Position numbers and translations under genes: made by a program. A DNA stretch of 64,000 nucleotides from an uncultured Eubacteriales bacterium (GTDB lineage Bacteria; Bacillota; Clostridia; Lachnospirales; Lachnospiraceae), in assembly GCA_949283695.1 (NCBI GenBank), contig CASDTX010000035.1:11296-75295 (forward strand). Reading direction: 5' to 3'. Numbering within the stretch: position 1 is the stretch's first letter; the number at the start of each line of letters is the position of its first letter. This document shows positions 1 to 64,000 of the stretch, piece by piece. The notes under the pieces were generated by a model that was not told the DNA's origin, did no database searches, and worked only from the letters and a program-made list of their open reading frames with translations.

Positions 1-71
1 TTTGCGAAAGAAAGCCGGATCCAAAATAGGAGCATTCTCTGGAGAGCGCCGGGGAGGAAAGGGAAAACAGG

Positions 72-1226
72 ATGAATGAAATTTTCAAAATCAAACAGGA
101 GTGCTGCGGCTGCAGAGCATGCGAGAACGCATGCCCACGCGGCTGTATCATGATGAAGCGTGATGCAGAAGGCTTTCTCTATCCTTCGGTGGATGAGAAA
201 AACTGTGTGAACTGCAAAATATGCCTCAGTGTCTGTCCGTTTCGGGCGGGCAGAAAGAAGGCGGATGTGATCAGCACTTATGCGGCTGCAGCACTGTCAG
301 ATGAAGAGCGGTTCAGAAGTTCGTCTGGGGCTGTCTTTTTCTTATTGGCACAGGAAATGATACAGCACGGCGGCATTGTGTACGGGACATCATTATCATC
401 AGACTGCAGGAAAGCATTTGTGACTTCAGCAGGGGATCTGCAGTCTTTGGACGCACTGCTGGGATCCAAATACGTTCAGAGTGATACGGGAATCAGTTAC
501 CGGGAAGTGAAGAAACATTTATTGTCAGGCCGCCAGATCTTATATTCCGGAACACCCTGCCAGATCGGAGGGCTGAAGAAATATCTGGGGAGAGACTACG
601 AGAATCTGCTCTGCGCGGACCTGATCTGCCATGGGGTTCCCTCCCCGGCTTTGTGGGAGAAATACGTCCGCTCTGCGGAGAAAAAGTATCATGGAACAGT
701 AACAAAGGTAAATTTCAGATGCAAAGATAAAGGATGGAAAAGCTTTGGCATAAAGGTGTCCGTGGGCAGGAAGGGAAGATACTTCCCCAAAGAAATAGAT
801 CCGTATATGCAGATGTTCCTTAAGAATGATTGCTTGCGGCCTTCTTGCTATGCCTGCAGGATCAAGGGGCACAGCGCCGCAGATATGACCCTGGGTGATT
901 TCTGGGGCGTGGAAGATGTTTCTCCTGAATTCAATGACGGCAAGGGAACTTCATTAGTGATACTGCGTACAGACAAGGGAAAACGGTGGTTTGATCAGAT
1001 CAGCGAATTCTGCAGAAGTCAGACATGCGATTATGAGAGGGCAATTAAGAAAAACAGGGCGGAACTGCATTCTGTTTCCGCTCCTCCGGAGAGAGAAACG
1101 CTTTTTGAAGATATGGATCAAATGACCTTTGATCAGCTATCAAAGAAATATTTAGAACCACAGTGGAAGAGAAAATTAAAAATGCTGCGAACCGTGTGCT
1201 TCCAAAGGCAGCACACGCTTTCCTAA
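72..1226 (+). CDS. 4Fe-4S dicluster + coenzyme F420 hydrogenase/dehydrogenase beta-subunit-like protein
   Basis: N-terminal CCGCRACENACP and CVNCKICLSVCP ferredoxin motifs; SSSGA, GSKYVQS, SGTPCQI, DLICHGVPS, LRPSCYAC and DMTLGDFWG motifs typical of the FrhB-like family, often found in polysaccharide loci. Confidence 0.85.
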   Translation: MNEIFKIKQECCGCRACENACPRGCIMMKRDAEGFLYPSVDEKNCVNCKICLSVCPFRAGRKKADVISTYAAAALSDEERFRSSSGAVFFLLAQEMIQHGGIVYGTSLSSDCRKAFVTSAGDLQSLDALLGSKYVQSDTGISYREVKKHLLSGRQILYSGTPCQIGGLKKYLGRDYENLLCADLICHGVPSPALWEKYVRSAEKKYHGTVTKVNFRCKDKGWKSFGIKVSVGRKGRYFPKEIDPYMQMFLKNDCLRPSCYACRIKGHSAADMTLGDFWGVEDVSPEFNDGKGTSLVILRTDKGKRWFDQISEFCRSQTCDYERAIKKNRAELHSVSAPPERETLFEDMDQMTFDQLSKKYLEPQWKRKLKMLRTVCFQRQHTLS

Positions 1227-1322
1227 AGAGGAGAAGCCCCGCCCGCCAAAGTGGACTTCTCCCGATATCGATACAGGACCCGCAGATGGAGACAGCAGTC
1301 AAAGCTGTTCCCCTGCGGGTCC

Positions 1323-1340
1323 CTGCCTGTCATCGGCAGG
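1323..1340 (+). repeat. 18-bp direct repeat, left copy (CTGCCTGTCATCGGCAGG)
   Basis: Identical to 8890-8907; forms a small hairpin (CTGCC/GGCAG). Confidence 0.9.
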
Positions 1341-1366
1341 ATGTGAAGAAGAATGCTTTTGAGCGT

Positions 1367-2047
1367 TCAGAATTTAGGCGAAACCTGCAGCAGATCTTTT
1401 TTTACATAATAGTCGATCATCTCTGTGTAGGAATAATTAATATGTGCTTCCAGTGTTTTACAGGCGGTTTCGATATCGTCATTTATTAATGCTTCTATGA
1501 TTTCCTTGTGTCCGGTTTTATCATTGGCATAATAGACAGGAACAATGGAAGAACGTATGAACAGAAAATGATCACTGTAGCTGTCGACCAGACTTGTCAC
1601 GTAATCATTATTCAGCGGCGCAATCAGTGAGCGATGGAAATAGTCGTCCAATTTTACATACTCTAATACGATTTTAGAATCCGTCAGAATGTTCCTGGAC
1701 TGGTATTCATAAAAGCGATCCAACATTTCTCTGAGCCATTCCTTACTGAGATTGGGCGCCGAATATTTTAAGGCGTTAGGTTCAAACATCAGACGAACCT
1801 GAAAAATATCATGGATCATCTTCACGGTGATAGGAGCGACTTCGATCCCTTTTCGCGGATGGATGATAATCAGCTTTTTATTCGCAAGCCGTAAGATCGC
1901 TTCCCGGATCGGAGTGCGTCCAAGATTCAGCCGCTGCTGCAGAGAGTTTTCTGTGATCAGTTCCTGGGGCTTTAACTGTCCGGTCAGGATCAGTTCCCGT
2001 ATCTCTGTATAGGCAAGATCAGTTAAAGTTTCATTCTTTTTATTCAT
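1367..2047 (-). CDS. GntR (FadR/FCD subfamily) transcriptional regulator
   Basis: N-terminal wHTH 'AYTEIRELILTGQLKP...LNLGRTPIREAILRL' and C-terminal FCD 'DDYFH...HKEIIEAL...H'; divergent from the downstream operon. Confidence 0.92.
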   Translation of the reverse strand: MNKKNETLTDLAYTEIRELILTGQLKPQELITENSLQQRLNLGRTPIREAILRLANKKLIIIHPRKGIEVAPITVKMIHDIFQVRLMFEPNALKYSAPNLSKEWLREMLDRFYEYQSRNILTDSKIVLEYVKLDDYFHRSLIAPLNNDYVTSLVDSYSDHFLFIRSSIVPVYYANDKTGHKEIIEALINDDIETACKTLEAHINYSYTEMIDYYVKKDLLQVSPKF

Positions 2048-2226
2048 GGCTAATTCGTTCCTTCCTTTTCATAAATGTGTCAGCTGCCGTCTGTATTGCC
2101 TGCCGTACATCGACACTGTATGTGATAAAAATAGCTGGTTCAGGTAAATGTTGGATGGTGATATATCTATAATATACCAAAAAAGATAAAAATGAGAAAT
2201 AATTTTGTCGAAATAATCAAAAAATG

Positions 2227-2294
2227 TTGACATTATGTCACACCATATGATATATAGGTCAAAAGATATATTTGTGATATATTACAAATATATC
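2227..2294 (+). promoter_or_regulatory. Sigma-A promoter of the cupin operon with a palindromic operator (probable GntR site)
   Basis: TTGACA at 2227-2232 and extended TG-a-TATATA at 2248-2256; inverted repeat GATATATTTGT-N8-ACAAATATATC at 2265-2294; TGACA-tta-TGTCA overlaps the -35. Confidence 0.65.
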
Positions 2295-2349
2295 AATAGG
2301 CAGAGCGCGATGCAGAAACGGTAAAGCAAACATAAAGGAGGATCATGCT

Positions 2350-3087
2350 ATGAGCAAAATAGACTATATGAAGTCGGCAGATTTGGAAAAGAATTTTGTA
2401 AATGGCCTGTCGCGGTCAGAGCTTCTTCCGGATACATTTGATGAAGTAAAGATCTATAAGTGTGCGTTAAAAGCAGGAGAAGTTTTCGATGTGAAGCTGT
2501 ATTCCCAGACAGATAAGATGCAGCTGTTCTTTTTCCTGAATGCCGGCGGATATATAGCACTTCCAAAACAGGCATTCAACATTACTGGGAAAGCAGTGTT
2601 CGTTCCTAATTTTGACAAGGAGAAGGTAGAATTTCACGCGGGGAATGAAGATTTAGAATTCCTCCACTTTATCGGCGAAATATCCGAGTATGACAAGATG
2701 CGGCTTGCAAACATCCACATTGTTCTTCCGAGATTCCGGCTGCTGGACGACGCATGGGAATATACAGAAGGATTTACAGGGGATGCAGGGTCAAATGTGA
2801 AATCCCATATGGTGATCGAGCATAGATTTTTAGGACGCTATAGTATGGGATGGAACTGCGGAAAAGGACCTACGTTTATCGGCGAGCATAAGCATCCGGA
2901 TCTGGAGCAGTGGTATTACATATTCCAGGGGTCTGAGTTTACTTATTTTGCAGGAGACGAAGAGATCCGCGTGGAAGGCGGTGATATCACGCATATCGGC
3001 ATGGATGTACCGCACGGGAGCAAAGCGAACGAAGACCAGTATCTGAATTATATTTGGTTTGAACTTGCGACAGATGGGTATAAATAG
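2350..3087 (+). CDS. Cupin-domain protein (bicupin-like, paralog 1)
   Basis: AAGGAGG RBS; C-terminal cupin metal motif 'GEHKHPDLEQWYY...VPHGS'. Confidence 0.8.
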   Translation: MSKIDYMKSADLEKNFVNGLSRSELLPDTFDEVKIYKCALKAGEVFDVKLYSQTDKMQLFFFLNAGGYIALPKQAFNITGKAVFVPNFDKEKVEFHAGNEDLEFLHFIGEISEYDKMRLANIHIVLPRFRLLDDAWEYTEGFTGDAGSNVKSHMVIEHRFLGRYSMGWNCGKGPTFIGEHKHPDLEQWYYIFQGSEFTYFAGDEEIRVEGGDITHIGMDVPHGSKANEDQYLNYIWFELATDGYK

Positions 3088-3131
3088 GATACAGATGGAT
3101 GTTTGCTTTTGAGTAAAGAAGGTGGTAAAAA

Positions 3132-3854
3132 ATGCTGGAGATTAAGGACCTGAAGAAGAATTTCGGAAAAAACGAGGTTTTGAAAGGCATTGATATTAAC
3201 GTAGAGAAAGGGGAAGTGGTCGTGATTATCGGGGCCAGCGGCTCTGGAAAGAGCACGCTGCTCAGATGTATTAATTCTCTGGAACAAGTTACTTCAGGCC
3301 AGATCATTTATGACGGCACAGAGATATCCGGAAATTCAAAAGCTGCCCAGGAACAGAAGAAAAAGATCGGGATGGTATTTCAGCATTTTAATCTCTTCCC
3401 CCATTTGACTGTCCTTGAGAATATCAGCATAGCGCCGAGGAAGGTGAAAAATATTCCGAAAGAGCAGGCAGAAGCAAAAGCGCTGGAACTGTTGAAGATG
3501 GTTGGGCTGGAAGAGAAGCAAAAGCAATATCCGGGACAGCTCTCCGGAGGGCAGAGTCAGCGTGTCGCCATTGCCAGAGCTCTTGCAATGGAACCCAGCA
3601 TCATGCTCTTTGATGAGGCTACATCAGCGCTGGATCCGGAAATGGTCGGCGAAGTGCTGGATATTATGAAGGATCTGGCCAGAAGAGGGATGACGATGCT
3701 TGTTGTTACGCATGAGATGGGATTTGCAAGAGAGGTGAGCGACAGAGTGATCTTCATGGATGATGGATATATCTGTGAAGAGAATACACCGGGAGAAATA
3801 TTCGACAATCCCCAGAATCCGAGAACAAAAGAGTTTTTAAGCAAAGTTTTATAG
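3132..3854 (+). CDS. Polar amino-acid ABC transporter ATP-binding protein (GlnQ family)
   Basis: Walker [14 protein letters not shown] signature, Walker B MLFDE, '[12 protein letters not shown]'. Confidence 0.95.
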
Positions 3855-3863
3855 GAGCGTGTC

Positions 3864-4604
3864 ATGGAAGCAGTCAAAATCGCAAGAGAGAAAGACATCG
3901 AATACGTATATGATGAAAACGGGCTTGCCAGGATTCCTGTTCTGCAAGGGGAATACGAAGGAGCTGCATTTGAGAGAATCGGGTTAAAGGCAGGTTCTGT
4001 GTGGAAACCAGAAGGGTACCGGTTTGGAGATAAGATGCAGTTTTTTATCTTCAGCAGAGGCACCGGTTATATTACAACACCTGAGAAAGCCTATAACATT
4101 GACGAGATTTCCATATTTATTCCCAGATTCGATGAGGAGACCTTTGCAGTTACAGCAGCATCTAATCTGTATATGCTGCATATCATTGCCGAGTTTGCCG
4201 ATTATGACAGGAGGTATATGGCTGAGCGGCGTATTACGCTCCCCAGATTCAGGAAGACTTCAGAAGCGTGGACATACTGGGAGAATTTTAAGAACGAGGG
4301 AGTCGTCTCGAGAATGTTTATAGAACACCGTCAGCTGGGCAGATTCAGTATGGGCATCGTGACGGGAAAAGGACCGGATCTTGTCGGAGAACACGTCCAT
4401 CATGAACTGGAACAATGGTACTATTTTCTTCCGGGCGCAAAGGTTACTTATTATGCAGGCGGAGAGAGCCTGGAGGCAGCAGAGGGAGACGTGACTTATA
4501 CAAGAAGAGGAATCCCGCATGGGAGCAGGGCTGAAGAGGGAGAAGCATTTGACTATATCTGGTTTGAGATCGCACATGACGGGTATCCGGGAACAATCAG
4601 CTGA
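3864..4604 (+). CDS. Cupin-domain protein (bicupin-like, paralog 2)
   Basis: 'GEHVHHELEQWYY...IPHGS...YIWFE'; colinear with 2350..3087 over its whole length (DKMQ.F, LPRFR, IEHR.LGR.SMG). Confidence 0.8.
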   Translation: MEAVKIAREKDIEYVYDENGLARIPVLQGEYEGAAFERIGLKAGSVWKPEGYRFGDKMQFFIFSRGTGYITTPEKAYNIDEISIFIPRFDEETFAVTAASNLYMLHIIAEFADYDRRYMAERRITLPRFRKTSEAWTYWENFKNEGVVSRMFIEHRQLGRFSMGIVTGKGPDLVGEHVHHELEQWYYFLPGAKVTYYAGGESLEAAEGDVTYTRRGIPHGSRAEEGEAFDYIWFEIAHDGYPGTIS

Positions 4605-4608
4605 GAAG

Positions 4609-5430
4609 ATGAAATTGGAACTGGCATTATCAAATGTCTGTTTTCAAAATGTTTCTTTTGCGGCGTTTCTCAGTACGGCATCCAGGATCGGCATACGCAA
4701 AATTCTGTACTGGGCAGGCGTGCCTCATCTCTATATCGACAGCGGATGCAGAGAGAGCGCAGAAGAACACAGAGAACAGATGCGGCATTATGAAATGATC
4801 CCCTGGATGTTCATCCCGCGGCCGTATTATTACAGAATCAGCGCGTCACAATGGGCGGCGGGCAGAGGACGGTGTATGGATTATTACAGTCAATGTCTGG
4901 ATTCCGCTGCGGAGCTGGGCAGTGAAAGAATCTATCTCTGGCTGAATACGCAGAAACTGGAAAGGGGGAATGAGAACGTTTTTGATGAAGCAGTTGCATT
5001 CGCGGCAGAATTCATCAGACGGGCAGAAGAGAAAAAAATGATTCCCGTGCTGGGGACAAACACCATGGGAACGCCGGCGTTAATTAAAAATAGGGCCGGG
5101 TTTGAAGCGTTCTTGGAACAGATCGGTACAGAGAACTATGAAATCGCGCTTGATTTGGCAGGAATCATACGAAGCGGAGAAACCCTGGAGGAGTGGATGG
5201 AGTCCTATGGAGACAGAGTAAGCATGATCTTCTTTAATGACTGCAACAGGAATCAAGTGAAATGCTGGCCATATGGAACATGCAATATCAAGAAATATTT
5301 GGGAGTACTCAGACAGTGTCAATATCAGGGAATACTCGGAGAATTCCTGCTGAATGAAGAATATTTCGCAAATCCGGAAGTATGGGCGGAGGAGAATGCA
5401 TCGTACATTCTGGAATGTCTGAAAAAGTGA
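4609..5430 (+). CDS. Sugar-phosphate isomerase/epimerase (AP-endonuclease-2 TIM barrel), FrlC-like, apparently degenerate active site
   Basis: 'WAGVPHLY', 'CLDSAAELGS', 'YQGILGE'; resembles 7085..7915; start taken at ATG 4609, just after the cupin stop. Confidence 0.65.
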   Translation: MKLELALSNVCFQNVSFAAFLSTASRIGIRKILYWAGVPHLYIDSGCRESAEEHREQMRHYEMIPWMFIPRPYYYRISASQWAAGRGRCMDYYSQCLDSAAELGSERIYLWLNTQKLERGNENVFDEAVAFAAEFIRRAEEKKMIPVLGTNTMGTPALIKNRAGFEAFLEQIGTENYEIALDLAGIIRSGETLEEWMESYGDRVSMIFFNDCNRNQVKCWPYGTCNIKKYLGVLRQCQYQGILGEFLLNEEYFANPEVWAEENASYILECLKK

Positions 5431-5456
5431 CCAGAAAGGTCAGAAGGAGGAGCCGT

Positions 5457-6368
5457 ATGAGAAAAATGAAAAAATTTGTCAGTTGTCTTTTAGCAGGTAT
5501 CGTTATCACAAGTCTGGCGGCATGTGGAAACAGTGATCAGGATCCCGGTACGGCAGAAGAAGGAAATGGAGACGGAAACGAGCAGACGTCGGAAGAAGAC
5601 AGCTCATGGGCGGATGTGGAAAGCGCAGGAGTCCTGCGGATCGGATGTGAAGGAAACTGGAAACCGTTTATCTACAATGATGAAGATGATAAGCTGGTGG
5701 GATCAGAAGTGGAGATTGCAAATGAGATGGCGGCGAGGATGGGACTTGAGACGGAATGGGATGTCGCATCGGAGTGGACCGGAGTCGTGGCAGGTCTTGA
5801 TGCTGACAGGTATGACTGCATTTTTGAGGCAATCCCGCCTGCAAGTTATGAGGGCGAAGCATACGATAATAAATATCTGTGCAGTATCCCTTATGGGGAG
5901 AAAACACAGGTTCTTGTAGTGAATGAGGATTCAGATATTGAGTCCTGGGAAGACCTGGACGGAAAAGTCTGCGGGAATTCACTGTCCAGTTCGTCCGGCA
6001 AGATTGCAGAATCATATGGTGCGACACTGACGGAGATGAGTTTGACGGATTCAATGCAGCTATTAAGCGAAGCAAGAGGAATCGATGCCACAGTAAATGC
6101 CTTGATCTCTATCAATGATTATCTGGCTCAGAAACCGGATACAAAAGTGAAGATCGCAGCTTATTATGAGCCGGATGATCCGCGGGCAACCTATATGACA
6201 GTGCTGTTCCGGGCTGAGGATCAAACGCTCAGAGAGAAAGCAAATGAGGCTTTACAGTCCATGCTCGATGACGGTACGATCTATGAGATTATGGTGAAAT
6301 ATTTTACTGAGGATGTGGCAGATGTAATGTCTGTATTTGTGGAGCACCCGGAGTACAAAGGACAGTAA
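5457..6368 (+). CDS. Amino-acid ABC transporter substrate-binding lipoprotein (family 3)
   Basis: GGAGG RBS; lipobox 'LAAC'; 'GVLRIGCEGNWKPF...GLDADRYD'. Confidence 0.9.
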   Translation: MRKMKKFVSCLLAGIVITSLAACGNSDQDPGTAEEGNGDGNEQTSEEDSSWADVESAGVLRIGCEGNWKPFIYNDEDDKLVGSEVEIANEMAARMGLETEWDVASEWTGVVAGLDADRYDCIFEAIPPASYEGEAYDNKYLCSIPYGEKTQVLVVNEDSDIESWEDLDGKVCGNSLSSSSGKIAESYGATLTEMSLTDSMQLLSEARGIDATVNALISINDYLAQKPDTKVKIAAYYEPDDPRATYMTVLFRAEDQTLREKANEALQSMLDDGTIYEIMVKYFTEDVADVMSVFVEHPEYKGQ

Positions 6369-6386
6369 CCAAAGGGATGTGAGTGC

Positions 6387-7073
6387 ATGAGAATTATTAA
6401 CATTATGGTGGAGTCTTTCTGGCCGCTGATGAAAGCCGGACTGACGGTTACGATACCGCTGACGATCGTATCTTTTATCTGCGGTCTTCTGCTGGCGATC
6501 ATCGTAGCAGTGATGAGAATTTCAAGATTTCGGGTGCTCAGAGGGATTGCCATCTTCTATGTCTGGCTGATACGCGGAACCCCGCTGCTTGTTCAGCTGT
6601 ACATTATCTATTATGGCCTTCCGAATATAGGCATTGTATTTTCCCCGTTCCTTTCCGGCGTAATCGGTCTGACAATGAGTCAGGGCGCATATAACTCCGA
6701 GATTATCAGAGCAGTTATTGAGTCCATATCAAGGGGACAGTGGGAGGCATGCAGGGCGCTGGGAATGAGCAGGTTCTGTACGATGTACTATATCGTGTTC
6801 CCCCAGGCTTTTCGCGTAGCACTTCCCTCCTTGGGAAACCAGTTTATCACGCTGACGAAAGATACGTCTCTTACATCCGCTCTCACACTGATTGAACTGC
6901 TTCAGACAGGACGCAAGATCATTGTTAATACGCTGGAACCTTTATGGGTGTACTGCGAAGTTGCATTTGTCTATTTGATCTATTGCAGTGTGCTGATGGT
7001 GATTCAGAGGAAACTGGAACAGAAGTTTGGGAAACACATTCTGGCGCAGCAGAAGACAAGCAAGGAAGGATAG
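6387..7073 (+). CDS. Amino-acid ABC transporter permease (HisM/GlnP family)
   Basis: 'IRGTPLLVQL', 'AYNSEIIR..I.SI.RGQWEA', 'KDTSL'. Confidence 0.95.
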   Translation: MRIINIMVESFWPLMKAGLTVTIPLTIVSFICGLLLAIIVAVMRISRFRVLRGIAIFYVWLIRGTPLLVQLYIIYYGLPNIGIVFSPFLSGVIGLTMSQGAYNSEIIRAVIESISRGQWEACRALGMSRFCTMYYIVFPQAFRVALPSLGNQFITLTKDTSLTSALTLIELLQTGRKIIVNTLEPLWVYCEVAFVYLIYCSVLMVIQRKLEQKFGKHILAQQKTSKEG

Positions 7074-7084
7074 AACGGCAGAAC

Positions 7085-7915
7085 ATGATTTTAAGGAAGC
7101 AGATCGCAGGGATGAATCAGCATTATCAGAATTATTCTCTCGAGTATTTCTTTGAATCTCAAAAGAGAGCCGGAATAGAAAGCGTAGAACTCTGGATGGG
7201 CTACCCTCATATATGGGTGGGAAAAGAACTGTATCCAGAGTGCAGGAAGATTGAGAAAATGGCGCATACCCGGGGCATCGGCATTGTTTCAGCTACGATC
7301 CCGAGTATGGCTTATCAGTATCAATATGCCCCGGAGAATAAAATGCAGCGTGAAAAAGGCAGAGAATATTTTCAGGATGGGATTCGCGCTGCGGAATCTC
7401 TGGGGTGCAGGATCGTTTCGGTAAACTCCGGTTGGGGAAGAAACGACCGGGACCGGGAAGAATCCCTGAAAATATGCATTGATTTTCTGAGAGAGGCTGC
7501 GGAATTTGCAGCCTTGCATCATATTACGCTTGTGATGGAATCCCTGAAAAAATCAGAAAGCAATCTTGGCGTGACCGCCGAACAGATAAAGGAGATTTGG
7601 GAGAGAATCGGTCATCCGAATTTAAAAATCATGATTGATACAATTGCAGTGTGGGACAGCGGAGAATCCGTTCAGGAGTGGTTTGACATTTTCGGAGATG
7701 AGATACAGCATATGCATTTCCTGGATGGAAGCCCTGATTTTCACAATCCCTGGGGATGGGGGAACCGATCCTTATACAGGGAACTGGAATGCCTGGAGAA
7801 AAATAATTACAGAGGCTATCTGGTTCAGGAGATTGTAGGGGAGCGGTACTGTGCAGATCCCCGTAAAGTGGACATGGAATATATGCAGTATTTCTCCCAG
7901 TTTATTCATGATTAG
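7085..7915 (+). CDS. Sugar-phosphate isomerase/epimerase, fructoselysine 3-epimerase (FrlC)-like
   Basis: 'VELWMGYPH', 'LVMESL...ESN', 'IMIDT', 'HMHFLD', 'YRGYLVQE': the E/D/H/E metal set of the xylose-isomerase-like TIM barrel. Confidence 0.75.
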   Translation: MILRKQIAGMNQHYQNYSLEYFFESQKRAGIESVELWMGYPHIWVGKELYPECRKIEKMAHTRGIGIVSATIPSMAYQYQYAPENKMQREKGREYFQDGIRAAESLGCRIVSVNSGWGRNDRDREESLKICIDFLREAAEFAALHHITLVMESLKKSESNLGVTAEQIKEIWERIGHPNLKIMIDTIAVWDSGESVQEWFDIFGDEIQHMHFLDGSPDFHNPWGWGNRSLYRELECLEKNNYRGYLVQEIVGERYCADPRKVDMEYMQYFSQFIHD

Positions 7916-7976
7916 GCAGCAGTGTACAGGAACGCGAGGTTAAGATTATGGCCGGAGGGGAAGGAGAGAGGGAACG

Positions 7977-8885
7977 ATGCTGATCCGCCAAATGGCAATG
8001 ATGTTTTGTCTGATGCTCATCGGGTACGGAGCCCGGAAGAGAAATAAATTATCGCAGGAAACATGCAGCCAGATGTCCTGGATTGTCATTAACATCGCGA
8101 ATCCGGCATTGATTCTCAACAGCGGCATGGATCCGGGAACAGATATGGCGGGAAAGGAATTGCTCACAGTGGTGGGCATTTCTGCAGTGATGTATCTGTT
8201 TCTGATTCTATGTGGAGTCCTCCTTCCGAGAGTCCTTCGGATCCCGGCTGCCGAGCGGGGAATCTACAATGTCATGACTGTATTTTCCAATGTGGGATTC
8301 ATGGGAATCCCGGTCGTATCGGCTGTATTTGGAAGCAAAGGGGTCTTGTATACTTCATTTTTTAATATTTTTTACAGTATTTTGCTTTATACATACGGAG
8401 TCAGGTGTTTTGAAGGGAGCAGAGGGAAGGACGGGTGGAAAGAATCGGTCTTCAATATCGGCGTCATTTCAAGTATCCTTGGCCTGCTGATCTATCTGCT
8501 CCGTGTTCCTTGCGGCAGTCTGCTCCCTGAATTTACGGCTATGCTGGGATCGCTGACAGCACCGCTGAGTATGCTGATCGTGGGCGCGTTTATCGCGGAT
8601 GTGAGATTTGGAGAGATACTCAGAGATCGAAAAGTGATCATTTACCTGGTATTTCGAATGTTTCTGATCCCGGTGATCGGGAGTGCTTTTACGGTTCTGT
8701 TGATTGAAGAGAAACTGATGCGGGGCGTCTGCATCATAATGCTGTCAGTTCCGGTAGGGAGCATGGTTGCCATGTTCGCGCGCCAGTATCATAAATACTA
8801 CGAAGAAACAGCGGCTATTGTGGGGATCACAAGCATGATCTCTTTGGTCAGTATTCCACTGATGTTAAACCTGTTTCTCGGATAA
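7977..8885 (+). CDS. AEC (auxin efflux carrier) family transporter
   Basis: Multiple hydrophobic segments; 'FSNVGFMGIPV', 'PLSMLIVG'. Confidence 0.9.
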   Translation: MLIRQMAMMFCLMLIGYGARKRNKLSQETCSQMSWIVINIANPALILNSGMDPGTDMAGKELLTVVGISAVMYLFLILCGVLLPRVLRIPAAERGIYNVMTVFSNVGFMGIPVVSAVFGSKGVLYTSFFNIFYSILLYTYGVRCFEGSRGKDGWKESVFNIGVISSILGLLIYLLRVPCGSLLPEFTAMLGSLTAPLSMLIVGAFIADVRFGEILRDRKVIIYLVFRMFLIPVIGSAFTVLLIEEKLMRGVCIIMLSVPVGSMVAMFARQYHKYYEETAAIVGITSMISLVSIPLMLNLFLG

Positions 8886-8913
8886 AGCTCTGCCTGTCAT
8901 CGGCAGGGCTTTT
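8884..8913 (+). terminator. Intrinsic terminator containing the right copy of the 18-bp direct repeat (8890-8907)
   Basis: AAAGCTCTGCC-tgtcatc-GGCAGGGCTTTT. Confidence 0.8.
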
Positions 8914-9019
8914 CTATGTCCGGCCGCGGTTGCCATTCTCCGGAAAGACAGATATAATAGAAAAGGCTGCGGGACCAGGCCCGCACTTTACATCCAGGAA
9001 AGAGGTGCATGGCAGGACA

Positions 9020-10492
9020 ATGAATCTGATGAGCAGGATCCCCAGGGATTTCTATAAACTATTTGCAAGTAAATATACGGACTACTACATGCTGTTCCTG
9101 GCGGCTATCCATGAGGAGATGAGTCTCTCCTACTCGGTCTTGGGACTGACGGAGAAGGAGTGCCGGGCAGTGATGAACGAGAAGATCGCGTCTGCCACCC
9201 TTCTGTGGGATGAAGAGAATTATGACGAAGAAGGGATCTTCCTGACCCGGTCCAACATGGCGGCGGTCTGCCTGAAACATTTCGAAGAGTGGGGATGGCT
9301 GCGCCGGGATTATGATGAGACGCTCAACAGTTATGTGGTTACATTCCCGGAGTACAGTCAGCTGTATGTGGAGCTCTTCCGCCGGCTGTTCGACGAGAAT
9401 GAGAGTGAAGAGCGGGAGAGTGTGATGACCATATACAGTCATCTGTATACTTACAGTTCCGACAAGGAGAAGAACAACGAGATCTTAAACAGTGCGCTGC
9501 GCGTGTCGAAAAAGCTGGTGCAGATGCTGGTCAATATGCAGGACGGTATGAGAGGATATTTTGACGAACTGTCCAGGCAGAAAGAGTTCCGCGGGATCCA
9601 GGAAGTGCTTGTGCGGGAGATCAATAACAGTGACAGCAAGAAATATGCGATCCTGACCACAACGGACAGCTTCTACCGCTATAAAGAAGCGGTGAAAGAG
9701 CTGCTGGATCAGAATCTGCGGGAAAATGACATGCGCAGGCAGCGGATGGAAGCGGCCCTGCAGGACGAATTACAAGGGCGCCAGGACGAGCGTGCGCAGC
9801 AGGAGAAACGTGCAGATCGTTCCCATGCAGCGGAAGCCCAGGGGACGGGGGCTGACCGGAACATCTCACGTATGCGGCGCTCGATCGAGCTGTGCATTCA
9901 GGCGGCGGACACGATGCTGCGTATTGAGCGGCAGTTTGACGCGATTGAGAAGAGATACAATAAACTGATCGAGCAGAAGACGGTATTCGCCAGCCGCGCG
10001 GCCGCCAGGATCCGCTACATACTGCGGGAAGGGGCGCAGGAAGATCAGACCATTGTATTCATGGATCTGCTGAACCGCAGCGGCAGGAAGGAAGAACTGC
10101 TTCAGGCGCTCTCTGAGCGCATCCGCATGAGCAGGCCCTACAGTGTGATGACAGAGAACAGTCTGTACAGGCGCAGACCCGCGGACCGGGAGGAATTCGA
10201 ACCACAGGCAGTGGCAGAAGAGGGCAGAGAGCGGGAAGGGCTGGATTCGTTTGTGCTGAAGCCTTTGTACACACAGAAAGAGCTGGAAGCATTCCGGAGA
10301 AGGAACCTGACAGACGGCGTGTTCCGGACGACAAAGGACACGGTGAGATCCGTGGAAGATCTGGAGAAACTGTTCTTCATCTGGCAGGAGGCCACAGAAA
10401 CTGCGCAGACGGACAAAGAGATCATCCTGGGCGGAGAACAGGAGAACGGACAGGGGCTGCGTTTTACGGATCTGAAGATACGGGAGGAATAG
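9020..10492 (+). CDS. jetA: Wadjet/MksBEF-like kleisin subunit JetA (DUF5716-type)
   Basis: 'IPRDFYKLFASK', 'EEWGWL', helical; first gene of a jetA-jetB-SMC trio. Confidence 0.7.
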   Translation: MNLMSRIPRDFYKLFASKYTDYYMLFLAAIHEEMSLSYSVLGLTEKECRAVMNEKIASATLLWDEENYDEEGIFLTRSNMAAVCLKHFEEWGWLRRDYDETLNSYVVTFPEYSQLYVELFRRLFDENESEERESVMTIYSHLYTYSSDKEKNNEILNSALRVSKKLVQMLVNMQDGMRGYFDELSRQKEFRGIQEVLVREINNSDSKKYAILTTTDSFYRYKEAVKELLDQNLRENDMRRQRMEAALQDELQGRQDERAQQEKRADRSHAAEAQGTGADRNISRMRRSIELCIQAADTMLRIERQFDAIEKRYNKLIEQKTVFASRAAARIRYILREGAQEDQTIVFMDLLNRSGRKEELLQALSERIRMSRPYSVMTENSLYRRRPADREEFEPQAVAEEGREREGLDSFVLKPLYTQKELEAFRRRNLTDGVFRTTKDTVRSVEDLEKLFFIWQEATETAQTDKEIILGGEQENGQGLRFTDLKIREE

Positions 10493-10495
10493 AAG

Positions 10496-11134
10496 ATGTT
10501 TGCATATTTAGAACAAGTGTCGGTCACAGAGGGAGAACAGATCAAGAAGACGATACAGGCGCTGTTCCGCCAGACTTGTATCTTACAGGTGAAATACGAC
10601 CCTGCCACACTGACGCCGCGGGACAATTCTCAGTATGAGACATGCGCCAGGCACAGGAACTTTATTGAGGATTATGTATCTGTGCTGGGATGTGAACTGA
10701 TCCATGATTCGCAGGAGCATATCTTCCGGCTGACCGGGGAGGGCGTGCCGCAGGAGAAGCTGAGTCTGACTGCCACGGTGATCCTTCTGGTGGTGAGACT
10801 GATCTACCGGGATAAGATCATGGGGGCAGGCCTGAGCGCGCCTGTGACGACACTTAAGGAAATGCGGGAGTACGGGAAGAATACGAACCTCATCCCGGAG
10901 AAACTTACGGCAGTCCAATGGCGGGAGGCGCTGTATCTGATGCGGATGCACCAGATCATCGATGTACCCGGCGCGGTGCGCGATGTGGAAGATGATACGC
11001 CGATTTATATTTACAGCACGATCAATATGTATTTGACAGCAGGAGAGATCAACGCACTGATCGAGGAATACAGAGAGGAGACAGAAGAGTTTGAGACAGC
11101 CGAAGAAATTATTTACGAGGATGCTGATCAATAA
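10496..11134 (+). CDS. jetB: Wadjet/MksBEF-like KITE subunit JetB (DUF4194-type)
   Basis: 212 aa; 'IEDYVSVLGCEL', 'TVILLVVRLIY.DK', 'IYIYSTI'; lies between jetA and the SMC gene. Confidence 0.7.
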   Translation: MFAYLEQVSVTEGEQIKKTIQALFRQTCILQVKYDPATLTPRDNSQYETCARHRNFIEDYVSVLGCELIHDSQEHIFRLTGEGVPQEKLSLTATVILLVVRLIYRDKIMGAGLSAPVTTLKEMREYGKNTNLIPEKLTAVQWREALYLMRMHQIIDVPGAVRDVEDDTPIYIYSTINMYLTAGEINALIEEYREETEEFETAEEIIYEDADQ

Positions 11135-14100
11135 CTGGGGCGGGATCAGCCATAAGATACTGGAGTTCCATGAGCACGTGAATCTGTTCAGCGGGAAGAG
11201 CGGTTCGGGCAAATCAACGGTCATGGACGCCATACAGGTCGTTCTGTACGGCAGCGTGTCCGCTCATTTCCTGAATAAGGCAGCAGATGATTCGAAGAAC
11301 AAGAGAAGCGTCTTAAGCTATCTGCGCGGCGCGCAGAAAGACGGGAGCATCAACCGCGGCGGAGTGGACTTCTGTTCTCAGATCGTGCTTGAGATCGAGG
11401 ATACAGGGACCCATATTGTGACCTGTATCGGGGCGGCTTTCGAGGTGGCACGCGGGGACACGGAGCTGAGAAAGTACAGTTATTTCAGTCATTCCGGCCG
11501 GTTTCCGGAAGACGAATACCTTCAGAACGGCGTGCCGTACACGATCGCTCAGATCAAGAAGCTGGCGGGAGAGCGGAGCCGCAGTGAGGACAACCGGGGC
11601 CATGGGGATGTGAATCGTGTGTATCCTTCGCGGGAAGCCTATCTGAATACACTTTACGACGTGATATTCGGTTATGTAGAGCCGGGGCGGATGATCACCA
11701 TGGAGAAGAGCGCTATCGCGCTTAAGATGACCAGCGGGACGGGGCAGTTTATCCGGGATTATATGTTCCCCAAGAGTCAGGAGGATACTGTGGCGGCGAT
11801 CAGTGAACAGCTGGGCGCATACCGTGAGATCAAGGAGCGGGTTGAGGATCTGGAGCGGCGGATCTCCATGCTTGATGCGGTCCAGAGCCGGGATCGGGAG
11901 TTTACGAAGCTGCGCGCGGACAAGCTGCGGGCAGAGAGGACGCTGCAGTACATTGAGATCGAAGGCAGCACCGTACGTCTGGAAGCACGCAGGAGCGATC
12001 TGGAGTCTCTGGAAGCAGCGGCGGAAAAGGCGGAGGCAGGACAGAATACGGTGCAGACAGCACTTAAGAATGCCCGTGCAGAGCTGGTAGATGTCAAAGC
12101 CGCGCTCAAAGAGAGTGATTACGGAAGGAAAGAACAGGAATTAAAAGAACTGGAGACTACGATCCGTCTTCTTGCGGATAATTCGGCCCAGTGGCGGCTG
12201 ATCATGCAGGGTCTGCGGCGGTGGGAGGAAGAGGAACTGGTCACAGACTACGTGAGCAACCGCGCGCTTCAGCTGATACAGGATTTCCGCGGGGGCGAGG
12301 TGACAGACGAGACCTGTGAGGAGCTGAAACGTCACATCAGCGTTGCCTTTGATAATATCTCCAATGAGCTCTCAGAACTTCAGAGCGGGATCAAAGAGAT
12401 GGAACGAGAGCTGCGGGAAAAGTCTGAGGCAGCAGAGGATATGCGCAATGACCGGAAGCCCTATCCGGCAGATCTTAAGAAAGCAAGGAGCGAGCTGCAG
12501 CGGGCGCTGGGCGACCTTTATGGACGGAAGATCGAAGTCCATATCTTCGCAGATCTCTTTGATATCACGGATGAGAAATGGAAGAACGCTGTGGAAGGAC
12601 GGCTGGGCCGGATCAAGAGAAGCATGATCACGGAGCCGGCCTATGCACTGGACGCGGCGAAACTGTTCCGCAGGATGAAACAGTTCGAGGAAGTGGATCT
12701 GATCAACAGTGCCGCGGTGAAGCGGGATTTGCCGGCCGCGGAGAAACACTCACTCTATGAGGCGGTCCACACGGATGTGCCTTATGCGGACTGGTGCTTA
12801 AAGCGCTATCTGGGAAGAATCCGCAAGTGCGAGACCGTGGAAGAGCTGGATACCGTGTATGACGGCGTGACACCGGACTGTTATTCCTACAGCGGATACA
12901 GATTCCGGCACCTGCGGAAGAAAGATTATATAAAGAATGCCTGTATCGGGACCAGGGTGTCCAGAGCGAAACTAAGAGACTTGGAAGAAGAGATTACGGA
13001 ACTCCAGCAGGCCCTGATCGGGGAGCGGCAGACGGAGGCGGCGCTTAAGGAAGCGCAGCAGTTCGAGCGGCTGAATCAGGGGACAGACCAGCTCCTGCGG
13101 CTTGCGGGAGCGGCGGAAGAATTAGAAGAGTATTACCGGAGGCAGGAGCGTCTCCGCCGAGAACTGGAGGAACTGAAGAACGGAACTCTGGCAGCGGACC
13201 TGCGCAGGCGGGAGGAGACGCTGACCGCGCAGATCAGAGAGGCTGAGCAAGAGGCGCAGAAGCTGCAGAAAGAGCAGATCCGCATCGGAGAGATGAAAGG
13301 AAGAGCGGAGCGGGATATCCGCGATCTGGAAGAGCGGCTTGCGGCCTTAAGACAAGGCTTCGAGCCGGATGAAAACCTGCTCGCGGAGGTGAAGGAGGCG
13401 CTGGCGAAGAAGAGCGAGGCTGCCTGCCGGCAGGAAGAGAAGAACCGGATGGAAGCACTCACCAGCCAGGAAGAGAAGGCGCGTGATGAGCGGACCAGGG
13501 CCAGAAATGCGTTCAATAACGCATACCCGTCCTATGGTTTCACTGGGGTGGAGCATGAAAACGACGTCTATGACAAGACGCTGGAGCGCTGCCGCAGGGA
13601 TTTTGAGCCGGAATATAAGAAGGAGTTCCAGAAACAGTATGAGCTTGTCTATCATTCCCTGCGGGATAATGTGATCGCTACCATACACGGTGAGATTAAG
13701 GCCGCGTACCGCCACCGCAGGCAGATCAACCAGATGCTGTCCAGAATCCGCTTCTCCGACAGTATCTACCAGATCGATATCCTGCCCGCGAAGAATGAAA
13801 ACGGGCAATTCTACGAGATGCTGATGGCAGAAGAGCTGGACAGTAAGGTGGTGGATCCTGACGGCGTGGAAGGGCAGATGAGCCTTCTGGAAGACGAGTT
13901 CTTCCGCAAGTATGAGCAGAAGATCCAGCTCCTCACGCAGAAATTCATGCCTCCCAGAGAGGAAGAAGAAGCCGGGCGCGAGCGGCACCGTCAGGAGATG
14001 GAGCGGTTCGCAGATTACAGGAATTATCTGACGTTCAGCATGTATGAGCAGACCATCGATGAGAGCGGACGCGAGAAGAAAAATTACGTGGATGATATGG

Positions 14101-14450
14101 CGGGCGTGGACTCCGGCGGAGAGGGGCAGAACCCCAAGTACGTGGCACTTCTGGCAGGGTTTGCCATGCTGTATATGCAGCAGAGCAACCGGGATTCCAA
14201 GATCCGGCTGGTGCTTCTGGACGAAGCCTTCTCCAAGATGGACAAGGAGAGAAGCGAGGTGTGCCTGAAATACGCGCGTGAGCTGGAGCTGCAGCTCATT
14301 GTCTGCGTGCCGGACGAGCGGCTGCAGTCACTGATACGAAATGTGGACAGCGTGTATGGATTCCGGCGCTTCCGCAATCAGATTACTATGATGCACATTG
14401 ACAAAGGAGACTATCTGAACATGATCGAGGGTGCGCCTTTTCATGAGTAA
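11091..14450 (+). CDS. jetC: SMC-like ATPase JetC/MksB
   Basis: N-terminal 'INNWG', Walker A SGKSGSGKST, long coiled coils, C-terminal SGGEGQ signature and Walker B LVLLDEAF; TTG start overlaps jetB. Confidence 0.85.
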   Translation: MRQPKKLFTRMLINNWGGISHKILEFHEHVNLFSGKSGSGKSTVMDAIQVVLYGSVSAHFLNKAADDSKNKRSVLSYLRGAQKDGSINRGGVDFCSQIVLEIEDTGTHIVTCIGAAFEVARGDTELRKYSYFSHSGRFPEDEYLQNGVPYTIAQIKKLAGERSRSEDNRGHGDVNRVYPSREAYLNTLYDVIFGYVEPGRMITMEKSAIALKMTSGTGQFIRDYMFPKSQEDTVAAISEQLGAYREIKERVEDLERRISMLDAVQSRDREFTKLRADKLRAERTLQYIEIEGSTVRLEARRSDLESLEAAAEKAEAGQNTVQTALKNARAELVDVKAALKESDYGRKEQELKELETTIRLLADNSAQWRLIMQGLRRWEEEELVTDYVSNRALQLIQDFRGGEVTDETCEELKRHISVAFDNISNELSELQSGIKEMERELREKSEAAEDMRNDRKPYPADLKKARSELQRALGDLYGRKIEVHIFADLFDITDEKWKNAVEGRLGRIKRSMITEPAYALDAAKLFRRMKQFEEVDLINSAAVKRDLPAAEKHSLYEAVHTDVPYADWCLKRYLGRIRKCETVEELDTVYDGVTPDCYSYSGYRFRHLRKKDYIKNACIGTRVSRAKLRDLEEEITELQQALIGERQTEAALKEAQQFERLNQGTDQLLRLAGAAEELEEYYRRQERLRRELEELKNGTLAADLRRREETLTAQIREAEQEAQKLQKEQIRIGEMKGRAERDIRDLEERLAALRQGFEPDENLLAEVKEALAKKSEAACRQEEKNRMEALTSQEEKARDERTRARNAFNNAYPSYGFTGVEHENDVYDKTLERCRRDFEPEYKKEFQKQYELVYHSLRDNVIATIHGEIKAAYRHRRQINQMLSRIRFSDSIYQIDILPAKNENGQFYEMLMAEELDSKVVDPDGVEGQMSLLEDEFFRKYEQKIQLLTQKFMPPREEEEAGRERHRQEMERFADYRNYLTFSMYEQTIDESGREKKNYVDDMAGVDSGGEGQNPKYVALLAGFAMLYMQQSNRDSKIRLVLLDEAFSKMDKERSEVCLKYARELELQLIVCVPDERLQSLIRNVDSVYGFRRFRNQITMMHIDKGDYLNMIEGAPFHE

Positions 14451-14456
14451 AACAGT

Positions 14457-14517
14457 GGCGGCAGCCGCAATAAGCACGCAGTGCGGTTTTACGAATGGCG
14501 CTCCTGTGAACGGTAAC
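14457..14517 (-). repeat. Dispersed intergenic repeat, copy A
   Basis: Reverse complement (GTTACCGTTCACAGGAGCGCCATTCGTAAAACCGCACTGCGTGCTTATTGCGGCTGCC) aligns with 39649-39710; 14500-14517 is identical to 48646-48663. Confidence 0.75.
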
Positions 14518-14633
14518 GACTGAGAGGAATTCTGCCTGCAGCCGGGAAATTTCGGGTTGTAAAGAAAGAGGGGAGTCTGTTATAATGAATGTAGCACAAT
14601 AAAAAAGAAAAAGGAGGTCTGGTCTATAGACAG

Positions 14634-16151
14634 ATGGTTGAAAATTTAAAAGAAAAAACAAGAGAAGCGTTGGCAAGTGTCCTTCCCATTACTGGAATTG
14701 TTCTCATCCTAAGTATTCTCATCGTCCCAATGGAAATCGGTACACTTGCCTTATTTTTGACAGGGGCGGTATTCCTGATCGTGGGAATGGGCTTCTTTCA
14801 GCTTGGGGCCGAGATGGCCATGACCCCGCTCGGACAGGGTGTGGGTTCGAAGCTGGTGAAAGGAAAATCTCTCCTTGTAGTGGCGGGAATCTGTTTCCTG
14901 ATGGGAGCAGTGATCACGATATCGGAGCCTGATCTGCAGGTGCTGGCGAATCAGGTGGCTTCGATTCCGAATCAGGTACTGATCTGGACTGTAGCGGCAG
15001 GTGTGGGAGTATTCACAGTGGCGGCCGTCTTAAGAATCCGTTTTCACGTCGGCCTTGCCAAGATGCTGACCGTGCTGTACATCCTGCTCTTCATCCTTTC
15101 CATCTTCTCGCCCTCCGAGTTCGTGGCAGTGGCGTTCGACGCAGGCGGTGTGACCACAGGGCCTATGACAGTGCCCTTCATCATGGCCATCGGTATCGGT
15201 TTGTCCTCGGCCAGGAGTGACAAAGACGGACAGAAAGACAGTTTCGGATTCATCGCTCTGTGCAGTATCGGTCCGATCATGATGGTAATGCTGCTGGGCA
15301 TTTTCTATCACCCCACGGACGCAGCATACACTGCGGTGGAAGTCACTGTGGTGGAGACGACAAGGGATGTGGCCAGAATCTTTATCCAGTCACTGCCTCA
15401 GTATACGGAAGAGGTTCTGATCAGTATTTTCCCGGTAGCCGGCGTTTTCCTGCTGTTTCAGCTCCTGACGCACCATTTTCACAGGAGGCAGGTTATCAGG
15501 ATGTGTGTCGGTATGATTTACACAGTGATCGGCCTGATTCTATTTCTGACAGGCGTAAACGTTGGATTTGCCCCCGTTGGAAATCTGCTCGGCAGCGGGA
15601 TTTCGGAAGGAGTCTATAAGTGGCTGCTTATTCCGATCGGGATGCTGATCGGATATTATATCGTCAAAGCGGAGCCTGCTGTGCAGGTATTAAATCATCA
15701 GGTTGAGGAGATCACGGGAGGAACCGTATCCCACACGATGATGAACGCGGCGCTCTCCATCGGTGTTTCCGCCGCGGTGGGGCTTGCCATGGTACGTGTT
15801 CTTACAGGACTGAGCATCTACTGGATCATTATTCCGGGCTATGCGATTGCCCTGATCTTAAGCCGGTTTGTCCTGCCTGTTTTTGTAGGAATTGCGTTTG
15901 ACTCCGGTGGTGTTGCCAGCGGACCGATGACATCCACATTCCTTCTGCCTCTTGCCATGGGCGCCTGTACTGCCCTGGGCGGGAATGTAGTGACGGATGC
16001 ATTCGGCATCGTCGCACTGGTCGCTCTGGCCCCGCTGATCGCGATCCAGATCATGGGAATCGTCTATTCACTGAAGCTGAAGGCAGATACCGGTGCAGCC
16101 GAGGAGCTGTCAGATGATATTATTGTGGAACTGGAGGAAAATGAAATATGA
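14634..16151 (+). CDS. DUF1538 membrane protein with two internally duplicated domains
   Basis: Twin motifs 'SEPDLQVLANQV...AFDAGGVTTGPMT...SFG' and 'AEPAVQVLNHQV...AFDSGGVASGPMT...AFG'. Confidence 0.85.
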   Translation: MVENLKEKTREALASVLPITGIVLILSILIVPMEIGTLALFLTGAVFLIVGMGFFQLGAEMAMTPLGQGVGSKLVKGKSLLVVAGICFLMGAVITISEPDLQVLANQVASIPNQVLIWTVAAGVGVFTVAAVLRIRFHVGLAKMLTVLYILLFILSIFSPSEFVAVAFDAGGVTTGPMTVPFIMAIGIGLSSARSDKDGQKDSFGFIALCSIGPIMMVMLLGIFYHPTDAAYTAVEVTVVETTRDVARIFIQSLPQYTEEVLISIFPVAGVFLLFQLLTHHFHRRQVIRMCVGMIYTVIGLILFLTGVNVGFAPVGNLLGSGISEGVYKWLLIPIGMLIGYYIVKAEPAVQVLNHQVEEITGGTVSHTMMNAALSIGVSAAVGLAMVRVLTGLSIYWIIIPGYAIALILSRFVLPVFVGIAFDSGGVASGPMTSTFLLPLAMGACTALGGNVVTDAFGIVALVALAPLIAIQIMGIVYSLKLKADTGAAEELSDDIIVELEENEI

Positions 16152-16876
16152 CAGTGCAGTATGAAAAAAATATGTCACTTCGTATTCTGATTTTAATCAC
16201 TCATGCAGAGAAGGAAAAGAAATTAAAACATGTGCTTCAGGAGATGCATATGCCGATTCTGCACCAGTGCAGGGCCCAGGGGACGGCCCCGTCGGAACTC
16301 TTAGATATTCTGGGTGTGTGCGGAACTTCAAGGATCGTAACTGTCGGCTGTCTGCCGAAATGCAGGAGCCGGGAGATATTTGACATACTGGACAAACAAA
16401 TGAAATTTCGCAGGAAAGGTGCGGGAATCGCACTTACCATACCGGTAACCGGTGTTCAGAGCCCGGTGCATCGTCTGCTCAGCGAGGAAGCGAAAAACAT
16501 CATACATACAAGGATAGAAGGAGAGGTGGAAACCGTGAAAGAGACGGGAGAGTTTTCTGTTGTCTGGACTTCTGTAATCAGCGGCTACAGCGAAGAAGTG
16601 ATTGAGGCGGCAAGGGCAGCAGGTGCAAGAGGCGGTACAGTCATCAAGGGACGGAGACAGAATTCAGAACAGGTGACAGAATATCTCGGCATTCCGATGC
16701 AGGAGGAACAGGAGTTCATTCTGATGGTAGTGCCGAAAGAGAAGAAGGCAGAGATCATGGCAGCAATCAGTTCCGCCTGCGGTCTGAAGACTCCGGCGCA
16801 CGGGATCGTAGTGTCTCTTCCTGTAGACGAAGTGATGGGAATTGAACAAAAAGGCTTGACACCGCCAGATAAATAG
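16148..16876 (+). CDS. Tandem PII-like (GlnB-fold) protein
   Basis: ATGA overlap with the DUF1538 gene; 'AARAAGARGGTVIKGR' and 'GIVVSLPVDEVMG', with a related N-terminal repeat 'GAGIALTIPVTG'. Confidence 0.75.
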   Translation: MTVQYEKNMSLRILILITHAEKEKKLKHVLQEMHMPILHQCRAQGTAPSELLDILGVCGTSRIVTVGCLPKCRSREIFDILDKQMKFRRKGAGIALTIPVTGVQSPVHRLLSEEAKNIIHTRIEGEVETVKETGEFSVVWTSVISGYSEEVIEAARAAGARGGTVIKGRRQNSEQVTEYLGIPMQEEQEFILMVVPKEKKAEIMAAISSACGLKTPAHGIVVSLPVDEVMGIEQKGLTPPDK

Positions 16877-16904
16877 CTATAATAGTATCTAACGGTGATA
16901 GATA
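16856..16904 (+). promoter_or_regulatory. Sigma-A promoter of marR with a palindromic operator
   Basis: TTGACA(16856)-16 nt-TATAAT(16878); TATCTA-N7-TAGATA at 16886-16904. Confidence 0.7.
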
Positions 16905-16926
16905 AAAAGACAGAGGGGTGGATGCG

Positions 16927-17382
16927 ATGGACCGGGAGAGCATGGCAAGAGAACTGCTCAAATATATGAAATCCGCTGAGAAAGGACCGGCAAAGGAAAT
17001 CGCGGCTGTGTCCAAAGGCGAGATGGCAATGCTGGACTATCTGGTTACGCAGCAGAGGGTGACAACACCTACCGAGCTGAGTATCTGTCTGGATCTCTCT
17101 ACGGCCAGGGTAGCGAATACTCTCAACAGTCTGGAGAGAAAAGGATATGTGGAGCGCATCCACGATGTGGTGGACCGGAGAAAGGTGCTGGTTCACGCCA
17201 CAGAGTCAGGGAAAGCCGTTTTCTTAAGCGAGGAGAAGAAAGCGATCAGCCATATAGGCGAACTTTTTGATGAATTGGGCGAGGAGGACTCCAGGGAACT
17301 GGTACGCCTTCTTCGAAAAGTCCGGCTGCTTATGGAGCAAAAAGAGCGTATGATGCTTGCCGAAAGAAAAAGCGACTCCTGA
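16927..17382 (+). CDS. MarR family transcriptional regulator
   Basis: 'PTELS..LDLSTARVANTLNSLERKGYVER....DRRKVLV..T..G'; an alternative GTG start lies at 16918. Confidence 0.92.
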   Translation: MDRESMARELLKYMKSAEKGPAKEIAAVSKGEMAMLDYLVTQQRVTTPTELSICLDLSTARVANTLNSLERKGYVERIHDVVDRRKVLVHATESGKAVFLSEEKKAISHIGELFDELGEEDSRELVRLLRKVRLLMEQKERMMLAERKSDS

Positions 17383-17401
17383 GCAGAAAGGCCTGACAGC
17401 A

Positions 17402-17431
17402 AAAGACCGGCAGAATCAAATGCCGGTTTTT
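17402..17431 (+). terminator. Hairpin with T-tract between marR and the ABC genes
   Basis: AAAGACCGGCA-gaatcaaa-TGCCGGTTTTT. Confidence 0.55.
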
Positions 17432-17506
17432 ATCCGCCTAAAATCTATCACTAATAGAAAATAGCGCTAAAAGAAAATAACAAAGATAGTAAAAGGAGGA
17501 AATGAG

Positions 17507-19246
17507 ATGATAAGAACTCTGCTAAAGCAGATCGGCCAGTATAAAAAGCCCTCCATACTGGCAGCTGTATTTACTGTATTCGAGGTGATCCTTGAACTGC
17601 TCATTCCTGTTCTGATGGCATCGGTCATTGACAAAGGGATCGAGGCAGGAGATCTGGGAAATGTGTACCGCTACGGGGCTGTCATGCTCCTTGCGGCGGT
17701 GCTTGGGCTCTTGTGCGGTGTGCTGGCCGGGAAGTTTGCGGCGTCTGCATCCGCAGGGGCGGCGTGCAGTTTAAGAGACGGGATGTATCAGAATATCCAG
17801 ACATTTGCCTTTTCTAACATTGACCGCTACAGCACGGCAGGCCTGGTGACAAGACTGACAACAGATGTGACGAATATTCAGAATGCATATCAGATGATCC
17901 TGCGGATGTGCGTGCGCGCCCCGATCAGCCTTGTGAGTGCTCTTGTGATGGTGATCTTCATCTGCCCCCAGATCAGTCCGGTGTTCGCCGCGGCGATGGT
18001 ATTTCTGGCGGCTGTGCTCATCTTCATTATGGTGAGGACGATGCCTGTGTTTACCAGGGTATTCCAGAAATATGACGATTTGAATGCCAGCGTGCAGGAA
18101 AATGTCGCCGGCATCCGCGTCGTGAAAGCCTATGTACGCGAAGCACATGAAAAGGAGAAATTCGGAAAGGCTGCCGATACGCTTTATCGGATGTTTGTGA
18201 AAGCAGAAGGAATGCTTGCGTTTAATAATCCGGCCATGATGACCGCGACGTACGGCTGTATCATCGCGATCTCCTGGTTCGGGGCCCACTTTATTGTGGA
18301 CGGCGTGCTGACTACGGGAGAGCTGACCAGTCTGTTTACTTATGTCATGAATATCCTTGTCTCTCTCATGCTTCTTTCTATGGTATTTGTCATGATCAGC
18401 ATGAGTGCTGCCAGTGCGAAGCGAATCGCGGAAGTACTGAATGAACAGACAGAGATCGCTTCTCCTGAGAACGCCGTGCAGGAAGTGACGGACGGCAGGG
18501 TGGAATTTGAGGACGTCAGCTTCGCCTACAAGAAAGGCGGACGCGGGGAGATGGCACTTTCTCACATCAATCTTCAGGTAAGTGCGGGAGAGACAGTCGG
18601 CATCATCGGCGCAACCGGAAGTTCCAAATCCACCCTGGTGAATCTGATCAGCAGGCTGTACGATGTGACAGAAGGCAGCGTGAAGGTCGGAGGAAGGGAT
18701 GTGCGCGAGTATGAACTGGATGCCCTGCGAAATAAGGTGGCTGTGGTGCTCCAGAAGAATCAGCTCTTCTCCGGCACAATCCTGGACAATCTCCGCTGGG
18801 GCAAAGAAGACGCCGCAGAAGAGGAGTGCGTCCGCGCATGTGAGCTCGCTCAGGCGGATGAGTTCATTCGTGCATTTCCAGATGGGTACCATACCTGGAT
18901 CGAGCAGGGCGGAACCAATGTATCCGGCGGACAGAGACAGAGACTGTGCATCGCGCGTGCCCTCCTTAAGGATCCGAAGGTGCTGATCTTAGATGATTCT
19001 ACGAGTGCGGTAGATACGGCGACAGACGCGAAGATCCGGGAGGCGTTTCGTCTGGATCTGCCGGGAACGACGAAGTTCATCATTGCCCAGAGAGTGTCCA
19101 GTATCCAGGATGCAGACAAGATCCTGGTTCTGGACAACGGATGTATGACGGCCTGCGGATCGCATGAAGAATTGATGGAGAGCAGCAGCGTATACAGAGA
19201 GATCTATGAGAATCAGACGAAAGGCGGAGGTGATTTTGATGAATAA
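17507..19246 (+). CDS. Heterodimeric ABC exporter subunit 1 (TMD+NBD)
   Basis: TM domain; Walker A GATGSSKST; NVSGGQ; degenerate Walker B 'ILDDSTS'; Q replaces the H-switch. Confidence 0.93.
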   Translation: MIRTLLKQIGQYKKPSILAAVFTVFEVILELLIPVLMASVIDKGIEAGDLGNVYRYGAVMLLAAVLGLLCGVLAGKFAASASAGAACSLRDGMYQNIQTFAFSNIDRYSTAGLVTRLTTDVTNIQNAYQMILRMCVRAPISLVSALVMVIFICPQISPVFAAAMVFLAAVLIFIMVRTMPVFTRVFQKYDDLNASVQENVAGIRVVKAYVREAHEKEKFGKAADTLYRMFVKAEGMLAFNNPAMMTATYGCIIAISWFGAHFIVDGVLTTGELTSLFTYVMNILVSLMLLSMVFVMISMSAASAKRIAEVLNEQTEIASPENAVQEVTDGRVEFEDVSFAYKKGGRGEMALSHINLQVSAGETVGIIGATGSSKSTLVNLISRLYDVTEGSVKVGGRDVREYELDALRNKVAVVLQKNQLFSGTILDNLRWGKEDAAEEECVRACELAQADEFIRAFPDGYHTWIEQGGTNVSGGQRQRLCIARALLKDPKVLILDDSTSAVDTATDAKIREAFRLDLPGTTKFIIAQRVSSIQDADKILVLDNGCMTACGSHEELMESSSVYREIYENQTKGGGDFDE

Positions 19247-21098
19247 GATGAATCAGATGGGGAGAATCCTGAAACTGGTCTGGAAGGAATATAAAATACA
19301 GGTGATCCTTGTTGCGGCGGGAATCTTAGGTTCTGCGCTTGCGACTACAAGAGGTTCTCTGTTCCTGGAAGAATTGATCGACGGGTATATCACCCCTCTT
19401 CTGGAAAGCGGGAAATCAGACTTCGCGCCGCTGGCAGGGGCGCTGGCGCAGCTGGCTGTGATCTATGGGATCGGAGCCCTCTGTTCCTATCTGTATAACC
19501 GTCTGATGGTAAATGTAAGCCAGGGAACCATGCGTACTGTGCGAAAGCGGCTGTTCGATCAAATGGAATCTCTGCCTGTGCGGTATTTTGATACACATTC
19601 CCATGGAGATATCATGTCGGTCTATACGAATGATACGGATACATTGCGGCAGTTTCTAAGCCAGAGTATGCCGCAGCTTGTGAACAGTCTGATTACCATT
19701 GTCAGTATCTTCTGCGCCATGGTGATGGTGAGCATCCCTCTGACGGTACTGACGGTTTTGATGGTGGCGGTTATGCTTTTTGTGACGAAGAAAGCAGCGG
19801 CTTTAAGCGGACGTTATTTTATAAAACAGCAGGAGGATCTGGGGACGGTCAACGGATACATTGAAGAGATGATGAGCGGTCAGAAAGTGGTGAAGGTATT
19901 CTGCCACGAGCAGAAAGCGCTGGAAGGATTCCGCAGAGTCAATGAAAATCTGCGTGACAGTGCTGAGAAAGCGAATACTTACGGAAATATTCTGATGCCG
20001 GTGATCATGCAGATCGGAAATGCAAGCTATGTGATCTGCGCGGTCGCAGGGGCGGTGATGGCTCTGAATGGAACTGCGGGACTGACGTTAGGGATGCTGG
20101 TATCCTTCCTTACCCTGAATAAGAACTTTAATCAGCCTTTCGGACAGGTGAGCCAGCAGCTGAACAGTGTGATTATGGCAATGGCAGGGATCGGCAGGAT
20201 CTGTGAACTCCTGGACGAAGAGCCGGAGCAGGATCACGGGTATGTGCTCCTCGTCAACGCGAAAAGACTTCCTGACGGCAGCGTGACAGAGACGGAAGAA
20301 AGGACCGGGATCTGGGCATGGAAGCATTATCACAAAGCAGACGGAACCACCACGTATGTGGAACTCAAGGGCGACATTGTCATGGATGGGGTGGACTTCG
20401 GCTACACAGATGACAAGATGGTGCTTCATGATATCCGGCTCTATGCGGACGAAGGCCAGAAGATCGCGTTTGTCGGCAGTACAGGCGCGGGGAAGACGAC
20501 CATTACAAATCTTCTCAACCGCTTCTATGACATTCAGGACGGCAAGATCCGTTATGACGGCATCAATATCAATAAGATCAAGAAGCAGGATCTGCGCCGC
20601 AGCCTGGGGATGGTGCTTCAGGATACCCATCTTTTCACCGGTACGATCATGGAGAACATTCGTTACGGCAGGCTGGATGCCACGGATGAAGCGTGTATTG
20701 AGGCAGCCAGGCTGGCCAATGCGGACGGCTTCATACGGATGCTCCCGGACGGCTACGATACCGTCATTACAGGGGACGGCAGCAGTCTGTCCCAGGGACA
20801 GAGACAGCTGATCGCGATTGCCAGGGCAGCTGTGGCGGATCCGCCGGTGCTGATCCTTGATGAGGCTACATCGAGCATTGACACTCACACAGAAGAATTG
20901 GTGCAGAAGGGGATGGATTCTCTGATGAAAGGCAGGACGACCTTTGTCATTGCCCACAGGCTGTCAACAGTCCGCGATTCTGACTGTATCATGGTTCTCG
21001 AGAACGGCCGGATCATCGAGAGAGGCCCGCACGAGAAGCTGATCGAAGAACAGGGGCGGTATTATCAGCTCTATACCGGGAAGAAAGCACATTCATAG
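19239..21098 (+). CDS. Heterodimeric ABC exporter subunit 2 (TMD+NBD)
   Basis: GSTGAGKTT, LSQGQ, ILDEATS, IAHRLST; overlaps the stop of subunit 1. Confidence 0.93.
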   Translation: MNKMNQMGRILKLVWKEYKIQVILVAAGILGSALATTRGSLFLEELIDGYITPLLESGKSDFAPLAGALAQLAVIYGIGALCSYLYNRLMVNVSQGTMRTVRKRLFDQMESLPVRYFDTHSHGDIMSVYTNDTDTLRQFLSQSMPQLVNSLITIVSIFCAMVMVSIPLTVLTVLMVAVMLFVTKKAAALSGRYFIKQQEDLGTVNGYIEEMMSGQKVVKVFCHEQKALEGFRRVNENLRDSAEKANTYGNILMPVIMQIGNASYVICAVAGAVMALNGTAGLTLGMLVSFLTLNKNFNQPFGQVSQQLNSVIMAMAGIGRICELLDEEPEQDHGYVLLVNAKRLPDGSVTETEERTGIWAWKHYHKADGTTTYVELKGDIVMDGVDFGYTDDKMVLHDIRLYADEGQKIAFVGSTGAGKTTITNLLNRFYDIQDGKIRYDGININKIKKQDLRRSLGMVLQDTHLFTGTIMENIRYGRLDATDEACIEAARLANADGFIRMLPDGYDTVITGDGSSLSQGQRQLIAIARAAVADPPVLILDEATSSIDTHTEELVQKGMDSLMKGRTTFVIAHRLSTVRDSDCIMVLENGRIIERGPHEKLIEEQGRYYQLYTGKKAHS

Positions 21099-21174
21099 AA
21101 TAGTCCGTTTTATAGGACATATCATGCTGTAGACTATAACCAGCTTAAGAAACCGATCTTAGGAGGTATGGATT

Positions 21175-21279
21175 ATGAAGGGATATGCTACAGCAGAAGG
21201 CTACATGGGTTTTGTAAATGGAAGATATATGCTTTTCGCAAGCGAATCAGAGTATCAGGAATATCTGGAAGAGGTATAG
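21175..21279 (+). CDS. Small 34-aa protein MKGYATAEGYMGFVNGRYMLFASESEYQEYLEEV (absent from the ORF track)
   Basis: AGGAGG at 21161-21166, 8 nt before the ATG; Tyr/Gly-rich N-terminus with an acidic tail; TAG at 21277-21279. Confidence 0.65.
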   Translation: MKGYATAEGYMGFVNGRYMLFASESEYQEYLEEV

Positions 21280-21374
21280 CGTGGACAAGGGGCAGCATGC
21301 CTCAAACCGTACCCCAGAGATGTTACAGCCGGCGATCCGGCGGCGGAAGCGGGAGCGGAACGAAACAGAGCAAA

Positions 21375-21412
21375 GAAGGATGGGATGAGTGGTATCACTC
21401 ATCCCATCCTTC
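21375..21412 (-). terminator. 17-bp perfect hairpin overlapping the hicB stop
   Basis: GAAGGATGGGATGAGTG-gtat-CACTCATCCCATCCTTC, followed on the minus strand by TTTGCTCTGTTT. Confidence 0.7.
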
Positions 21413-21673
21413 GTAAAATCGGATATTTACGGAAATATTTCTTACGATGTCCCCTTCTTCTGTCTCAATATCACTCGGATCAGAGACATAGGGAAGCAGC
21501 GGGTTGTCTTCTTCAAGCTCTACACTGATCCAGCTGCGGGCAGCTTCATTTGCATTGTCAATGGCATCATCTAATGTGTCGCCGGAAGCCTCGCAGCATT
21601 CAAGATCTGGAAAGAATGCGTGATATCCGCCGTCCTCAGTGGGCCGGAATACTGCCGGGTATATGAATTTCAT
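21395..21673 (-). CDS. hicB: HicB-family antitoxin-like protein (orphan, no C-terminal DNA-binding domain)
   Basis: 'YPAVF...EDGGY...FPDL..C...GDTLDDAIDNANEA'; AAAGGAG RBS. Confidence 0.8.
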   Translation of the reverse strand: MKFIYPAVFRPTEDGGYHAFFPDLECCEASGDTLDDAIDNANEAARSWISVELEEDNPLLPYVSDPSDIETEEGDIVRNISVNIRFYEGWDE

Positions 21674-21794
21674 AGCAGTTCACTCCTTTTTATAAATTTG
21701 GTGTTCATCGACGCTATTACTTCTTGTACACTGACGCTAGTATATTATAAAAGAAGAGAAATGGCAAGATTGATTTCCAAAGGCAGACGCAGTC

Positions 21795-22997
21795 TTACGA
21801 GTGAACCCTGGACGCAGTGTTCCGATGTACCTTCTGAACCAGAAGGATCCCGAGCATCAGGAGAAAGGGGAAAATTCCGGCGTTCAGGATCCCGACTTTC
21901 AGGTTTCCTGCGAAATGTTCGGCGATCAGTCCTACAAAGGTGGGGCCGCTGGAACATCCCAGATCTCCGGCAAGTGCCATGAAGGCGAACAGTGTGGTTC
22001 CGCCGCCCTTTAAGACCGCTGCCGCAATGCTGAACGCCCCGGGCCACATGATCCCGACGGAAAATCCGCAGATGCCGCATCCGATCAGGCTCAGAGACGG
22101 CACGGGAGAAAGGGAAATCATACAGTAGGAAAAAATGCATAAAATGCCGCTTGCAATCATTGCCTTGTTTAGATTCATCTTTTCTCCGTATAAGCCGTAG
22201 ATCAGCCGCGAAGTGCCCATACAGACGGAGAAAAGCATAGGCCCGGCCAGGTCCCCGATGGATTTGCTGACGCCGAGGCCTTGTTCAGCGAAGGTGGAGG
22301 CCCATTGGCTCACCGATTGTTCACTTGCACCGGCACAGGTCATGACGATCATCAAGATCCAGAATGCAGGCATTCGGATCAGGCTCGTGACAGGAAGGCC
22401 TTCTTCCTCATCCGGGACCAGAGGACAGAGCGGTACCTTCCGGAATACGAAGAGATTATACAGCGGAATCAGCGCCCACAGCAGCGCCATGACTCTCCAG
22501 TACTCCAGTCCAAAGACGGCGAAAAATATAGTAGACAAGAGCACCACAGCTACAGCTCCCCAGCAGTAAAACGAGTGCAGCAGACTCATGCTCTTTTCCT
22601 TATTTTCTGTGGGAAGCGCTTCTACAACAGGACTTAACAAGACCTCCAGAAGTCCGCCGCCTACGGCATATGTCATAACAGACAGTATGAGGCCCAGATA
22701 CGGATCTGGGAGGATCGACGGCAGGAAGGTAAGGAATACGAGTCCTGCCGCGGCGGTACCGTGGGCGAGGATCATGGAAGCCCGATAGCCGATCCGGTCG
22801 ATAAATCCCGCCGAGAGGGCGTCGATCAGAAGCTGTACCAGGAAATTTATGGTGATCAGCATGGTGATTCGGCCCATGGAGATGTGATAGGTATTATGAA
22901 AGGTTAAAAATAAAAGGGGAACAAAGTTGTTCGCAATGGCCTGCACGACATAACCGGTATAGCAGGCTGTGAGTGTGCGCTGATAAGTATGTTTCAA
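21795..22997 (-). CDS. MFS transporter
   Basis: About 12 hydrophobic segments; 'FIDRIGYR' motif A; TTG start with AGGAGG. Confidence 0.9.
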   Translation of the reverse strand: MKHTYQRTLTACYTGYVVQAIANNFVPLLFLTFHNTYHISMGRITMLITINFLVQLLIDALSAGFIDRIGYRASMILAHGTAAAGLVFLTFLPSILPDPYLGLILSVMTYAVGGGLLEVLLSPVVEALPTENKEKSMSLLHSFYCWGAVAVVLLSTIFFAVFGLEYWRVMALLWALIPLYNLFVFRKVPLCPLVPDEEEGLPVTSLIRMPAFWILMIVMTCAGASEQSVSQWASTFAEQGLGVSKSIGDLAGPMLFSVCMGTSRLIYGLYGEKMNLNKAMIASGILCIFSYCMISLSPVPSLSLIGCGICGFSVGIMWPGAFSIAAAVLKGGGTTLFAFMALAGDLGCSSGPTFVGLIAEHFAGNLKVGILNAGIFPFLLMLGILLVQKVHRNTASRVHS

Positions 22998-23142
22998 TGC
23001 GGTAAACCTCCTGTAACTGATAATGCACGCATCCGGCCGTTTATGGCTGCCGCGGGGGCACGAACGGCGGAATCCGGAATAGCCAGTTCATTATAGAAGA
23101 AAAAAGATATTTTGGCAATTGCAAAAAAAATAAAAAAAGTTG

Positions 23143-23171
23143 TTGACATTTTCTGAGGGATATAGTATAGT
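23143..23171 (+). promoter_or_regulatory. Sigma-A promoter of tRNA-Gly
   Basis: TTGACA-17 nt-TATAGT with an A-rich UP element upstream. Confidence 0.85.
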
Positions 23172-23209
23172 ATCAATTGTTCCGAGTGACGGAACACAAA
23201 CAAAGAAAT

Positions 23210-23282
23210 GCGACAGTGGCTCAGTTGGTAGAGTACGACCTTGCCAAGGTCGGGGTCGCGGGTTCGAACCCCGTCTGTCGCT
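23210..23282 (+). tRNA. tRNA-Gly (anticodon GCC)
   Basis: Acceptor GCGACAG/CTGTCGC, D-arm GCTC-AGTTGGTA-GAGT, anticodon arm CGACC-TTGCCAA-GGTCG, T-arm GCGGG-TTCGAAC-CCCGT; CCA not encoded. Confidence 0.97.
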
Positions 23283-23476
23283 CTGAAGAAGACATGTTGA
23301 ACAGCAAGTGATATCTTGCGGGAGACATGTCTTTTTGTTTTTCCAAATCTGTCTTTCATAGACCTCATTGCCCCTTGTCCGCAGACGCTGCTTCGTTCTG
23401 TTTTCAAAAGAAAAAGAAAGATGCCCCTTTACATGGCCGTAGTCTGCCTGTGTCGGTGAAGGGGCATGTTTTTCGA

Positions 23477-24148
23477 TTAGTCTTGTCTTGCGGCAGGTTC
23501 GCTGCTCTCAGCTGTCTTCAATGCGGAAAGTTCCCGGTAGATTGTAGGAATGCTGCATCCAAGCAGCCGTGCGATACGGGGGACAGAGCCTTTCACCATG
23601 AAGATCTTCTTATCCTGAAGGCGGGAGAGAATCGCAATTCGGTCACTTCTGGAAAAATGTTCCGGAATCGTTTCAGCGTACAGACTGTGCAGAGTCTGGT
23701 TGATCGCATTGGATACACTGTCCTGAAAGGTTTCTGTGTTGGCGTCGTCATGTTCAGCTACCCGGGTGATCCCAGGTTCAAGTCCTCCCAGCATGAGCGC
23801 AGTGTTGCTGATCAGCTGGAAGTCGGAGGTATCCATGTTAATACAGAGCATGCCGAGCAGCTCGCCCTTTGATTTAATAAAGTATGTGGAGGAGCGCAGC
23901 AGCCGGCTTTCGCCTGCGTAACCGGAATAGTTCGCCACATAGTCCTTATTTTTCCATTCGCCGCTGGAGATGATTTTCTCTGCAAAATCGGTCATCGGAG
24001 CGCCTACACTGCGCCCGCTGATATGGCTGTTGGAGATGGCAGCGATCTTTTTCGTGCGGCAGTCTAAAAGCGCAGCCTCATAATGTCTTCCCAATGCTGC
24101 TCCGAGAAAGGGAATGAGATTTTTATAGTATTCCATAATATCGTTCAT
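23477..24148 (-). CDS. YheO-like PAS + HTH transcriptional regulator
   Basis: 'ISNSHISGRSVGAPMT', 'LRSSTYFIK...GMLCINMD', 'IFMVKGSVPRIARLLGCSIPTIYR'. Confidence 0.88.
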   Translation of the reverse strand: MNDIMEYYKNLIPFLGAALGRHYEAALLDCRTKKIAAISNSHISGRSVGAPMTDFAEKIISSGEWKNKDYVANYSGYAGESRLLRSSTYFIKSKGELLGMLCINMDTSDFQLISNTALMLGGLEPGITRVAEHDDANTETFQDSVSNAINQTLHSLYAETIPEHFSRSDRIAILSRLQDKKIFMVKGSVPRIARLLGCSIPTIYRELSALKTAESSEPAARQD

Positions 24149-24365
24149 CTTTGATCACCTGAATTGTACACTGACACTACCCTGAATTCTTAGTTGCATC
24201 ACTTCAGTACTGTTCCATTCTGAAACCGGCTTCACAACAGGCTGATGATCTCAAAGGTGTATGGTTTGTAAAGGATTCTGGAACTCCTGAGTTTTCCATG
24301 TAGGTCTAGACTATCACAAAAATAATACGGAATCAAGCCGTCAGCCTTCTGCAGGAAGTGCGGCA

Positions 24366-25253
24366 TCAGCTGTCTGCAGGAAAGCGGCGGAAATAATTTT
24401 GTACAAAGGTAATGAATGCCCGGCTGATCGGTGAGATTGATCCAAGGTCATTGTAGATGATTTTGAGCTCGCGGCAGGGCTTTTCTTCCAGGTTCCGGGA
24501 GACGAACGGCATATTCAGGTAGTTCTCGAACGACATTTTCGGCAGAATGCTCACTCCCAGATTCCGGGAAATCATAGATACAGTGAGATTGTCATCAGAT
24601 ACGGAATAGCCGATATTCAGGTTGAGCTGATATTTGCGGATCAGCTGTCCGATCTGGTGGTTCGGGCCCTCGCCGGGCATGATGAATACTTCTGATTCTA
24701 AGTCGTGAAGAGACAGAGATTCTTTTTCTGCGAGCGGATGGCCGCAGGGAAGGACAGCCTGAAGGTCTTCACGCAGCAGGGGGAAGGTTTTAAAAGGCAG
24801 TTCTGTGGAAACAGATGAAAATCCGAAGTCTACCCGTCCTCCGGCCAGCATTTCTTCTACTTCTTCATAATTTCCATCAATTACGACAATGTGAATATTT
24901 GGATGGAGCCGGTTAAATTCTTTGAGCAGATCTGGGAAATACTGGATTGCCAGACTGGGGATTGTGGCGATGCACAGTGTGCCGGACTCAAACTCACGGT
25001 AGGAGGTAAGGGTGAAATCCAGCGTGTTCTGTGCGGTTACAATATTGCGGATGTAGGGAAGAACATCGATTCCGGCGCGGGTCAGACTGATGTCATTACT
25101 TTCCCTGTTCAGGAGTTTAAACCCGAAACTTTTCTCCAGAGAAGAGACAGAATGGCTGACAGCAGACTGGGTATAGCCCAATTCGACGGCAGCTTTGGAG
25201 AAACTGCGGCATTCCAGTACTTTAAGAAAAATTGAGTATTTTACGGTATCCAT
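24366..25253 (-). CDS. LysR family transcriptional regulator
   Basis: 'SFSKAAVELGYTQSAVSHSVSSLEKSFGFKLLNR'; AGGAGG RBS before ATG 25253. Confidence 0.95.
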   Translation of the reverse strand: MDTVKYSIFLKVLECRSFSKAAVELGYTQSAVSHSVSSLEKSFGFKLLNRESNDISLTRAGIDVLPYIRNIVTAQNTLDFTLTSYREFESGTLCIATIPSLAIQYFPDLLKEFNRLHPNIHIVVIDGNYEEVEEMLAGGRVDFGFSSVSTELPFKTFPLLREDLQAVLPCGHPLAEKESLSLHDLESEVFIMPGEGPNHQIGQLIRKYQLNLNIGYSVSDDNLTVSMISRNLGVSILPKMSFENYLNMPFVSRNLEEKPCRELKIIYNDLGSISPISRAFITFVQNYFRRFPADS

Positions 25254-25508
25254 AAGAAACCTCCTGACGTAAGCTGTTTTGTACATAGTGCCATAAATGA
25301 TAATATTTTTTTATTAAAAATTGCTCATGAAGAAAAGTGAACAAGTGGATGAAAATGATTTGTTGGATTTTTCGTCAATCCCCTGATATTATGAATTCAG
25401 AAAATAATTGATCGATAATTCAACACAATTTAATAAATATAAAGATAAATAAAACAAAATATGTACTAATTATAAGATTATATCTCTTGAAATGCAATAA
25501 AATGCGGG

Positions 25509-25544
25509 ATGAATTTTATTCATAGCATTATGAAACAGACTGTT
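25509..25544. promoter_or_regulatory. Probable LysR binding site(s) in the AT-rich divergent region
   Basis: ATGAA-N5-TTCAT (T-N11-A) at 25509-25523 and a second ATGAA half-site 21 bp downstream. Confidence 0.55.
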
Positions 25545-25654
25545 GGACAGAGGTCTCCAATATACGCAGTGATGATAATTAATTATTATAAATTTTATTA
25601 TGCACAAAAACAGAAAAAATATACGCAGAGATGTGCAGTGAGAGGAGAGTTGCT

Positions 25655-26599
25655 ATGAGTGAGCTGACAGGGAGGATATTTAATATTCAAAAGTGTTCCA
25701 TCAGAGACGGACGGGGAATGCGGACTACGGTGTTTCTGAAAGGATGCGGACTGCGGTGTCTGTGGTGCGCAAACCCGGAGGGGATTTCGTTTAAACCGGA
25801 GATTTCGCTCAATCCTGCCAATTGTATGGGCTGCGGATTCTGTCTGAAGAAATGTCCCTCCGGTGCGGTATACCTGGACGACAGCGGGCAGATGAACTAT
25901 GACCGCAAGCGATGTACCGCCTGCGGGACCTGCGCGGCTGTCTGTCCCACGGAGGCGAGGAAGCTGTTCGGGCAGGATTATACGGTAGAGGAAGTGTTCC
26001 GCAAGATCTATCAGGATCGGTTCTATTTTGAACATTCCGGAGGGGGCGTGACATTCTCCGGAGGGGAGGCTCTGATGCAGCCTGAATTTCTTCTGGCTGT
26101 GTGCAGGAAATGCAGGGAGTATGGGATCAACGTCGCTATTGAGACCTGCGGCTGCGGGGAATATGAACGGTTCGCTCCCTGCCTGGATTATATTGATTTT
26201 ATTTACTTTGATATCAAACATATGAGCCCGGAGACGCACAGGAGGATCACGGGACAGAGCAATGAAAAGATCCTGCAGAATCTGGAGCGCATCAATCGGC
26301 ATGGGATCGAGATCTGCATCAGGACGCCGGTTGTGCCCGGATGGAATGACTCAGAGGAGAATATACGGGCAACTGCACAGTACATTGCAGAGCTGTCTTC
26401 TGTCAGAAGATACGAACTCCTGGCCTACCATAAGCTGGGAATTAATAAATACAAAATTCTCGGAAAACAATACACGCTGAACGATGTAGAGGAACCGGGG
26501 GAAGCGCAGATGCTTCATCTGGTGGACCTTGCAAACGACATTCTTTTACCCGCCGGAAAGAAATGCTTCTACAACAAAGATAACAGCGCGGATGAGTGA
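25655..26599 (+). CDS. Glycyl-radical enzyme activating protein (radical SAM with ferredoxin insert)
   Basis: 'RTTVFLKGCGLRCLWCANPE' (CxxxCxxC), two CxxCxxCxxxCP motifs, 'SGGGVTFSGGE'. Confidence 0.95.
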   Translation: MSELTGRIFNIQKCSIRDGRGMRTTVFLKGCGLRCLWCANPEGISFKPEISLNPANCMGCGFCLKKCPSGAVYLDDSGQMNYDRKRCTACGTCAAVCPTEARKLFGQDYTVEEVFRKIYQDRFYFEHSGGGVTFSGGEALMQPEFLLAVCRKCREYGINVAIETCGCGEYERFAPCLDYIDFIYFDIKHMSPETHRRITGQSNEKILQNLERINRHGIEICIRTPVVPGWNDSEENIRATAQYIAELSSVRRYELLAYHKLGINKYKILGKQYTLNDVEEPGEAQMLHLVDLANDILLPAGKKCFYNKDNSADE

Positions 26600-26675
26600 T
26601 TGCTTGTTCTGGCTGCGAGGGGACGCAGGTCAGAATTTTATATGCAATATATTTTCAATCAAAGGAGGAAGTGCT

Positions 26676-29048
26676 ATGAGCAGCAAAAAAGTTGAGTTTC
26701 TGAAGGCGCGCCTGCGAAATACCAATCCGTCGATTTCGCTGGATCGGGCCAGACTTGTAACTGAGTTCTACAGGATTCCGTCTGTAGAGTCCCCCATTTC
26801 CAGGAAAGCGAGACTGCTGGAGTATCTGTTGAAAAATATGAAAATATTTATCAACCCGCAGTCGATCTTTGTGGGCGACCATGGCGAGAGATACCGGTCA
26901 GTTCCGGTATTTCCAGAGTGGGGATCGAACTGGATCCTGGAGGATATTGACACGTTTGACACACGCTCCACAGATAAGCTGGAGTGGGCGGAGCCGGGAG
27001 ATAAGGAAGAGCTGATCAAGATCTGTACAGAATGGAAAGGACACGGCTTCCGGGAAGTAGTAGACAGCAGGATTCCGGACGATATGAAACAGGCGTCGCT
27101 GGACGGACTGATCACCATCGGATCCAGGATTGTATCCACAGCAAGCCATATGCCTCAGTACGGAGAGATCTTCAAGAAAGGCTTCCGCAAGATGATCGAG
27201 GAGATCCAGGAGAAGCTGGATGGAATTGAGCATTATGATTATGTTACTCAGGAGCAGAAAGATACATGGGAAGGCATGATCGTGACTCTGAACGCGGCGA
27301 TTATGTTTGCTCACCGGTACGCAGATCTGGCGCGGAAGATGGAAGCGGAGGAGACTGATGAGACGAGGAAGCAGGAGCTTCTGCGTATCGCTGAGACATG
27401 CGAGCGTGTGCCGGAACTCCCGCCGAGGACATTCTATGAGGCGATGCAGTTCTTCTGGTTCATTCATCTGATCTATCAGATAGAAAATGCGGGGCATAAT
27501 CATTCTGTAGGCCGTTTTGACCAGTTCATGTATCCGTACTTCCAGCATGATATCGAAGAGGGGATTGCCACGGAAGAAGATATCGTGGAGATGATCGAGT
27601 GTATGCTCATCAAGTGGACGGAGATCTTTGAGCTGCGGGATCATATCGAGGCAGAGGCTTATGCAGGATTCCCGATGTGGACGAATATCACCATCGGCGG
27701 AATTGACGGGGAAGGAAAGAACGCGTGCAACCGCCTGACGAATCTGTTCCTGGAAGCAGCGGATGGAGCGCAGACGACACAGCCGGCTATCTCATTCCGC
27801 TACAATAAGAAGATTGACAGAGAGACATTCAGGAGAGCACTGAAGCTGACCCAGAAGGGACTTGGACAGCCGGCATTCTTTAACGACGACATCAATATTC
27901 CGAGAGTGCTCGCGAATGGATGCAATGATATCCGGGAAGCGCGGGATTATGCGATTGAAGGCTGTGTTGAGGCACAGGTTCCGGGCAAGACTGATTTCCG
28001 TCCGGTTGCCGGATTCATCAATATTCTGAAAGTACTGGAACTGGCATTGCATAATGGCGTAGACCCCAACACAGGACGTCAGTTCGGGCCGAAGACCGGA
28101 ACGATGGAAGAGATGGACAGCATGGAGAAATTCATGGACGCATACAAGGCCCAGCTTTCATACATTATTGACTATCACCTGAAAGCGTACGGAATCTGCT
28201 CTGCCCTGCATTCACAGATCTGTCCTACCGTGTTTGCATCTACCTTGGTAGAGGGCTGTATCGAGAAGGGCAGGATCCTGCAGAAAGACGGGGCAAAATA
28301 CAGCAGTACAGGAACCTTCATCAGCGGTGTTGCCAATGCGGCAGACTCGCTGGCAGCCATTGATCAGGCTGTATTCCAGCAGAAACTTCTGACCATGCCG
28401 GAGCTGGTGGATATTCTCGACAGGAACTATGAAGGCAGCGAAGAGTGGCGGCAGATGTTCCTGAATAAATATGTACATTTCGGAAACGACGAGGACCTGG
28501 TAGATGATTACTGCCGTCAGGTAGTGACCTACTGCGCAGAAGAAAACCGTGCGCACAAGGATTCCCGGTTCGGCCAGTATGAGCTGATTCTGCTGAACCA
28601 GACTTATAACATCTGGCAGGGACGTGTCGTGGGAGCTACACCAGACGGGCGCAGGGCGGGAGAACCGCTGGCCAATAACGCGTCGCCGTCGAATGGAATG
28701 GACCGCAACGGCCCGACCGCCGTGGGTAATTCGATAGGAAAAATGGATACCGTCATGGTTCCGAAGGGAGTTCTGGTCAACCACAAGTTTGATCCGGCTG
28801 TTGCCAAAGGCGAAAAGGGGCTGGAGATGCTTGAGACATTTGTGAAGGGATACTGTGAAGCCGGCGGACAGCATGTGCAGATCAATGTGGTTGATACAAA
28901 GACACTGCGTGATGCGCAGGCTCATCCGGAGAACTATAAGAACCTGATGGTACGTGTGGCCGGTTATTCTGCGTTCTTCGTAGAGCTGGATCCACGTGTG
29001 CAGGAGAACATTATCGGACGTACCGAACATTCGAGCTGCTGCGGTTAG
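26676..29048 (+). CDS. Glycyl radical enzyme, PFL2/dehydratase-eliminase group, substrate unknown
   Basis: AAGGAGG RBS; 'PPRTFYEAMQ', 'GRFDQ', Cys loop 'YAIEGCVEAQVPGK', 'GATPDGR', Gly loop 'RVAGYSAFF'. Confidence 0.95.
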   Translation: MSSKKVEFLKARLRNTNPSISLDRARLVTEFYRIPSVESPISRKARLLEYLLKNMKIFINPQSIFVGDHGERYRSVPVFPEWGSNWILEDIDTFDTRSTDKLEWAEPGDKEELIKICTEWKGHGFREVVDSRIPDDMKQASLDGLITIGSRIVSTASHMPQYGEIFKKGFRKMIEEIQEKLDGIEHYDYVTQEQKDTWEGMIVTLNAAIMFAHRYADLARKMEAEETDETRKQELLRIAETCERVPELPPRTFYEAMQFFWFIHLIYQIENAGHNHSVGRFDQFMYPYFQHDIEEGIATEEDIVEMIECMLIKWTEIFELRDHIEAEAYAGFPMWTNITIGGIDGEGKNACNRLTNLFLEAADGAQTTQPAISFRYNKKIDRETFRRALKLTQKGLGQPAFFNDDINIPRVLANGCNDIREARDYAIEGCVEAQVPGKTDFRPVAGFINILKVLELALHNGVDPNTGRQFGPKTGTMEEMDSMEKFMDAYKAQLSYIIDYHLKAYGICSALHSQICPTVFASTLVEGCIEKGRILQKDGAKYSSTGTFISGVANAADSLAAIDQAVFQQKLLTMPELVDILDRNYEGSEEWRQMFLNKYVHFGNDEDLVDDYCRQVVTYCAEENRAHKDSRFGQYELILLNQTYNIWQGRVVGATPDGRRAGEPLANNASPSNGMDRNGPTAVGNSIGKMDTVMVPKGVLVNHKFDPAVAKGEKGLEMLETFVKGYCEAGGQHVQINVVDTKTLRDAQAHPENYKNLMVRVAGYSAFFVELDPRVQENIIGRTEHSSCCG

Positions 29049-29150
29049 TTACCTCATATGGGGCAGGAGGACGGACAAGGAGAGGTTCCGGGTCCGTCCC
29101 CTGCAGATACAAGACGACATGAAAGAAAAAGAGAGAGAGGGATATATTCT

Positions 29151-30263
29151 ATGGAAAAGAAAAACATGAGCTGGTTCCATTTTTTCATGCTGGCAGGAGC
29201 ACTTCTGGCATATCTGATTGGTTCGGGATTTGCGTCTGGACAGGAGACCATGCAGTATTTCTCAGGCTATGGCTATATGGGAATTGCTGTAGGTGTGATT
29301 AATTTCTGCATGATGTATTTTACTTACGTGGCTTACGCGTATGCCGGGCGCACCAGGGGACTTAAGAATCTGAAAGAAGTGGCTGTATTCTATGCAGGTC
29401 CATATGCGGGAAAGTTGTTTGAGATTTTTGCATGGGTGTTTGGCGCATGCTGCTACATCTTTATGTGTTCCGGCGGTGCTTCAACCTTCCATCAGCAGTG
29501 GGGGATCCCCATGTGGGTGGGCCTGATCATTATGGTAGGCGGCTCTGTACTGACTGCTGTGTTCGGACTGCAGAAGGTCGTGGATATCATCGGCTGGATC
29601 GGACCAGTGGTGGTATGTTTTACACTGATTATCGGACTGATTTCCGCATTTACCTTCTTCCCGCGGATCCCGGAAGGCATTGAACTGCTGGAAAGCGGCG
29701 CTGTGACGATCACCCGCAGTACGAATCACTGGCTGACAGCAGGTCTGGCATTCGGCGGATGTTCTCTGCTTCTGGTGTCCAACTTTGTCGCTACACTCGC
29801 ATATCAGAACAGAGAGTATAAGTTCGGCCGCTTTAAAGTAGTTCTCTTTATCGGTGCGTTCTTTATCTCTACTGTATCTGTACTGATGGGTATGAACCAT
29901 ATCGGAAACATTGAAGAATCTTCATCTGTTTCCATTCCGAACCTGGCGCTCGCGTCACACATTATAGGGCCGGTCGGCGCGCTGTTTGCTGTTGTTATCA
30001 TCCTGGCGATCTATTCCACGATCTGTCCTTCTCTTTGGAATTCGATCAGCTTCTTCTTTGATGATGATAAAAGCCCGAAGTATCGGACAGCTGTCATTGG
30101 TTTCGGAATCCTGACATACGTTATCTGTATGTTTGTGCCGTATGAGGACCTGCTGGGAGTGATTATGACATACTGCGGATATACAGGCGCAATCGTATTT
30201 GTGGTTATCGTGGCCAGGTATGTCATGGTCAGAGCAAACGATAAAAAGACAGAGGAGGTATAA
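29151..30263 (+). CDS. YkvI-like polytopic membrane protein (putative transporter)
   Basis: 'IGSGFASGQE..QYF' signature and about 10 hydrophobic segments. Confidence 0.75.
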   Translation: MEKKNMSWFHFFMLAGALLAYLIGSGFASGQETMQYFSGYGYMGIAVGVINFCMMYFTYVAYAYAGRTRGLKNLKEVAVFYAGPYAGKLFEIFAWVFGACCYIFMCSGGASTFHQQWGIPMWVGLIIMVGGSVLTAVFGLQKVVDIIGWIGPVVVCFTLIIGLISAFTFFPRIPEGIELLESGAVTITRSTNHWLTAGLAFGGCSLLLVSNFVATLAYQNREYKFGRFKVVLFIGAFFISTVSVLMGMNHIGNIEESSSVSIPNLALASHIIGPVGALFAVVIILAIYSTICPSLWNSISFFFDDDKSPKYRTAVIGFGILTYVICMFVPYEDLLGVIMTYCGYTGAIVFVVIVARYVMVRANDKKTEEV

Positions 30264-30265
30264 TC

Positions 30266-31477
30266 ATGTTTCGTCCAGTCGCACAGCTTCCGCTGGATTA
30301 CAGTGTATTCAAAGATAAAAAGTCCGTCTTCTCATGGGCACCGTCCGGAGCGATTCTGTTTGGAAACGGGGCGTCCGGGAGAACCGGAAGGGAACTTCGG
30401 AATCTGGGAGTGAAGAAAGCAACGCTTGTTACCGATCAGGGCCTGGTGAAATTCGGCATTGCGGGAAAAATTATCGCGTCTGTGGAGGAAGCCGGAATTG
30501 AGCTGAATGTGTATGATCAGTGTGAGCCGGACTCTTCGGTAGAGACTGTCAATAAGATCGCGGAGATGGGGAAAGATTCTGACGTTCTGATCGGGCTCGG
30601 AGGCGGAAGCTCGATGGATCCTGCCAAGGCAGCGGCAATCGTAATTACAAATGGAGGTGATATCAGGGATTATCAGGGATGTGATAAGTTTACGAAGGCG
30701 CCGCTGCCGATCGTGGCGATCCCGACTGCTGCCGGCACCGGAAGTGAATGTACGCCGTTCGCGGTGATTGCGGACCGTCAGAGAGAATGGAAGATGCCCA
30801 TCGGAGGAACCGGGATCATGCCGGCGCTTGCAGTGTGTGATCCTGAGCTGACGTATTCTCTGCCGCCTTCCGTTACAGCGGCGACCGGTATGGACGCGCT
30901 GACCCACGCGATTGAAGCTTATACGTCCCGCTGTACAGAACCGATTTCGGATGCACTGGCAAGCCAGGCGATTAAACTGATCGCACACGCGATCCGTCCG
31001 GCTGTGTTCCGCGGGGACAGTGATAAAGATGCGCGCTACGATATGATGATGGGCGCCATGCTGGCAGGATATGCCTTCACATCGGCAAGTCTGGGCATCT
31101 CACACTGTATGGCTCATCCCCTGGGGGCACTGTATCATGTACCCCACGGCGTTGCGAATGCGCTGTGCCTGCCGGTGGTTATGGAGTTTAATATGGGGGC
31201 ATGGCCGGAACGCTATGCAGAGATCGCCGGATTCTTCGGCAAGGATACGCATGGCATGTCTGTGCGGGAGGCTGCAAAGGCTGGCGTAGAATGTGTATAT
31301 GAACTGCTGGCAGATATGCCTGTGAAGCCGCTGGAGGCTTATGGGGTGACCGAGGAGAGTCTGGATCGTCTGGCCGATGATGCCATGCTGGGCGGAGACA
31401 GACCGAATAATGCCAGAATGACGGAGAAAGAAGATTTTATACGTCTTTACAGAAAGGTTATGACGTTAAAACGATAA
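30266..31477 (+). CDS. Iron-containing alcohol dehydrogenase
   Basis: 'LVTD', 'GLGGGSSMD', 'PTAAGTGSE', 'GMDALTHAIE', 'HCMAH', 'PHG'. Confidence 0.95.
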   Translation: MFRPVAQLPLDYSVFKDKKSVFSWAPSGAILFGNGASGRTGRELRNLGVKKATLVTDQGLVKFGIAGKIIASVEEAGIELNVYDQCEPDSSVETVNKIAEMGKDSDVLIGLGGGSSMDPAKAAAIVITNGGDIRDYQGCDKFTKAPLPIVAIPTAAGTGSECTPFAVIADRQREWKMPIGGTGIMPALAVCDPELTYSLPPSVTAATGMDALTHAIEAYTSRCTEPISDALASQAIKLIAHAIRPAVFRGDSDKDARYDMMMGAMLAGYAFTSASLGISHCMAHPLGALYHVPHGVANALCLPVVMEFNMGAWPERYAEIAGFFGKDTHGMSVREAAKAGVECVYELLADMPVKPLEAYGVTEESLDRLADDAMLGGDRPNNARMTEKEDFIRLYRKVMTLKR

Positions 31478-31568
31478 GAGAAGTCTGGAATGAAGACAGC
31501 AGCGGCATACAAGAGGCGTGCTGCCCTTGTATGCCGCTGCTGCGTTCCGGGAAGGAGCAGAAAAACGG

Positions 31569-32768
31569 ATGAAATATAATTTTGATGAAATTATAGACCG
31601 CAGGAATACGAACTGTATGAATACGGACGGGTTTCGGCAGTATATTTTTCACGCAGATCAGGATATGAAATTCCCGTTCGCGGATGAGGAATTTATCCGC
31701 ATGTGGATCGCAGACATGGAGTTCGCCACTCCGGACTGTATCATCCAGGCAATGAAAGAACGGCTGGACCGGCGGATCTTCGGCTACACCAGGATCTTCG
31801 GCGATGATTATTACCGCGCGTTTTCAGGATGGACGAAGAAGCTGTATGACTGGGAGTTCCCGAAAGAGAATCTGTATACTTCGCACGGTGTGATTCCTGC
31901 GCTGTACGAACTGACCGGCTATATCTGCGGACCGGAGGACAAGGTGCTGATGATGACGCCGTCGTATGCTTATTTTAAATATGCGGCAGAACACAATCAT
32001 GTTGCGTATGTGTGTTCCGATCTGGTGAATCCGCGGGGGGACGGATATTATGAAATCGATTTTGACGATTTCCGCAGGAAGGCGCAGGATCCTTCTGTGA
32101 AACTGTTTATCTTCTGCAATCCTCATAATCCGACGGGAAGACTCTGGTCGGAGGAAGAACTGCGGAAAACAGCGGAGATCTGCTTTGAGAACGGCGTGAT
32201 GATCCTGTCTGATGAAATCCACTGTGATCTCATCCGCACCGGACGGAAACATATCCCCCTGGCAAAACTGTATCCTGAGAGTGATCAGATCATTACCTGC
32301 ATGGCGCCGAGCAAGACGTTTAACACTGCGGGACTGCAGTTCTCCAATATCATCATTCCCAATGAAAACGTGCGCAGCCAATGGCTCAGATACCATAATT
32401 TCGATGAGAATCCGCTGTCACTTGCGGGCGCGCAGGCTGCCTACGAAAAAGGATATGACTGGATGACGGCGCTCCGGGAATACCTGGATGAGAACTTCCG
32501 CTTCACAAAGGCTTATTTAGAGGAACATCTGCCGGAAGCAGTCTTCCGCATTCCGGAGGCTACCTATTTAGGCTGGGTTGATGTGGGAGCTTATGTGGAC
32601 AAAGAGGTGAATCTTCCGCTTCTGTTTGCAGAAAAGGCAGGAGTTCTGCTGGAAGGCGGCAATATGTTTGTGCAGAATTCCGATACTTATATCCGGCTGA
32701 ACGTAGCCTGCCCGCGGGCGGTACTGGCCGAGGGACTGCGAAGAATCTGCCGTGTGCTGACAGAATAA
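31569..32768 (+). CDS. MalY/PatB family PLP-dependent C-S (cystathionine beta-) lyase
   Basis: 'MWIADMEF', 'IFGY', 'CNPHNPTGR', 'SDEIH', 'APSKTFN'. Confidence 0.92.
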   Translation: MKYNFDEIIDRRNTNCMNTDGFRQYIFHADQDMKFPFADEEFIRMWIADMEFATPDCIIQAMKERLDRRIFGYTRIFGDDYYRAFSGWTKKLYDWEFPKENLYTSHGVIPALYELTGYICGPEDKVLMMTPSYAYFKYAAEHNHVAYVCSDLVNPRGDGYYEIDFDDFRRKAQDPSVKLFIFCNPHNPTGRLWSEEELRKTAEICFENGVMILSDEIHCDLIRTGRKHIPLAKLYPESDQIITCMAPSKTFNTAGLQFSNIIIPNENVRSQWLRYHNFDENPLSLAGAQAAYEKGYDWMTALREYLDENFRFTKAYLEEHLPEAVFRIPEATYLGWVDVGAYVDKEVNLPLLFAEKAGVLLEGGNMFVQNSDTYIRLNVACPRAVLAEGLRRICRVLTE

Positions 32769-32957
32769 AATGTTACCTCTTTTTTGAAGGAGGCACTCCG
32801 ATGAAATTCAGATTTGATCAAAGGTCTGGATTGCATCAGGAATGCCTCTTTTGCTTGCAGTCAGTGGGGATGATATGCTATAGTGTGTCTGTTAAACGGG
32901 GAAATCGTGTGCCGCCGGAGAGCTGTGCACAGTGGAAAGATGAAGGAGAGGATCTGT

Positions 32958-34232
32958 ATGGAGAAGATCGGAGTCGGCCTTTTGGGGCTTGGAACAGTCG
33001 GTACAGGAGTCTATAAGCTGCTGGGAAAGCGTGCGGAGGTTATGGAGCATACCATCGGCGCACAGCTTGAGATCAGAAAGATCCTGGTACACAATATAAA
33101 TAAGAAGAGAGAGGGCGTAGATCCTTCTCTTCTGACAGCAGATTGGAGAGAAATCATAGAGGATGAAGAGATCCAGATCGTTGTAGAGGTGATGGGCGGT
33201 ATGGAGCCCGCCAGGACAATGATTCTGGAAGCTCTGAAAGCCGGGAAGAACGTAGTATCCGCAAATAAGGATCTGATTGCCGAGGACGGAAGGATTCTGC
33301 TGGATACTGCCCAGGAGAATGGGAAAGACTTTTTATTTGAGGCAGCGGTTGCAGGCGGGATTCCGATTATACGCCCGCTGAAGCAATGCCTTGCGGGAAA
33401 TGAGATCTCGGATGTGATGGGGATTGTCAACGGTACGACAAACTATATTCTCACCCGGATGTCTGAAGACGGAATGGAGTTTGAAGATGCCTTAAAGAAA
33501 GCCCAGGAACTGGGGTATGCAGAGGCAGATCCGACCGCAGACGTGGAGGGACTGGATGCCGCCCGCAAGGTGGCGATCATGGCTTCTATTGCCTTTCATT
33601 CCCGGGTGGTATTCTCGGATGTGCACACAGAAGGAATTACGAAGGTGACGGCGAGAGACATTGCCTATGCCAAGGAGTTCGATCGTGTTATCAAGCTGCT
33701 GGGCGTGGCGAGGAATACGGAGGACGGGATCGAAGTCGGCGTGTATCCTATGATGATTGCGAAAGACCACCCGCTGGCTTCCGTGCGGGATTCCTTCAAT
33801 GCGGTATTCCTTCATGGCGACGCGGTGGACGACGCTATGTTCTACGGACGCGGCGCAGGCGAGATGCCGACGGCAAGCGCTGTAGTCGGGGATGTGATCG
33901 ATGCGGCGCGGGATATCCGGAGCGGATGCACAGCCCGCATCAGCTGTACCTGCTATCGGGAACTTCCGATTAAGCCCTGGGGAGAAGTGCGGAACAAGTT
34001 CTTTATCCGCATGCAGGTGGTCAACCAGCCGGGCGTGCTGGCGTCCATCGCCAGAGTGTTCGGGGAGCACAAGGTCAGCATTGAGCGTGTGGTGCAGGAA
34101 CATGCGGATCCGGAGAGGGCGGAGCTGGTGATCGTGACCGAACAGGTGAAAGAGAAGTATATGGAACGTGCGCTGGGTGAGCTGCAGTCGATCAGCAGCA
34201 TCCATGAGATCAGCAGTGTGATCCGGGAATAG
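32958..34232 (+). CDS. hom: Homoserine dehydrogenase with ACT domain
   Basis: 'GLLGLGTVG', 'EAAVAGGIPII', 'GIVNGTTNYIL', 'GYAEADPTADVEG', ACT 'NQPGVLASI'. Confidence 0.96.
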   Translation: MEKIGVGLLGLGTVGTGVYKLLGKRAEVMEHTIGAQLEIRKILVHNINKKREGVDPSLLTADWREIIEDEEIQIVVEVMGGMEPARTMILEALKAGKNVVSANKDLIAEDGRILLDTAQENGKDFLFEAAVAGGIPIIRPLKQCLAGNEISDVMGIVNGTTNYILTRMSEDGMEFEDALKKAQELGYAEADPTADVEGLDAARKVAIMASIAFHSRVVFSDVHTEGITKVTARDIAYAKEFDRVIKLLGVARNTEDGIEVGVYPMMIAKDHPLASVRDSFNAVFLHGDAVDDAMFYGRGAGEMPTASAVVGDVIDAARDIRSGCTARISCTCYRELPIKPWGEVRNKFFIRMQVVNQPGVLASIARVFGEHKVSIERVVQEHADPERAELVIVTEQVKEKYMERALGELQSISSIHEISSVIRE

Positions 34233-34299
34233 GCGCAGCTGACAGAGCTGAGAACAGAGAAGAGAGAAGCAGGACATACAGAGACGGAGCAGGTGAAAG

Positions 34300-34737
34300 A
34301 TGGAACGGCGCGGCAGACCGATGGGGTTTCTGATCAAGCAGATCAATAATGTATTTGAAAAGGAATTAAATGAGAGGCTCAAAGATACCGGGATCACATC
34401 CTCCCAGTGCGCTGTGCTGGATTACCTTTTCCACACGAGCAAGGAGGAAGTAAGCCAGAGAGATGTGGAGCGGAATCTGAATCTTAAGAATCCTACCGTG
34501 ACCGGGATCTTGAAGCGTCTGGATGAGAAGGGATATATTCTCTGTGTTCCCAACGCGAAAGATAAGCGAAAGAAAAAGATCTATCTGACGGAGAAAGCGT
34601 ATGATATTCAGCGGCGGATGGAGGCGGACCGGCGCAGGCTTGACCGGGAACTGACCCGGGGCCTGTCCAAGCGGGAAGTGGAAGCACTGCGGAAGAATCT
34701 GGAGAAGCTGCTGAATAATCTTGCGGATCCGGGATAA
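34300..34737 (+). CDS. MarR family transcriptional regulator
   Basis: 'SQRDVE..LNLKNPTVTGILKRLDEKGYI...DKRKKKIYLT'. Confidence 0.92.
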   Translation: MERRGRPMGFLIKQINNVFEKELNERLKDTGITSSQCAVLDYLFHTSKEEVSQRDVERNLNLKNPTVTGILKRLDEKGYILCVPNAKDKRKKKIYLTEKAYDIQRRMEADRRRLDRELTRGLSKREVEALRKNLEKLLNNLADPG

Positions 34738-34772
34738 GAATTCATGGATGGACAGAAGAAGAGGAGGAAGAG

Positions 34773-35621
34773 ATGAGTTACGCGGACAGAGTATTTATAG
34801 ATATGTGCAGAGACATCCTGGAGAACGGAACCAGCACAGAGGGAGAAAAGGTACGTCCTGTGTGGGAAGACGGGACGTCTGCCTACACGATCAAAAGGTT
34901 TGGTGTGGTGAACCGGTACGATCTGTCAAAGGAATTCCCGGCGCTGACGCTTCGGCGGACAGCGATCAAGAGCTGTGTGGATGAGATGCTCTGGATCTGG
35001 CAGAAGAAGTCGAATAACGTGAATCAGTTAAAAAGCCATATCTGGGACAGCTGGGCCGACGAAGACGGATCCATAGGAAAGGCCTACGGCTACCAGATGG
35101 GGGTAAAACATCAGTATAAAGAAGGGATGATGGATCAGACGGACCGGGTGATCTATGATCTGAAACAGAATCCCTACAGCCGCCGGATCATGACCAACCT
35201 CTATGTGCATCAGGATCTTCATGAGATGAATCTCTACCCCTGCGCGTACAGCATGACCTTCAATGTGACGAAAGAAAAGAACAGTGAGGTGCTGACGCTG
35301 AACGGGATCCTGAATCAGCGGTCCCAGGACGTGCTGACGGCAAATAACTGGAACGTATGCCAGTATGCAGTGCTCCTGCATATGCTGGCTCAGGTGTGCG
35401 GCATGAAAGCCGGGGAGTTCGTGCATGTGATTGCAGATGCCCATATCTATGACAGGCATGTGCCTATGGTGGAAGAGCTGATCTCCAGAGAGCCGCTTCC
35501 GGCACCGGTGTTTCGGCTCAATCCGGACGTGAGGGACTTCTATGATTTCACGCCGGATGATGTAGAACTGGAACACTATGAGACGCATCCACAGATCAGA
35601 AATATCCCTGTGGCAGTGTAG
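34773..35621 (+). CDS. thyA: Thymidylate synthase
   Basis: 'IWDSWAD', 'PYSRRI', 'LYPCAY', 'QRSQD', 'DAHIYDRH'. Confidence 0.97.
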   Translation: MSYADRVFIDMCRDILENGTSTEGEKVRPVWEDGTSAYTIKRFGVVNRYDLSKEFPALTLRRTAIKSCVDEMLWIWQKKSNNVNQLKSHIWDSWADEDGSIGKAYGYQMGVKHQYKEGMMDQTDRVIYDLKQNPYSRRIMTNLYVHQDLHEMNLYPCAYSMTFNVTKEKNSEVLTLNGILNQRSQDVLTANNWNVCQYAVLLHMLAQVCGMKAGEFVHVIADAHIYDRHVPMVEELISREPLPAPVFRLNPDVRDFYDFTPDDVELEHYETHPQIRNIPVAV

Positions 35622-35648
35622 GCAGTATCTCTGTGGCAGTGCAGGCAG
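35603..35648 (+). repeat. 23-bp tandem duplication of the thyA 3' end
   Basis: TATCCCTGTGGCAGTGTAGGCAG / TATCTCTGTGGCAGTGCAGGCAG (2 mismatches). Confidence 0.8.
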
Positions 35649-35734
35649 TGCGGGAGGTGCTCTCCCGCAGTTCGCACGCAGACTGCCGCAGTCAGCAGGG
35701 AGCCGGTAAGGCAGGAAAGGAAGGAACGGATAGA

Positions 35735-36226
35735 ATGAAAGCAATACTCTCAGCAGACAGAAACTGGGGAATCGGATATAGAAACAAGCTGCTTGTCAGC
35801 ATTCCGTCTGATATGAAATTCTTCAGACAGACCACGACAGGTAAGGTTGTAGTCATGGGCAGGAAGACGCTGGAAAGCTTCCCCAACGGGCTTCCGCTGA
35901 AGAACCGGATCAATGTTGTGCTCACCGGAAATCCGGATTACGATGCGAAGGGCGCCGTCATTGTCCACACAGAAGAGGAACTGATGGAAGAGCTCGGGAA
36001 ATATGATACAGAAGATATCTACGTCATTGGAGGGGAGAGCGTCTACCGTATGATGCTGCCGCACTGCGATACGGTGTATGTGACGAAGATTGACCGCGCA
36101 TTTCAGGCGGATACCTTCTTCCCGAATCTGGACCAGATGGACGAGTGGGTGCTGGCAGAGGAAGGGGAAGAGCAGACCTGCTTTGACCTGGAGTTCCGGT
36201 TCACCCGGTATGAGCGGCGGTCATGA
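35735..36226 (+). CDS. folA: Dihydrofolate reductase
   Basis: 'WGIG..NKL..IPSDMKFF', 'VVMGRKTLES', 'PLKNRIN', 'VIGG', 'ADTFFP'. Confidence 0.96.
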   Translation: MKAILSADRNWGIGYRNKLLVSIPSDMKFFRQTTTGKVVVMGRKTLESFPNGLPLKNRINVVLTGNPDYDAKGAVIVHTEEELMEELGKYDTEDIYVIGGESVYRMMLPHCDTVYVTKIDRAFQADTFFPNLDQMDEWVLAEEGEEQTCFDLEFRFTRYERRS

Positions 36227-37299
36227 GGAAGAGGAGAAACCTCTCGGGAAATCGGTCCGGAAGCCGGATAATGTGCCGGTTTGCAGCCTTTCTGCTCTGC
36301 GCGGCCGTACTTCTGGCCGGGTGCAGTGCGTCCGGCAGAACGGACAGAGAGAGTGGCGTGTCCCAGGGTCAAGAAGCCGGAGATGACAGCCGGATCCGGG
36401 TGGTTACCACCATCTTTCCGCCTTATGATTTCGTGCGGGAGATCGCGGGCAGCAGTGTCGATTTGACCATGCTTTTAAAGCCCGGCGAAGAGACCCACTC
36501 CTATGAGCCCACACCCCAGGATATTATAGCCATCCAAAATAGTGATGTGTTTATTTACACAGGCGGAGAAAATGATGTCTGGGTAGAAGAGATCCTGAGT
36601 TCCATGCCGGACAGCGGCCGGCTGACACTGCGGCTTGTGGACTGTGTGGATACGGTGGAAGAGGAACATGTGGAAGGGATGAAGGGTGCTGCAGGGCATG
36701 AGCATGAAGAGGAGGAAGACTCTGGGCACGAAGACCACGGCGAGGAAGAAGTGTCCGTCCATGAGATTGACGAGCACGTATGGACGTCGCCTCTGAACGC
36801 GGCCCGGATTGCAGATGAGATCGCCGGGCTGCTTTCTCAGGCAGACCCTGCGAACTGCAGCCTGTATGAGGAAAATGCGGCCGGTTATGAAGAGAAGCTG
36901 AAAGCGCTGGATCAGGAGTTCCGGGAGATTGCAGGCCAGGCAGAGCGGCGGCTTGTGATCTTCGGGGACCGTTTTCCCTTCCGGTATTTTGCAGATGCAT
37001 ATGGACTGGATTATTATGCTGCGTTTCCGGGGTGCGCGGGAGACACAGAACCAAGCGCGGCAACCATGGCATTTCTGATCGAAAAGGTGAAAGAGGAGAA
37101 GGTGCCTGCCGTGCTGAAGATGGAACTGACCAATGCGGACATTGCCAACGCGATCGCGGAGGCGACCGGGACAGAAGTGAAAGTATTCTACAGCTGTCAC
37201 AACCTGTCGGCGGAGGATTTTGAACACGGAGAGACATACCTGACCATGATGGAGAAAAATGCGGAAACGCTGAAGGAGGTATTAGACGGATGGCACTGA
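36223..37299 (+). CDS. Zn/Mn ABC transporter substrate-binding lipoprotein (ZnuA/AdcA-like)
   Basis: Lipobox LAGC; 'ETHSYEPTPQD'; His/Glu-rich loop; 'DEHVWTSP'. Confidence 0.92.
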   Translation: MRKRRNLSGNRSGSRIMCRFAAFLLCAAVLLAGCSASGRTDRESGVSQGQEAGDDSRIRVVTTIFPPYDFVREIAGSSVDLTMLLKPGEETHSYEPTPQDIIAIQNSDVFIYTGGENDVWVEEILSSMPDSGRLTLRLVDCVDTVEEEHVEGMKGAAGHEHEEEEDSGHEDHGEEEVSVHEIDEHVWTSPLNAARIADEIAGLLSQADPANCSLYEENAAGYEEKLKALDQEFREIAGQAERRLVIFGDRFPFRYFADAYGLDYYAAFPGCAGDTEPSAATMAFLIEKVKEEKVPAVLKMELTNADIANAIAEATGTEVKVFYSCHNLSAEDFEHGETYLTMMEKNAETLKEVLDGWH

Positions 37300-38084
37300 T
37301 CAGATGCGAGGATGTTTCCATCGGATATGAGGGACAGACTGTAGTAAGAGACCTGAATTTTTCCATCGAGGCGGGAGACTATCTGTGCATTGTGGGGGAA
37401 AACGGATCGGGAAAGAGCACGCTTGTGAAAAGCCTGCTGGGGCTCAAAGGCGTGGAGAAGGGAAGAATCATCTATGGAGATGGGCTGCGCAAGAACGAGA
37501 TCGGTTATCTTCCCCAGCAGACAGAGGTGCAGAAAGATTTCCCGGCAAGCGTATATGAAGTGGTTCTCTCCGGCAGACTCAACAGCAGAGGGCTGAAGCC
37601 GTTCTATACCGGGACGGATAAGAAGCAGGCAGCGGAGAAGATGGAACTGCTGGGGATCCGGGATCTGGAGAATCAGTGCTTCCGGGATCTCTCCGGCGGA
37701 CAGAAACAGCGTGTGCTTCTGGCGCGTGCGCTGTGCGCGACCAGGACCATGCTTCTTCTGGACGAGCCGGTGACCGGCCTGGATCCGCTGGTGACTGCCG
37801 AGTTCTATCAGCTCATCCGGAGAATTAACCGGGAATCAGGCATTGCGGTGGTCATGGTTTCCCACGATATTGAGAGTGCGGTGGAAGATGCCACTCATAT
37901 TCTTCATCTGCAGGAGAAGATGCTGTTCTTCGGAACGGCCGATGCGTACCGGACGAGCCGGATCGGCCGTAAGTTCCTGAGTGGAGCAGCGGGACACGAA
38001 ATGGGAAAAACGGATCGGGACGCAGAGGATAACCGGCAGAACGACAAGAAGCAAAGCCGAAACGGAGGTGCAGGCAGTGTTTGA
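37290..38084 (+). CDS. Metal ABC transporter ATP-binding protein
   Basis: GENGSGKS, IGYLPQ, LSGGQ, LLDEP, VSHD. Confidence 0.93.
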   Translation: MALIRCEDVSIGYEGQTVVRDLNFSIEAGDYLCIVGENGSGKSTLVKSLLGLKGVEKGRIIYGDGLRKNEIGYLPQQTEVQKDFPASVYEVVLSGRLNSRGLKPFYTGTDKKQAAEKMELLGIRDLENQCFRDLSGGQKQRVLLARALCATRTMLLLDEPVTGLDPLVTAEFYQLIRRINRESGIAVVMVSHDIESAVEDATHILHLQEKMLFFGTADAYRTSRIGRKFLSGAAGHEMGKTDRDAEDNRQNDKKQSRNGGAGSV

Positions 38085-38901
38085 TACAATCGTCAGTATG
38101 TTTTCCTATCCTTTTATGGTACGGGCGCTGACTGTGGGGGCTTTGGTGGCACTTTGCTCCGCCCTGCTGGGGGTGAGCCTGGTGCTGAAGCGATTTTCCA
38201 TGATCGGCGACGGCCTGTCCCATGTGGGATTTGGCGCTCTTGCGATCGCGGCTGCTATGAATGTGGCGCCTCTGAGCGTGGCGATTCCTGTGGTGATGGC
38301 TGCCGCGGTCCTGCTCCTGCGGATCCGGGGAAACAGCCGGATTAAGGGAGATGCAGCGATTGCGCTGATCTCAACCAGCTCTCTGGCGGTGGGCGTGATG
38401 GTGATCTCCATGACTACGGGCATGAATACAGACGTATATAATTATATGTTCGGCAGTATTCTTGCCATGAGCGAAGAGGATGTACGCCTGAGTGTGATCC
38501 TGGCAGTGATTGTGCTGGTGCTGTATGCGTTTTTCTACAATAAAATCTTTGCTATAACATTCGATGAGACGTTCGCACGGGCCACCGGGGTGAGAGCGGA
38601 CCTCTATAATACGCTGATCGCCATCCTGACAGCAGTGACGATTGTGCTTGGAATGCGGATGATGGGAGCCCTTCTGATCTCCAGTCTGATTATATTCCCG
38701 GCGCTGACATCCATGAGAGTGTGCAGGACATTCCGGGGTGTGATTATCAACTCTGCCCTGGTCTCTGTGGTGTGCCTGGCAGTGGGAATCACCATGTCTT
38801 ATGTGTGGGCGACTCCGGCGGGAGCAAGCGTGGTGATGGTCAATATCGCGGCACTGATCTTATATTCACTGATTGGAGCCTTCCGGGGCACAGGACGTTA
38901 G
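38077..38901 (+). CDS. Metal ABC transporter permease (ZnuB-like)
   Basis: 'MIGDGLSHV', 'YMFGSIL', 'FDETFA'; GTG start after GGAGGTG. Confidence 0.92.
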   Translation: MFDTIVSMFSYPFMVRALTVGALVALCSALLGVSLVLKRFSMIGDGLSHVGFGALAIAAAMNVAPLSVAIPVVMAAAVLLLRIRGNSRIKGDAAIALISTSSLAVGVMVISMTTGMNTDVYNYMFGSILAMSEEDVRLSVILAVIVLVLYAFFYNKIFAITFDETFARATGVRADLYNTLIAILTAVTIVLGMRMMGALLISSLIIFPALTSMRVCRTFRGVIINSALVSVVCLAVGITMSYVWATPAGASVVMVNIAALILYSLIGAFRGTGR

Positions 38902-38961
38902 AAACGCAGTTCTGCCTCCCCCTGATGGCGGTGCTGCTTGAAAGCAGAAGCGGAGGAGTGT

Positions 38962-39627
38962 ATGACGTTAGAAACAGGAGCGCTGCTGGCAGCAGCTGTG
39001 ATGATGATTCTGGGAACGTATTATTTCCGCAGGAAGAAGACAGACCGTGTCAGGGCCCTGGCCTGCAAGGCGGCGGCCACGGCAATGCCCGGCCTGCTTC
39101 TCCTGTGGTCCATCGCAGAAGGGAGCCGCCTGTCTGCCGGCTCGGCATGGGCATTGGCGGCGATTCTTTTCTATATGACTGCAGATGTACTTCTGGAGTG
39201 TAAATTCGTTCTGGGCGCGGCAGCGTTCGGCATCGGGCATATCTGTATGACAGCCGGATTCCTTGCTGAGAGGATGGACGGTGCAGTTCTGTTGACAGCG
39301 GCCGGATTTCTCTGCCTGTTTATGGGCGCGGCATATCTGGCCCTTCATCAGTATTTCCAACGCTTAAAAGCGAAAAAACTGTATGCACCGGCAGTCTTGT
39401 ACATTTTCCTTCTGAACACGATGGCAGGCTGCGCGGCTGCCTACGGGATCCTGGAAGGCGGATGGAAGGGAGCGGCAGCTGTGGCCGGCGGGGTGTGCTT
39501 CGCCGTATCGGATCTTCTTCTGGGACAGAACCGGCTCGGACAGAAGCGCAGCATCCGAAAGGGAGCGGTCGTGCTGATCCTGTATTACCTGGCAGTTTAC
39601 CTGTTTGCGATTTCCCGTATATGGTAA
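38962..39627 (+). CDS. YhhN / lysoplasmalogenase family membrane protein
   Basis: 'CKAAAT', 'ADVLL', 'FGIGHICM', 'FAVSDLLL', 'LYYLA'. Confidence 0.75.
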   Translation: MTLETGALLAAAVMMILGTYYFRRKKTDRVRALACKAAATAMPGLLLLWSIAEGSRLSAGSAWALAAILFYMTADVLLECKFVLGAAAFGIGHICMTAGFLAERMDGAVLLTAAGFLCLFMGAAYLALHQYFQRLKAKKLYAPAVLYIFLLNTMAGCAAAYGILEGGWKGAAAVAGGVCFAVSDLLLGQNRLGQKRSIRKGAVVLILYYLAVYLFAISRIW

Positions 39628-39648
39628 AGATGAAGCGCTGCAGATAAT

Positions 39649-39726
39649 GCAACCGTTCAGCCCGTGCCATTGGCAAACCCGCACTTCATGTTTGTTGGGG
39701 CGGCTGCCCCTTGTACACCGACACTA
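39649..39726 (+). repeat. Dispersed intergenic repeat, copy B
   Basis: GCAACCGTTCAGCCCGTGCCATTGGCAAACCCGCACTTCATGTTTGTTGGGGCGGCTGCCCCTTGTACACCGACACTA; aligns with the reverse complement of 14457-14517; its tail recurs at 21724 and 24164. Confidence 0.75.
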
Positions 39727-39747
39727 AAAAAGATCAAGAATTCAAGG

Positions 39748-39776
39748 TTGACAATGATAATTATACACACTATAAT
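39748..39776 (+). promoter_or_regulatory. Consensus sigma-A promoter of the ilvBN leader
   Basis: TTGACA-17 nt-TATAAT. Confidence 0.9.
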
Positions 39777-39804
39777 GTATATAAATTTCAGCTTTAAGAC
39801 CATA

Positions 39805-40120
39805 AATGAAATGCAGTGATAAGGAGGAGTACATAATTTTCCGATGCACAGAGAGGGGATGGCCGGTGTAAATCCCCGTGAGGATGTTATGGAAGGTAGC
39901 CTTTGAGCAGTGGACTGAACGGCGTTTGCCAAGTAGGCTCCAACGTGATTCCCGCGTTACTGGGAAACGGTATCGGATATGGCGCAGAGCAGCCGGACGC
40001 GGCTGCGGCGGGCAGTCAGATTCCTGTACCGGCAGAGTGCAGAGAACGTTTTCTCTGAATTTAGGTGGTAACACGGATGGAACATTCGCCCTGAGCAGCA
40101 GATGCTCAGGGTTTTCTTTT
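39805..40120 (+). ncRNA. T-box riboswitch, probably Val-specific (specifier GTA at 39896-39898)
   Basis: Stem I with AGTA and AGAGA motifs, GAAG-GTA-GCC specifier loop, T-box AATTTAGGTGGTAACACG (40058-40075), terminator CCCTGAGCA-gcaga-TGCTCAGGG-TTTT (40089-40120); the UGGU bulge fits an A discriminator. Confidence 0.9.
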
Positions 40121-40155
40121 ATGCAGCTGGTCTTAGGAAAAAGGAGGCAGGGAAA

Positions 40156-41874
40156 TTGAGACAGATTACAGGAAACAAATTACTGGTAAGAGCTTTGAAG
40201 GAAGAAGGGGTGGATACGATATTCGGATATCCGGGCGCCTGCACGATTGATATCAGCGATGAGCTGTACAGGCAGGATGATATTCGTGTGATCCTTCCGC
40301 GCCATGAGCAGGCGCTTGTGCATGAGGCAGATGCATATGCGAGAACGACGGGCAAGGTAGGCGTCTGCCTGGTAACCAGCGGACCGGGAGCAACCAATCT
40401 GGTGACCGGACTTGCTACGGCGAACTATGACAGCGTTCCGCTTGTCTGCTTTACCGGGCAGGTGGCGAAGCACCTGATCGGAAACGACGCCTTCCAGGAG
40501 GTGGATATTGTCGGAATTACGCGGAGCATTACCAAATACGGCGTGACAGTCCGCAACCGTGAGGATCTGGGACGGATTATTAAAGAAGCGTTCTACATCG
40601 CGAGAACCGGGCGTCCGGGGCCGGTACTGATTGATCTGCCCAAGGACGTTATGTGTGAACTGGGAAGCGCGGAGTACCCGAAGACCGTGAATATCCGGGG
40701 ATATAAGCCGAATACCAGCGTTCATATGGGGCAGCTGAAGCGGGCGCTCAAAATGCTGAAAAAGGCGAAGAAACCGCTGTTTCTGGCAGGCGGCGGGGTG
40801 AATATCGCCCGTGCGTCATCCGTGTTTACTGAGGTGGTAAACAAGACGAATGTGCCGGTGGTTACCACGATCATGGGCCGCGGGGCAGTGCCGACGAATC
40901 ATCCGCTGTACATCGGCAATCTGGGAATGCACGGACAGTATGCGGCGAACATGGCAGTGGGCGAGTGTGATCTTCTCTTTTCCATCGGAACACGGTTCAA
41001 TGACCGGATCACAGGGAAACTTCACGCATTTGCACCGAAGGCACAGATCGTTCATATTGATATTGATACGGCTTCGATTTCCAGGAATATTCAAGTCCAT
41101 GTGCCGATCGTGGCAGACGCCCTGGAAGCGATTACGAAGATGAATGAGTATGTGGAGCCGTGTGAAACCAAGGAATGGCGGAAACAGATCCAGGACTGGA
41201 AGGAAGAGCACCCGCTGATGATGAAAGACCGCGGGCAGATGAGCCCGATGGACATCATCCAGGAGATGAACCGCCAGTTTGACGAGGCGATCATTACCAC
41301 GGATGTGGGACAGCATCAGATGTTTGTGACCCAGTATGCGGAGATCACGGAGAAGAAACAGCTTGTCACCTCCGGCGGACTGGGGACAATGGGATACGGA
41401 TTTCCGGCTGCCATCGGGGCGAAATTGGGCAATCCGGATAAGCCGGTCATCGCCATATCCGGGGACGGCGGAATGCAGATGAATATCCAGGAATTTGCCA
41501 CAGCGGTTCTGGAGGAGCTTCCTTTGATTCTCTGCGTATTTAATAATGAATATCTGGGAATGGTGCGCCAGTGGCAGAAGCTGTTCTACGGCAAGCGCTA
41601 CGGCATGACCAATCTGCGCGCAGGTGCCCTCTACCGGCGCACGAATGGCGAGGAGATGCCGGAGTATACACCGGATTTCGTGCGTCTGGCAGAGAGCTAC
41701 GGGGCGAAAGGCATCCGCGTAATGCAGAAGGAAGACATTGCCGCCGCATTCGAGGAGGCAAAGAAAAATACGAAGACTCCTACTTTGATCGAATTTATTA
41801 TTGATCCGGAAGAGATGGTATATCCGATGATCCAGCCCGGCGGAACGCTGGAAGAGATGATTATGGACTGTTAA
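40156..41874 (+). CDS. ilvB: Acetolactate synthase large subunit
   Basis: 'FGYPG', 'RHEQ', 'TSGPGATN', 'DAFQE', 'SGGLGTMG', ThDP motif 'GDGG...N'; TTG start after AAGGAGG. Confidence 0.96.
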   Translation: MRQITGNKLLVRALKEEGVDTIFGYPGACTIDISDELYRQDDIRVILPRHEQALVHEADAYARTTGKVGVCLVTSGPGATNLVTGLATANYDSVPLVCFTGQVAKHLIGNDAFQEVDIVGITRSITKYGVTVRNREDLGRIIKEAFYIARTGRPGPVLIDLPKDVMCELGSAEYPKTVNIRGYKPNTSVHMGQLKRALKMLKKAKKPLFLAGGGVNIARASSVFTEVVNKTNVPVVTTIMGRGAVPTNHPLYIGNLGMHGQYAANMAVGECDLLFSIGTRFNDRITGKLHAFAPKAQIVHIDIDTASISRNIQVHVPIVADALEAITKMNEYVEPCETKEWRKQIQDWKEEHPLMMKDRGQMSPMDIIQEMNRQFDEAIITTDVGQHQMFVTQYAEITEKKQLVTSGGLGTMGYGFPAAIGAKLGNPDKPVIAISGDGGMQMNIQEFATAVLEELPLILCVFNNEYLGMVRQWQKLFYGKRYGMTNLRAGALYRRTNGEEMPEYTPDFVRLAESYGAKGIRVMQKEDIAAAFEEAKKNTKTPTLIEFIIDPEEMVYPMIQPGGTLEEMIMDC

Positions 41875-41893
41875 GAAAGGAGTGCGTTTAGAA

Positions 41894-42403
41894 ATGGATA
41901 ATACGATGAAAAAGAGATGGATCTCCCTTTATGTTGAAAACCAGGTGGGCGTGCTCTCGAAGATATCGGGGCTGTTCTCCGGCAAATCTTACAACCTGGA
42001 CAGCCTGACGGTAGGCACGACAGAAGACCCCACGGTCTCCAGAATGACAATCGCCACAGTAAGCGATGACGAGACCTTTGAGCAGATTAAGAAGCAGTTA
42101 AACCGTATGATCGAAGTGATTAAGGTGATCGATTTTACGGATATCTTCGTGCGGATGAAAGAGATCCTTTATGTGAAAGTCATGAAATGCTCGGTTGCAG
42201 ATAAGGTGGAAGTATTTCAGATCGCAGAAACATTTAAGGCAAAGGTCATTGACTATGGCAGAGACAGTGTGCTTGTAGAATTTGTGCAGACAGCGACGAA
42301 AAATGACGCTGTCGTGAAGCTGATGAAAGAAGAATTCAAGACGATCGAGGTCGTCAGAGGCGGAAGTGTGGGAATCGAATCCATCAGTATGATGGAAAGG
42401 TAA
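41894..42403 (+). CDS. ilvN: Acetolactate synthase small (regulatory) subunit
   Basis: ACT 'VENQVGVLSKISGLF...NLDSLTVG', 'EQIKKQLN'. Confidence 0.93.
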   Translation: MDNTMKKRWISLYVENQVGVLSKISGLFSGKSYNLDSLTVGTTEDPTVSRMTIATVSDDETFEQIKKQLNRMIEVIKVIDFTDIFVRMKEILYVKVMKCSVADKVEVFQIAETFKAKVIDYGRDSVLVEFVQTATKNDAVVKLMKEEFKTIEVVRGGSVGIESISMMER

Positions 42404-42544
42404 AAGTGAAACAGTCTCCTGACGTCAGATGGCGGAACTGTTTTCTAAAAACCGAGCGCACTCTTGATTTTTCTTAATGACAGTATTATAATGTCACCAG
42501 AAAGAACAGAAGGGCTGTTTGTCCGGATGAATGGAGGATTCACA

Positions 42545-43570
42545 ATGGAGAAGAAAACTATTGACTGGGAGAATATCGGGTTTGGCTATATGCAGACTGA
42601 CAAGCGTTATGTGTCAAATTATAAAGACGGGAAATGGGATGAAGGAGCTCTGATTGACGACCCGAATATTACCATGAATGAGTGCGCCGGCGTGCTGCAG
42701 TATGCGCAGACTGTATTCGAGGGAATGAAGGCGTATACCACAGAGGACGGCCGTATCGTGACTTTCCGCCCGGATCTGAATGCAGCCCGCATGGTAGATT
42801 CAGCGAAACGTCTGGAGATGCCGGTATTTCCGGAGGACAGATTTGTGGATGCGGTTGTACAGGTAGTGAAGGCCAATGCAGCGTATGTGCCGCCGTATGG
42901 TTCCGGAGCAACGCTGTACATCAGACCGTATATGTTCGGCATCAATCCGGTAATCGGAGTGAAACCGGCAGATGAATATCAGTTCCGTATCTTTACCACT
43001 CCGGTCGGACCGTACTTCAAAGGCGGGGCAAAGCCGATCACGATCTGCGTTTCTGATTTTGACCGCGCAGCGCCGCACGGAACAGGGCATATCAAGGCCG
43101 GACTGAATTATGCCATGAGCCTTCACGCAATCGTGACAGCTCACGGAAACGGATTCGATGAAAATATGTATCTGGATTCAGCGACAAGAACGAAAGTGGA
43201 AGAGACAGGAGGAGCGAACTTTATCTTTATTACAAAGGATCATAAGGTCGTAACGCCGCACTCAAATACGATCCTTCCGTCTATCACAAGAAGATCCATC
43301 ATGTATGTGGCAGAGCATTATCTCGGCCTGGAAGTAGAGGAGAGAGATGTTTACTTCGATGAAGTAAAAGACTTTGCAGAATGCGGTCTCTGCGGAACCG
43401 CTGCAGTGATCTCTCCGGTCGGAAAAGTAGTGGATCATGGACATGAGATCTGCTTCCCGAGCGGCATGGAGAAGATGGGACCGATTACACAGAAGCTGTA
43501 TGATACACTGACAGGAATCCAGATGGGCCATATTGAGGCGCCGGAGGGCTGGATCAAGGTGATCGAGTAG
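42545..43570 (+). CDS. ilvE: Branched-chain amino acid aminotransferase
   Basis: 'YAQTVFEGMKAY', 'LYIRP', 'KAGLNY', 'ETGGAN', 'ILPSITR', 'GTAAVISPV'. Confidence 0.96.
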   Translation: MEKKTIDWENIGFGYMQTDKRYVSNYKDGKWDEGALIDDPNITMNECAGVLQYAQTVFEGMKAYTTEDGRIVTFRPDLNAARMVDSAKRLEMPVFPEDRFVDAVVQVVKANAAYVPPYGSGATLYIRPYMFGINPVIGVKPADEYQFRIFTTPVGPYFKGGAKPITICVSDFDRAAPHGTGHIKAGLNYAMSLHAIVTAHGNGFDENMYLDSATRTKVEETGGANFIFITKDHKVVTPHSNTILPSITRRSIMYVAEHYLGLEVEERDVYFDEVKDFAECGLCGTAAVISPVGKVVDHGHEICFPSGMEKMGPITQKLYDTLTGIQMGHIEAPEGWIKVIE

Positions 43571-43627
43571 AACATGTGAGATAAGAGAACATCAGCAGGA
43601 AACTGCCGGATTCTTTGAGGAAAAAGC

Positions 43628-43668
43628 AGGCTGCGGGAGATGATTTTCGAGATTGTCTCCCGCAGCCT
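43628..43668. terminator. Hairpin between convergent ilvE and mgtE
   Basis: AGGCTGCGGGAGAT...GTCTCCCGCAGCCT, with an A-run on the left. Confidence 0.7.
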
Positions 43669-43704
43669 TGTTGATGTGCGGACCTCAGCGCACGTATCTG
43701 TATA

Positions 43705-45036
43705 TCAGAGGTGAAAAAGCGTAGTTGCAATCTGAAAATAGATCAGAATCGAGAAAATATCCACCAGCGTTGTGATCAGCGGGGAAGCCATCAGCGCCGG
43801 ATCCAGATGGATTCTGCTGGCACACAGCGGCAGGATACATCCGATCAGCTTGGCCATGATGATGGTTCCCATCAGAGACAGCGCGATGACGACTGCCAGG
43901 CTTGTGTCCTGATACTGGATCAGGATACGCACGCCATTGCTGACAGCCAGCACGGATCCTACCACAAGGGAGATGCGGAACTCTTTGAACATGACCCGGA
44001 AGAGATCTGCGAACCGGATCTGGGACAGCGCAATTCCACGGATGATCAGAGTGGAGCTCTGGGCTCCGCAGTTGCCGCCTGTATCCATCAGCATGGGAAT
44101 AAAGGCCACCAGAAGCGGAACCGCGGCGAAAGCGTCTTCATACTTGGTAATGATCGTTCCGGTGATCACGGATGTGAACATCAGAATGAGCAGCCAGGGG
44201 ATCCTGTTTTTCGCATGGATCAGCACCGGGGTCTCGAAATAGGTCTTCTCACTGGGATTGATGGCTGCCATTTTGGTGATATCTTCGGTAGCTTCTTCTA
44301 CCATGACATCCATCGCATCATCAAAGGTAACAATGCCGACCATTCTGCCGCCGGTGTCGAGGACGGGGATTGCCAGGAAATCATATTTGGTGAAAAGCTG
44401 CGCAACTGCTTCTTTATCCGTATGTGTGGCGACGGAGATGATCTCGGTTTCCATGAGATCTTTGATCTGTACATTGTCGTCTGTGGTCATCAGATCTTTT
44501 GCGCTGACGATACCGATCAGTTTCCGCTTGTCAGTGACATAGCAGGTATAGATGGTCTCTTTGTGGATCCCGGTCTCCTTGATGTGGGCCATGGCCTGAG
44601 CCACGGTCATGGATTCCCGGATATCTACATACTCCGTAGTCATAATGCTGCCCGCGCTGTCTTCCGGGTAATTCAGCAGCTGGTTGATCAGCGCGCGGTC
44701 CGCCGCGCTGACGGTGTCCAGGATGCGGTTGACCAGGTTCGCGGGAAGCTCCTCGAGGAGATCCACGGTGTCATCCATGTAGAGGTCGTCGAGCAGTTCT
44801 TTGAGCTCCTTTTCGGAAAAGATCTCTACCAGGTATGTCTGCATGGAACTGTCCATGTTGGCGAATACTTCTGCCGCCTTGTCCTTCGGAATCAGACGGA
44901 ACGCAAGAGCAAGCTCTTTGCCATCCAGTTCTGAGAGAAGGGAGGCTATGTCCACTTCGTTCATTACATCCAGAATGCTTCTCACAGCTTTGAACTGACG
45001 CTGCTGGAGAAGTTTTACAAGAATATCTTTGTTCAT
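43705..45036 (-). CDS. mgtE: Magnesium transporter MgtE
   Basis: N domain, CBS pair 'YPEDSAGSIMT', TM 'GGNCGAQ', 'DPALMASPLITTLVD'. Confidence 0.96.
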   Translation of the reverse strand: MNKDILVKLLQQRQFKAVRSILDVMNEVDIASLLSELDGKELALAFRLIPKDKAAEVFANMDSSMQTYLVEIFSEKELKELLDDLYMDDTVDLLEELPANLVNRILDTVSAADRALINQLLNYPEDSAGSIMTTEYVDIRESMTVAQAMAHIKETGIHKETIYTCYVTDKRKLIGIVSAKDLMTTDDNVQIKDLMETEIISVATHTDKEAVAQLFTKYDFLAIPVLDTGGRMVGIVTFDDAMDVMVEEATEDITKMAAINPSEKTYFETPVLIHAKNRIPWLLILMFTSVITGTIITKYEDAFAAVPLLVAFIPMLMDTGGNCGAQSSTLIIRGIALSQIRFADLFRVMFKEFRISLVVGSVLAVSNGVRILIQYQDTSLAVVIALSLMGTIIMAKLIGCILPLCASRIHLDPALMASPLITTLVDIFSILIYFQIATTLFHL

Positions 45037-45211
45037 AAGCAATACCTCTCTTTCTGTAATTTACTGTCGCTGCTAAATGATAACTGGCACCAGAGTCCAT
45101 ACCCTCACCTCCTCAGACGGCCGCCGATGCAGAGATTCGGAGGGGGCTTTCCCACTCGCGGCAGCCAAACGGACATGCCTGCATATGCGCTTGGCCGCTG
45201 TCCGCGGGAAT

Positions 45212-45241
45212 AAAAAACCGTCACTGCCTGAACAGTGACGG
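45212..45241 (-). terminator. Expression-platform terminator of the M-box
   Basis: Minus strand CCGTCACTG-ttcagg-CAGTGACGG-TTTTTT. Confidence 0.8.
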
Positions 45242-45277
45242 AGTCATAACATACAATATAAACATGACAGACATGCA

Positions 45278-45427
45278 CCGTTCAAGCTTTAGTATCACAG
45301 GGCATATCAATTGCATTAGGCTGCACCTTCACGATACAGCCTGCTGACCATCTTATTGTGTCTCCACAAACTCGCGGCAGCAATCTTCGGGATATACCCA
45401 ATCCCTGTGGTAACCTCACCTACCGAA
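45278..45427 (-). ncRNA. M-box (ykoK) Mg2+ riboswitch
   Basis: Minus strand TTCGGTAGGTGAGG...TGCTGCC...GAGAC...GGTCAGCAG...ATCG..AAGGT..TAATGCA...CTAAAGCT, upstream of mgtE. Confidence 0.92.
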
Positions 45428-45544
45428 TGATGTATTTTGTTTTTTTGCTTTCTCATTGTAGTCCATCTGCGGCTGCCTGTCAAGGAAAAAGAATGGCACT
45501 GCTGTGAATGGTGCAGGGAGAAGCAGGGAGGAAAGGTAAGAGAT

Positions 45545-46045
45545 ATGCAGAGAGATGGAATAGATATTTCAGCCAATATTGTAAAGGAAGCCGTGATTCT
45601 CGGGAATGTGTCAGTGGGGCCGGATTCTACCGTACTGTTTCATGCTGTTCTCAGAGGAGATGCGGAGCGGATCGAAGTGGGGGAATGCAGTAATATCCAG
45701 GATAACTGTACGGTACATGCGGACAGGGGATATCCGGCTTTGATCGGTGACCATGTGACGGTAGGGCATAATGCGGTGGTGCACGGATGCACCATCGGGA
45801 ACGGCAGTCTGATCGGGATGGGATCCGTCATTCTCAACGGCGCACAGATCGGCAGGGAATGTCTGATCGGGGCGGGAAGTGTAGTGCTGGAAGGAACCGT
45901 CATCCCCGACCGGTGTCTTGCGGCGGGCAATCCGGCGAAAGTAAAGCGGCAGCTTACGGACGGCGAGTGCAGGAGACTGTATGACAGCAGCGCTTCCTAC
46001 AGAGAGACGGGAAGAAAACTGAAAAAGGACGGATATTGTGTGTGA
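45545..46045 (+). CDS. Gamma carbonic anhydrase family (YrdA-like) protein
   Basis: Hexapeptide repeats; 'AVLRGD', 'SNIQDNCTVH', 'TVGHNAVVHGCTIG'. Confidence 0.92.
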   Translation: MQRDGIDISANIVKEAVILGNVSVGPDSTVLFHAVLRGDAERIEVGECSNIQDNCTVHADRGYPALIGDHVTVGHNAVVHGCTIGNGSLIGMGSVILNGAQIGRECLIGAGSVVLEGTVIPDRCLAAGNPAKVKRQLTDGECRRLYDSSASYRETGRKLKKDGYCV

Positions 46046-46134
46046 AATCCGTGATAAACAGAGCAGAATCTGGTATAATAAACAGGCAGTCTCGAAGACC
46101 ATGCAAAAAAGAGCAAAGAAAAGAGGAATCCATC

Positions 46135-47595
46135 ATGGAGTATAAAATTACTGGTTACAAACCGGAAAAGTTATTTCATTTTTTTGAAGATATCTGTGCC
46201 GTGCCGAGAGGATCCGGCAATGAGAAAGGGATCAGCGATTTCCTTGTGAAATTCGCGCAGGACAGAGGACTCTGGGTCCGCCAGGATGATCATTACAATG
46301 TCATAATTAAGAAAAAAGGCAGCGCGGGGGCAGAGGATAAGGATCCGGTGATGCTGCAGGGACATATTGACATGGTGTGCGACAAACGCGCGGGAGTGGA
46401 GCATGATTTTGAGAAAGAGGGCATTGATCTCGTGCTGAAGGACGGCGTACTTTCGGCAAATGGGACCACGCTGGGAGCAGACAACGGCGTCGCTGTCGCT
46501 CTGATGATGATGGTGCTGGATGATGAAGAGATCAAGCACCCGCCGGTTGAGTGCGTATTTACAACCGAGGAAGAGGTGGGGCTGAACGGCGCTCAGGCTC
46601 TGGACAAGTCTCAGATCACAGCCCGCAGAATGATCAACATGGACTCTGAGGAAGAGGGTGTGGCAACCGTCAGCTGCGCGGGCGGATTAAGGGCTCAGCT
46701 CACACGTCCTGCAGAGAGAACAGCTGCCGGGGGAACGCTGGTACAGGTGAAAATCGAAGGACTTCTGGGAGGCCACTCCGGCACCGATATTGATAAAGAA
46801 CGTCAGAACGCGAATATCCTGATGGCACGTATGGTGGACTGTCTGATGAGAAATACAGAAGCGAAGCTGGTTGCATTTGCCGGCGGAACCAAGGACAACG
46901 CGATTCCGAGAGAGTGTGAGGCATCTCTGATCTTCGCGGATCCGGAAGAGGCAGCGAAGGCAGAGGAGCTCGCCTGCAGACTGGCAGAGACATTTTCCGA
47001 GGAGACAGCGTCTTTCGAACCGGATTTCAGCTGTGAGATCTCTCTGGAAGAAGGACAGAGTGTTTCCGCTCTGAAAGAGGCAGACGCGAATGCGTTCATC
47101 AGCGCCATCCGTCTTGCTCCAAACGGAGTGTACCGGCGGAATATTAAGATGGACGGATTCGTTGTCACATCCTCAAACCTGGGGATCGCAAGAGCGGATG
47201 AAGAAGAACTTGTGATCGTGATATCACCGCGCTCGTCAGCAGCGTCCCTTCAGGAAGACACGAAAGCACGTCTGCGTCTTCTCGCGGAGACATTTGGATT
47301 CGAGATCTCCTTAAGCGGAGAGTATCCGGGATGGGATTATAAAGAAGATTCCAGGATCCGTGAAGTATTCGCAGAGAGCTATCGGGAACTGTTCGGGAAA
47401 GAGATGAGATTCGAAGCGCTCCACGCGGGGCTTGAGTGCGGCCTCTTCTCAGAGGCACTTCCGGGACTGGATGCGATTGCGGTAGGACCGACACTTTACA
47501 ATGTGCATACACCGGATGAGAATGTGCCGCTGGATTCCTTTGAGAGGTTCTATGAACTTCTGAAGGACGTTCTGGGAAGACTGGCGGCTGAGTGA
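46135..47595 (+). CDS. pepD: Aminoacyl-histidine dipeptidase (M20C)
   Basis: 'LQGHIDMVC', 'TTLGADNG', 'TEEEVG', 'NMDSEEEG', 'GGHSG', 'HAGLECG', 'HTPDE'. Confidence 0.93.
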   Translation: MEYKITGYKPEKLFHFFEDICAVPRGSGNEKGISDFLVKFAQDRGLWVRQDDHYNVIIKKKGSAGAEDKDPVMLQGHIDMVCDKRAGVEHDFEKEGIDLVLKDGVLSANGTTLGADNGVAVALMMMVLDDEEIKHPPVECVFTTEEEVGLNGAQALDKSQITARRMINMDSEEEGVATVSCAGGLRAQLTRPAERTAAGGTLVQVKIEGLLGGHSGTDIDKERQNANILMARMVDCLMRNTEAKLVAFAGGTKDNAIPRECEASLIFADPEEAAKAEELACRLAETFSEETASFEPDFSCEISLEEGQSVSALKEADANAFISAIRLAPNGVYRRNIKMDGFVVTSSNLGIARADEEELVIVISPRSSAASLQEDTKARLRLLAETFGFEISLSGEYPGWDYKEDSRIREVFAESYRELFGKEMRFEALHAGLECGLFSEALPGLDAIAVGPTLYNVHTPDENVPLDSFERFYELLKDVLGRLAAE

Positions 47596-47647
47596 TACGG
47601 CTGCCGCTCTTTTCTCAATGTGGAAACGCAGAAAAGGCGAGGGTGAT

Positions 47648-48655
47648 ATGGATAGATTTTATATGGAGCTTCAGAAATCTCTGGAGACAGCAGAGGGCGA
47701 TATCTGGGCGGAGACGGTTCTGTCCGGAGAACACAGAGGCGAGAAGCACCTGCTGAATGAGATGCCGGATGCAGGCGCCCGGGCGGACGAGGAACGGCGT
47801 ACGTCTGCAGGTGAGGGCAGCGTGAGGATGTTCCGCGAGAGGATCGGCAGGACGCCCAAGATGATTATCTGCGGGGCCGGTCATGTCTCGATGCCGATTA
47901 TTCGGCTGGGGAAGATGCTTGGCTTTGTAGTGACGGTGATCGAGGACCGTCCGAAGTTTGCGGATCATGCCAGGGCGGCCGGTGCAGATCAGGTGATCTG
48001 TGAGCCGTTCCGTACCGGCCTCGCGCAGATTCGGGGCGATTCGGACTCCTGGTTTATTATTGTGACGCGTGGGCACAGGTATGACACGGAGTGTCTGGAA
48101 ACGATTCTGAAGAAACGTTATGCCTATGTGGGGATGATGGGCAGCCGGCGCAGAGTCGCGATCGTGAAAGATCAGATCGCGGCGGCGGGGGTGAGCCGGG
48201 AGATCCTGGACGGGGTGCACACGCCCATCGGACTGAAGATCGGTGCAGAGACGCCAGAGGAGATCGCGGTGTCGATTCTGGCGGAGATCATCCAGATCAA
48301 GAACGGGCCGGACCGAAACGCAGGCAGCAGAACAGGCGGGTATTCTGCGGATCTTCTGGCAGCTGTTTTCGCGGATGATGACGGGAGGAAGCGGACCCTT
48401 GCAACCATTATTGCGCGCAGGGGATCCGCGCCCCGCAGCGTGGGCACGAAGATGCTGATCCGTGAGGACGGCAGTACAGTAGATACCATCGGCGGGGGAT
48501 GCGTGGAGAGCGAGATCATCCAGAAAGCGCTTATCATGATGCGTACAAATACTCCTGATTTTCAGATCTGTACAGTGGATATGACCGCTGATGCGGCAGA
48601 AGATGAAGGCATGGTCTGCGGAGGTGTGGTGGAAGTTATGCTGGAGCTCCTGTGA
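47648..48655 (+). CDS. XdhC/CoxI-family molybdo-hydroxylase maturation factor (Rossmann domain first, CoxI domain last)
   Basis: 'ICGAGHVS', 'IVTRGHRYD', 'YVGMMGSRRR', 'PIGLKIGAETPEEIA', then 'GSAPR..GTKM...TIGGGCVE...CGG'. Confidence 0.88.
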   Translation: MDRFYMELQKSLETAEGDIWAETVLSGEHRGEKHLLNEMPDAGARADEERRTSAGEGSVRMFRERIGRTPKMIICGAGHVSMPIIRLGKMLGFVVTVIEDRPKFADHARAAGADQVICEPFRTGLAQIRGDSDSWFIIVTRGHRYDTECLETILKKRYAYVGMMGSRRRVAIVKDQIAAAGVSREILDGVHTPIGLKIGAETPEEIAVSILAEIIQIKNGPDRNAGSRTGGYSADLLAAVFADDDGRKRTLATIIARRGSAPRSVGTKMLIREDGSTVDTIGGGCVESEIIQKALIMMRTNTPDFQICTVDMTADAAEDEGMVCGGVVEVMLELL

Positions 48656-48663
48656 ACGGTAAC
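48646..48663 (+). repeat. Terminal fragment of the dispersed repeat (GCTCCTGTGAACGGTAAC)
   Basis: Identical to 14500-14517; contains the xdhC-like TGA stop. Confidence 0.75.
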
Positions 48664-48702
48664 TCAGCTGCTGGTGTTCCGTACAGGATTTTTCAGAACT
48701 GG

Positions 48703-48731
48703 TTGACACCGGTTTTTTCCGGTGTTACCAT
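48703..48731 (+). promoter_or_regulatory. Promoter of the guaD-xdh operon with a palindrome across the spacer
   Basis: TTGACA-17 nt-TACCAT with extended TG; ACACCGG-TTTTTT-CCGGTGT at 48706-48725. Confidence 0.6.
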
Positions 48732-48756
48732 AATTGCATAGAGGGAATTAATTGGA

Positions 48757-48822
48757 TACTTATATAGGTTCATAATCGGTTGAACGTCTCTACCAGCCGC
48801 CGGAAACGGCTGACTATAAGTA
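48757..48822 (+). ncRNA. Purine riboswitch, guanine-specific
   Basis: P1 TACTTATA/TATAAGTA, P2 GTTCA/TGAAC with loop TAATCGG, J2/3 GTCTCTAC, P3 CAGCCG/CGGCTG with loop CCGGAAA; C at the specificity position (GACTA). Confidence 0.92.
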
Positions 48823-48881
48823 TACCGGGCGGATGAATGTGTCAGCCGGTATCGTTATGGATTGGGAGAGGAGATTGACGG

Positions 48882-50165
48882 ATGAATGAATCTATTTTTA
48901 TTTTAAAAGGAAATATCGTATACAGTAAGAATCAGACAGAACTTGCCATCTGTAAGCAGGGCTATCTTGTCAGCAAGAACGGGAAAACAGAAGGGGTATA
49001 TCAGACGCTCCCTTTCCGTCTGGGCGGCAATCCGATTCATGATTACGGTGACTGTCTGATTATACCCGGGCTGGTGGATCTTCATGTTCACGCGCCCCAG
49101 TACTCCTTCCGCGGACTGGGGATGGACCTGGAGCTTCTGGAATGGCTCGAAGTGAATACCTTCCCGGAGGAGGCGAAGTTCGAATCTCTGGATTATGCAG
49201 AACGTGCATACAGGATTTTTGCCGACAATCTGCGGAAGAGTGCTACCACCCGGGCCTGCATTTTCGGGACTGTTCACAGGCCTGCAACGCTCCTTCTGAT
49301 GGATCTGATGGAGAAGACGGGCCTTGATACCTTTGTGGGAAAGGTGAATATGGACCGGAACGCACCGGAGTATCTGAGAGAGGAGACGGAAGAGTCGGCG
49401 GAGGAGACCTTGGAGTGGATCAAAGATGTGCTCCACAGGAAGTATCAGAATACCCGGCCGATTCTGACGCCCCGGTTTACACCGAGCTGCACGGACGAAC
49501 TGATGGAAGAACTGAAGAAGCTGCAGATACGGTTCTCGCTGCCGGTTCAGTCCCACCTGTCGGAGAATCAGGGAGAGATACAGTGGGTGAGCGAGCTGTG
49601 CCCCTGGGCGGAGTTCTACGGAGAAGCCTATGACCGGTTCGGGCTGTTCGGAGCGGACTGCCCCACGATCATGGCCCACTGTGTATACAGCGGCAGCCGG
49701 GAGATCGCGCGGATGAAGGAGAACGGAGTCTTTATCGCGCACTGTCCGGAGTCTAATATGAACGTTTCATCCGGGATCGCTCCGGTGAGACGGTTCCTGC
49801 AGGAAGGCGTCCGGGTGGGAATCGGCAGCGATGTGGCGGGCGGCTCCACGGAGAATCTGTTCCGGGCGATGGCCCATGCGGTGCAGGCCTCGAAGCTCAG
49901 ATGGAGGATCCAGGATCAAAGTCTGCAGCCGCTGAGTGCGGAGGAAGTCTTCTATCTGGCGACCAAGGGGGGCGGTGCATTCTTCGGCAAGGTGGGAAGC
50001 TTTGAGAAGGGATATGATTTCGACGCGGTCGTGCTGGACGACAGCAGACTTGCGCATCCCCAGCCGCTGGATATCAGAAGCAGACTGGAACGGATGATCT
50101 ACCTGGGAGATGAGCGTGAGGTCCGGGCGAAATATGTAAAGGGACAGAGCATTCGTCTCTCGTAG
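48882..50165 (+). CDS. guaD: Guanine deaminase
   Basis: 'PGLVDLHVHAPQ', 'WL...TFPEE', 'TPRF', 'QSHLSEN', 'MAHC', 'HCPESN', 'GSDVAGG'. Confidence 0.93.
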   Translation: MNESIFILKGNIVYSKNQTELAICKQGYLVSKNGKTEGVYQTLPFRLGGNPIHDYGDCLIIPGLVDLHVHAPQYSFRGLGMDLELLEWLEVNTFPEEAKFESLDYAERAYRIFADNLRKSATTRACIFGTVHRPATLLLMDLMEKTGLDTFVGKVNMDRNAPEYLREETEESAEETLEWIKDVLHRKYQNTRPILTPRFTPSCTDELMEELKKLQIRFSLPVQSHLSENQGEIQWVSELCPWAEFYGEAYDRFGLFGADCPTIMAHCVYSGSREIARMKENGVFIAHCPESNMNVSSGIAPVRRFLQEGVRVGIGSDVAGGSTENLFRAMAHAVQASKLRWRIQDQSLQPLSAEEVFYLATKGGGAFFGKVGSFEKGYDFDAVVLDDSRLAHPQPLDIRSRLERMIYLGDEREVRAKYVKGQSIRLS

Positions 50166-50249
50166 CAGACAGAATGATCCAGGACACGCGAACAGGAATA
50201 AGAGAAACGGCAGAGAAGGAATCGACAGTTTTGGGAGGTGAAGATAGAG

Positions 50250-52586
50250 ATGGAAGAAAGAGAAGCGGCGGGAAAGAAAACAGAACCGATTCGAAAGAAA
50301 GAGCATGTGATCGGGAAGAGCGTGAAACGTGTAGATGCCCTGGAGAAAGTGACCGGGAGCGCAAAGTATACGGATGATCTGTGCGACCGGAACGCATATG
50401 TGGCGAAAGTGCTGCATGCTTCCATTGCCCATGGGTATGTGAGATCGATTGACACATCTGAGGCGGAGAAGATCCGGGGCGTTGTGAAGATTGTCACCTG
50501 TTTTGATGTGACGAAACATTATTTCCCGACAGCGGGACACCCCTGGTCCACGGAGCCGGCGCACCAGGATGTGGCGGACCGGCTGCTTCTGACACAGCAT
50601 GTCAGATATTACGGGGATGACATTGCGGCTGTTGTGGCGGAGAATGAAGTGGCCGCGGCACAGGCGGTCCGGGCTCTGAAGGTGGAGTATGAGGAGCTGC
50701 CGTTCGTCCTCGATGTCCATCAGGCAATGGAGGACGGAGCGCCGCAGATCCATGAGAGCTATCCGCAGAATATTCTGGCACATACGTCGATCCGCAATGG
50801 AGATTATGAAAACGCGGTCAAAGAACCGGGGCTGACGAAGGTGGAGGGATGGTATCAGACACCCACTGTCCAGCACTGTCATATCGAGAATCCGGTCTGC
50901 TACGCCTACATGGAACAGGGGCGTGTGATAGTCGTGACATCTACGCAGATCCCTCATATCTGCAGGCGTGTTGTCGGCCAGGCGCTGGGCGTGCCGTGGG
51001 GGCAGGTGCGGATTATCAAGCCTTATATCGGCGGAGGATTCGGCAATAAGCAGGATGTGCTCTATGAGCCGCTCTGTGCGTATCTGACCACGGTCGTCGG
51101 CGGCAGGACGGTGAGGATGGAGATTTCCAGAGAGGAGACCTTTGCCTCCACAAGAGTGCGCCATGCGATTCATTTCCACATTATTTCGTATGTGAGGCCG
51201 GACGGAACCTATGCGGCCCGGAAGTTTGAGAGCTGGTCAGACCAGGGGGCGTATGCGTCCCACGGCCACAGCATCGCGGCGAAGGGGATGGGCTGTTTCC
51301 CGCAGTTGTATCCCTGCCCTAATATCGAGGCAGACACGTATACCGTGTTTACGAATAAAGCCGCGGCCGGCGCGATGCGGGGATACGGGATCCCGCAGGC
51401 GATGTTTGCCATGGAGAGCCATACAGACGACGTGGCGCGGGCCATGGGCATTGCCCCTTACGAGTTCCGGATGAAAAATGTGATGCCCAAGGGCTTCAAG
51501 GACGGGTTCTCGAAGAATGTGAATTATTATGATACCTTCCGGGAATGTCTGGAAAAAGGAAGGAAAGAATTCGACTATGACAGGCGTCTGGCGGAATGCA
51601 TGCATCAGACCGGAGAGATCCGCCGCGGCGTGGGGATGGCTGTATTCTGGTACAATACCGGCGTGTGGCCGATCTCACTTGAGACGTCTGCCTGCCGGAT
51701 GGTGCTCAATCAGGACGGCAGTATACAGGTACAGGTAGGAGAGACCGAGATCGGCCAGGGGGCTGACACTGCATTCGCGCAGATGGCGGCAGAGACCCTG
51801 GGAATCCCCTTTGAGATGGTTCATGTGATTTCCTCTCAGGATACAGACGTGACTCCGTTCGGAACCGGGGCGTACGCTTCCAGACAGACGTATATGGCAG
51901 GATTTTCGATCCGCCAGACCGGAGAACTGTTAAGGGCGAAGATCATCGAGACTGCCCACGAACTGACACGGCAGATGAAGGAAAATCTGGATATTATAGA
52001 TGGAATGATCGTGCGTACAACGGACGGCGAGGTGCTGATGTCTCTGGGCGAGCTGGCGACAGAGAAGCTGTACAGTCTGACCAACAACGGGCATCTCACT
52101 GCGGAGAGCAGTTATCAGATAAAGAATAATGCCTATTCCTTCGGATGCACCTTTGTTGAGGTAGAGGTGGATATCCCGGGCTGCAGAGCTCAGGTGACAG
52201 ATATTTTAAATGTCCATGACTGCGGGCGGCTGATCAATCCGGCATTGGCAGAGGCCCAGGTGCACGGGGGCATCAGTATGGCCATCGGGTACGCCCTCTC
52301 AGAGAAGCTGCTCTATGACGAACGGACAGGAAAACCACTGAACAATAACCTTCTGGACTATAAGCTTTCTACATTTATGGATCATCCGGATCTGCATGCT
52401 TCTTTTATCGAGAATGCGGAGCCTACCAGTGCTTATGGTACCAAGGCGCTGGGAGAGCCGCCCACTTGTTCGCCTGCTCCGGCGATCCGCAATGCCATCC
52501 TTCAGGCAACCGGCGTGGCGTTAAATGAGATCCCCATGCGGCCCCATCTGCTGTTTGAGGAATTCCGGAAGGCAGGGCTGATCTGA
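50250..52586 (+). CDS. xdhA: Xanthine dehydrogenase molybdopterin-binding subunit
   Basis: 'KVTGSAKY', 'HCHIE', 'IGGGFGNKQ', 'AMRGYG.PQ', 'EIGQG', 'AYASRQT', 'QVHGG', 'KALGE'. Confidence 0.93.
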   Translation: MEEREAAGKKTEPIRKKEHVIGKSVKRVDALEKVTGSAKYTDDLCDRNAYVAKVLHASIAHGYVRSIDTSEAEKIRGVVKIVTCFDVTKHYFPTAGHPWSTEPAHQDVADRLLLTQHVRYYGDDIAAVVAENEVAAAQAVRALKVEYEELPFVLDVHQAMEDGAPQIHESYPQNILAHTSIRNGDYENAVKEPGLTKVEGWYQTPTVQHCHIENPVCYAYMEQGRVIVVTSTQIPHICRRVVGQALGVPWGQVRIIKPYIGGGFGNKQDVLYEPLCAYLTTVVGGRTVRMEISREETFASTRVRHAIHFHIISYVRPDGTYAARKFESWSDQGAYASHGHSIAAKGMGCFPQLYPCPNIEADTYTVFTNKAAAGAMRGYGIPQAMFAMESHTDDVARAMGIAPYEFRMKNVMPKGFKDGFSKNVNYYDTFRECLEKGRKEFDYDRRLAECMHQTGEIRRGVGMAVFWYNTGVWPISLETSACRMVLNQDGSIQVQVGETEIGQGADTAFAQMAAETLGIPFEMVHVISSQDTDVTPFGTGAYASRQTYMAGFSIRQTGELLRAKIIETAHELTRQMKENLDIIDGMIVRTTDGEVLMSLGELATEKLYSLTNNGHLTAESSYQIKNNAYSFGCTFVEVEVDIPGCRAQVTDILNVHDCGRLINPALAEAQVHGGISMAIGYALSEKLLYDERTGKPLNNNLLDYKLSTFMDHPDLHASFIENAEPTSAYGTKALGEPPTCSPAPAIRNAILQATGVALNEIPMRPHLLFEEFRKAGLI

Positions 52587-52629
52587 CGGATCGGCATTGG
52601 GAAGGAGAATGGGAAAGAGGTGAAAATCT

Positions 52630-54135
52630 ATGTATGATATGAAAGCATTGTATGAGGCGGAAAGCGCGGCCGACGCAGTCCGGCTGCTGCAGGAGCATCC
52701 TCAGGCACAGATCATCGCCGGCGGCAGTGACGTGCTGGTCCAGATGCGGGAAGGGAAGCGGGCAGGCGCAGAACTGGTGAGTATATACGGGCTGGACGAA
52801 CTGCGGGGCGTGACCATGGAAGAGGACGGAACGATCAGGATCGGATCCCTGACCAGCTTCTCACATATTACGAAGGATCCAATCATCCAGACATACATCG
52901 GTGTTCTCGGGGAAGCGGTAGACATGGTAGGAGGACCGCAGATCCGCAACATCGGAACCATCGGCGGCAATACCTGCAACGGCGTAACTTCCGCGGATTC
53001 GGCCTCCACGCTGTTCGCCTGGGACGCCTTGATCGAACTGACCGGGCCGGGAGGCGTACGCCTGCTTCCGATCAAAGACTTCTACATAAAGGCAGGAAAG
53101 GTAGCCCTGAAGCCGGGCGAAATACAGACGGCCATCCGGATCCCAAGGGAATCCTATGAAGGGTATGCCGGGTATTATATCAAGTATGCGATGAGAAATG
53201 CGATGGATATTGCCACACTGGGGTGCTCAGTGAATGTGAAACTGTCTGATGATCAGAGCACATTTGCAGATCTCCGGATTGCCTACGGGGTGGCAGGCCC
53301 AGTGCCCATGCGGGCCGTGCATGCGGAGGAGACGGGCAGAGGCCTGGAAGTCACGGATGAGAATATGGAGAAGATCGGGGACGCGGTGCTCCAGGATGTG
53401 ACGCCCCGTGACAGCTGGCGGGCGAGCAAGGCATTCCGCGAGCACATCTCGAAAGTCCTGTGCAAACGGGCGCTGAGAGAAGCGGTCAGAAGGGCAGGCA
53501 GCCGGCGGCAGGATCCGGAGAAGGAGAGCGGACAGGAGCCGGGTCAGACTCCGAAGCAGAAAGAAGCGGCCGGAGGCACCCGGGGGAATTCGCATGAGCC
53601 GAGAACCGCGGCGTATCCGCATACAGTGATAACGGATCCCGGAAGCGGGAGACAATATAAGCTGGTGCGCTGCCGGATCAACGGAGCGGAGCGGGAGACC
53701 ATGGTGGATGTAAGAGCGTCCCTGACGGATCTGCTTCGCAATGATTATTCCCTGAACAGCGTGAAGAAAGGCTGTGAAGTAGGGGAGTGCGGCGCCTGCA
53801 ATGTGATCATCGACGGCGAATGCTATAATTCCTGCATCTATCTGGCAGTCTGGGCGGACGGCAAAGAGATCCGTACCCTGGAGGGCCTGATGGGACCGGG
53901 CGGCGAACTGTCCGATATTCAGCAGGCGTTCATCGATGAGACGGCTGTGCAGTGCGGGTTCTGTACGCCGGGCGTGATCATGAGCGCGGTAGAGATCCTG
54001 GAGAGCGGGAAAGAGTATACGAGAGAGGAACTGAGGAAACTTCTCTCAGGACATCTGTGCAGATGCACGGGGTATGAGAATATCCTGAACGCGGTTGAGA
54101 AGACGATGAAGAAGAGACTGGCAGAGAAAATGTGA
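52630..54135 (+). CDS. xdhB: Fused xanthine dehydrogenase FAD subunit + 2Fe-2S subunit (XdhB-XdhC)
   Basis: N-terminal 'IIAGGSD', 'QIRNIGTIGGN', 'SAD'; charged linker; C-terminal 'KKGCEVGECGAC..C..QCGFC..LCRC'. Confidence 0.9.
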   Translation: MYDMKALYEAESAADAVRLLQEHPQAQIIAGGSDVLVQMREGKRAGAELVSIYGLDELRGVTMEEDGTIRIGSLTSFSHITKDPIIQTYIGVLGEAVDMVGGPQIRNIGTIGGNTCNGVTSADSASTLFAWDALIELTGPGGVRLLPIKDFYIKAGKVALKPGEIQTAIRIPRESYEGYAGYYIKYAMRNAMDIATLGCSVNVKLSDDQSTFADLRIAYGVAGPVPMRAVHAEETGRGLEVTDENMEKIGDAVLQDVTPRDSWRASKAFREHISKVLCKRALREAVRRAGSRRQDPEKESGQEPGQTPKQKEAAGGTRGNSHEPRTAAYPHTVITDPGSGRQYKLVRCRINGAERETMVDVRASLTDLLRNDYSLNSVKKGCEVGECGACNVIIDGECYNSCIYLAVWADGKEIRTLEGLMGPGGELSDIQQAFIDETAVQCGFCTPGVIMSAVEILESGKEYTREELRKLLSGHLCRCTGYENILNAVEKTMKKRLAEKM

Positions 54136-54152
54136 TTTCCAGACGAAACAGA

Positions 54153-54197
54153 GAGGACATCCGTACAGTTACATGGCATAAACTGTAGGATGTCCTC
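54153..54197. terminator. Hairpin between convergent operons
   Basis: GAGGACATCC..ACAGTT...AACTGT.GGATGTCCTC. Confidence 0.6.
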
Positions 54198-54257
54198 GAT
54201 TCATATATTTTAGGAGTTTGTGTATTGCAGTTTCTGTTTTGGGTTATTTTTCTTGCT

Positions 54258-55202
54258 TTACAGATGGATTCTGGTTCCGGTCTGCCCGAGGATTCCGTCT
54301 TTCGCCTTCTCGAGCAGGGTAATCAGCGCCTGCCGTCCCGGTTTGGACTCTGCGAATTCTACGGCTGCCTGTACCTTCGGAAGCATGGAACCCGGCGCGA
54401 AATGGCCTTCTTCTATGTACTGCTTCGCCTCAGCTACGGTGATATCGCCGAGCCATTTTTCATCCGGCTTTCCATAGTTGATGGCCGCTTTCTCAACCGC
54501 GGTCAGAATAATCAGGAAATCAGCATCCAGCTCTTTGGCCATCAGGCAGCTTGCGAAGTCTTTATCGATCACTGCACTGGCGCCTTTTAAGTGATTGCCC
54601 TGGCGTGTGACGGGGATACCGCCGCCGCCGCATGCGATTACCACATCTCCGGAGTCCACCATATTGCGGATGGTTCCGATCTCGATGATCTCCTGGGGCT
54701 TCGGGGACGCTACGACACGGCGGTAGCCGCGGCCTGCATCCTCTTTCATGATGTATTCGTATTTCTCTGTCATCATGTCAGCCTGCTCTTTTGTCATGAA
54801 GCGTCCGATCGGCTTGGAGGGGTGGTCAAATGCCGGATCATCAGGATCTACTCTTACCTGCGTGATCATGGTCGCCACAGGGATATCTGTGATCCCTCTG
54901 TTTAAGAGCTCTTCGCGCAGGGCATTCTGAAGGTCATATCCGATATACGCCTGGCTCATCGCCACGCAGACAGACAGCGGAGTGTTCGGCTGCTGGGGAT
55001 CTTCGTGGGTGAGGGCGATCATGGCGTTGTTGACCATGCCTACCTGAGGGCCGTTGCCGTGTGCGACAACCACTTCACAGCCTTCCTGGATCAGATCGAC
55101 AATCGCGCGGGACGTGATCTTCACGGCTTTCATCTGTTCCGGAAGCGTATTGCCGAGAGCATTTCCGCCCAGGGCAATCACAATACGTTTTTTCTTTTCC
55201 AT
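54258..55202 (-). CDS. arcC: Carbamate kinase (YqeA/ArcC)
   Basis: 'VIALGGNAL', 'HGNGPQVG', 'KPIG', 'YRRVVASP', 'GGGGIPV', 'AVIDKD', 'GSMLPK'. Confidence 0.96.
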   Translation of the reverse strand: MEKKKRIVIALGGNALGNTLPEQMKAVKITSRAIVDLIQEGCEVVVAHGNGPQVGMVNNAMIALTHEDPQQPNTPLSVCVAMSQAYIGYDLQNALREELLNRGITDIPVATMITQVRVDPDDPAFDHPSKPIGRFMTKEQADMMTEKYEYIMKEDAGRGYRRVVASPKPQEIIEIGTIRNMVDSGDVVIACGGGGIPVTRQGNHLKGASAVIDKDFASCLMAKELDADFLIILTAVEKAAINYGKPDEKWLGDITVAEAKQYIEEGHFAPGSMLPKVQAAVEFAESKPGRQALITLLEKAKDGILGQTGTRIHL

Positions 55203-55217
55203 GGCAAGCCTCCTGTA

Positions 55218-55601
55218 TTATGCCTCTTTCACAGCGGCAATGACCTCAACCTCACAGAGGACGCCCTTTGGAAGTGCTTTTACTGCAACGCAGGAGCGCG
55301 CCGGTTTGCCTGTGAAATATTTCGCGTATACTTCATTAAATGCCGCGAAGTCAGCCATATCTGCAAGAAAACATGTGGTCTTAACAACATCTGTAAATGC
55401 CGCGCCCTGGCTTTCCAGAAGAGCGCTGACATTCTGCATCACCTGCTCAGCCTGCTCTGTGATGTCAGATCCTACGACTTCCCCTGTCTCCGGTGAGAGC
55501 GGGATCTGTCCTGAGAAGAATGCGATTCCGTTGAGGATGATTCCCTGGGAATAGGGGCCGATTGCTGCAGGTGCGTTTTTGGTGTCAACGTATTTTAACA
55601 T
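55218..55601 (-). CDS. ridA: RidA (YjgF/UK114) enamine/imine deaminase
   Basis: '[10 protein letters not shown]', 'SGQIP', 'VVKTT.FL', 'PARSCV', 'EVE'; AGGAGG RBS. Confidence 0.93.
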
Positions 55602-55689
55602 AGTGTGTATACCTCCTGATTGATATCTGTGCTGCTGGTTTCGGGGCAGAATCGTGTCTGCCCCGTGTATGATCATGTTTCAAGGAATC

Positions 55690-56883
55690 TTATTCGAACA
55701 CGCGCGGTGTGCCTTTTTCTTCCAGCTTCTTAAGGATGTCAGCCGGATCTGCGAATTTCGCAAGGAAGATCATAGCCGCGATGATGTACGGTTTGTAGCT
55801 TGCCTCTTTGTAGAGCGGATCTCTGTAGCGGTCAAATACGCTTGCGTCAACCTCGCCTTCCTCACAGCTTACGCCTGTGATGTCTGCCGGCAGACAGTGC
55901 ATATAGAGTGCTTTGCCGTCCTTGGTTGTTTTCATCAGTTCCTCTGTGCATGCCCAGTCTTTGTGCTGTGCATTCTGAGCGAGAAGCTCTTTCTCCAGCT
56001 CTTTGATGCCCTCGAGATCACCGTTGCCGTACAGTTCTGTACGCTTCTCCATTGCGGCGAACGGAGCCCAGCTCTTCGGATATACGATATCCGCATCTTT
56101 GAATGCCTCTGCCATGTCGTTTGTCTTCGTGAAAGAACCGCCGGATTTCTTCGCGTTCTCAGCAGCGACAGCCTCAACTTCCGGGAATACTTCGTATCCT
56201 TCCGGATGAGCAAGTACAACGTCCATTCCGAACCGTGTCATCAGTCCGATGATTCCCTGGGGAACGGAGAGCGGCTTGCCGTAGGACGGAGAGTATGCCC
56301 ATGACATTGCGATTTTCTTGCCTTTCAGGTTCTCAACGCCGCCGAACTCATGGATGATGTGAAGCATATCTGCCATGGCCTGTGTCGGGTGATCAATGTC
56401 GCACTGCAGGTTTACCAGAGTCGGTTTCTGCTCCAGGATGCCGTCCTTGTTGCCCTGTGTCACAGCGTCAACCACTTCGTGCATGTAAGCATTTCCTTTG
56501 CCGATGTACATATCGTCGCGGATACCGATGACGTCAGCCATGAAGGAGATCATGTTTGCCGTCTCGCGGACAGTCTCGCCGTGCGCTACCTGAGATTTGC
56601 CTTCGTCCAGATCCTGAACTTCAAGTCCTAACAAGTTGCATGCGGAAGCGAAAGAGAAGCGGGTACGTGTGGAGTTGTCGCGGAACAGAGAGATGCCGAG
56701 ACCGCTCTCGAATACCTTTGTGGAGATATTGTTCTCTCTCATATAGCGCAGAGCGTCTGCGACAGTAAAGACCGCTTCCAGCTCTTCGTCTGTCTTCTCC
56801 CAGGTCAGGAAGAAGTCTCCGTTGTACATATCCTTAAAGTTCAGTTTGTTCAGCTTATCAATATAATCCTGTAATGTTTTCAT
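55690..56883 (-). CDS. ygeW: Knotted carbamoyltransferase YgeW
   Basis: 'DFFLTWEK', 'FRDNSTRTRFS', 'LQCDIDHPTQ', 'WAYSPSYGKPLSVPQG', 'YMHCLPAD'. Confidence 0.95.
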   Translation of the reverse strand: MKTLQDYIDKLNKLNFKDMYNGDFFLTWEKTDEELEAVFTVADALRYMRENNISTKVFESGLGISLFRDNSTRTRFSFASACNLLGLEVQDLDEGKSQVAHGETVRETANMISFMADVIGIRDDMYIGKGNAYMHEVVDAVTQGNKDGILEQKPTLVNLQCDIDHPTQAMADMLHIIHEFGGVENLKGKKIAMSWAYSPSYGKPLSVPQGIIGLMTRFGMDVVLAHPEGYEVFPEVEAVAAENAKKSGGSFTKTNDMAEAFKDADIVYPKSWAPFAAMEKRTELYGNGDLEGIKELEKELLAQNAQHKDWACTEELMKTTKDGKALYMHCLPADITGVSCEEGEVDASVFDRYRDPLYKEASYKPYIIAAMIFLAKFADPADILKKLEEKGTPRVFE

Positions 56884-56969
56884 AGTTGGTTGTCCTCCTT
56901 AATGCGGGCAGTGCCCGTTTCTGATTTGTTATTTGTAAAGTGTCCGAAGAAACGTCTCTTCAATCGGAT

Positions 56970-58280
56970 TTACTCGCAGTAGCAGTTCGGCAGTGCTGCG
57001 TAAACAGCCGCGCATGTCACAAGATCCTGCTTCCAGGTCTTCTCGTTCGGTGCATGTGCCTGTGCTTCCGCACCCGGTCCGAATCCGATGCACGGGATGC
57101 CGTTTCTTCCCATGATGGATACGCCGTTTGTGGAGAAGGTCCACTTATCTGTAAGCGGGCGTGCCTGACGCATTTCCAGAGTCTCTTCCGCACCGATTCT
57201 CTGATCGCCGTAGAGAGAGGTATAAGCTTTTTCAAGGGCCTTTGTTACTTTGTGATCTTTCGGAATCGCCCATGTCGGGAAGTAGCATTCGATCTCGTAT
57301 ACACATCCGGTGTAGGACGGACGGTCATAGTTGTACATAGAAACCACAACGTCGTCGCCGTATTTCTGCACGCTCGGAAGTGCACGGATCTCGTCCAGGC
57401 AGCTCTCCCATGTCTCGCCGAATGTCATACGGCGGTCAAGAGATACCGCGCAGGAGTCCGCTACTGCACAGCGGCTCGGCGATGTATAGAAGATCTGAGA
57501 TACAGTAACTGTACCGCGGCCGAGGAAACGTGCTTCCTCCCAGTCCGGGTTGTATTTCGGATTGAGCATTTTTACGAGACCTTTGATCTCTGTCTCGTCT
57601 GCGTCATCGTTTTCGTTCAGGGAACGCACATCCTGAAGGATATCCGCCATCTTGTAGATTGCGTTGTCGCCGCGCTCCGGAGCGGAACCATGGCAGGAAA
57701 CACCCTTCACGTCGATGCGGATCTCCATACGTCCGCGCTGTCCTCTGTAGATACCGCCGTCTGTCGGCTCTGTGGATACAACGAATTCCGGACGGATCTT
57801 GTCTTCATTAATAATGTACTGCCAGCAGAGTCCGTCGCAGTCCTCTTCCTGAACGGTTCCGACTACCATGATCTTGCAGCCTTCCGGAATCAGATCCATG
57901 TCTTTCATGATTCTCGCGCCGTAAACTGCGGATACAAGGCCGCCGCACTGGTCAGATACACCGCGTCCGCCGATCTCTGTGTCGTTTTCATATCCCTCGT
58001 ACGGATCGAAGGTCCAGTTGTCAATGTTTCCGATACCAACAGTATCGATATGTGCATCGTATGCAATGATTTTGTCGCCGGTTCCCATATAGCCGATGAC
58101 ATTACCCTGAGGATCAATCACCACTTCGTCGAAGTCCAGCTTTCTCATCTCAGCGGCGATGGTCTCGATGTGTGCTTTCTCGTCGCAGCTTTCACCGGGG
58201 TTCTTGACGATGGCGCGCAGGAATGCGGTCATGTCTTCCTGATAGTTCTGAGCAGCTTCTTTGATTTTGTTGAAATCCAT
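56970..58280 (-). CDS. ygeY: YgeY family M20 hydrolase
   Basis: 'DAHIDTVG', 'GRGVSDQ', 'VQEEDCDG', 'RGQRGRME', '[15 protein letters not shown]', 'KWTFSTNGV'. Confidence 0.93.
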
Positions 58281-58349
58281 AGTTTTTTCTCTCCTTTTGA
58301 AATTGAATAAAGTACGGTTTTAGTTTCTGTTATGCAGGGGAAGACAGTG

Positions 58350-59555
58350 TTACTTCTCGTTCCCGCCCCAGACGATGGACTCATATCTCTCAGGATCGGT
58401 GTCGCCTTCGGTTGAGAAGAGCAGAACCTTCGAGTTTTCATCCAGCCCCAGATGATCCCGGAGCGGCTTGTACTCGTCCATTGTCATGATGCACGCAAGT
58501 GTTCCGAAGGGTGCTGCGCCGGATTCGCCGGATGTCACCGGCTGATCTCCTTTGACAGGAGCCGCCAGCATACGCATTCCCCTTGCTGCAACCCAGTCAG
58601 GAGCAGCGATAAAAGTATCTACGTGATTCTTTAAGATATCCCAGGAGATCGTGTTGGGCTCGCCGCATGCAAGTCCTGCCATGATCGTCACCATATCTCC
58701 GTCCACAATGCGGATGCCGCCGTCGCCTGCGCATGCTCCTTTGTACAGACATGCAGCGGCTTCGGCCTCTACGACGATTACCTTGGGCGGATTCTCGGGA
58801 TAGCGGTTGGCGAAGTAGCCCTGAACCGCTCCGGCAAGAGATCCGACGCCTGCCTGAATGAATACATGAGTCGGGCGTTCGCAGCCATAGTCATGAAGCT
58901 GTTCGTCTGCCTCCATTGCCATGGTACCGTAGCCCTGCATGATCCAGGAAGGGATCTCTTCGTATCCGTCCCATGCGGTATCCTGTACCATCACTCCGTT
59001 CTCTGTCTTCTCGGCCATGGCATTTGCCATGCGCACGCATTCATCATAGTTGTATTCCTCAATGGTTGCCTGGGCGCCTTCGGCAAGGATGTTGTTGAGC
59101 CTTGTCTGTGTACTCCCCTTTGGCATAAGCACGACGGCTTTCTGTCCCAGTTTATTGGCTGCCCATGCGACACCGCGGCCATGGTTGCCGTCGGTTGCGG
59201 TAAAGAACGTTGCCTGTCCGAATTCTTCCCGGAGCGCGTCGGATGTGAGAACATGATACGGAAGCTCTGACACATCCTTTCCTGTCTGCTTCGCGATGTA
59301 GCGGGCCATGGCGAAAGAACCGCCAAGCACCTTGAAGGCATTGAGACCAAACCGGTAGGACTCGTCTTTCACATAGACTTCCTTCAGTCCGAGGTGCGCT
59401 GCCATGTGATCCAGCTTCGCCAGCGGTGTCACGCTGTACTGCGGAAAGCTCTCATGAAATGTGCGCGCTTTTCTGACTTCGTCAAGTCCCATGACAGGGA
59501 GATTGGCGTCATCGGTCTTTGGCATGCTGTTCACTGCCCATTTGATTGTTTCCAT
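58350..59555 (-). CDS. dpaL: Diaminopropionate ammonia-lyase (YgeX)
   Basis: 'KDESYRFGLNAFKVLG', 'ATDGNHGRG', 'QDTAWDGY', 'QAGVGS', 'MAGLACGE', 'STEGDTDP'. Confidence 0.96.
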   Translation of the reverse strand: METIKWAVNSMPKTDDANLPVMGLDEVRKARTFHESFPQYSVTPLAKLDHMAAHLGLKEVYVKDESYRFGLNAFKVLGGSFAMARYIAKQTGKDVSELPYHVLTSDALREEFGQATFFTATDGNHGRGVAWAANKLGQKAVVLMPKGSTQTRLNNILAEGAQATIEEYNYDECVRMANAMAEKTENGVMVQDTAWDGYEEIPSWIMQGYGTMAMEADEQLHDYGCERPTHVFIQAGVGSLAGAVQGYFANRYPENPPKVIVVEAEAAACLYKGACAGDGGIRIVDGDMVTIMAGLACGEPNTISWDILKNHVDTFIAAPDWVAARGMRMLAAPVKGDQPVTSGESGAAPFGTLACIMTMDEYKPLRDHLGLDENSKVLLFSTEGDTDPERYESIVWGGNEK

Positions 59556-59582
59556 TGTGGAACCTCCTTTTATGATTGATGA

Positions 59583-60227
59583 TCAACTTTTGTCCATATA
59601 GCTGTACAATGTGAATTTTGATATCCCCAGCAGGGAGGATACTTTGTCGCCGGACTTCGTAATCAGGAACGCGCCGGCCTCGTTCAGATACTGCACAACA
59701 GCGGTTTTATCCTCTTTATTCATCAGAGCTACGGGCTTCCCGACTTTTGCGATGGCCTGCTCGATCAGCAGATCCAAAAGCTCGGTCACGTTGTGCGTGA
59801 TCGTCTGGGGCGCATCTGCGCCTGTCTCCGCAGTCTCTTCCGGACCAGTCTGTACCAGTCCGTGAACGGCGTTCTCAATGGCCAGAAGCGTAGTGATATC
59901 ATAATTGATCGAAAAGATATAAGCAATCCGACCGTTCTCATCCCTGATGTAGAGGGTACTCGATTTCAGAATCCGTCCGTCCTCGGTCCTGGTCAGATAC
60001 GCGAGCTTATCCTTGACTTTTCCGGGATCCGACCGAAGGGTTTCCAGCACGATTCCGGAAGGACCGTCGCCGGCATGGCGGTTGGACACATGCCCGTTCT
60101 CTATGTAGACAATGGAGTTGTCTAAGCGCTTCTTTGACAAATCGTGGATGACAATCTCGCAGGAATTGCCGAACTGAGCTGTCAGGCCGTGGGCGAGCTG
60201 CTTTAAAAATTCGAGTTTCTGAACCAT
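59583..60227 (-). CDS. YheO-like PAS + HTH transcriptional regulator
   Basis: 'QFGNSCEIVIHDL', 'IENGHVSNR', 'LKSST', 'GAFLITKSGDKV...LGISKFTLYSY'. Confidence 0.92.
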   Translation of the reverse strand: MVQKLEFLKQLAHGLTAQFGNSCEIVIHDLSKKRLDNSIVYIENGHVSNRHAGDGPSGIVLETLRSDPGKVKDKLAYLTRTEDGRILKSSTLYIRDENGRIAYIFSINYDITTLLAIENAVHGLVQTGPEETAETGADAPQTITHNVTELLDLLIEQAIAKVGKPVALMNKEDKTAVVQYLNEAGAFLITKSGDKVSSLLGISKFTLYSYMDKS

Positions 60228-60312
60228 TTTTTCACCTGCCTTTTTCCATGCGCAGAAAGCACAGCATGTTAAAAATATTCAGCGGGGAAAATGTGTTTTC
60301 TGATGTGTGTCT

Positions 60313-60428
60313 CTAAACTCATCATAGCATAAAAAAAGTGAGAGTCAATAGTTTTTCTAAAAATTTTTTAGGTAATCTAAAAATTATTTAGAATTCGTGT
60401 TGCATTTATATACATTTGATGGTATTCT
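60313..60428. promoter_or_regulatory. Divergent promoters with tandem palindromic operators (CTAAA-N5-TTTAG)
   Basis: Palindromes at 60357-60371 and 60377-60391; leftward TTGACT/TG-TATGAT, rightward TTGCAT(60400)-17-TATTCT(60423). Confidence 0.6.
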
Positions 60429-60524
60429 ATAAGAAGCAACAGGTAATTATATGCGAAGTGCACAGAAAATAAAGGGAATGTGCAAGTGATGATGTGTGGA
60501 AAATCAATAAAAAGGAGAAAAAAG

Positions 60525-61856
60525 ATGCTTGTTTTAGGTAACGGTAGAGTGATCACGAGAGACCCGGCATGTCCGTTGATAGAAGATGGGGCAGTGGCGA
60601 TTGACGGCAGGCTGATCTGTAAGGTCGGAAGTACGGAAGAGCTGCGCGCGGCATATCCGGATGCAGAGTATATTGATGCGAAGGGCGGGCTGATCATGCC
60701 TGCATTTATTAATGTACATGAACATATTTACAGTTCGTTCGCGAGAGGCCTTTCTATAAATGGCTACAATCCTCAGGGATTCCTCGATATTCTGGATGGA
60801 ATGTGGTGGACGATCGACCGGAATCTCACCCTTCATGACACTTACTTAAGCGCTATGGCGACTTATGTGGATTGTATTAAGAACGGTGTGACCACGATTT
60901 TTGACCATCATGCAAGCTTTGGGTCCATTGAAGGTTCCCTTTTTGAGATCGAGAAGGCGGCGAAGGAGACGGGAGTCCGCTCCTGTCTGTGCTATGAGAT
61001 CTCGGACAGGGACGGAATGGAGAAGGCAAGGGCGTCTGTGATGGAAAATGCGGAGTTTATCCGTCACGCACTGAAAGATGATACAGGCATGATTGCCGGC
61101 ATGATGGGCATGCATGCGCAGTTTACGATCTCAGATGAGACCATGGAACTGGCAGCGGCAAACAAACCGGACGAAGTGGGATATCATATTCATGTAGCCG
61201 AAGGAATCGAAGATCTGCACCACTGCCTGAAGCATTATGGCAAGCGGATTGTGGACCGTCTCATGGATCACAATATTTTAGGAGAGAAAACACTTCTCGG
61301 ACACTGTATTTATATCAATCCTCATGAGATGGATCTGATCAAAGAGACAGGCACGATGGTGGTACATAATCCGGAGTCCAATATGGGCAACGCCTGCGGA
61401 TGCCCGCCGACGATGGAACTGGTGCACCGGGGAATCCTGACCGGTCTTGGAACAGACGGCTATACCCATGATATGATGGAATCCTTCAAGGTGGCCAATG
61501 TGCTGCACAAGCATCATCTCTGTGATCCCAACACAGCTTGGGCGGAGGTGCCGCAGATGCTTTTTGAGAACAATGCGAAAATCGCAGGCAGATATTTCCC
61601 GCAGGAGCTGGGTGTTCTGAAGGAAGGCGCAGCCGGCGATGTGATCATCGTGGCCTATAATCCGCTGACGCCGATGAATGCGGGAAATATCAACGGACAT
61701 CTGGTATTCGGCGTGACCGGACATGATGTGGTCACAACGGTGGCGAATGGAAAGGTCCTGATGAAGGACAGAAGACTGACCCAGATTGATGAGGCAAAGG
61801 TTATGGCAGACTGCCGTCAGGCGGCGAAAGAGCTGGCTGACAGAATTAATGCATAG
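60525..61856 (+). CDS. ssnA: Putative aminohydrolase SsnA
   Basis: 'INVHEHIYS', 'GVTTIFDHHAS', 'CYEISDRDG', 'GMHAQFT', 'HIHVAEG', 'HNPESNMGN', 'GLGTDG'. Confidence 0.93.
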   Translation: MLVLGNGRVITRDPACPLIEDGAVAIDGRLICKVGSTEELRAAYPDAEYIDAKGGLIMPAFINVHEHIYSSFARGLSINGYNPQGFLDILDGMWWTIDRNLTLHDTYLSAMATYVDCIKNGVTTIFDHHASFGSIEGSLFEIEKAAKETGVRSCLCYEISDRDGMEKARASVMENAEFIRHALKDDTGMIAGMMGMHAQFTISDETMELAAANKPDEVGYHIHVAEGIEDLHHCLKHYGKRIVDRLMDHNILGEKTLLGHCIYINPHEMDLIKETGTMVVHNPESNMGNACGCPPTMELVHRGILTGLGTDGYTHDMMESFKVANVLHKHHLCDPNTAWAEVPQMLFENNAKIAGRYFPQELGVLKEGAAGDVIIVAYNPLTPMNAGNINGHLVFGVTGHDVVTTVANGKVLMKDRRLTQIDEAKVMADCRQAAKELADRINA

Positions 61857-61947
61857 ACAGCCCGGAACGACGGTACGGATGATACGAAAACAAAAAAAGG
61901 AAGGGCCCGGCACTGTATCCGCCGGGGGAAATAATGGGTGATGAAAA

Positions 61948-63375
61948 ATGAGCGATACAAAGCAGAAACGTGACAATTCAGAATTATTTAAGTGGGACGG
62001 CAGACCGTCCGTGGGACAGATGCTTCCCCTTGCCGCACAGCATGTGCTGGCGGCGGTCGTCGGGTGCGTGACTCCTGCCATTCTTGTGGCAAATGCGGCA
62101 AACAATGCCGGCGGCAATGTAAACATGGGACTTCTGATCCAGGTGTCGCTGGTGTTCGCAGCACTTTCAACACTGCTGCAGTTATATGCACAGAAGATCC
62201 GGCTGGGAAGCGGACTCCCGGTGATCATCGGTGTCAGCTTTGCCTATGTTCCGACGATGACAGCCATTGCAGCGCAGGCTAAGGATGTGAACACCATTTT
62301 CGGAGCCATGATTGTGGGCGGTGTAGTGGCGATCCTGGTAGGCTTGTTTATCCGGCAGATCCGGCGGGTGTTCCCTCCGCTTGTAATCGGAACGGTTATT
62401 CTGGCCATCGGACTTTCCCTGTATAGTACGGCGGTCAACTATATGGCAGGAAATTCTTCCAATACATATGAAGTAATTGTCGAACAGCAGGGAAAGACAG
62501 AAGCGCTGGTCTACGGCTCATGGCAGAACTGGCTCGTTGCATTTATTACACTGACCATCGTAGTTCTTCTGAACCATTACGGAAAAGGCCTGTTCAAGCT
62601 GGCGTCAATTCTGATCGGACTCCTCTGCGGTTATGTGGTGGCACTTTTCTTCGGCATGGTTGACTTCTCGGCGCTGTCAAGTGCAGGATGGTTCCAGGTA
62701 CCGATGCCGCTGGCTTTCGGACTGAAGTTTGATATCTCGGCGATCCTGCCCCTTGGGATTCTGTTCCTCGTCAATTCGATTCAGGCGATGGGGGATTTCT
62801 CGGCGACGACGACAGGCGGTATGGACCGGCTGCCGACAGACGATGAATTGAACGGCGGTATCATCGGATATGGAGTCAGCAATATTGTCAGTGCGTTCTT
62901 CGGATGTCCTCCGACGGCGACCTATAGCCAGAACGTGGGAATCGTCGGATCTACAAGAGTTGTGGCAAGAAGGGTGTTCTCCCTGGCAGCGGGGATCCTT
63001 CTGGTGGCAGGTCTGATTCCGAAGTTCTCTGCACTGCTGCGGACGATTCCCCAGTGTGTGCTGGGCGGCGCGGTTGCGTCTGTGTTCGCGTCCATTGCCA
63101 TGACCGGAATCAAACTGCTTGTAACAGAGAAGCTGACCTACCGCAATACAAGCGTTGCCGGCCTTTCGATCGCAATCGGCATGGGTGTGTCCTTAAGTGA
63201 CGGCTGTCTGAATCAGATGACACAGAGCATCCACAGCGCACTGAACATGAGCATGAGCCTGGAGAGCTTCCAGTCCATTATCAACAATACCTTCGCATCA
63301 TCCCCGGTAGTCCTGGCGACGATTTTCGCAGTGATTCTGAACCTGATCCTGCCGAAAGACAAACCGGAAGATTAA
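61948..63375 (+). CDS. NCS2/NAT nucleobase permease (xanthine/urate, YgfU/UacT-like)
   Basis: 'QHVLA', 'GVSFAY', 'FPPLV.G', NAT motif 'YSQNVGIV..TR', 'VLGG'. Confidence 0.93.
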   Translation: MSDTKQKRDNSELFKWDGRPSVGQMLPLAAQHVLAAVVGCVTPAILVANAANNAGGNVNMGLLIQVSLVFAALSTLLQLYAQKIRLGSGLPVIIGVSFAYVPTMTAIAAQAKDVNTIFGAMIVGGVVAILVGLFIRQIRRVFPPLVIGTVILAIGLSLYSTAVNYMAGNSSNTYEVIVEQQGKTEALVYGSWQNWLVAFITLTIVVLLNHYGKGLFKLASILIGLLCGYVVALFFGMVDFSALSSAGWFQVPMPLAFGLKFDISAILPLGILFLVNSIQAMGDFSATTTGGMDRLPTDDELNGGIIGYGVSNIVSAFFGCPPTATYSQNVGIVGSTRVVARRVFSLAAGILLVAGLIPKFSALLRTIPQCVLGGAVASVFASIAMTGIKLLVTEKLTYRNTSVAGLSIAIGMGVSLSDGCLNQMTQSIHSALNMSMSLESFQSIINNTFASSPVVLATIFAVILNLILPKDKPED

Positions 63376-63407
63376 GAAAACAAAACCTGCAACAGGAGGA
63401 AAAAATC

Positions 63408-64000
63408 ATGAGTGATATTATGAGACCGATGTCATTTGCCCAGCTGCTTGACTGGACACTGACAGAACATAAAGAGAAAGGGACGGTGTTCGGTGAGCAC
63501 CATCCCTACCGTGCGGACGCAAAGTTCATGCGGACGATTTTTGAGCGTCCGCTGGAGACGCCTATCGGCCCGGCGGCCGGCCCTCATACACAGCTGGCGC
63601 AGAATATTGTGGCAGCCTATTACACCGGCAGCCGTTTCTTCGAGCTGAAGACAGTGCAGATCATGGATGGCGCAGAGTTATCTGCCTGCGTGAACAAGCC
63701 GTGTATCAAGGCGGACGACGAGTGCTACAACTGCGAGTGGTCCACAGAGCTGTATGTACCGGAAGCCATGGAAGAGTACATTAAAGCATGGTTCCTGTGC
63801 AAGGTGATTGCCAAAGAATTTCAGCTGGGCAGCATGGACGGTTTCCAGTTCAACATCAGTGTAGGGTACGATCTGGCGGGCATCCAGTCTGAGAAGATCG
63901 ACCATTTCTTAAATACGATGAAACACGCTCAGAATTCGGAAGTGTTTCAGTCCTGCAAGGCATATCTCTTAGAGCACGCGGACCGGTTCGAGCATGTGAC
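63408..64000 (+). CDS. ygfK: YgfK putative oxidoreductase (truncated by the window edge)
   Basis: AGGAGG RBS; MSDIMRPMSF...ETPIGPAAGPHTQLAQNIVAAY.TGSRFFELKTVQ...KPCI...DECYNCEWSTEL...FNISVGYDL. Confidence 0.92.
   Translation, partial: MSDIMRPMSFAQLLDWTLTEHKEKGTVFGEHHPYRADAKFMRTIFERPLETPIGPAAGPHTQLAQNIVAAYYTGSRFFELKTVQIMDGAELSACVNKPCIKADDECYNCEWSTELYVPEAMEEYIKAWFLCKVIAKEFQLGSMDGFQFNISVGYDLAGIQSEKIDHFLNTMKHAQNSEVFQSCKAYLLEHADRFEHV

Follow-up and report, generated by a model that had tools for sequence, protein, structure and literature searches.

A glycyl radical enzyme (GRE), oxygen-sensitive as radical enzymes of this kind are and encoded in a gut Clostridia genome, is, judged by its sequence, a member of a new and sharply bounded clade, and its gene neighbourhood suggests an anaerobic route, not yet described, for a sulfur-containing amino acid. 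The best reading of the locus is that it encodes a new GRE eliminase that would help to break down a cysteine S-conjugate carrying a hydroxyl group, or a sulfur amino acid related to it. Gene identities, motifs, the limits of the clade and the conserved synteny are shown by sequence analysis of the 64,000-nucleotide stretch of DNA analysed here (the window) and of related loci and proteins.

Layout of the locus and its control region

Genes for a YheO-like and a LysR-family regulator run divergently from genes encoding, in order, an activase, the GRE, a YkvI-like membrane protein, an iron-containing alcohol dehydrogenase (Fe-ADH) and a PatB-type PLP-dependent enzyme, and sequence annotation bore out all the genes, positions and orientations given in the preliminary description. 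The lack of microcompartment genes that it had claimed also held, with no BMC shell gene (PF00936) found across the whole assembly, itself only 79% complete. The YheO-like regulator (23477..24148, minus strand) matches PF08348 (PAS_6, 103.9 bits) and PF13309 (HTH_22, 51.1 bits); syntenic copies (54-71% identity) occur in L006-L009, L013, L014 and L016, and none turned up in L011 and L012, both from Flavonifractor. The LysR-family regulator (24366..25286, minus strand; PF00126 and PF03466), for which no NCBIfam equivalog passes, has syntenic counterparts of 56-84% identity in L006-L009, L011-L014, L016 and L089. The gap between it and the activase gene, read directly, is an AT-rich divergent control region (25287..25630) that holds one promoter-like site (25572-25601) and in which no Rfam element was found.

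The activase, a radical SAM GRE activating enzyme (25631..26599, plus strand), scores 354 bits on TIGR02494 (cut-off 174) and carries a CX3CX2C motif (CGLRCLWC) together with two extra ferredoxin-like 4Fe-4S Cys clusters. The polytopic membrane protein, presumed to be an importer, is encoded at 29151..30263 on the plus strand (the likely start within an ORF spanning 29058-30263) and is syntenic in related loci at 51-86% identity. No Pfam or NCBIfam model matches it, so that its earlier label of 'YkvI-like' takes its sole basis from language-model features (ESM-Atlas similarity of 0.97-0.98 to clusters named 'YkvI family membrane protein'). The Fe-ADH (30266..31477, plus strand; PF00465 and PF25137) is FucO/GbsB/DhaT-like; neither of its best NCBIfam matches, GbsB (353 bits) and lactaldehyde reductase (329 bits), reaches the cut-off. 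Its relatives in the PDB are methanol dehydrogenases, 1,3-propanediol dehydrogenases and FucO, and its similarity to the sulfoacetaldehyde reductase SarD (290 bits) is sub-threshold.

Just 3' of the GRE stop codon lies a GC-rich hairpin without a U-tract (29063..29104, plus strand; centroid fold -31.2 kcal/mol), and the 110-nt stretch around it (29046-29155) has a z-score of -3.7. A hairpin occurs at the same site in L006 (z -5.0), in L012 (z -3.0) and in L007, where the stretch is not set apart from shuffles (z -1.5), while L009 has none at the position after the GRE gene. Given that the hairpin is strong, co-transcription with the downstream genes is putative only.

The radical enzyme and its clade

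The GRE gene (26676..29048, plus strand) lies in an ORF spanning 26529-29048, its true start being the ATG at 26676, preceded by AAAGGAGG, and it encodes a protein of 790 aa that matches PF02901 (634.6 bits) and PF01228 (114.6 bits). With radical Gly763 (RVAGYSAFF), thiyl Cys430 and Glu432 (GCVE) and His158 as predicted catalytic residues, and with an activase next to it, the enzyme has the predicted catalytic hallmarks of an eliminase or isomerase in full. All the motifs quoted earlier (YAIEGCVEAQ, ENAGHNHS, AYAGFPMW, TDFRPVAG and LLNQTYN) were recovered in the translation, as was the Gly loop. E428, the 'extra Glu' that precedes the Cys by two residues, is present, but it is replaced by Leu in P0008-P0010 and P0012-P0015 (7 of the 14 clade clusters) and, not being conserved, is not a defining feature.

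Among family models, TIGR01774 alone passes, a model for the generic PFL2/glycerol-dehydratase subfamily, and every equivalog model falls far below its cut-off (HypD, 598 bits against 1100; HpsG and HpfG, 514-538 bits against 1000). Of the solved structures, HplG, a trans-4-hydroxy-D-proline C-N lyase/isomerase (PDB 7VUA; reviewed in PMC13450708), comes closest (694.6 bits along the full length, ~43% identity). The earlier claim that the GRE matches no characterised family is therefore sustained by the equivalog scores and by a closest relative of modest identity with a different pocket; no characterised GRE combined high identity with the same pocket. These results support the assignment of the GRE as a predicted single-Cys CXE enzyme outside every characterised family.

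Among 5.8 billion proteins, the clade comprises 14 clusters only. Its profile scores 1533-1659 bits on these and 1125 on the next protein, leaving a gap of ~400 bits, and the tree, in which its sister is the branch holding HplG, supports it at 100% (96% once P0016 is included). Within the group of at least 71% identity, the predicted pocket segments STASHMP, ENAGHNHS, AYAGFPMW, GK(T/S)DFRP and LNQTYNIWQG do not vary, and they are unlike those of every neighbouring clade; the outlier P0016, whose GRE is 55% identical, keeps the same motifs.

Conserved neighbourhood and the PatB-type lyase

The preliminary description had tied its sulfur hypothesis to the co-occurrence of patB with GRE orthologs, and GRE, Fe-ADH and a PatB-family lyase were found together in 10 of the 11 distinct loci, from Lachnospiraceae and Oscillospiraceae. 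The syntenic order AE-GRE-YkvI-FeADH-(2-Hacid_dh-like)-(RidA)-PatB occurs in Ruminococcus turbiniformis, Faecalicatena contorta, F. fissicatena, Schaedlerella arabinosiphila and Flavonifractor, as well as in Oscillospiraceae MAGs and metagenome contigs. RidA (TIGR00004, 163.8 bits) adjoins PatB in L001, L007, L008 and L013, which fits a beta-elimination releasing 2-aminoacrylate, and other additions in related loci are 2-hydroxyacid dehydrogenases, EamA exporters and cystine-type ABC importers. No gene releasing a specific cysteine conjugate was seen in any locus, nor was a conjugate-releasing gene (such as an esterase or peptidase) specific to lipoprotein remnants. L005, the one distinct locus that lacks PatB, carries in its place genes for an AspAT-like transaminase and a 2-hydroxyacid dehydrogenase, indicating that PatB may be non-obligatory.

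The PatB-type enzyme of the window (31569..32768, plus strand; likely start 31569 in an ORF spanning 31518-32768) is a PatB1-type (long-loop) PLP-dependent cysteine-S-conjugate beta-lyase. It matches FnaPatB1 from Fusobacterium (7QUG) at 617.7 bits over residues 20-415, with about two-thirds identity, and ShPatB from Staphylococcus hominis (6QP1) at 477.5 bits; the elongated N-terminal loop is conserved, and the PLP-lysine motif SKTFN aligns with that of the solved relatives. On TIGR04350 it scores 336.8 bits (cut-off 340). FnaPatB1 is a biochemically tested beta-lyase that has been assayed on S-allyl-Cys and other cysteine S-conjugates, S-alkyl and S-hydroxyalkyl cysteines included (PMC11203769), and kinship with it bears out the earlier view of PatB as a cleaver of cysteine S-conjugates. 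Enzymes of the PatB1 type are very widespread (>3000 clusters), mostly without GRE linkage, which counts against the preferred reading. The close homologs checked elsewhere are stand-alone genes, whereas the window copy sits inside a GRE operon; with these homologs standing alone and four other PatB/MalY paralogs (32-38% identity) in the genome, the operon PatB is a dedicated extra copy. The P0016 locus carries a short-loop PatB that is 39% identical to that of the window and scores 450 bits on TIGR04350; it belongs to a different subfamily, which argues that two PatB subfamilies were recruited independently.

A putative pathway and its alternatives

From this gene content we infer a substrate class, the individual chemical steps and their order. 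The locus may be a LysR/YheO-controlled catabolic cassette for an imported sulfur amino acid, with an S-substituted cysteine bearing an HO-C-C-S unit as the likeliest substrate, a reading that we consider plausible at somewhat less than an even chance; S-glyceryl-cysteine is among the candidates. The compound would be imported by the YkvI-like permease (by a cystine-type ABC system instead in type-B loci), and the activase would generate the radical on Gly763, to be relayed to Cys430. The binding protein of the type-B ABC system has as best solved relatives, at a weak 76-78 bits, Lmo2349 and B. subtilis YtmK, both cystine-type binders. The thiyl radical would then take a hydrogen from the carbinol carbon, with Glu432 and His158 handling the hydroxyl proton, and the adjacent carbon would lose the group that it bears, either a thiolate or thiol or, with a diol as the S-substituent, OH, yielding an aldehyde or ketone for reduction by the Fe-ADH. 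The PatB1 lyase would cleave the cysteine C(beta)-S bond to give pyruvate, ammonia and a thiol, either before the GRE, which would then act on a hydroxy-thiol, or after it, on released cysteine or a remodelled conjugate. In related loci, the aminoacrylate may be quenched by RidA and the product exported by EamA. Since cysteine conjugates can be cleaved by a beta-lyase alone, the cassette would need a GRE only where the S-substituent itself merits degradation or detoxification.

The E. coli tdc operon (TdcA, a LysR regulator; TdcB, a PLP dehydratase; TdcC, an importer; TdcE, a GRE; TdcF, a RidA) likewise unites, by analogy only, a LysR regulator, an amino-acid importer, a PLP-dependent beta-eliminating enzyme, RidA and a GRE in a single unit for anaerobic catabolism. 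TdcE, however, is a Cys-Cys keto-acid formate-lyase, while the window GRE has a single Cys and CXE. HpsG breaks a C-S bond adjoining a carbinol. With HpsG, with IslA/IseG and with the route from taurine via sulfoacetaldehyde (SarD Fe-ADH) to isethionate, the locus shares the combination of PLP enzyme, Fe-ADH and GRE eliminase for a small sulfur compound; by contrast, the PLP enzyme of the taurine route is an omega-transaminase and that of the window a beta-lyase, and sulfite leaves there where a thiol or thioether would leave here. Cleavage of a thioether or thiol C-S bond is not known for any characterised GRE (PMC13450708).

The earlier proposal of an undescribed sulfur-substrate pathway is thus partly supported by the novelty of the GRE, the co-occurrence of PatB and its kinship with an assayed lyase, while the transaminase and 2-hydroxyacid dehydrogenase of type-B loci open a rival route, which we consider unlikely but the most serious competitor. 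Here an amino acid would pass through a 2-oxo acid (by transaminase or PatB) to an (R)-2-hydroxy acid, whose 2-OH the GRE would use in expelling the C3 group, or the GRE would dehydrate a 2,3-diol acid to an aldehyde for the Fe-ADH; 3-mercaptolactate, S-substituted 3-thiolactate and glycerate are example substrates. The logic would parallel that of the taurine route ending in IslA, and the SarD similarity of the Fe-ADH would suit it. The type-B loci L005 (GRE 71%) and L085 (GRE 55%) have next to AE-GRE an AspAT-like transaminase that is orthologous between the two loci (55% identity), a 2-hydroxyacid dehydrogenase (47%) and a polar amino-acid ABC importer. A 2-Hacid_dh-like gene that is conserved, though divergent, also stands between those for Fe-ADH and PatB in several type-A loci. 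However, the type-A protein shares only 26% identity with its type-B counterpart and does not exceed 51 bits with any enzyme of solved structure, the window locus, L009 and L089 keep GRE, Fe-ADH and PatB without a transaminase or 2-hydroxyacid dehydrogenase, and the ever-present Fe-ADH goes unexplained if the product is a 2-oxo acid.

That the clade is sister to the HplG branch, the two falling within one half of the GRE tree, raises the alternative of an HplG-like isomerase or HypD-like dehydratase acting on a sulfur-free hydroxylated amino acid (a hydroxyproline isomer or hydroxylysine), with PatB as a transaminase or general deaminating lyase. The CXE Cys loop, the His158 equivalent, His276, Trp335, Gln642, Tyr644 and Asn645 are common to HplG, and the transporters are of amino-acid type. 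Yet even the HplG-like P0064 is 42.7% identical to the window GRE, and pocket residues of HplG are replaced at 274-275 (G-D by H-N), 329 (D by Y), 332 (N by F), 442-444 (Q-S-N by R-P-V) and 640-641 (A-T by L-N). No 2-amino-4-ketopentanoate (AKP) thiolase, which would be expected beside an HplG, P5C reductase or proline racemase/epimerase family was found in any annotated locus, and all characterised PatB/MalY enzymes cleave, to our knowledge, C(beta)-S bonds. Together with the HypD score, these points make the alternative improbable.

An ordinary B12-independent glycerol or 1,2-propanediol dehydratase with a 1,3-propanediol-type Fe-ADH, transporter and PatB being unrelated neighbours, is very improbable. 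Glycerol dehydratase (1R8W/1R9D) is the second-best solved match (594.9 bits), and it and propanediol dehydratase (5I2A) share with the GRE the fold, CXE, equivalents of His164, His281 (the 'GH' of the beta1-strand) and Glu435, an Fe-ADH partner (here resembling DhaT and FucO) and the lack of a small subunit. However, as the preliminary description had indicated, the G-W-H-D of glycerol dehydratase contrasts with D-F-R-P-V here: His446-Asp447 become Pro443-Val444 and Trp445 becomes Arg, in addition to Ser282 to Asn and Tyr640 to Leu. The glycerol-dehydratase-like P0094 and P0100 fall in the opposite half of the tree, and the window GRE neighbours an amino-acid importer and a C-S lyase rather than glycerol/diol or microcompartment genes, with PatB and transporter syntenic in two bacterial families, as unrelated neighbours would not be. 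As mapped by pairwise sequence alignment rather than on a structure, the predicted pocket differs from those of HplG, glycerol dehydratase and HypD.

Least probable of all is that PatB is a housekeeping cystathionine beta-lyase of methionine biosynthesis, near the GRE by chance and grouped with hom, which starts directly downstream (32958) with no clear terminator seen between, a grouping contradicted by synteny since hom was found in none of the 16 related loci searched and PatB follows the GRE cassette in nearly all distinct loci, and opposed by the promoter-like site of hom itself and by the PatB/MalY paralogs elsewhere in the genome.

Returning to the preferred reading of a sulfur amino acid cassette, the window GRE belongs to a rare branch whose genes nearly always have as neighbours those for a cysteine-conjugate C-S lyase, an alcohol dehydrogenase and an amino-acid-type importer.

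Organization and control elements of the locus

Annotation of genes and domains in the window bore out the gene list, order and orientation given in the preliminary description. Genes for a YheO-like regulator (23477-24148, minus strand) and a LysR regulator (24366-25286, minus strand) are oriented away from an AT-rich control region of 345 bp, which lies between these divergent regulators and the gene for the activase (25631-26599, plus strand; TIGR02494) of the glycyl radical enzyme (GRE). The GRE is encoded on the plus strand in an open reading frame opening at 26529, and its true start was assigned to ATG 26676, which is preceded by AAAGGAGG, resulting in a protein of 790 aa. It is followed on the same strand by a polytopic membrane protein (most likely start 29151), an Fe-ADH (30266-31477; PF00465 and PF25137) and a PatB-like class I/II PLP enzyme, the most likely start of which was put at 31569, the point at which its alignment to solved homologs sets in. 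Microcompartment genes had been described as missing, and indeed no BMC shell gene (PF00936) was found in the window or in the whole assembly, which is 79% complete. A homoserine dehydrogenase gene (hom) is located 3' of PatB in the window with its own promoter-like site and was detected in none of 16 related loci searched; being non-syntenic, it was rejected as a member of the operon unit.

Promoter and terminator scans gave counts close to shuffle expectation, with no terminator detected within the operon, and the sole match in an Rfam scan was a tRNA, with neither riboswitch nor T-box. A tRNA-Gly(GCC) is positioned at 23210-23283 between the genes for an MFS transporter and the YheO-like regulator. 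Downstream of the GRE stop codon and ahead of the transporter gene, a strong GC-rich hairpin without a U-tract (29063-29104) has a centroid fold of −31.2 kcal/mol with a z of −3.7. A hairpin is found at the same position in the related loci of Ruminococcus turbiniformis (L006), Faecalicatena contorta (L007) and Flavonifractor (L012) and not in that of Schaedlerella arabinosiphila (L009), its position being conserved and its sequence not. Such a hairpin could serve as a stabilizer of the upstream mRNA or as a partial terminator, and may raise GRE output well above that of the downstream genes.

Class, clade and predicted pocket of the glycyl radical enzyme

The GRE falls clearly within a known superfamily and class, with a PFL-like domain (PF02901, 634.6 bits), a glycine-radical domain (PF01228, 114.6 bits) and an RVxG-type glycyl radical loop, RVAGYSAFF, at residues 760-768. 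Its activase scores 354 bits against a TIGR02494 cut-off of 174 and carries the CX3CX2C motif as CGLRCLWC together with two ferredoxin-type Cys clusters. All motifs quoted in the preliminary description were found in the GRE translation, including GCVE at residues 429-432, which is kept in all clade members and holds a single Cys in the C-x-E arrangement defined for GRE eliminases and isomerases (PMC13450708), as opposed to the Cys-Cys of PFL. The C-terminus of the GRE (...TEHSSCCG, 29025-29048) places two adjacent Cys past the usual GRE end, where the clade consensus reads RTEHTxCx. A second GRE, distant and 32% identical, is encoded on another contig of the same genome (G000:C18:70263-72593).

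The only NCBIfam model passed by the GRE is the broad subfamily model TIGR01774. The equivalogs for HypD, HpfG, HpsG, CutC and decarboxylases were reached at about half of each cut-off: 598 bits against 1100 for HypD (NF043068), 538 against 1000 for HpfG, 514 against 1000 for HpsG and 473 against 1050 for CutC, all below cut-off. Among solved structures, the ranking was headed by the trans-4-hydroxy-D-proline C-N lyase HplG (7VUA; 694.6 bits), followed by glycerol dehydratase (594.9), propanediol dehydratase (545.0), the unnamed GRE 9RCO (535.2) and HypD (468.1), with IslA (7KQ3) at 374 bits.

Pocket positions were mapped through pairwise sequence alignments and published residue lists (PMC7077986, the source for HypD, and PMC13450708). 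Cys430 and Glu432 are common to the GRE, HplG, the B12-independent glycerol dehydratase (GD) and HypD, as is the His at position 158 (H164 in GD, H160 in HypD). Elsewhere these four enzymes carry, in this order, His, Gly, H281 and D278 at position 274; Asn, Asp, S282 and Ala at 275; His, His, Ile and Phe at 276; Tyr, Asp, F333 and S334 at 329; Trp, Trp, Y339 and F340 at 335; R-P-V, Q-S-N, W-H-D and (gap)-V-L at 442-444; Phe, Tyr, Phe and Y450 at 447; Leu, Ala, Y640 and Leu at 640; and Gln, Gln, Ser and T645 at 642. The alignments thus predict a retained Cys/Glu/His catalytic core surrounded by a substrate-contacting shell unlike that of HplG, GD or HypD. HplG is about 43% identical and differs at mapped positions 274, 275, 329, 332, 442-444, 640 and 641, and the 2-amino-4-ketopentanoate cleavage families that accompany it in its pathway were absent from the Pfam lists of eleven distinct loci. 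In GD, H446-D447, Ser282 and Tyr640 correspond to P443-V444, N275 and L640 of the window GRE, and a glycerol dehydratase identity was rejected on account of the missing His-Asp pair after the Cys loop. Asp278, Asp339, Ser334 and Thr645 of HypD align to H274, M334, Y329 and Q642, respectively. The earlier claim that the pocket segments match none of CutC, HypD, IslA or glycerol/propanediol dehydratase holds, with equivalogs below cut-off and pocket residues unlike those of GD and HypD.

A search of 5.8 billion proteins returned 13 clusters (90%) at 71-91% identity to the GRE and one further cluster, P0016, at 55%, followed by a continuum at 51% or below. With a profile of the clade, the fourteen clusters scored 1533-1659 bits and the next protein 1125. 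In a FastTree phylogeny of 119 sequences, the group at 71% identity or more received 100% local support (96% when P0016 was included), and the clade including P0016 was sister to a 33-row branch holding HplG-like sequences, with GD-like sequences in the other half of the tree. The GRE belongs to a rare and bounded clade of its own. Pocket segments are invariant in the group at 71% or more and nearly so in P0016, and all neighboring GRE clades have different residues there. By contrast, the extra Glu two residues before the Cys (428), previously put forward as a distinguishing trait, is Leu in 7 of the 14 clade clusters and was rejected as a clade signature for lack of conservation. One neighboring uncharacterized clade, P0024 (48% identity, 'GKTDGRP' pocket), is represented at L087:5624-13097 next to a 2-hydroxyacid dehydrogenase, a Na+/H+ antiporter-family protein and an SNF-family transporter, without PatB; this locus is another unassigned GRE pathway.

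Partner genes in related loci

Synteny was followed by tblastn of the window proteins combined with Pfam and NCBIfam scans of open reading frames in the gaps. The cassette was found in R. turbiniformis (L006), F. contorta (L007 and L016), F. fissicatena (L008), S. arabinosiphila (L009), Flavonifractor (L012), Oscillospiraceae MAGs (L013 and L014) and metagenome contigs (L089 and L090), where YheO, LysR, activase, GRE, YkvI, Fe-ADH and PatB each share 51-93% identity with their window counterparts. The L014 contig (CAVFGM010000061.1) is labelled Bacteroidaceae and is probably mis-binned, given that its cassette identities to the window are almost exactly those of L013. Conservation of the neighborhood extended to a PatB-family lyase in 10 of 11 loci that were distinct at species level and had enough flank, and to an Fe-ADH in all 11 within the fetched flank. 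At its position in L013 and L014, the FucO-like ADH has been replaced, and both loci encode a YqhD-like Fe-ADH farther 3'. Several cassette loci have a divergent 2-Hacid_dh-like gene (no more than 51 bits to any enzyme of known structure) and/or RidA inserted ahead of PatB. Three genomes of two families (L009:16123-19503, L014:16505-21340 and L006:17126-19559) carry 3' of PatB a module made up of a TPR protein, DUF4037, DUF4125 and an EamA-family exporter, joined in L014 by a YqhD-like Fe-ADH. Neither DUF4037 nor DUF4125 has a solved relative or an NCBIfam name; the module was rejected as a core part because it is missing from the assembly of the window's genome.

A second locus type (L001-L004, GRE 84% identical) contains a PucR-like regulator, two Fe-ADHs, an AP_endonuc_2 protein, RidA and PatB. 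In the metagenome contig L001 (1-5695), genes for a class II aldolase, an FGGY (xylulokinase-like) kinase, a 2-hydroxyacid dehydrogenase, a YkvI-like permease and a PucR-type regulator lie upstream of this paralogous GRE, whose cluster P0007 carries the NCBI name F. contorta, and an AP_endonuc_2 (sugar-isomerase-fold) gene sits between GRE and ADH. This context may indicate that a polyol or ketose is the carbon skeleton released. A GRE copy of the L001 type is missing from the genome of strain 2789STDY5834876. In two further loci, L005 (GRE 71%) and L085 (GRE 55%), a polar amino-acid ABC system takes the place of YkvI, and an AspAT-like transaminase and a 2-hydroxyacid dehydrogenase, orthologous between the two, are added; L085 further encodes EamA, a YqhD-like Fe-ADH and a PatB of the classical short-loop kind, only 39% identical to that of the window. 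The best solved relatives of the ABC binding protein are Lmo2349 and B. subtilis YtmK, which are cystine-type binders; with matches of 76-78 bits, a cystine-type importer is a weak lead. The membrane protein of the window was designated 'YkvI-like' by ESM-Atlas language-model features alone (similarity 0.97-0.98) and had no match in Pfam or NCBIfam; an amino-acid importer role has been proposed for a YkvI-family protein (PMC13628549).

The window Fe-ADH (PF00465, 157.9 bits; PF25137, 182.8 bits) passes no NCBIfam equivalog. Its nearest relatives are GbsB, FucO and DhaT and, more weakly, SarD, all of which interconvert short 2- or 3-substituted alcohols and aldehydes. The PLP enzyme aligns end to end with the Fusobacterium lyase FnaPatB1 (7QUG) over 396 residues (617.7 bits, about two-thirds identical) and scores 477.5 bits against ShPatB, with the elongated N-terminal loop and the SKTFN PLP-lysine motif falling within the alignment; TIGR04350 gave 336.8 bits over the full model length against a cut-off of 340. 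FnaPatB1 is reported to cleave S-allyl-L-cysteine and other cysteine S-conjugates (PMC11203769). The long-loop subfamily is spread across phyla in more than 3000 clusters at about 65% identity, and its members are mostly solitary, the contexts of unlinked ones in C. drakei and Anaerotignum being uninformative. Given this usual solitude and the presence of four other PatB/MalY paralogs in the window's genome (32-38% identical), the operon copy is, judged by sequence and context, a dedicated addition. RidA, a quencher of enamines and imines, frequently adjoins PatB, and two different PatB subfamilies are recruited to GREs of the clade. Together these constitute the strongest evidence for the predicted C(beta)-S lyase chemistry being part of the pathway.

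A candidate pathway for cysteine conjugates

In GRE catalysis, the glycyl radical generates a thiyl radical that abstracts hydrogen from a carbinol carbon; the vicinal group is then lost with assistance from Glu, yielding a carbonyl (PMC13450708). Combining this chemistry with the obligatory Fe-ADH, the putative amino-acid importer and the predicted cysteine-conjugate beta-lyase, we favor a cysteine thioether that contains an HO-C-C-S unit as the best-fitting substrate class, an assignment that falls a little short of an even chance. Two orders of reaction can be drawn. In the first, PatB would free a hydroxy-thiol, which the GRE would convert to a carbonyl and sulfide or would dehydrate. In the second, the GRE would act on the intact conjugate, and PatB would then finish the amino-acid part. 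Candidate substrates would be S-glyceryl-cysteine arising as bacterial lipoproteins are turned over, or conjugates derived from epoxides and delivered in bile, for neither of which do we know of a catabolic route. S-glyceryl-cysteine itself is improbable as the substrate, since no feature of the loci is indicative of it.

The principal alternative, which we consider distinctly unlikely, is a 2-hydroxy-acid route; it was prompted by the transaminase and 2-hydroxyacid dehydrogenase of L005 and L085. Readings of the enzyme as HplG-like or as a diol dehydratase, and of its partners as chance neighbors, are each weakened, being undercut by the features tested.

Returning to the cysteine thioether, C-S cleavage is listed among GREs for sulfonates only, with no thioether or thiol GRE, in a 2026 review that also emphasizes that entire GRE clades are unassigned (PMC13450708). 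No description of the clade or operon was found in the literature, including GRE papers since 2024. It is possible, if on the unlikely side, that this clade is the first GRE to cleave the C-S bond of a thioether or thiol, as opposed to that of a sulfonate, or to act as a dehydratase on the hydroxyalkyl arm of a cysteine conjugate, and that with PatB and Fe-ADH it would enable gut Clostridia to ferment beta-hydroxyalkyl cysteine conjugates.

GRE eliminases have repeatedly proved to govern host-relevant gut chemistry, releasing TMA from choline and H2S from isethionate and permitting use of collagen hydroxyproline. The partner set of the present clade is unusually informative and conserved (C-S beta-lyase, RidA, Fe-ADH, amino-acid/cystine-type importers and EamA exporters), and the clade is present in cultured gut strains of F. 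contorta, F. fissicatena, S. arabinosiphila and R. turbiniformis, making the hypothesis directly testable and the conserved C-S lyase link a well-defined lead. If true, it would add a new type of bond cleavage to GRE chemistry and represent a route of cysteine-conjugate disposal by anaerobes, with bearing on gut thiol and H2S production and on the fate of xenobiotic conjugates.
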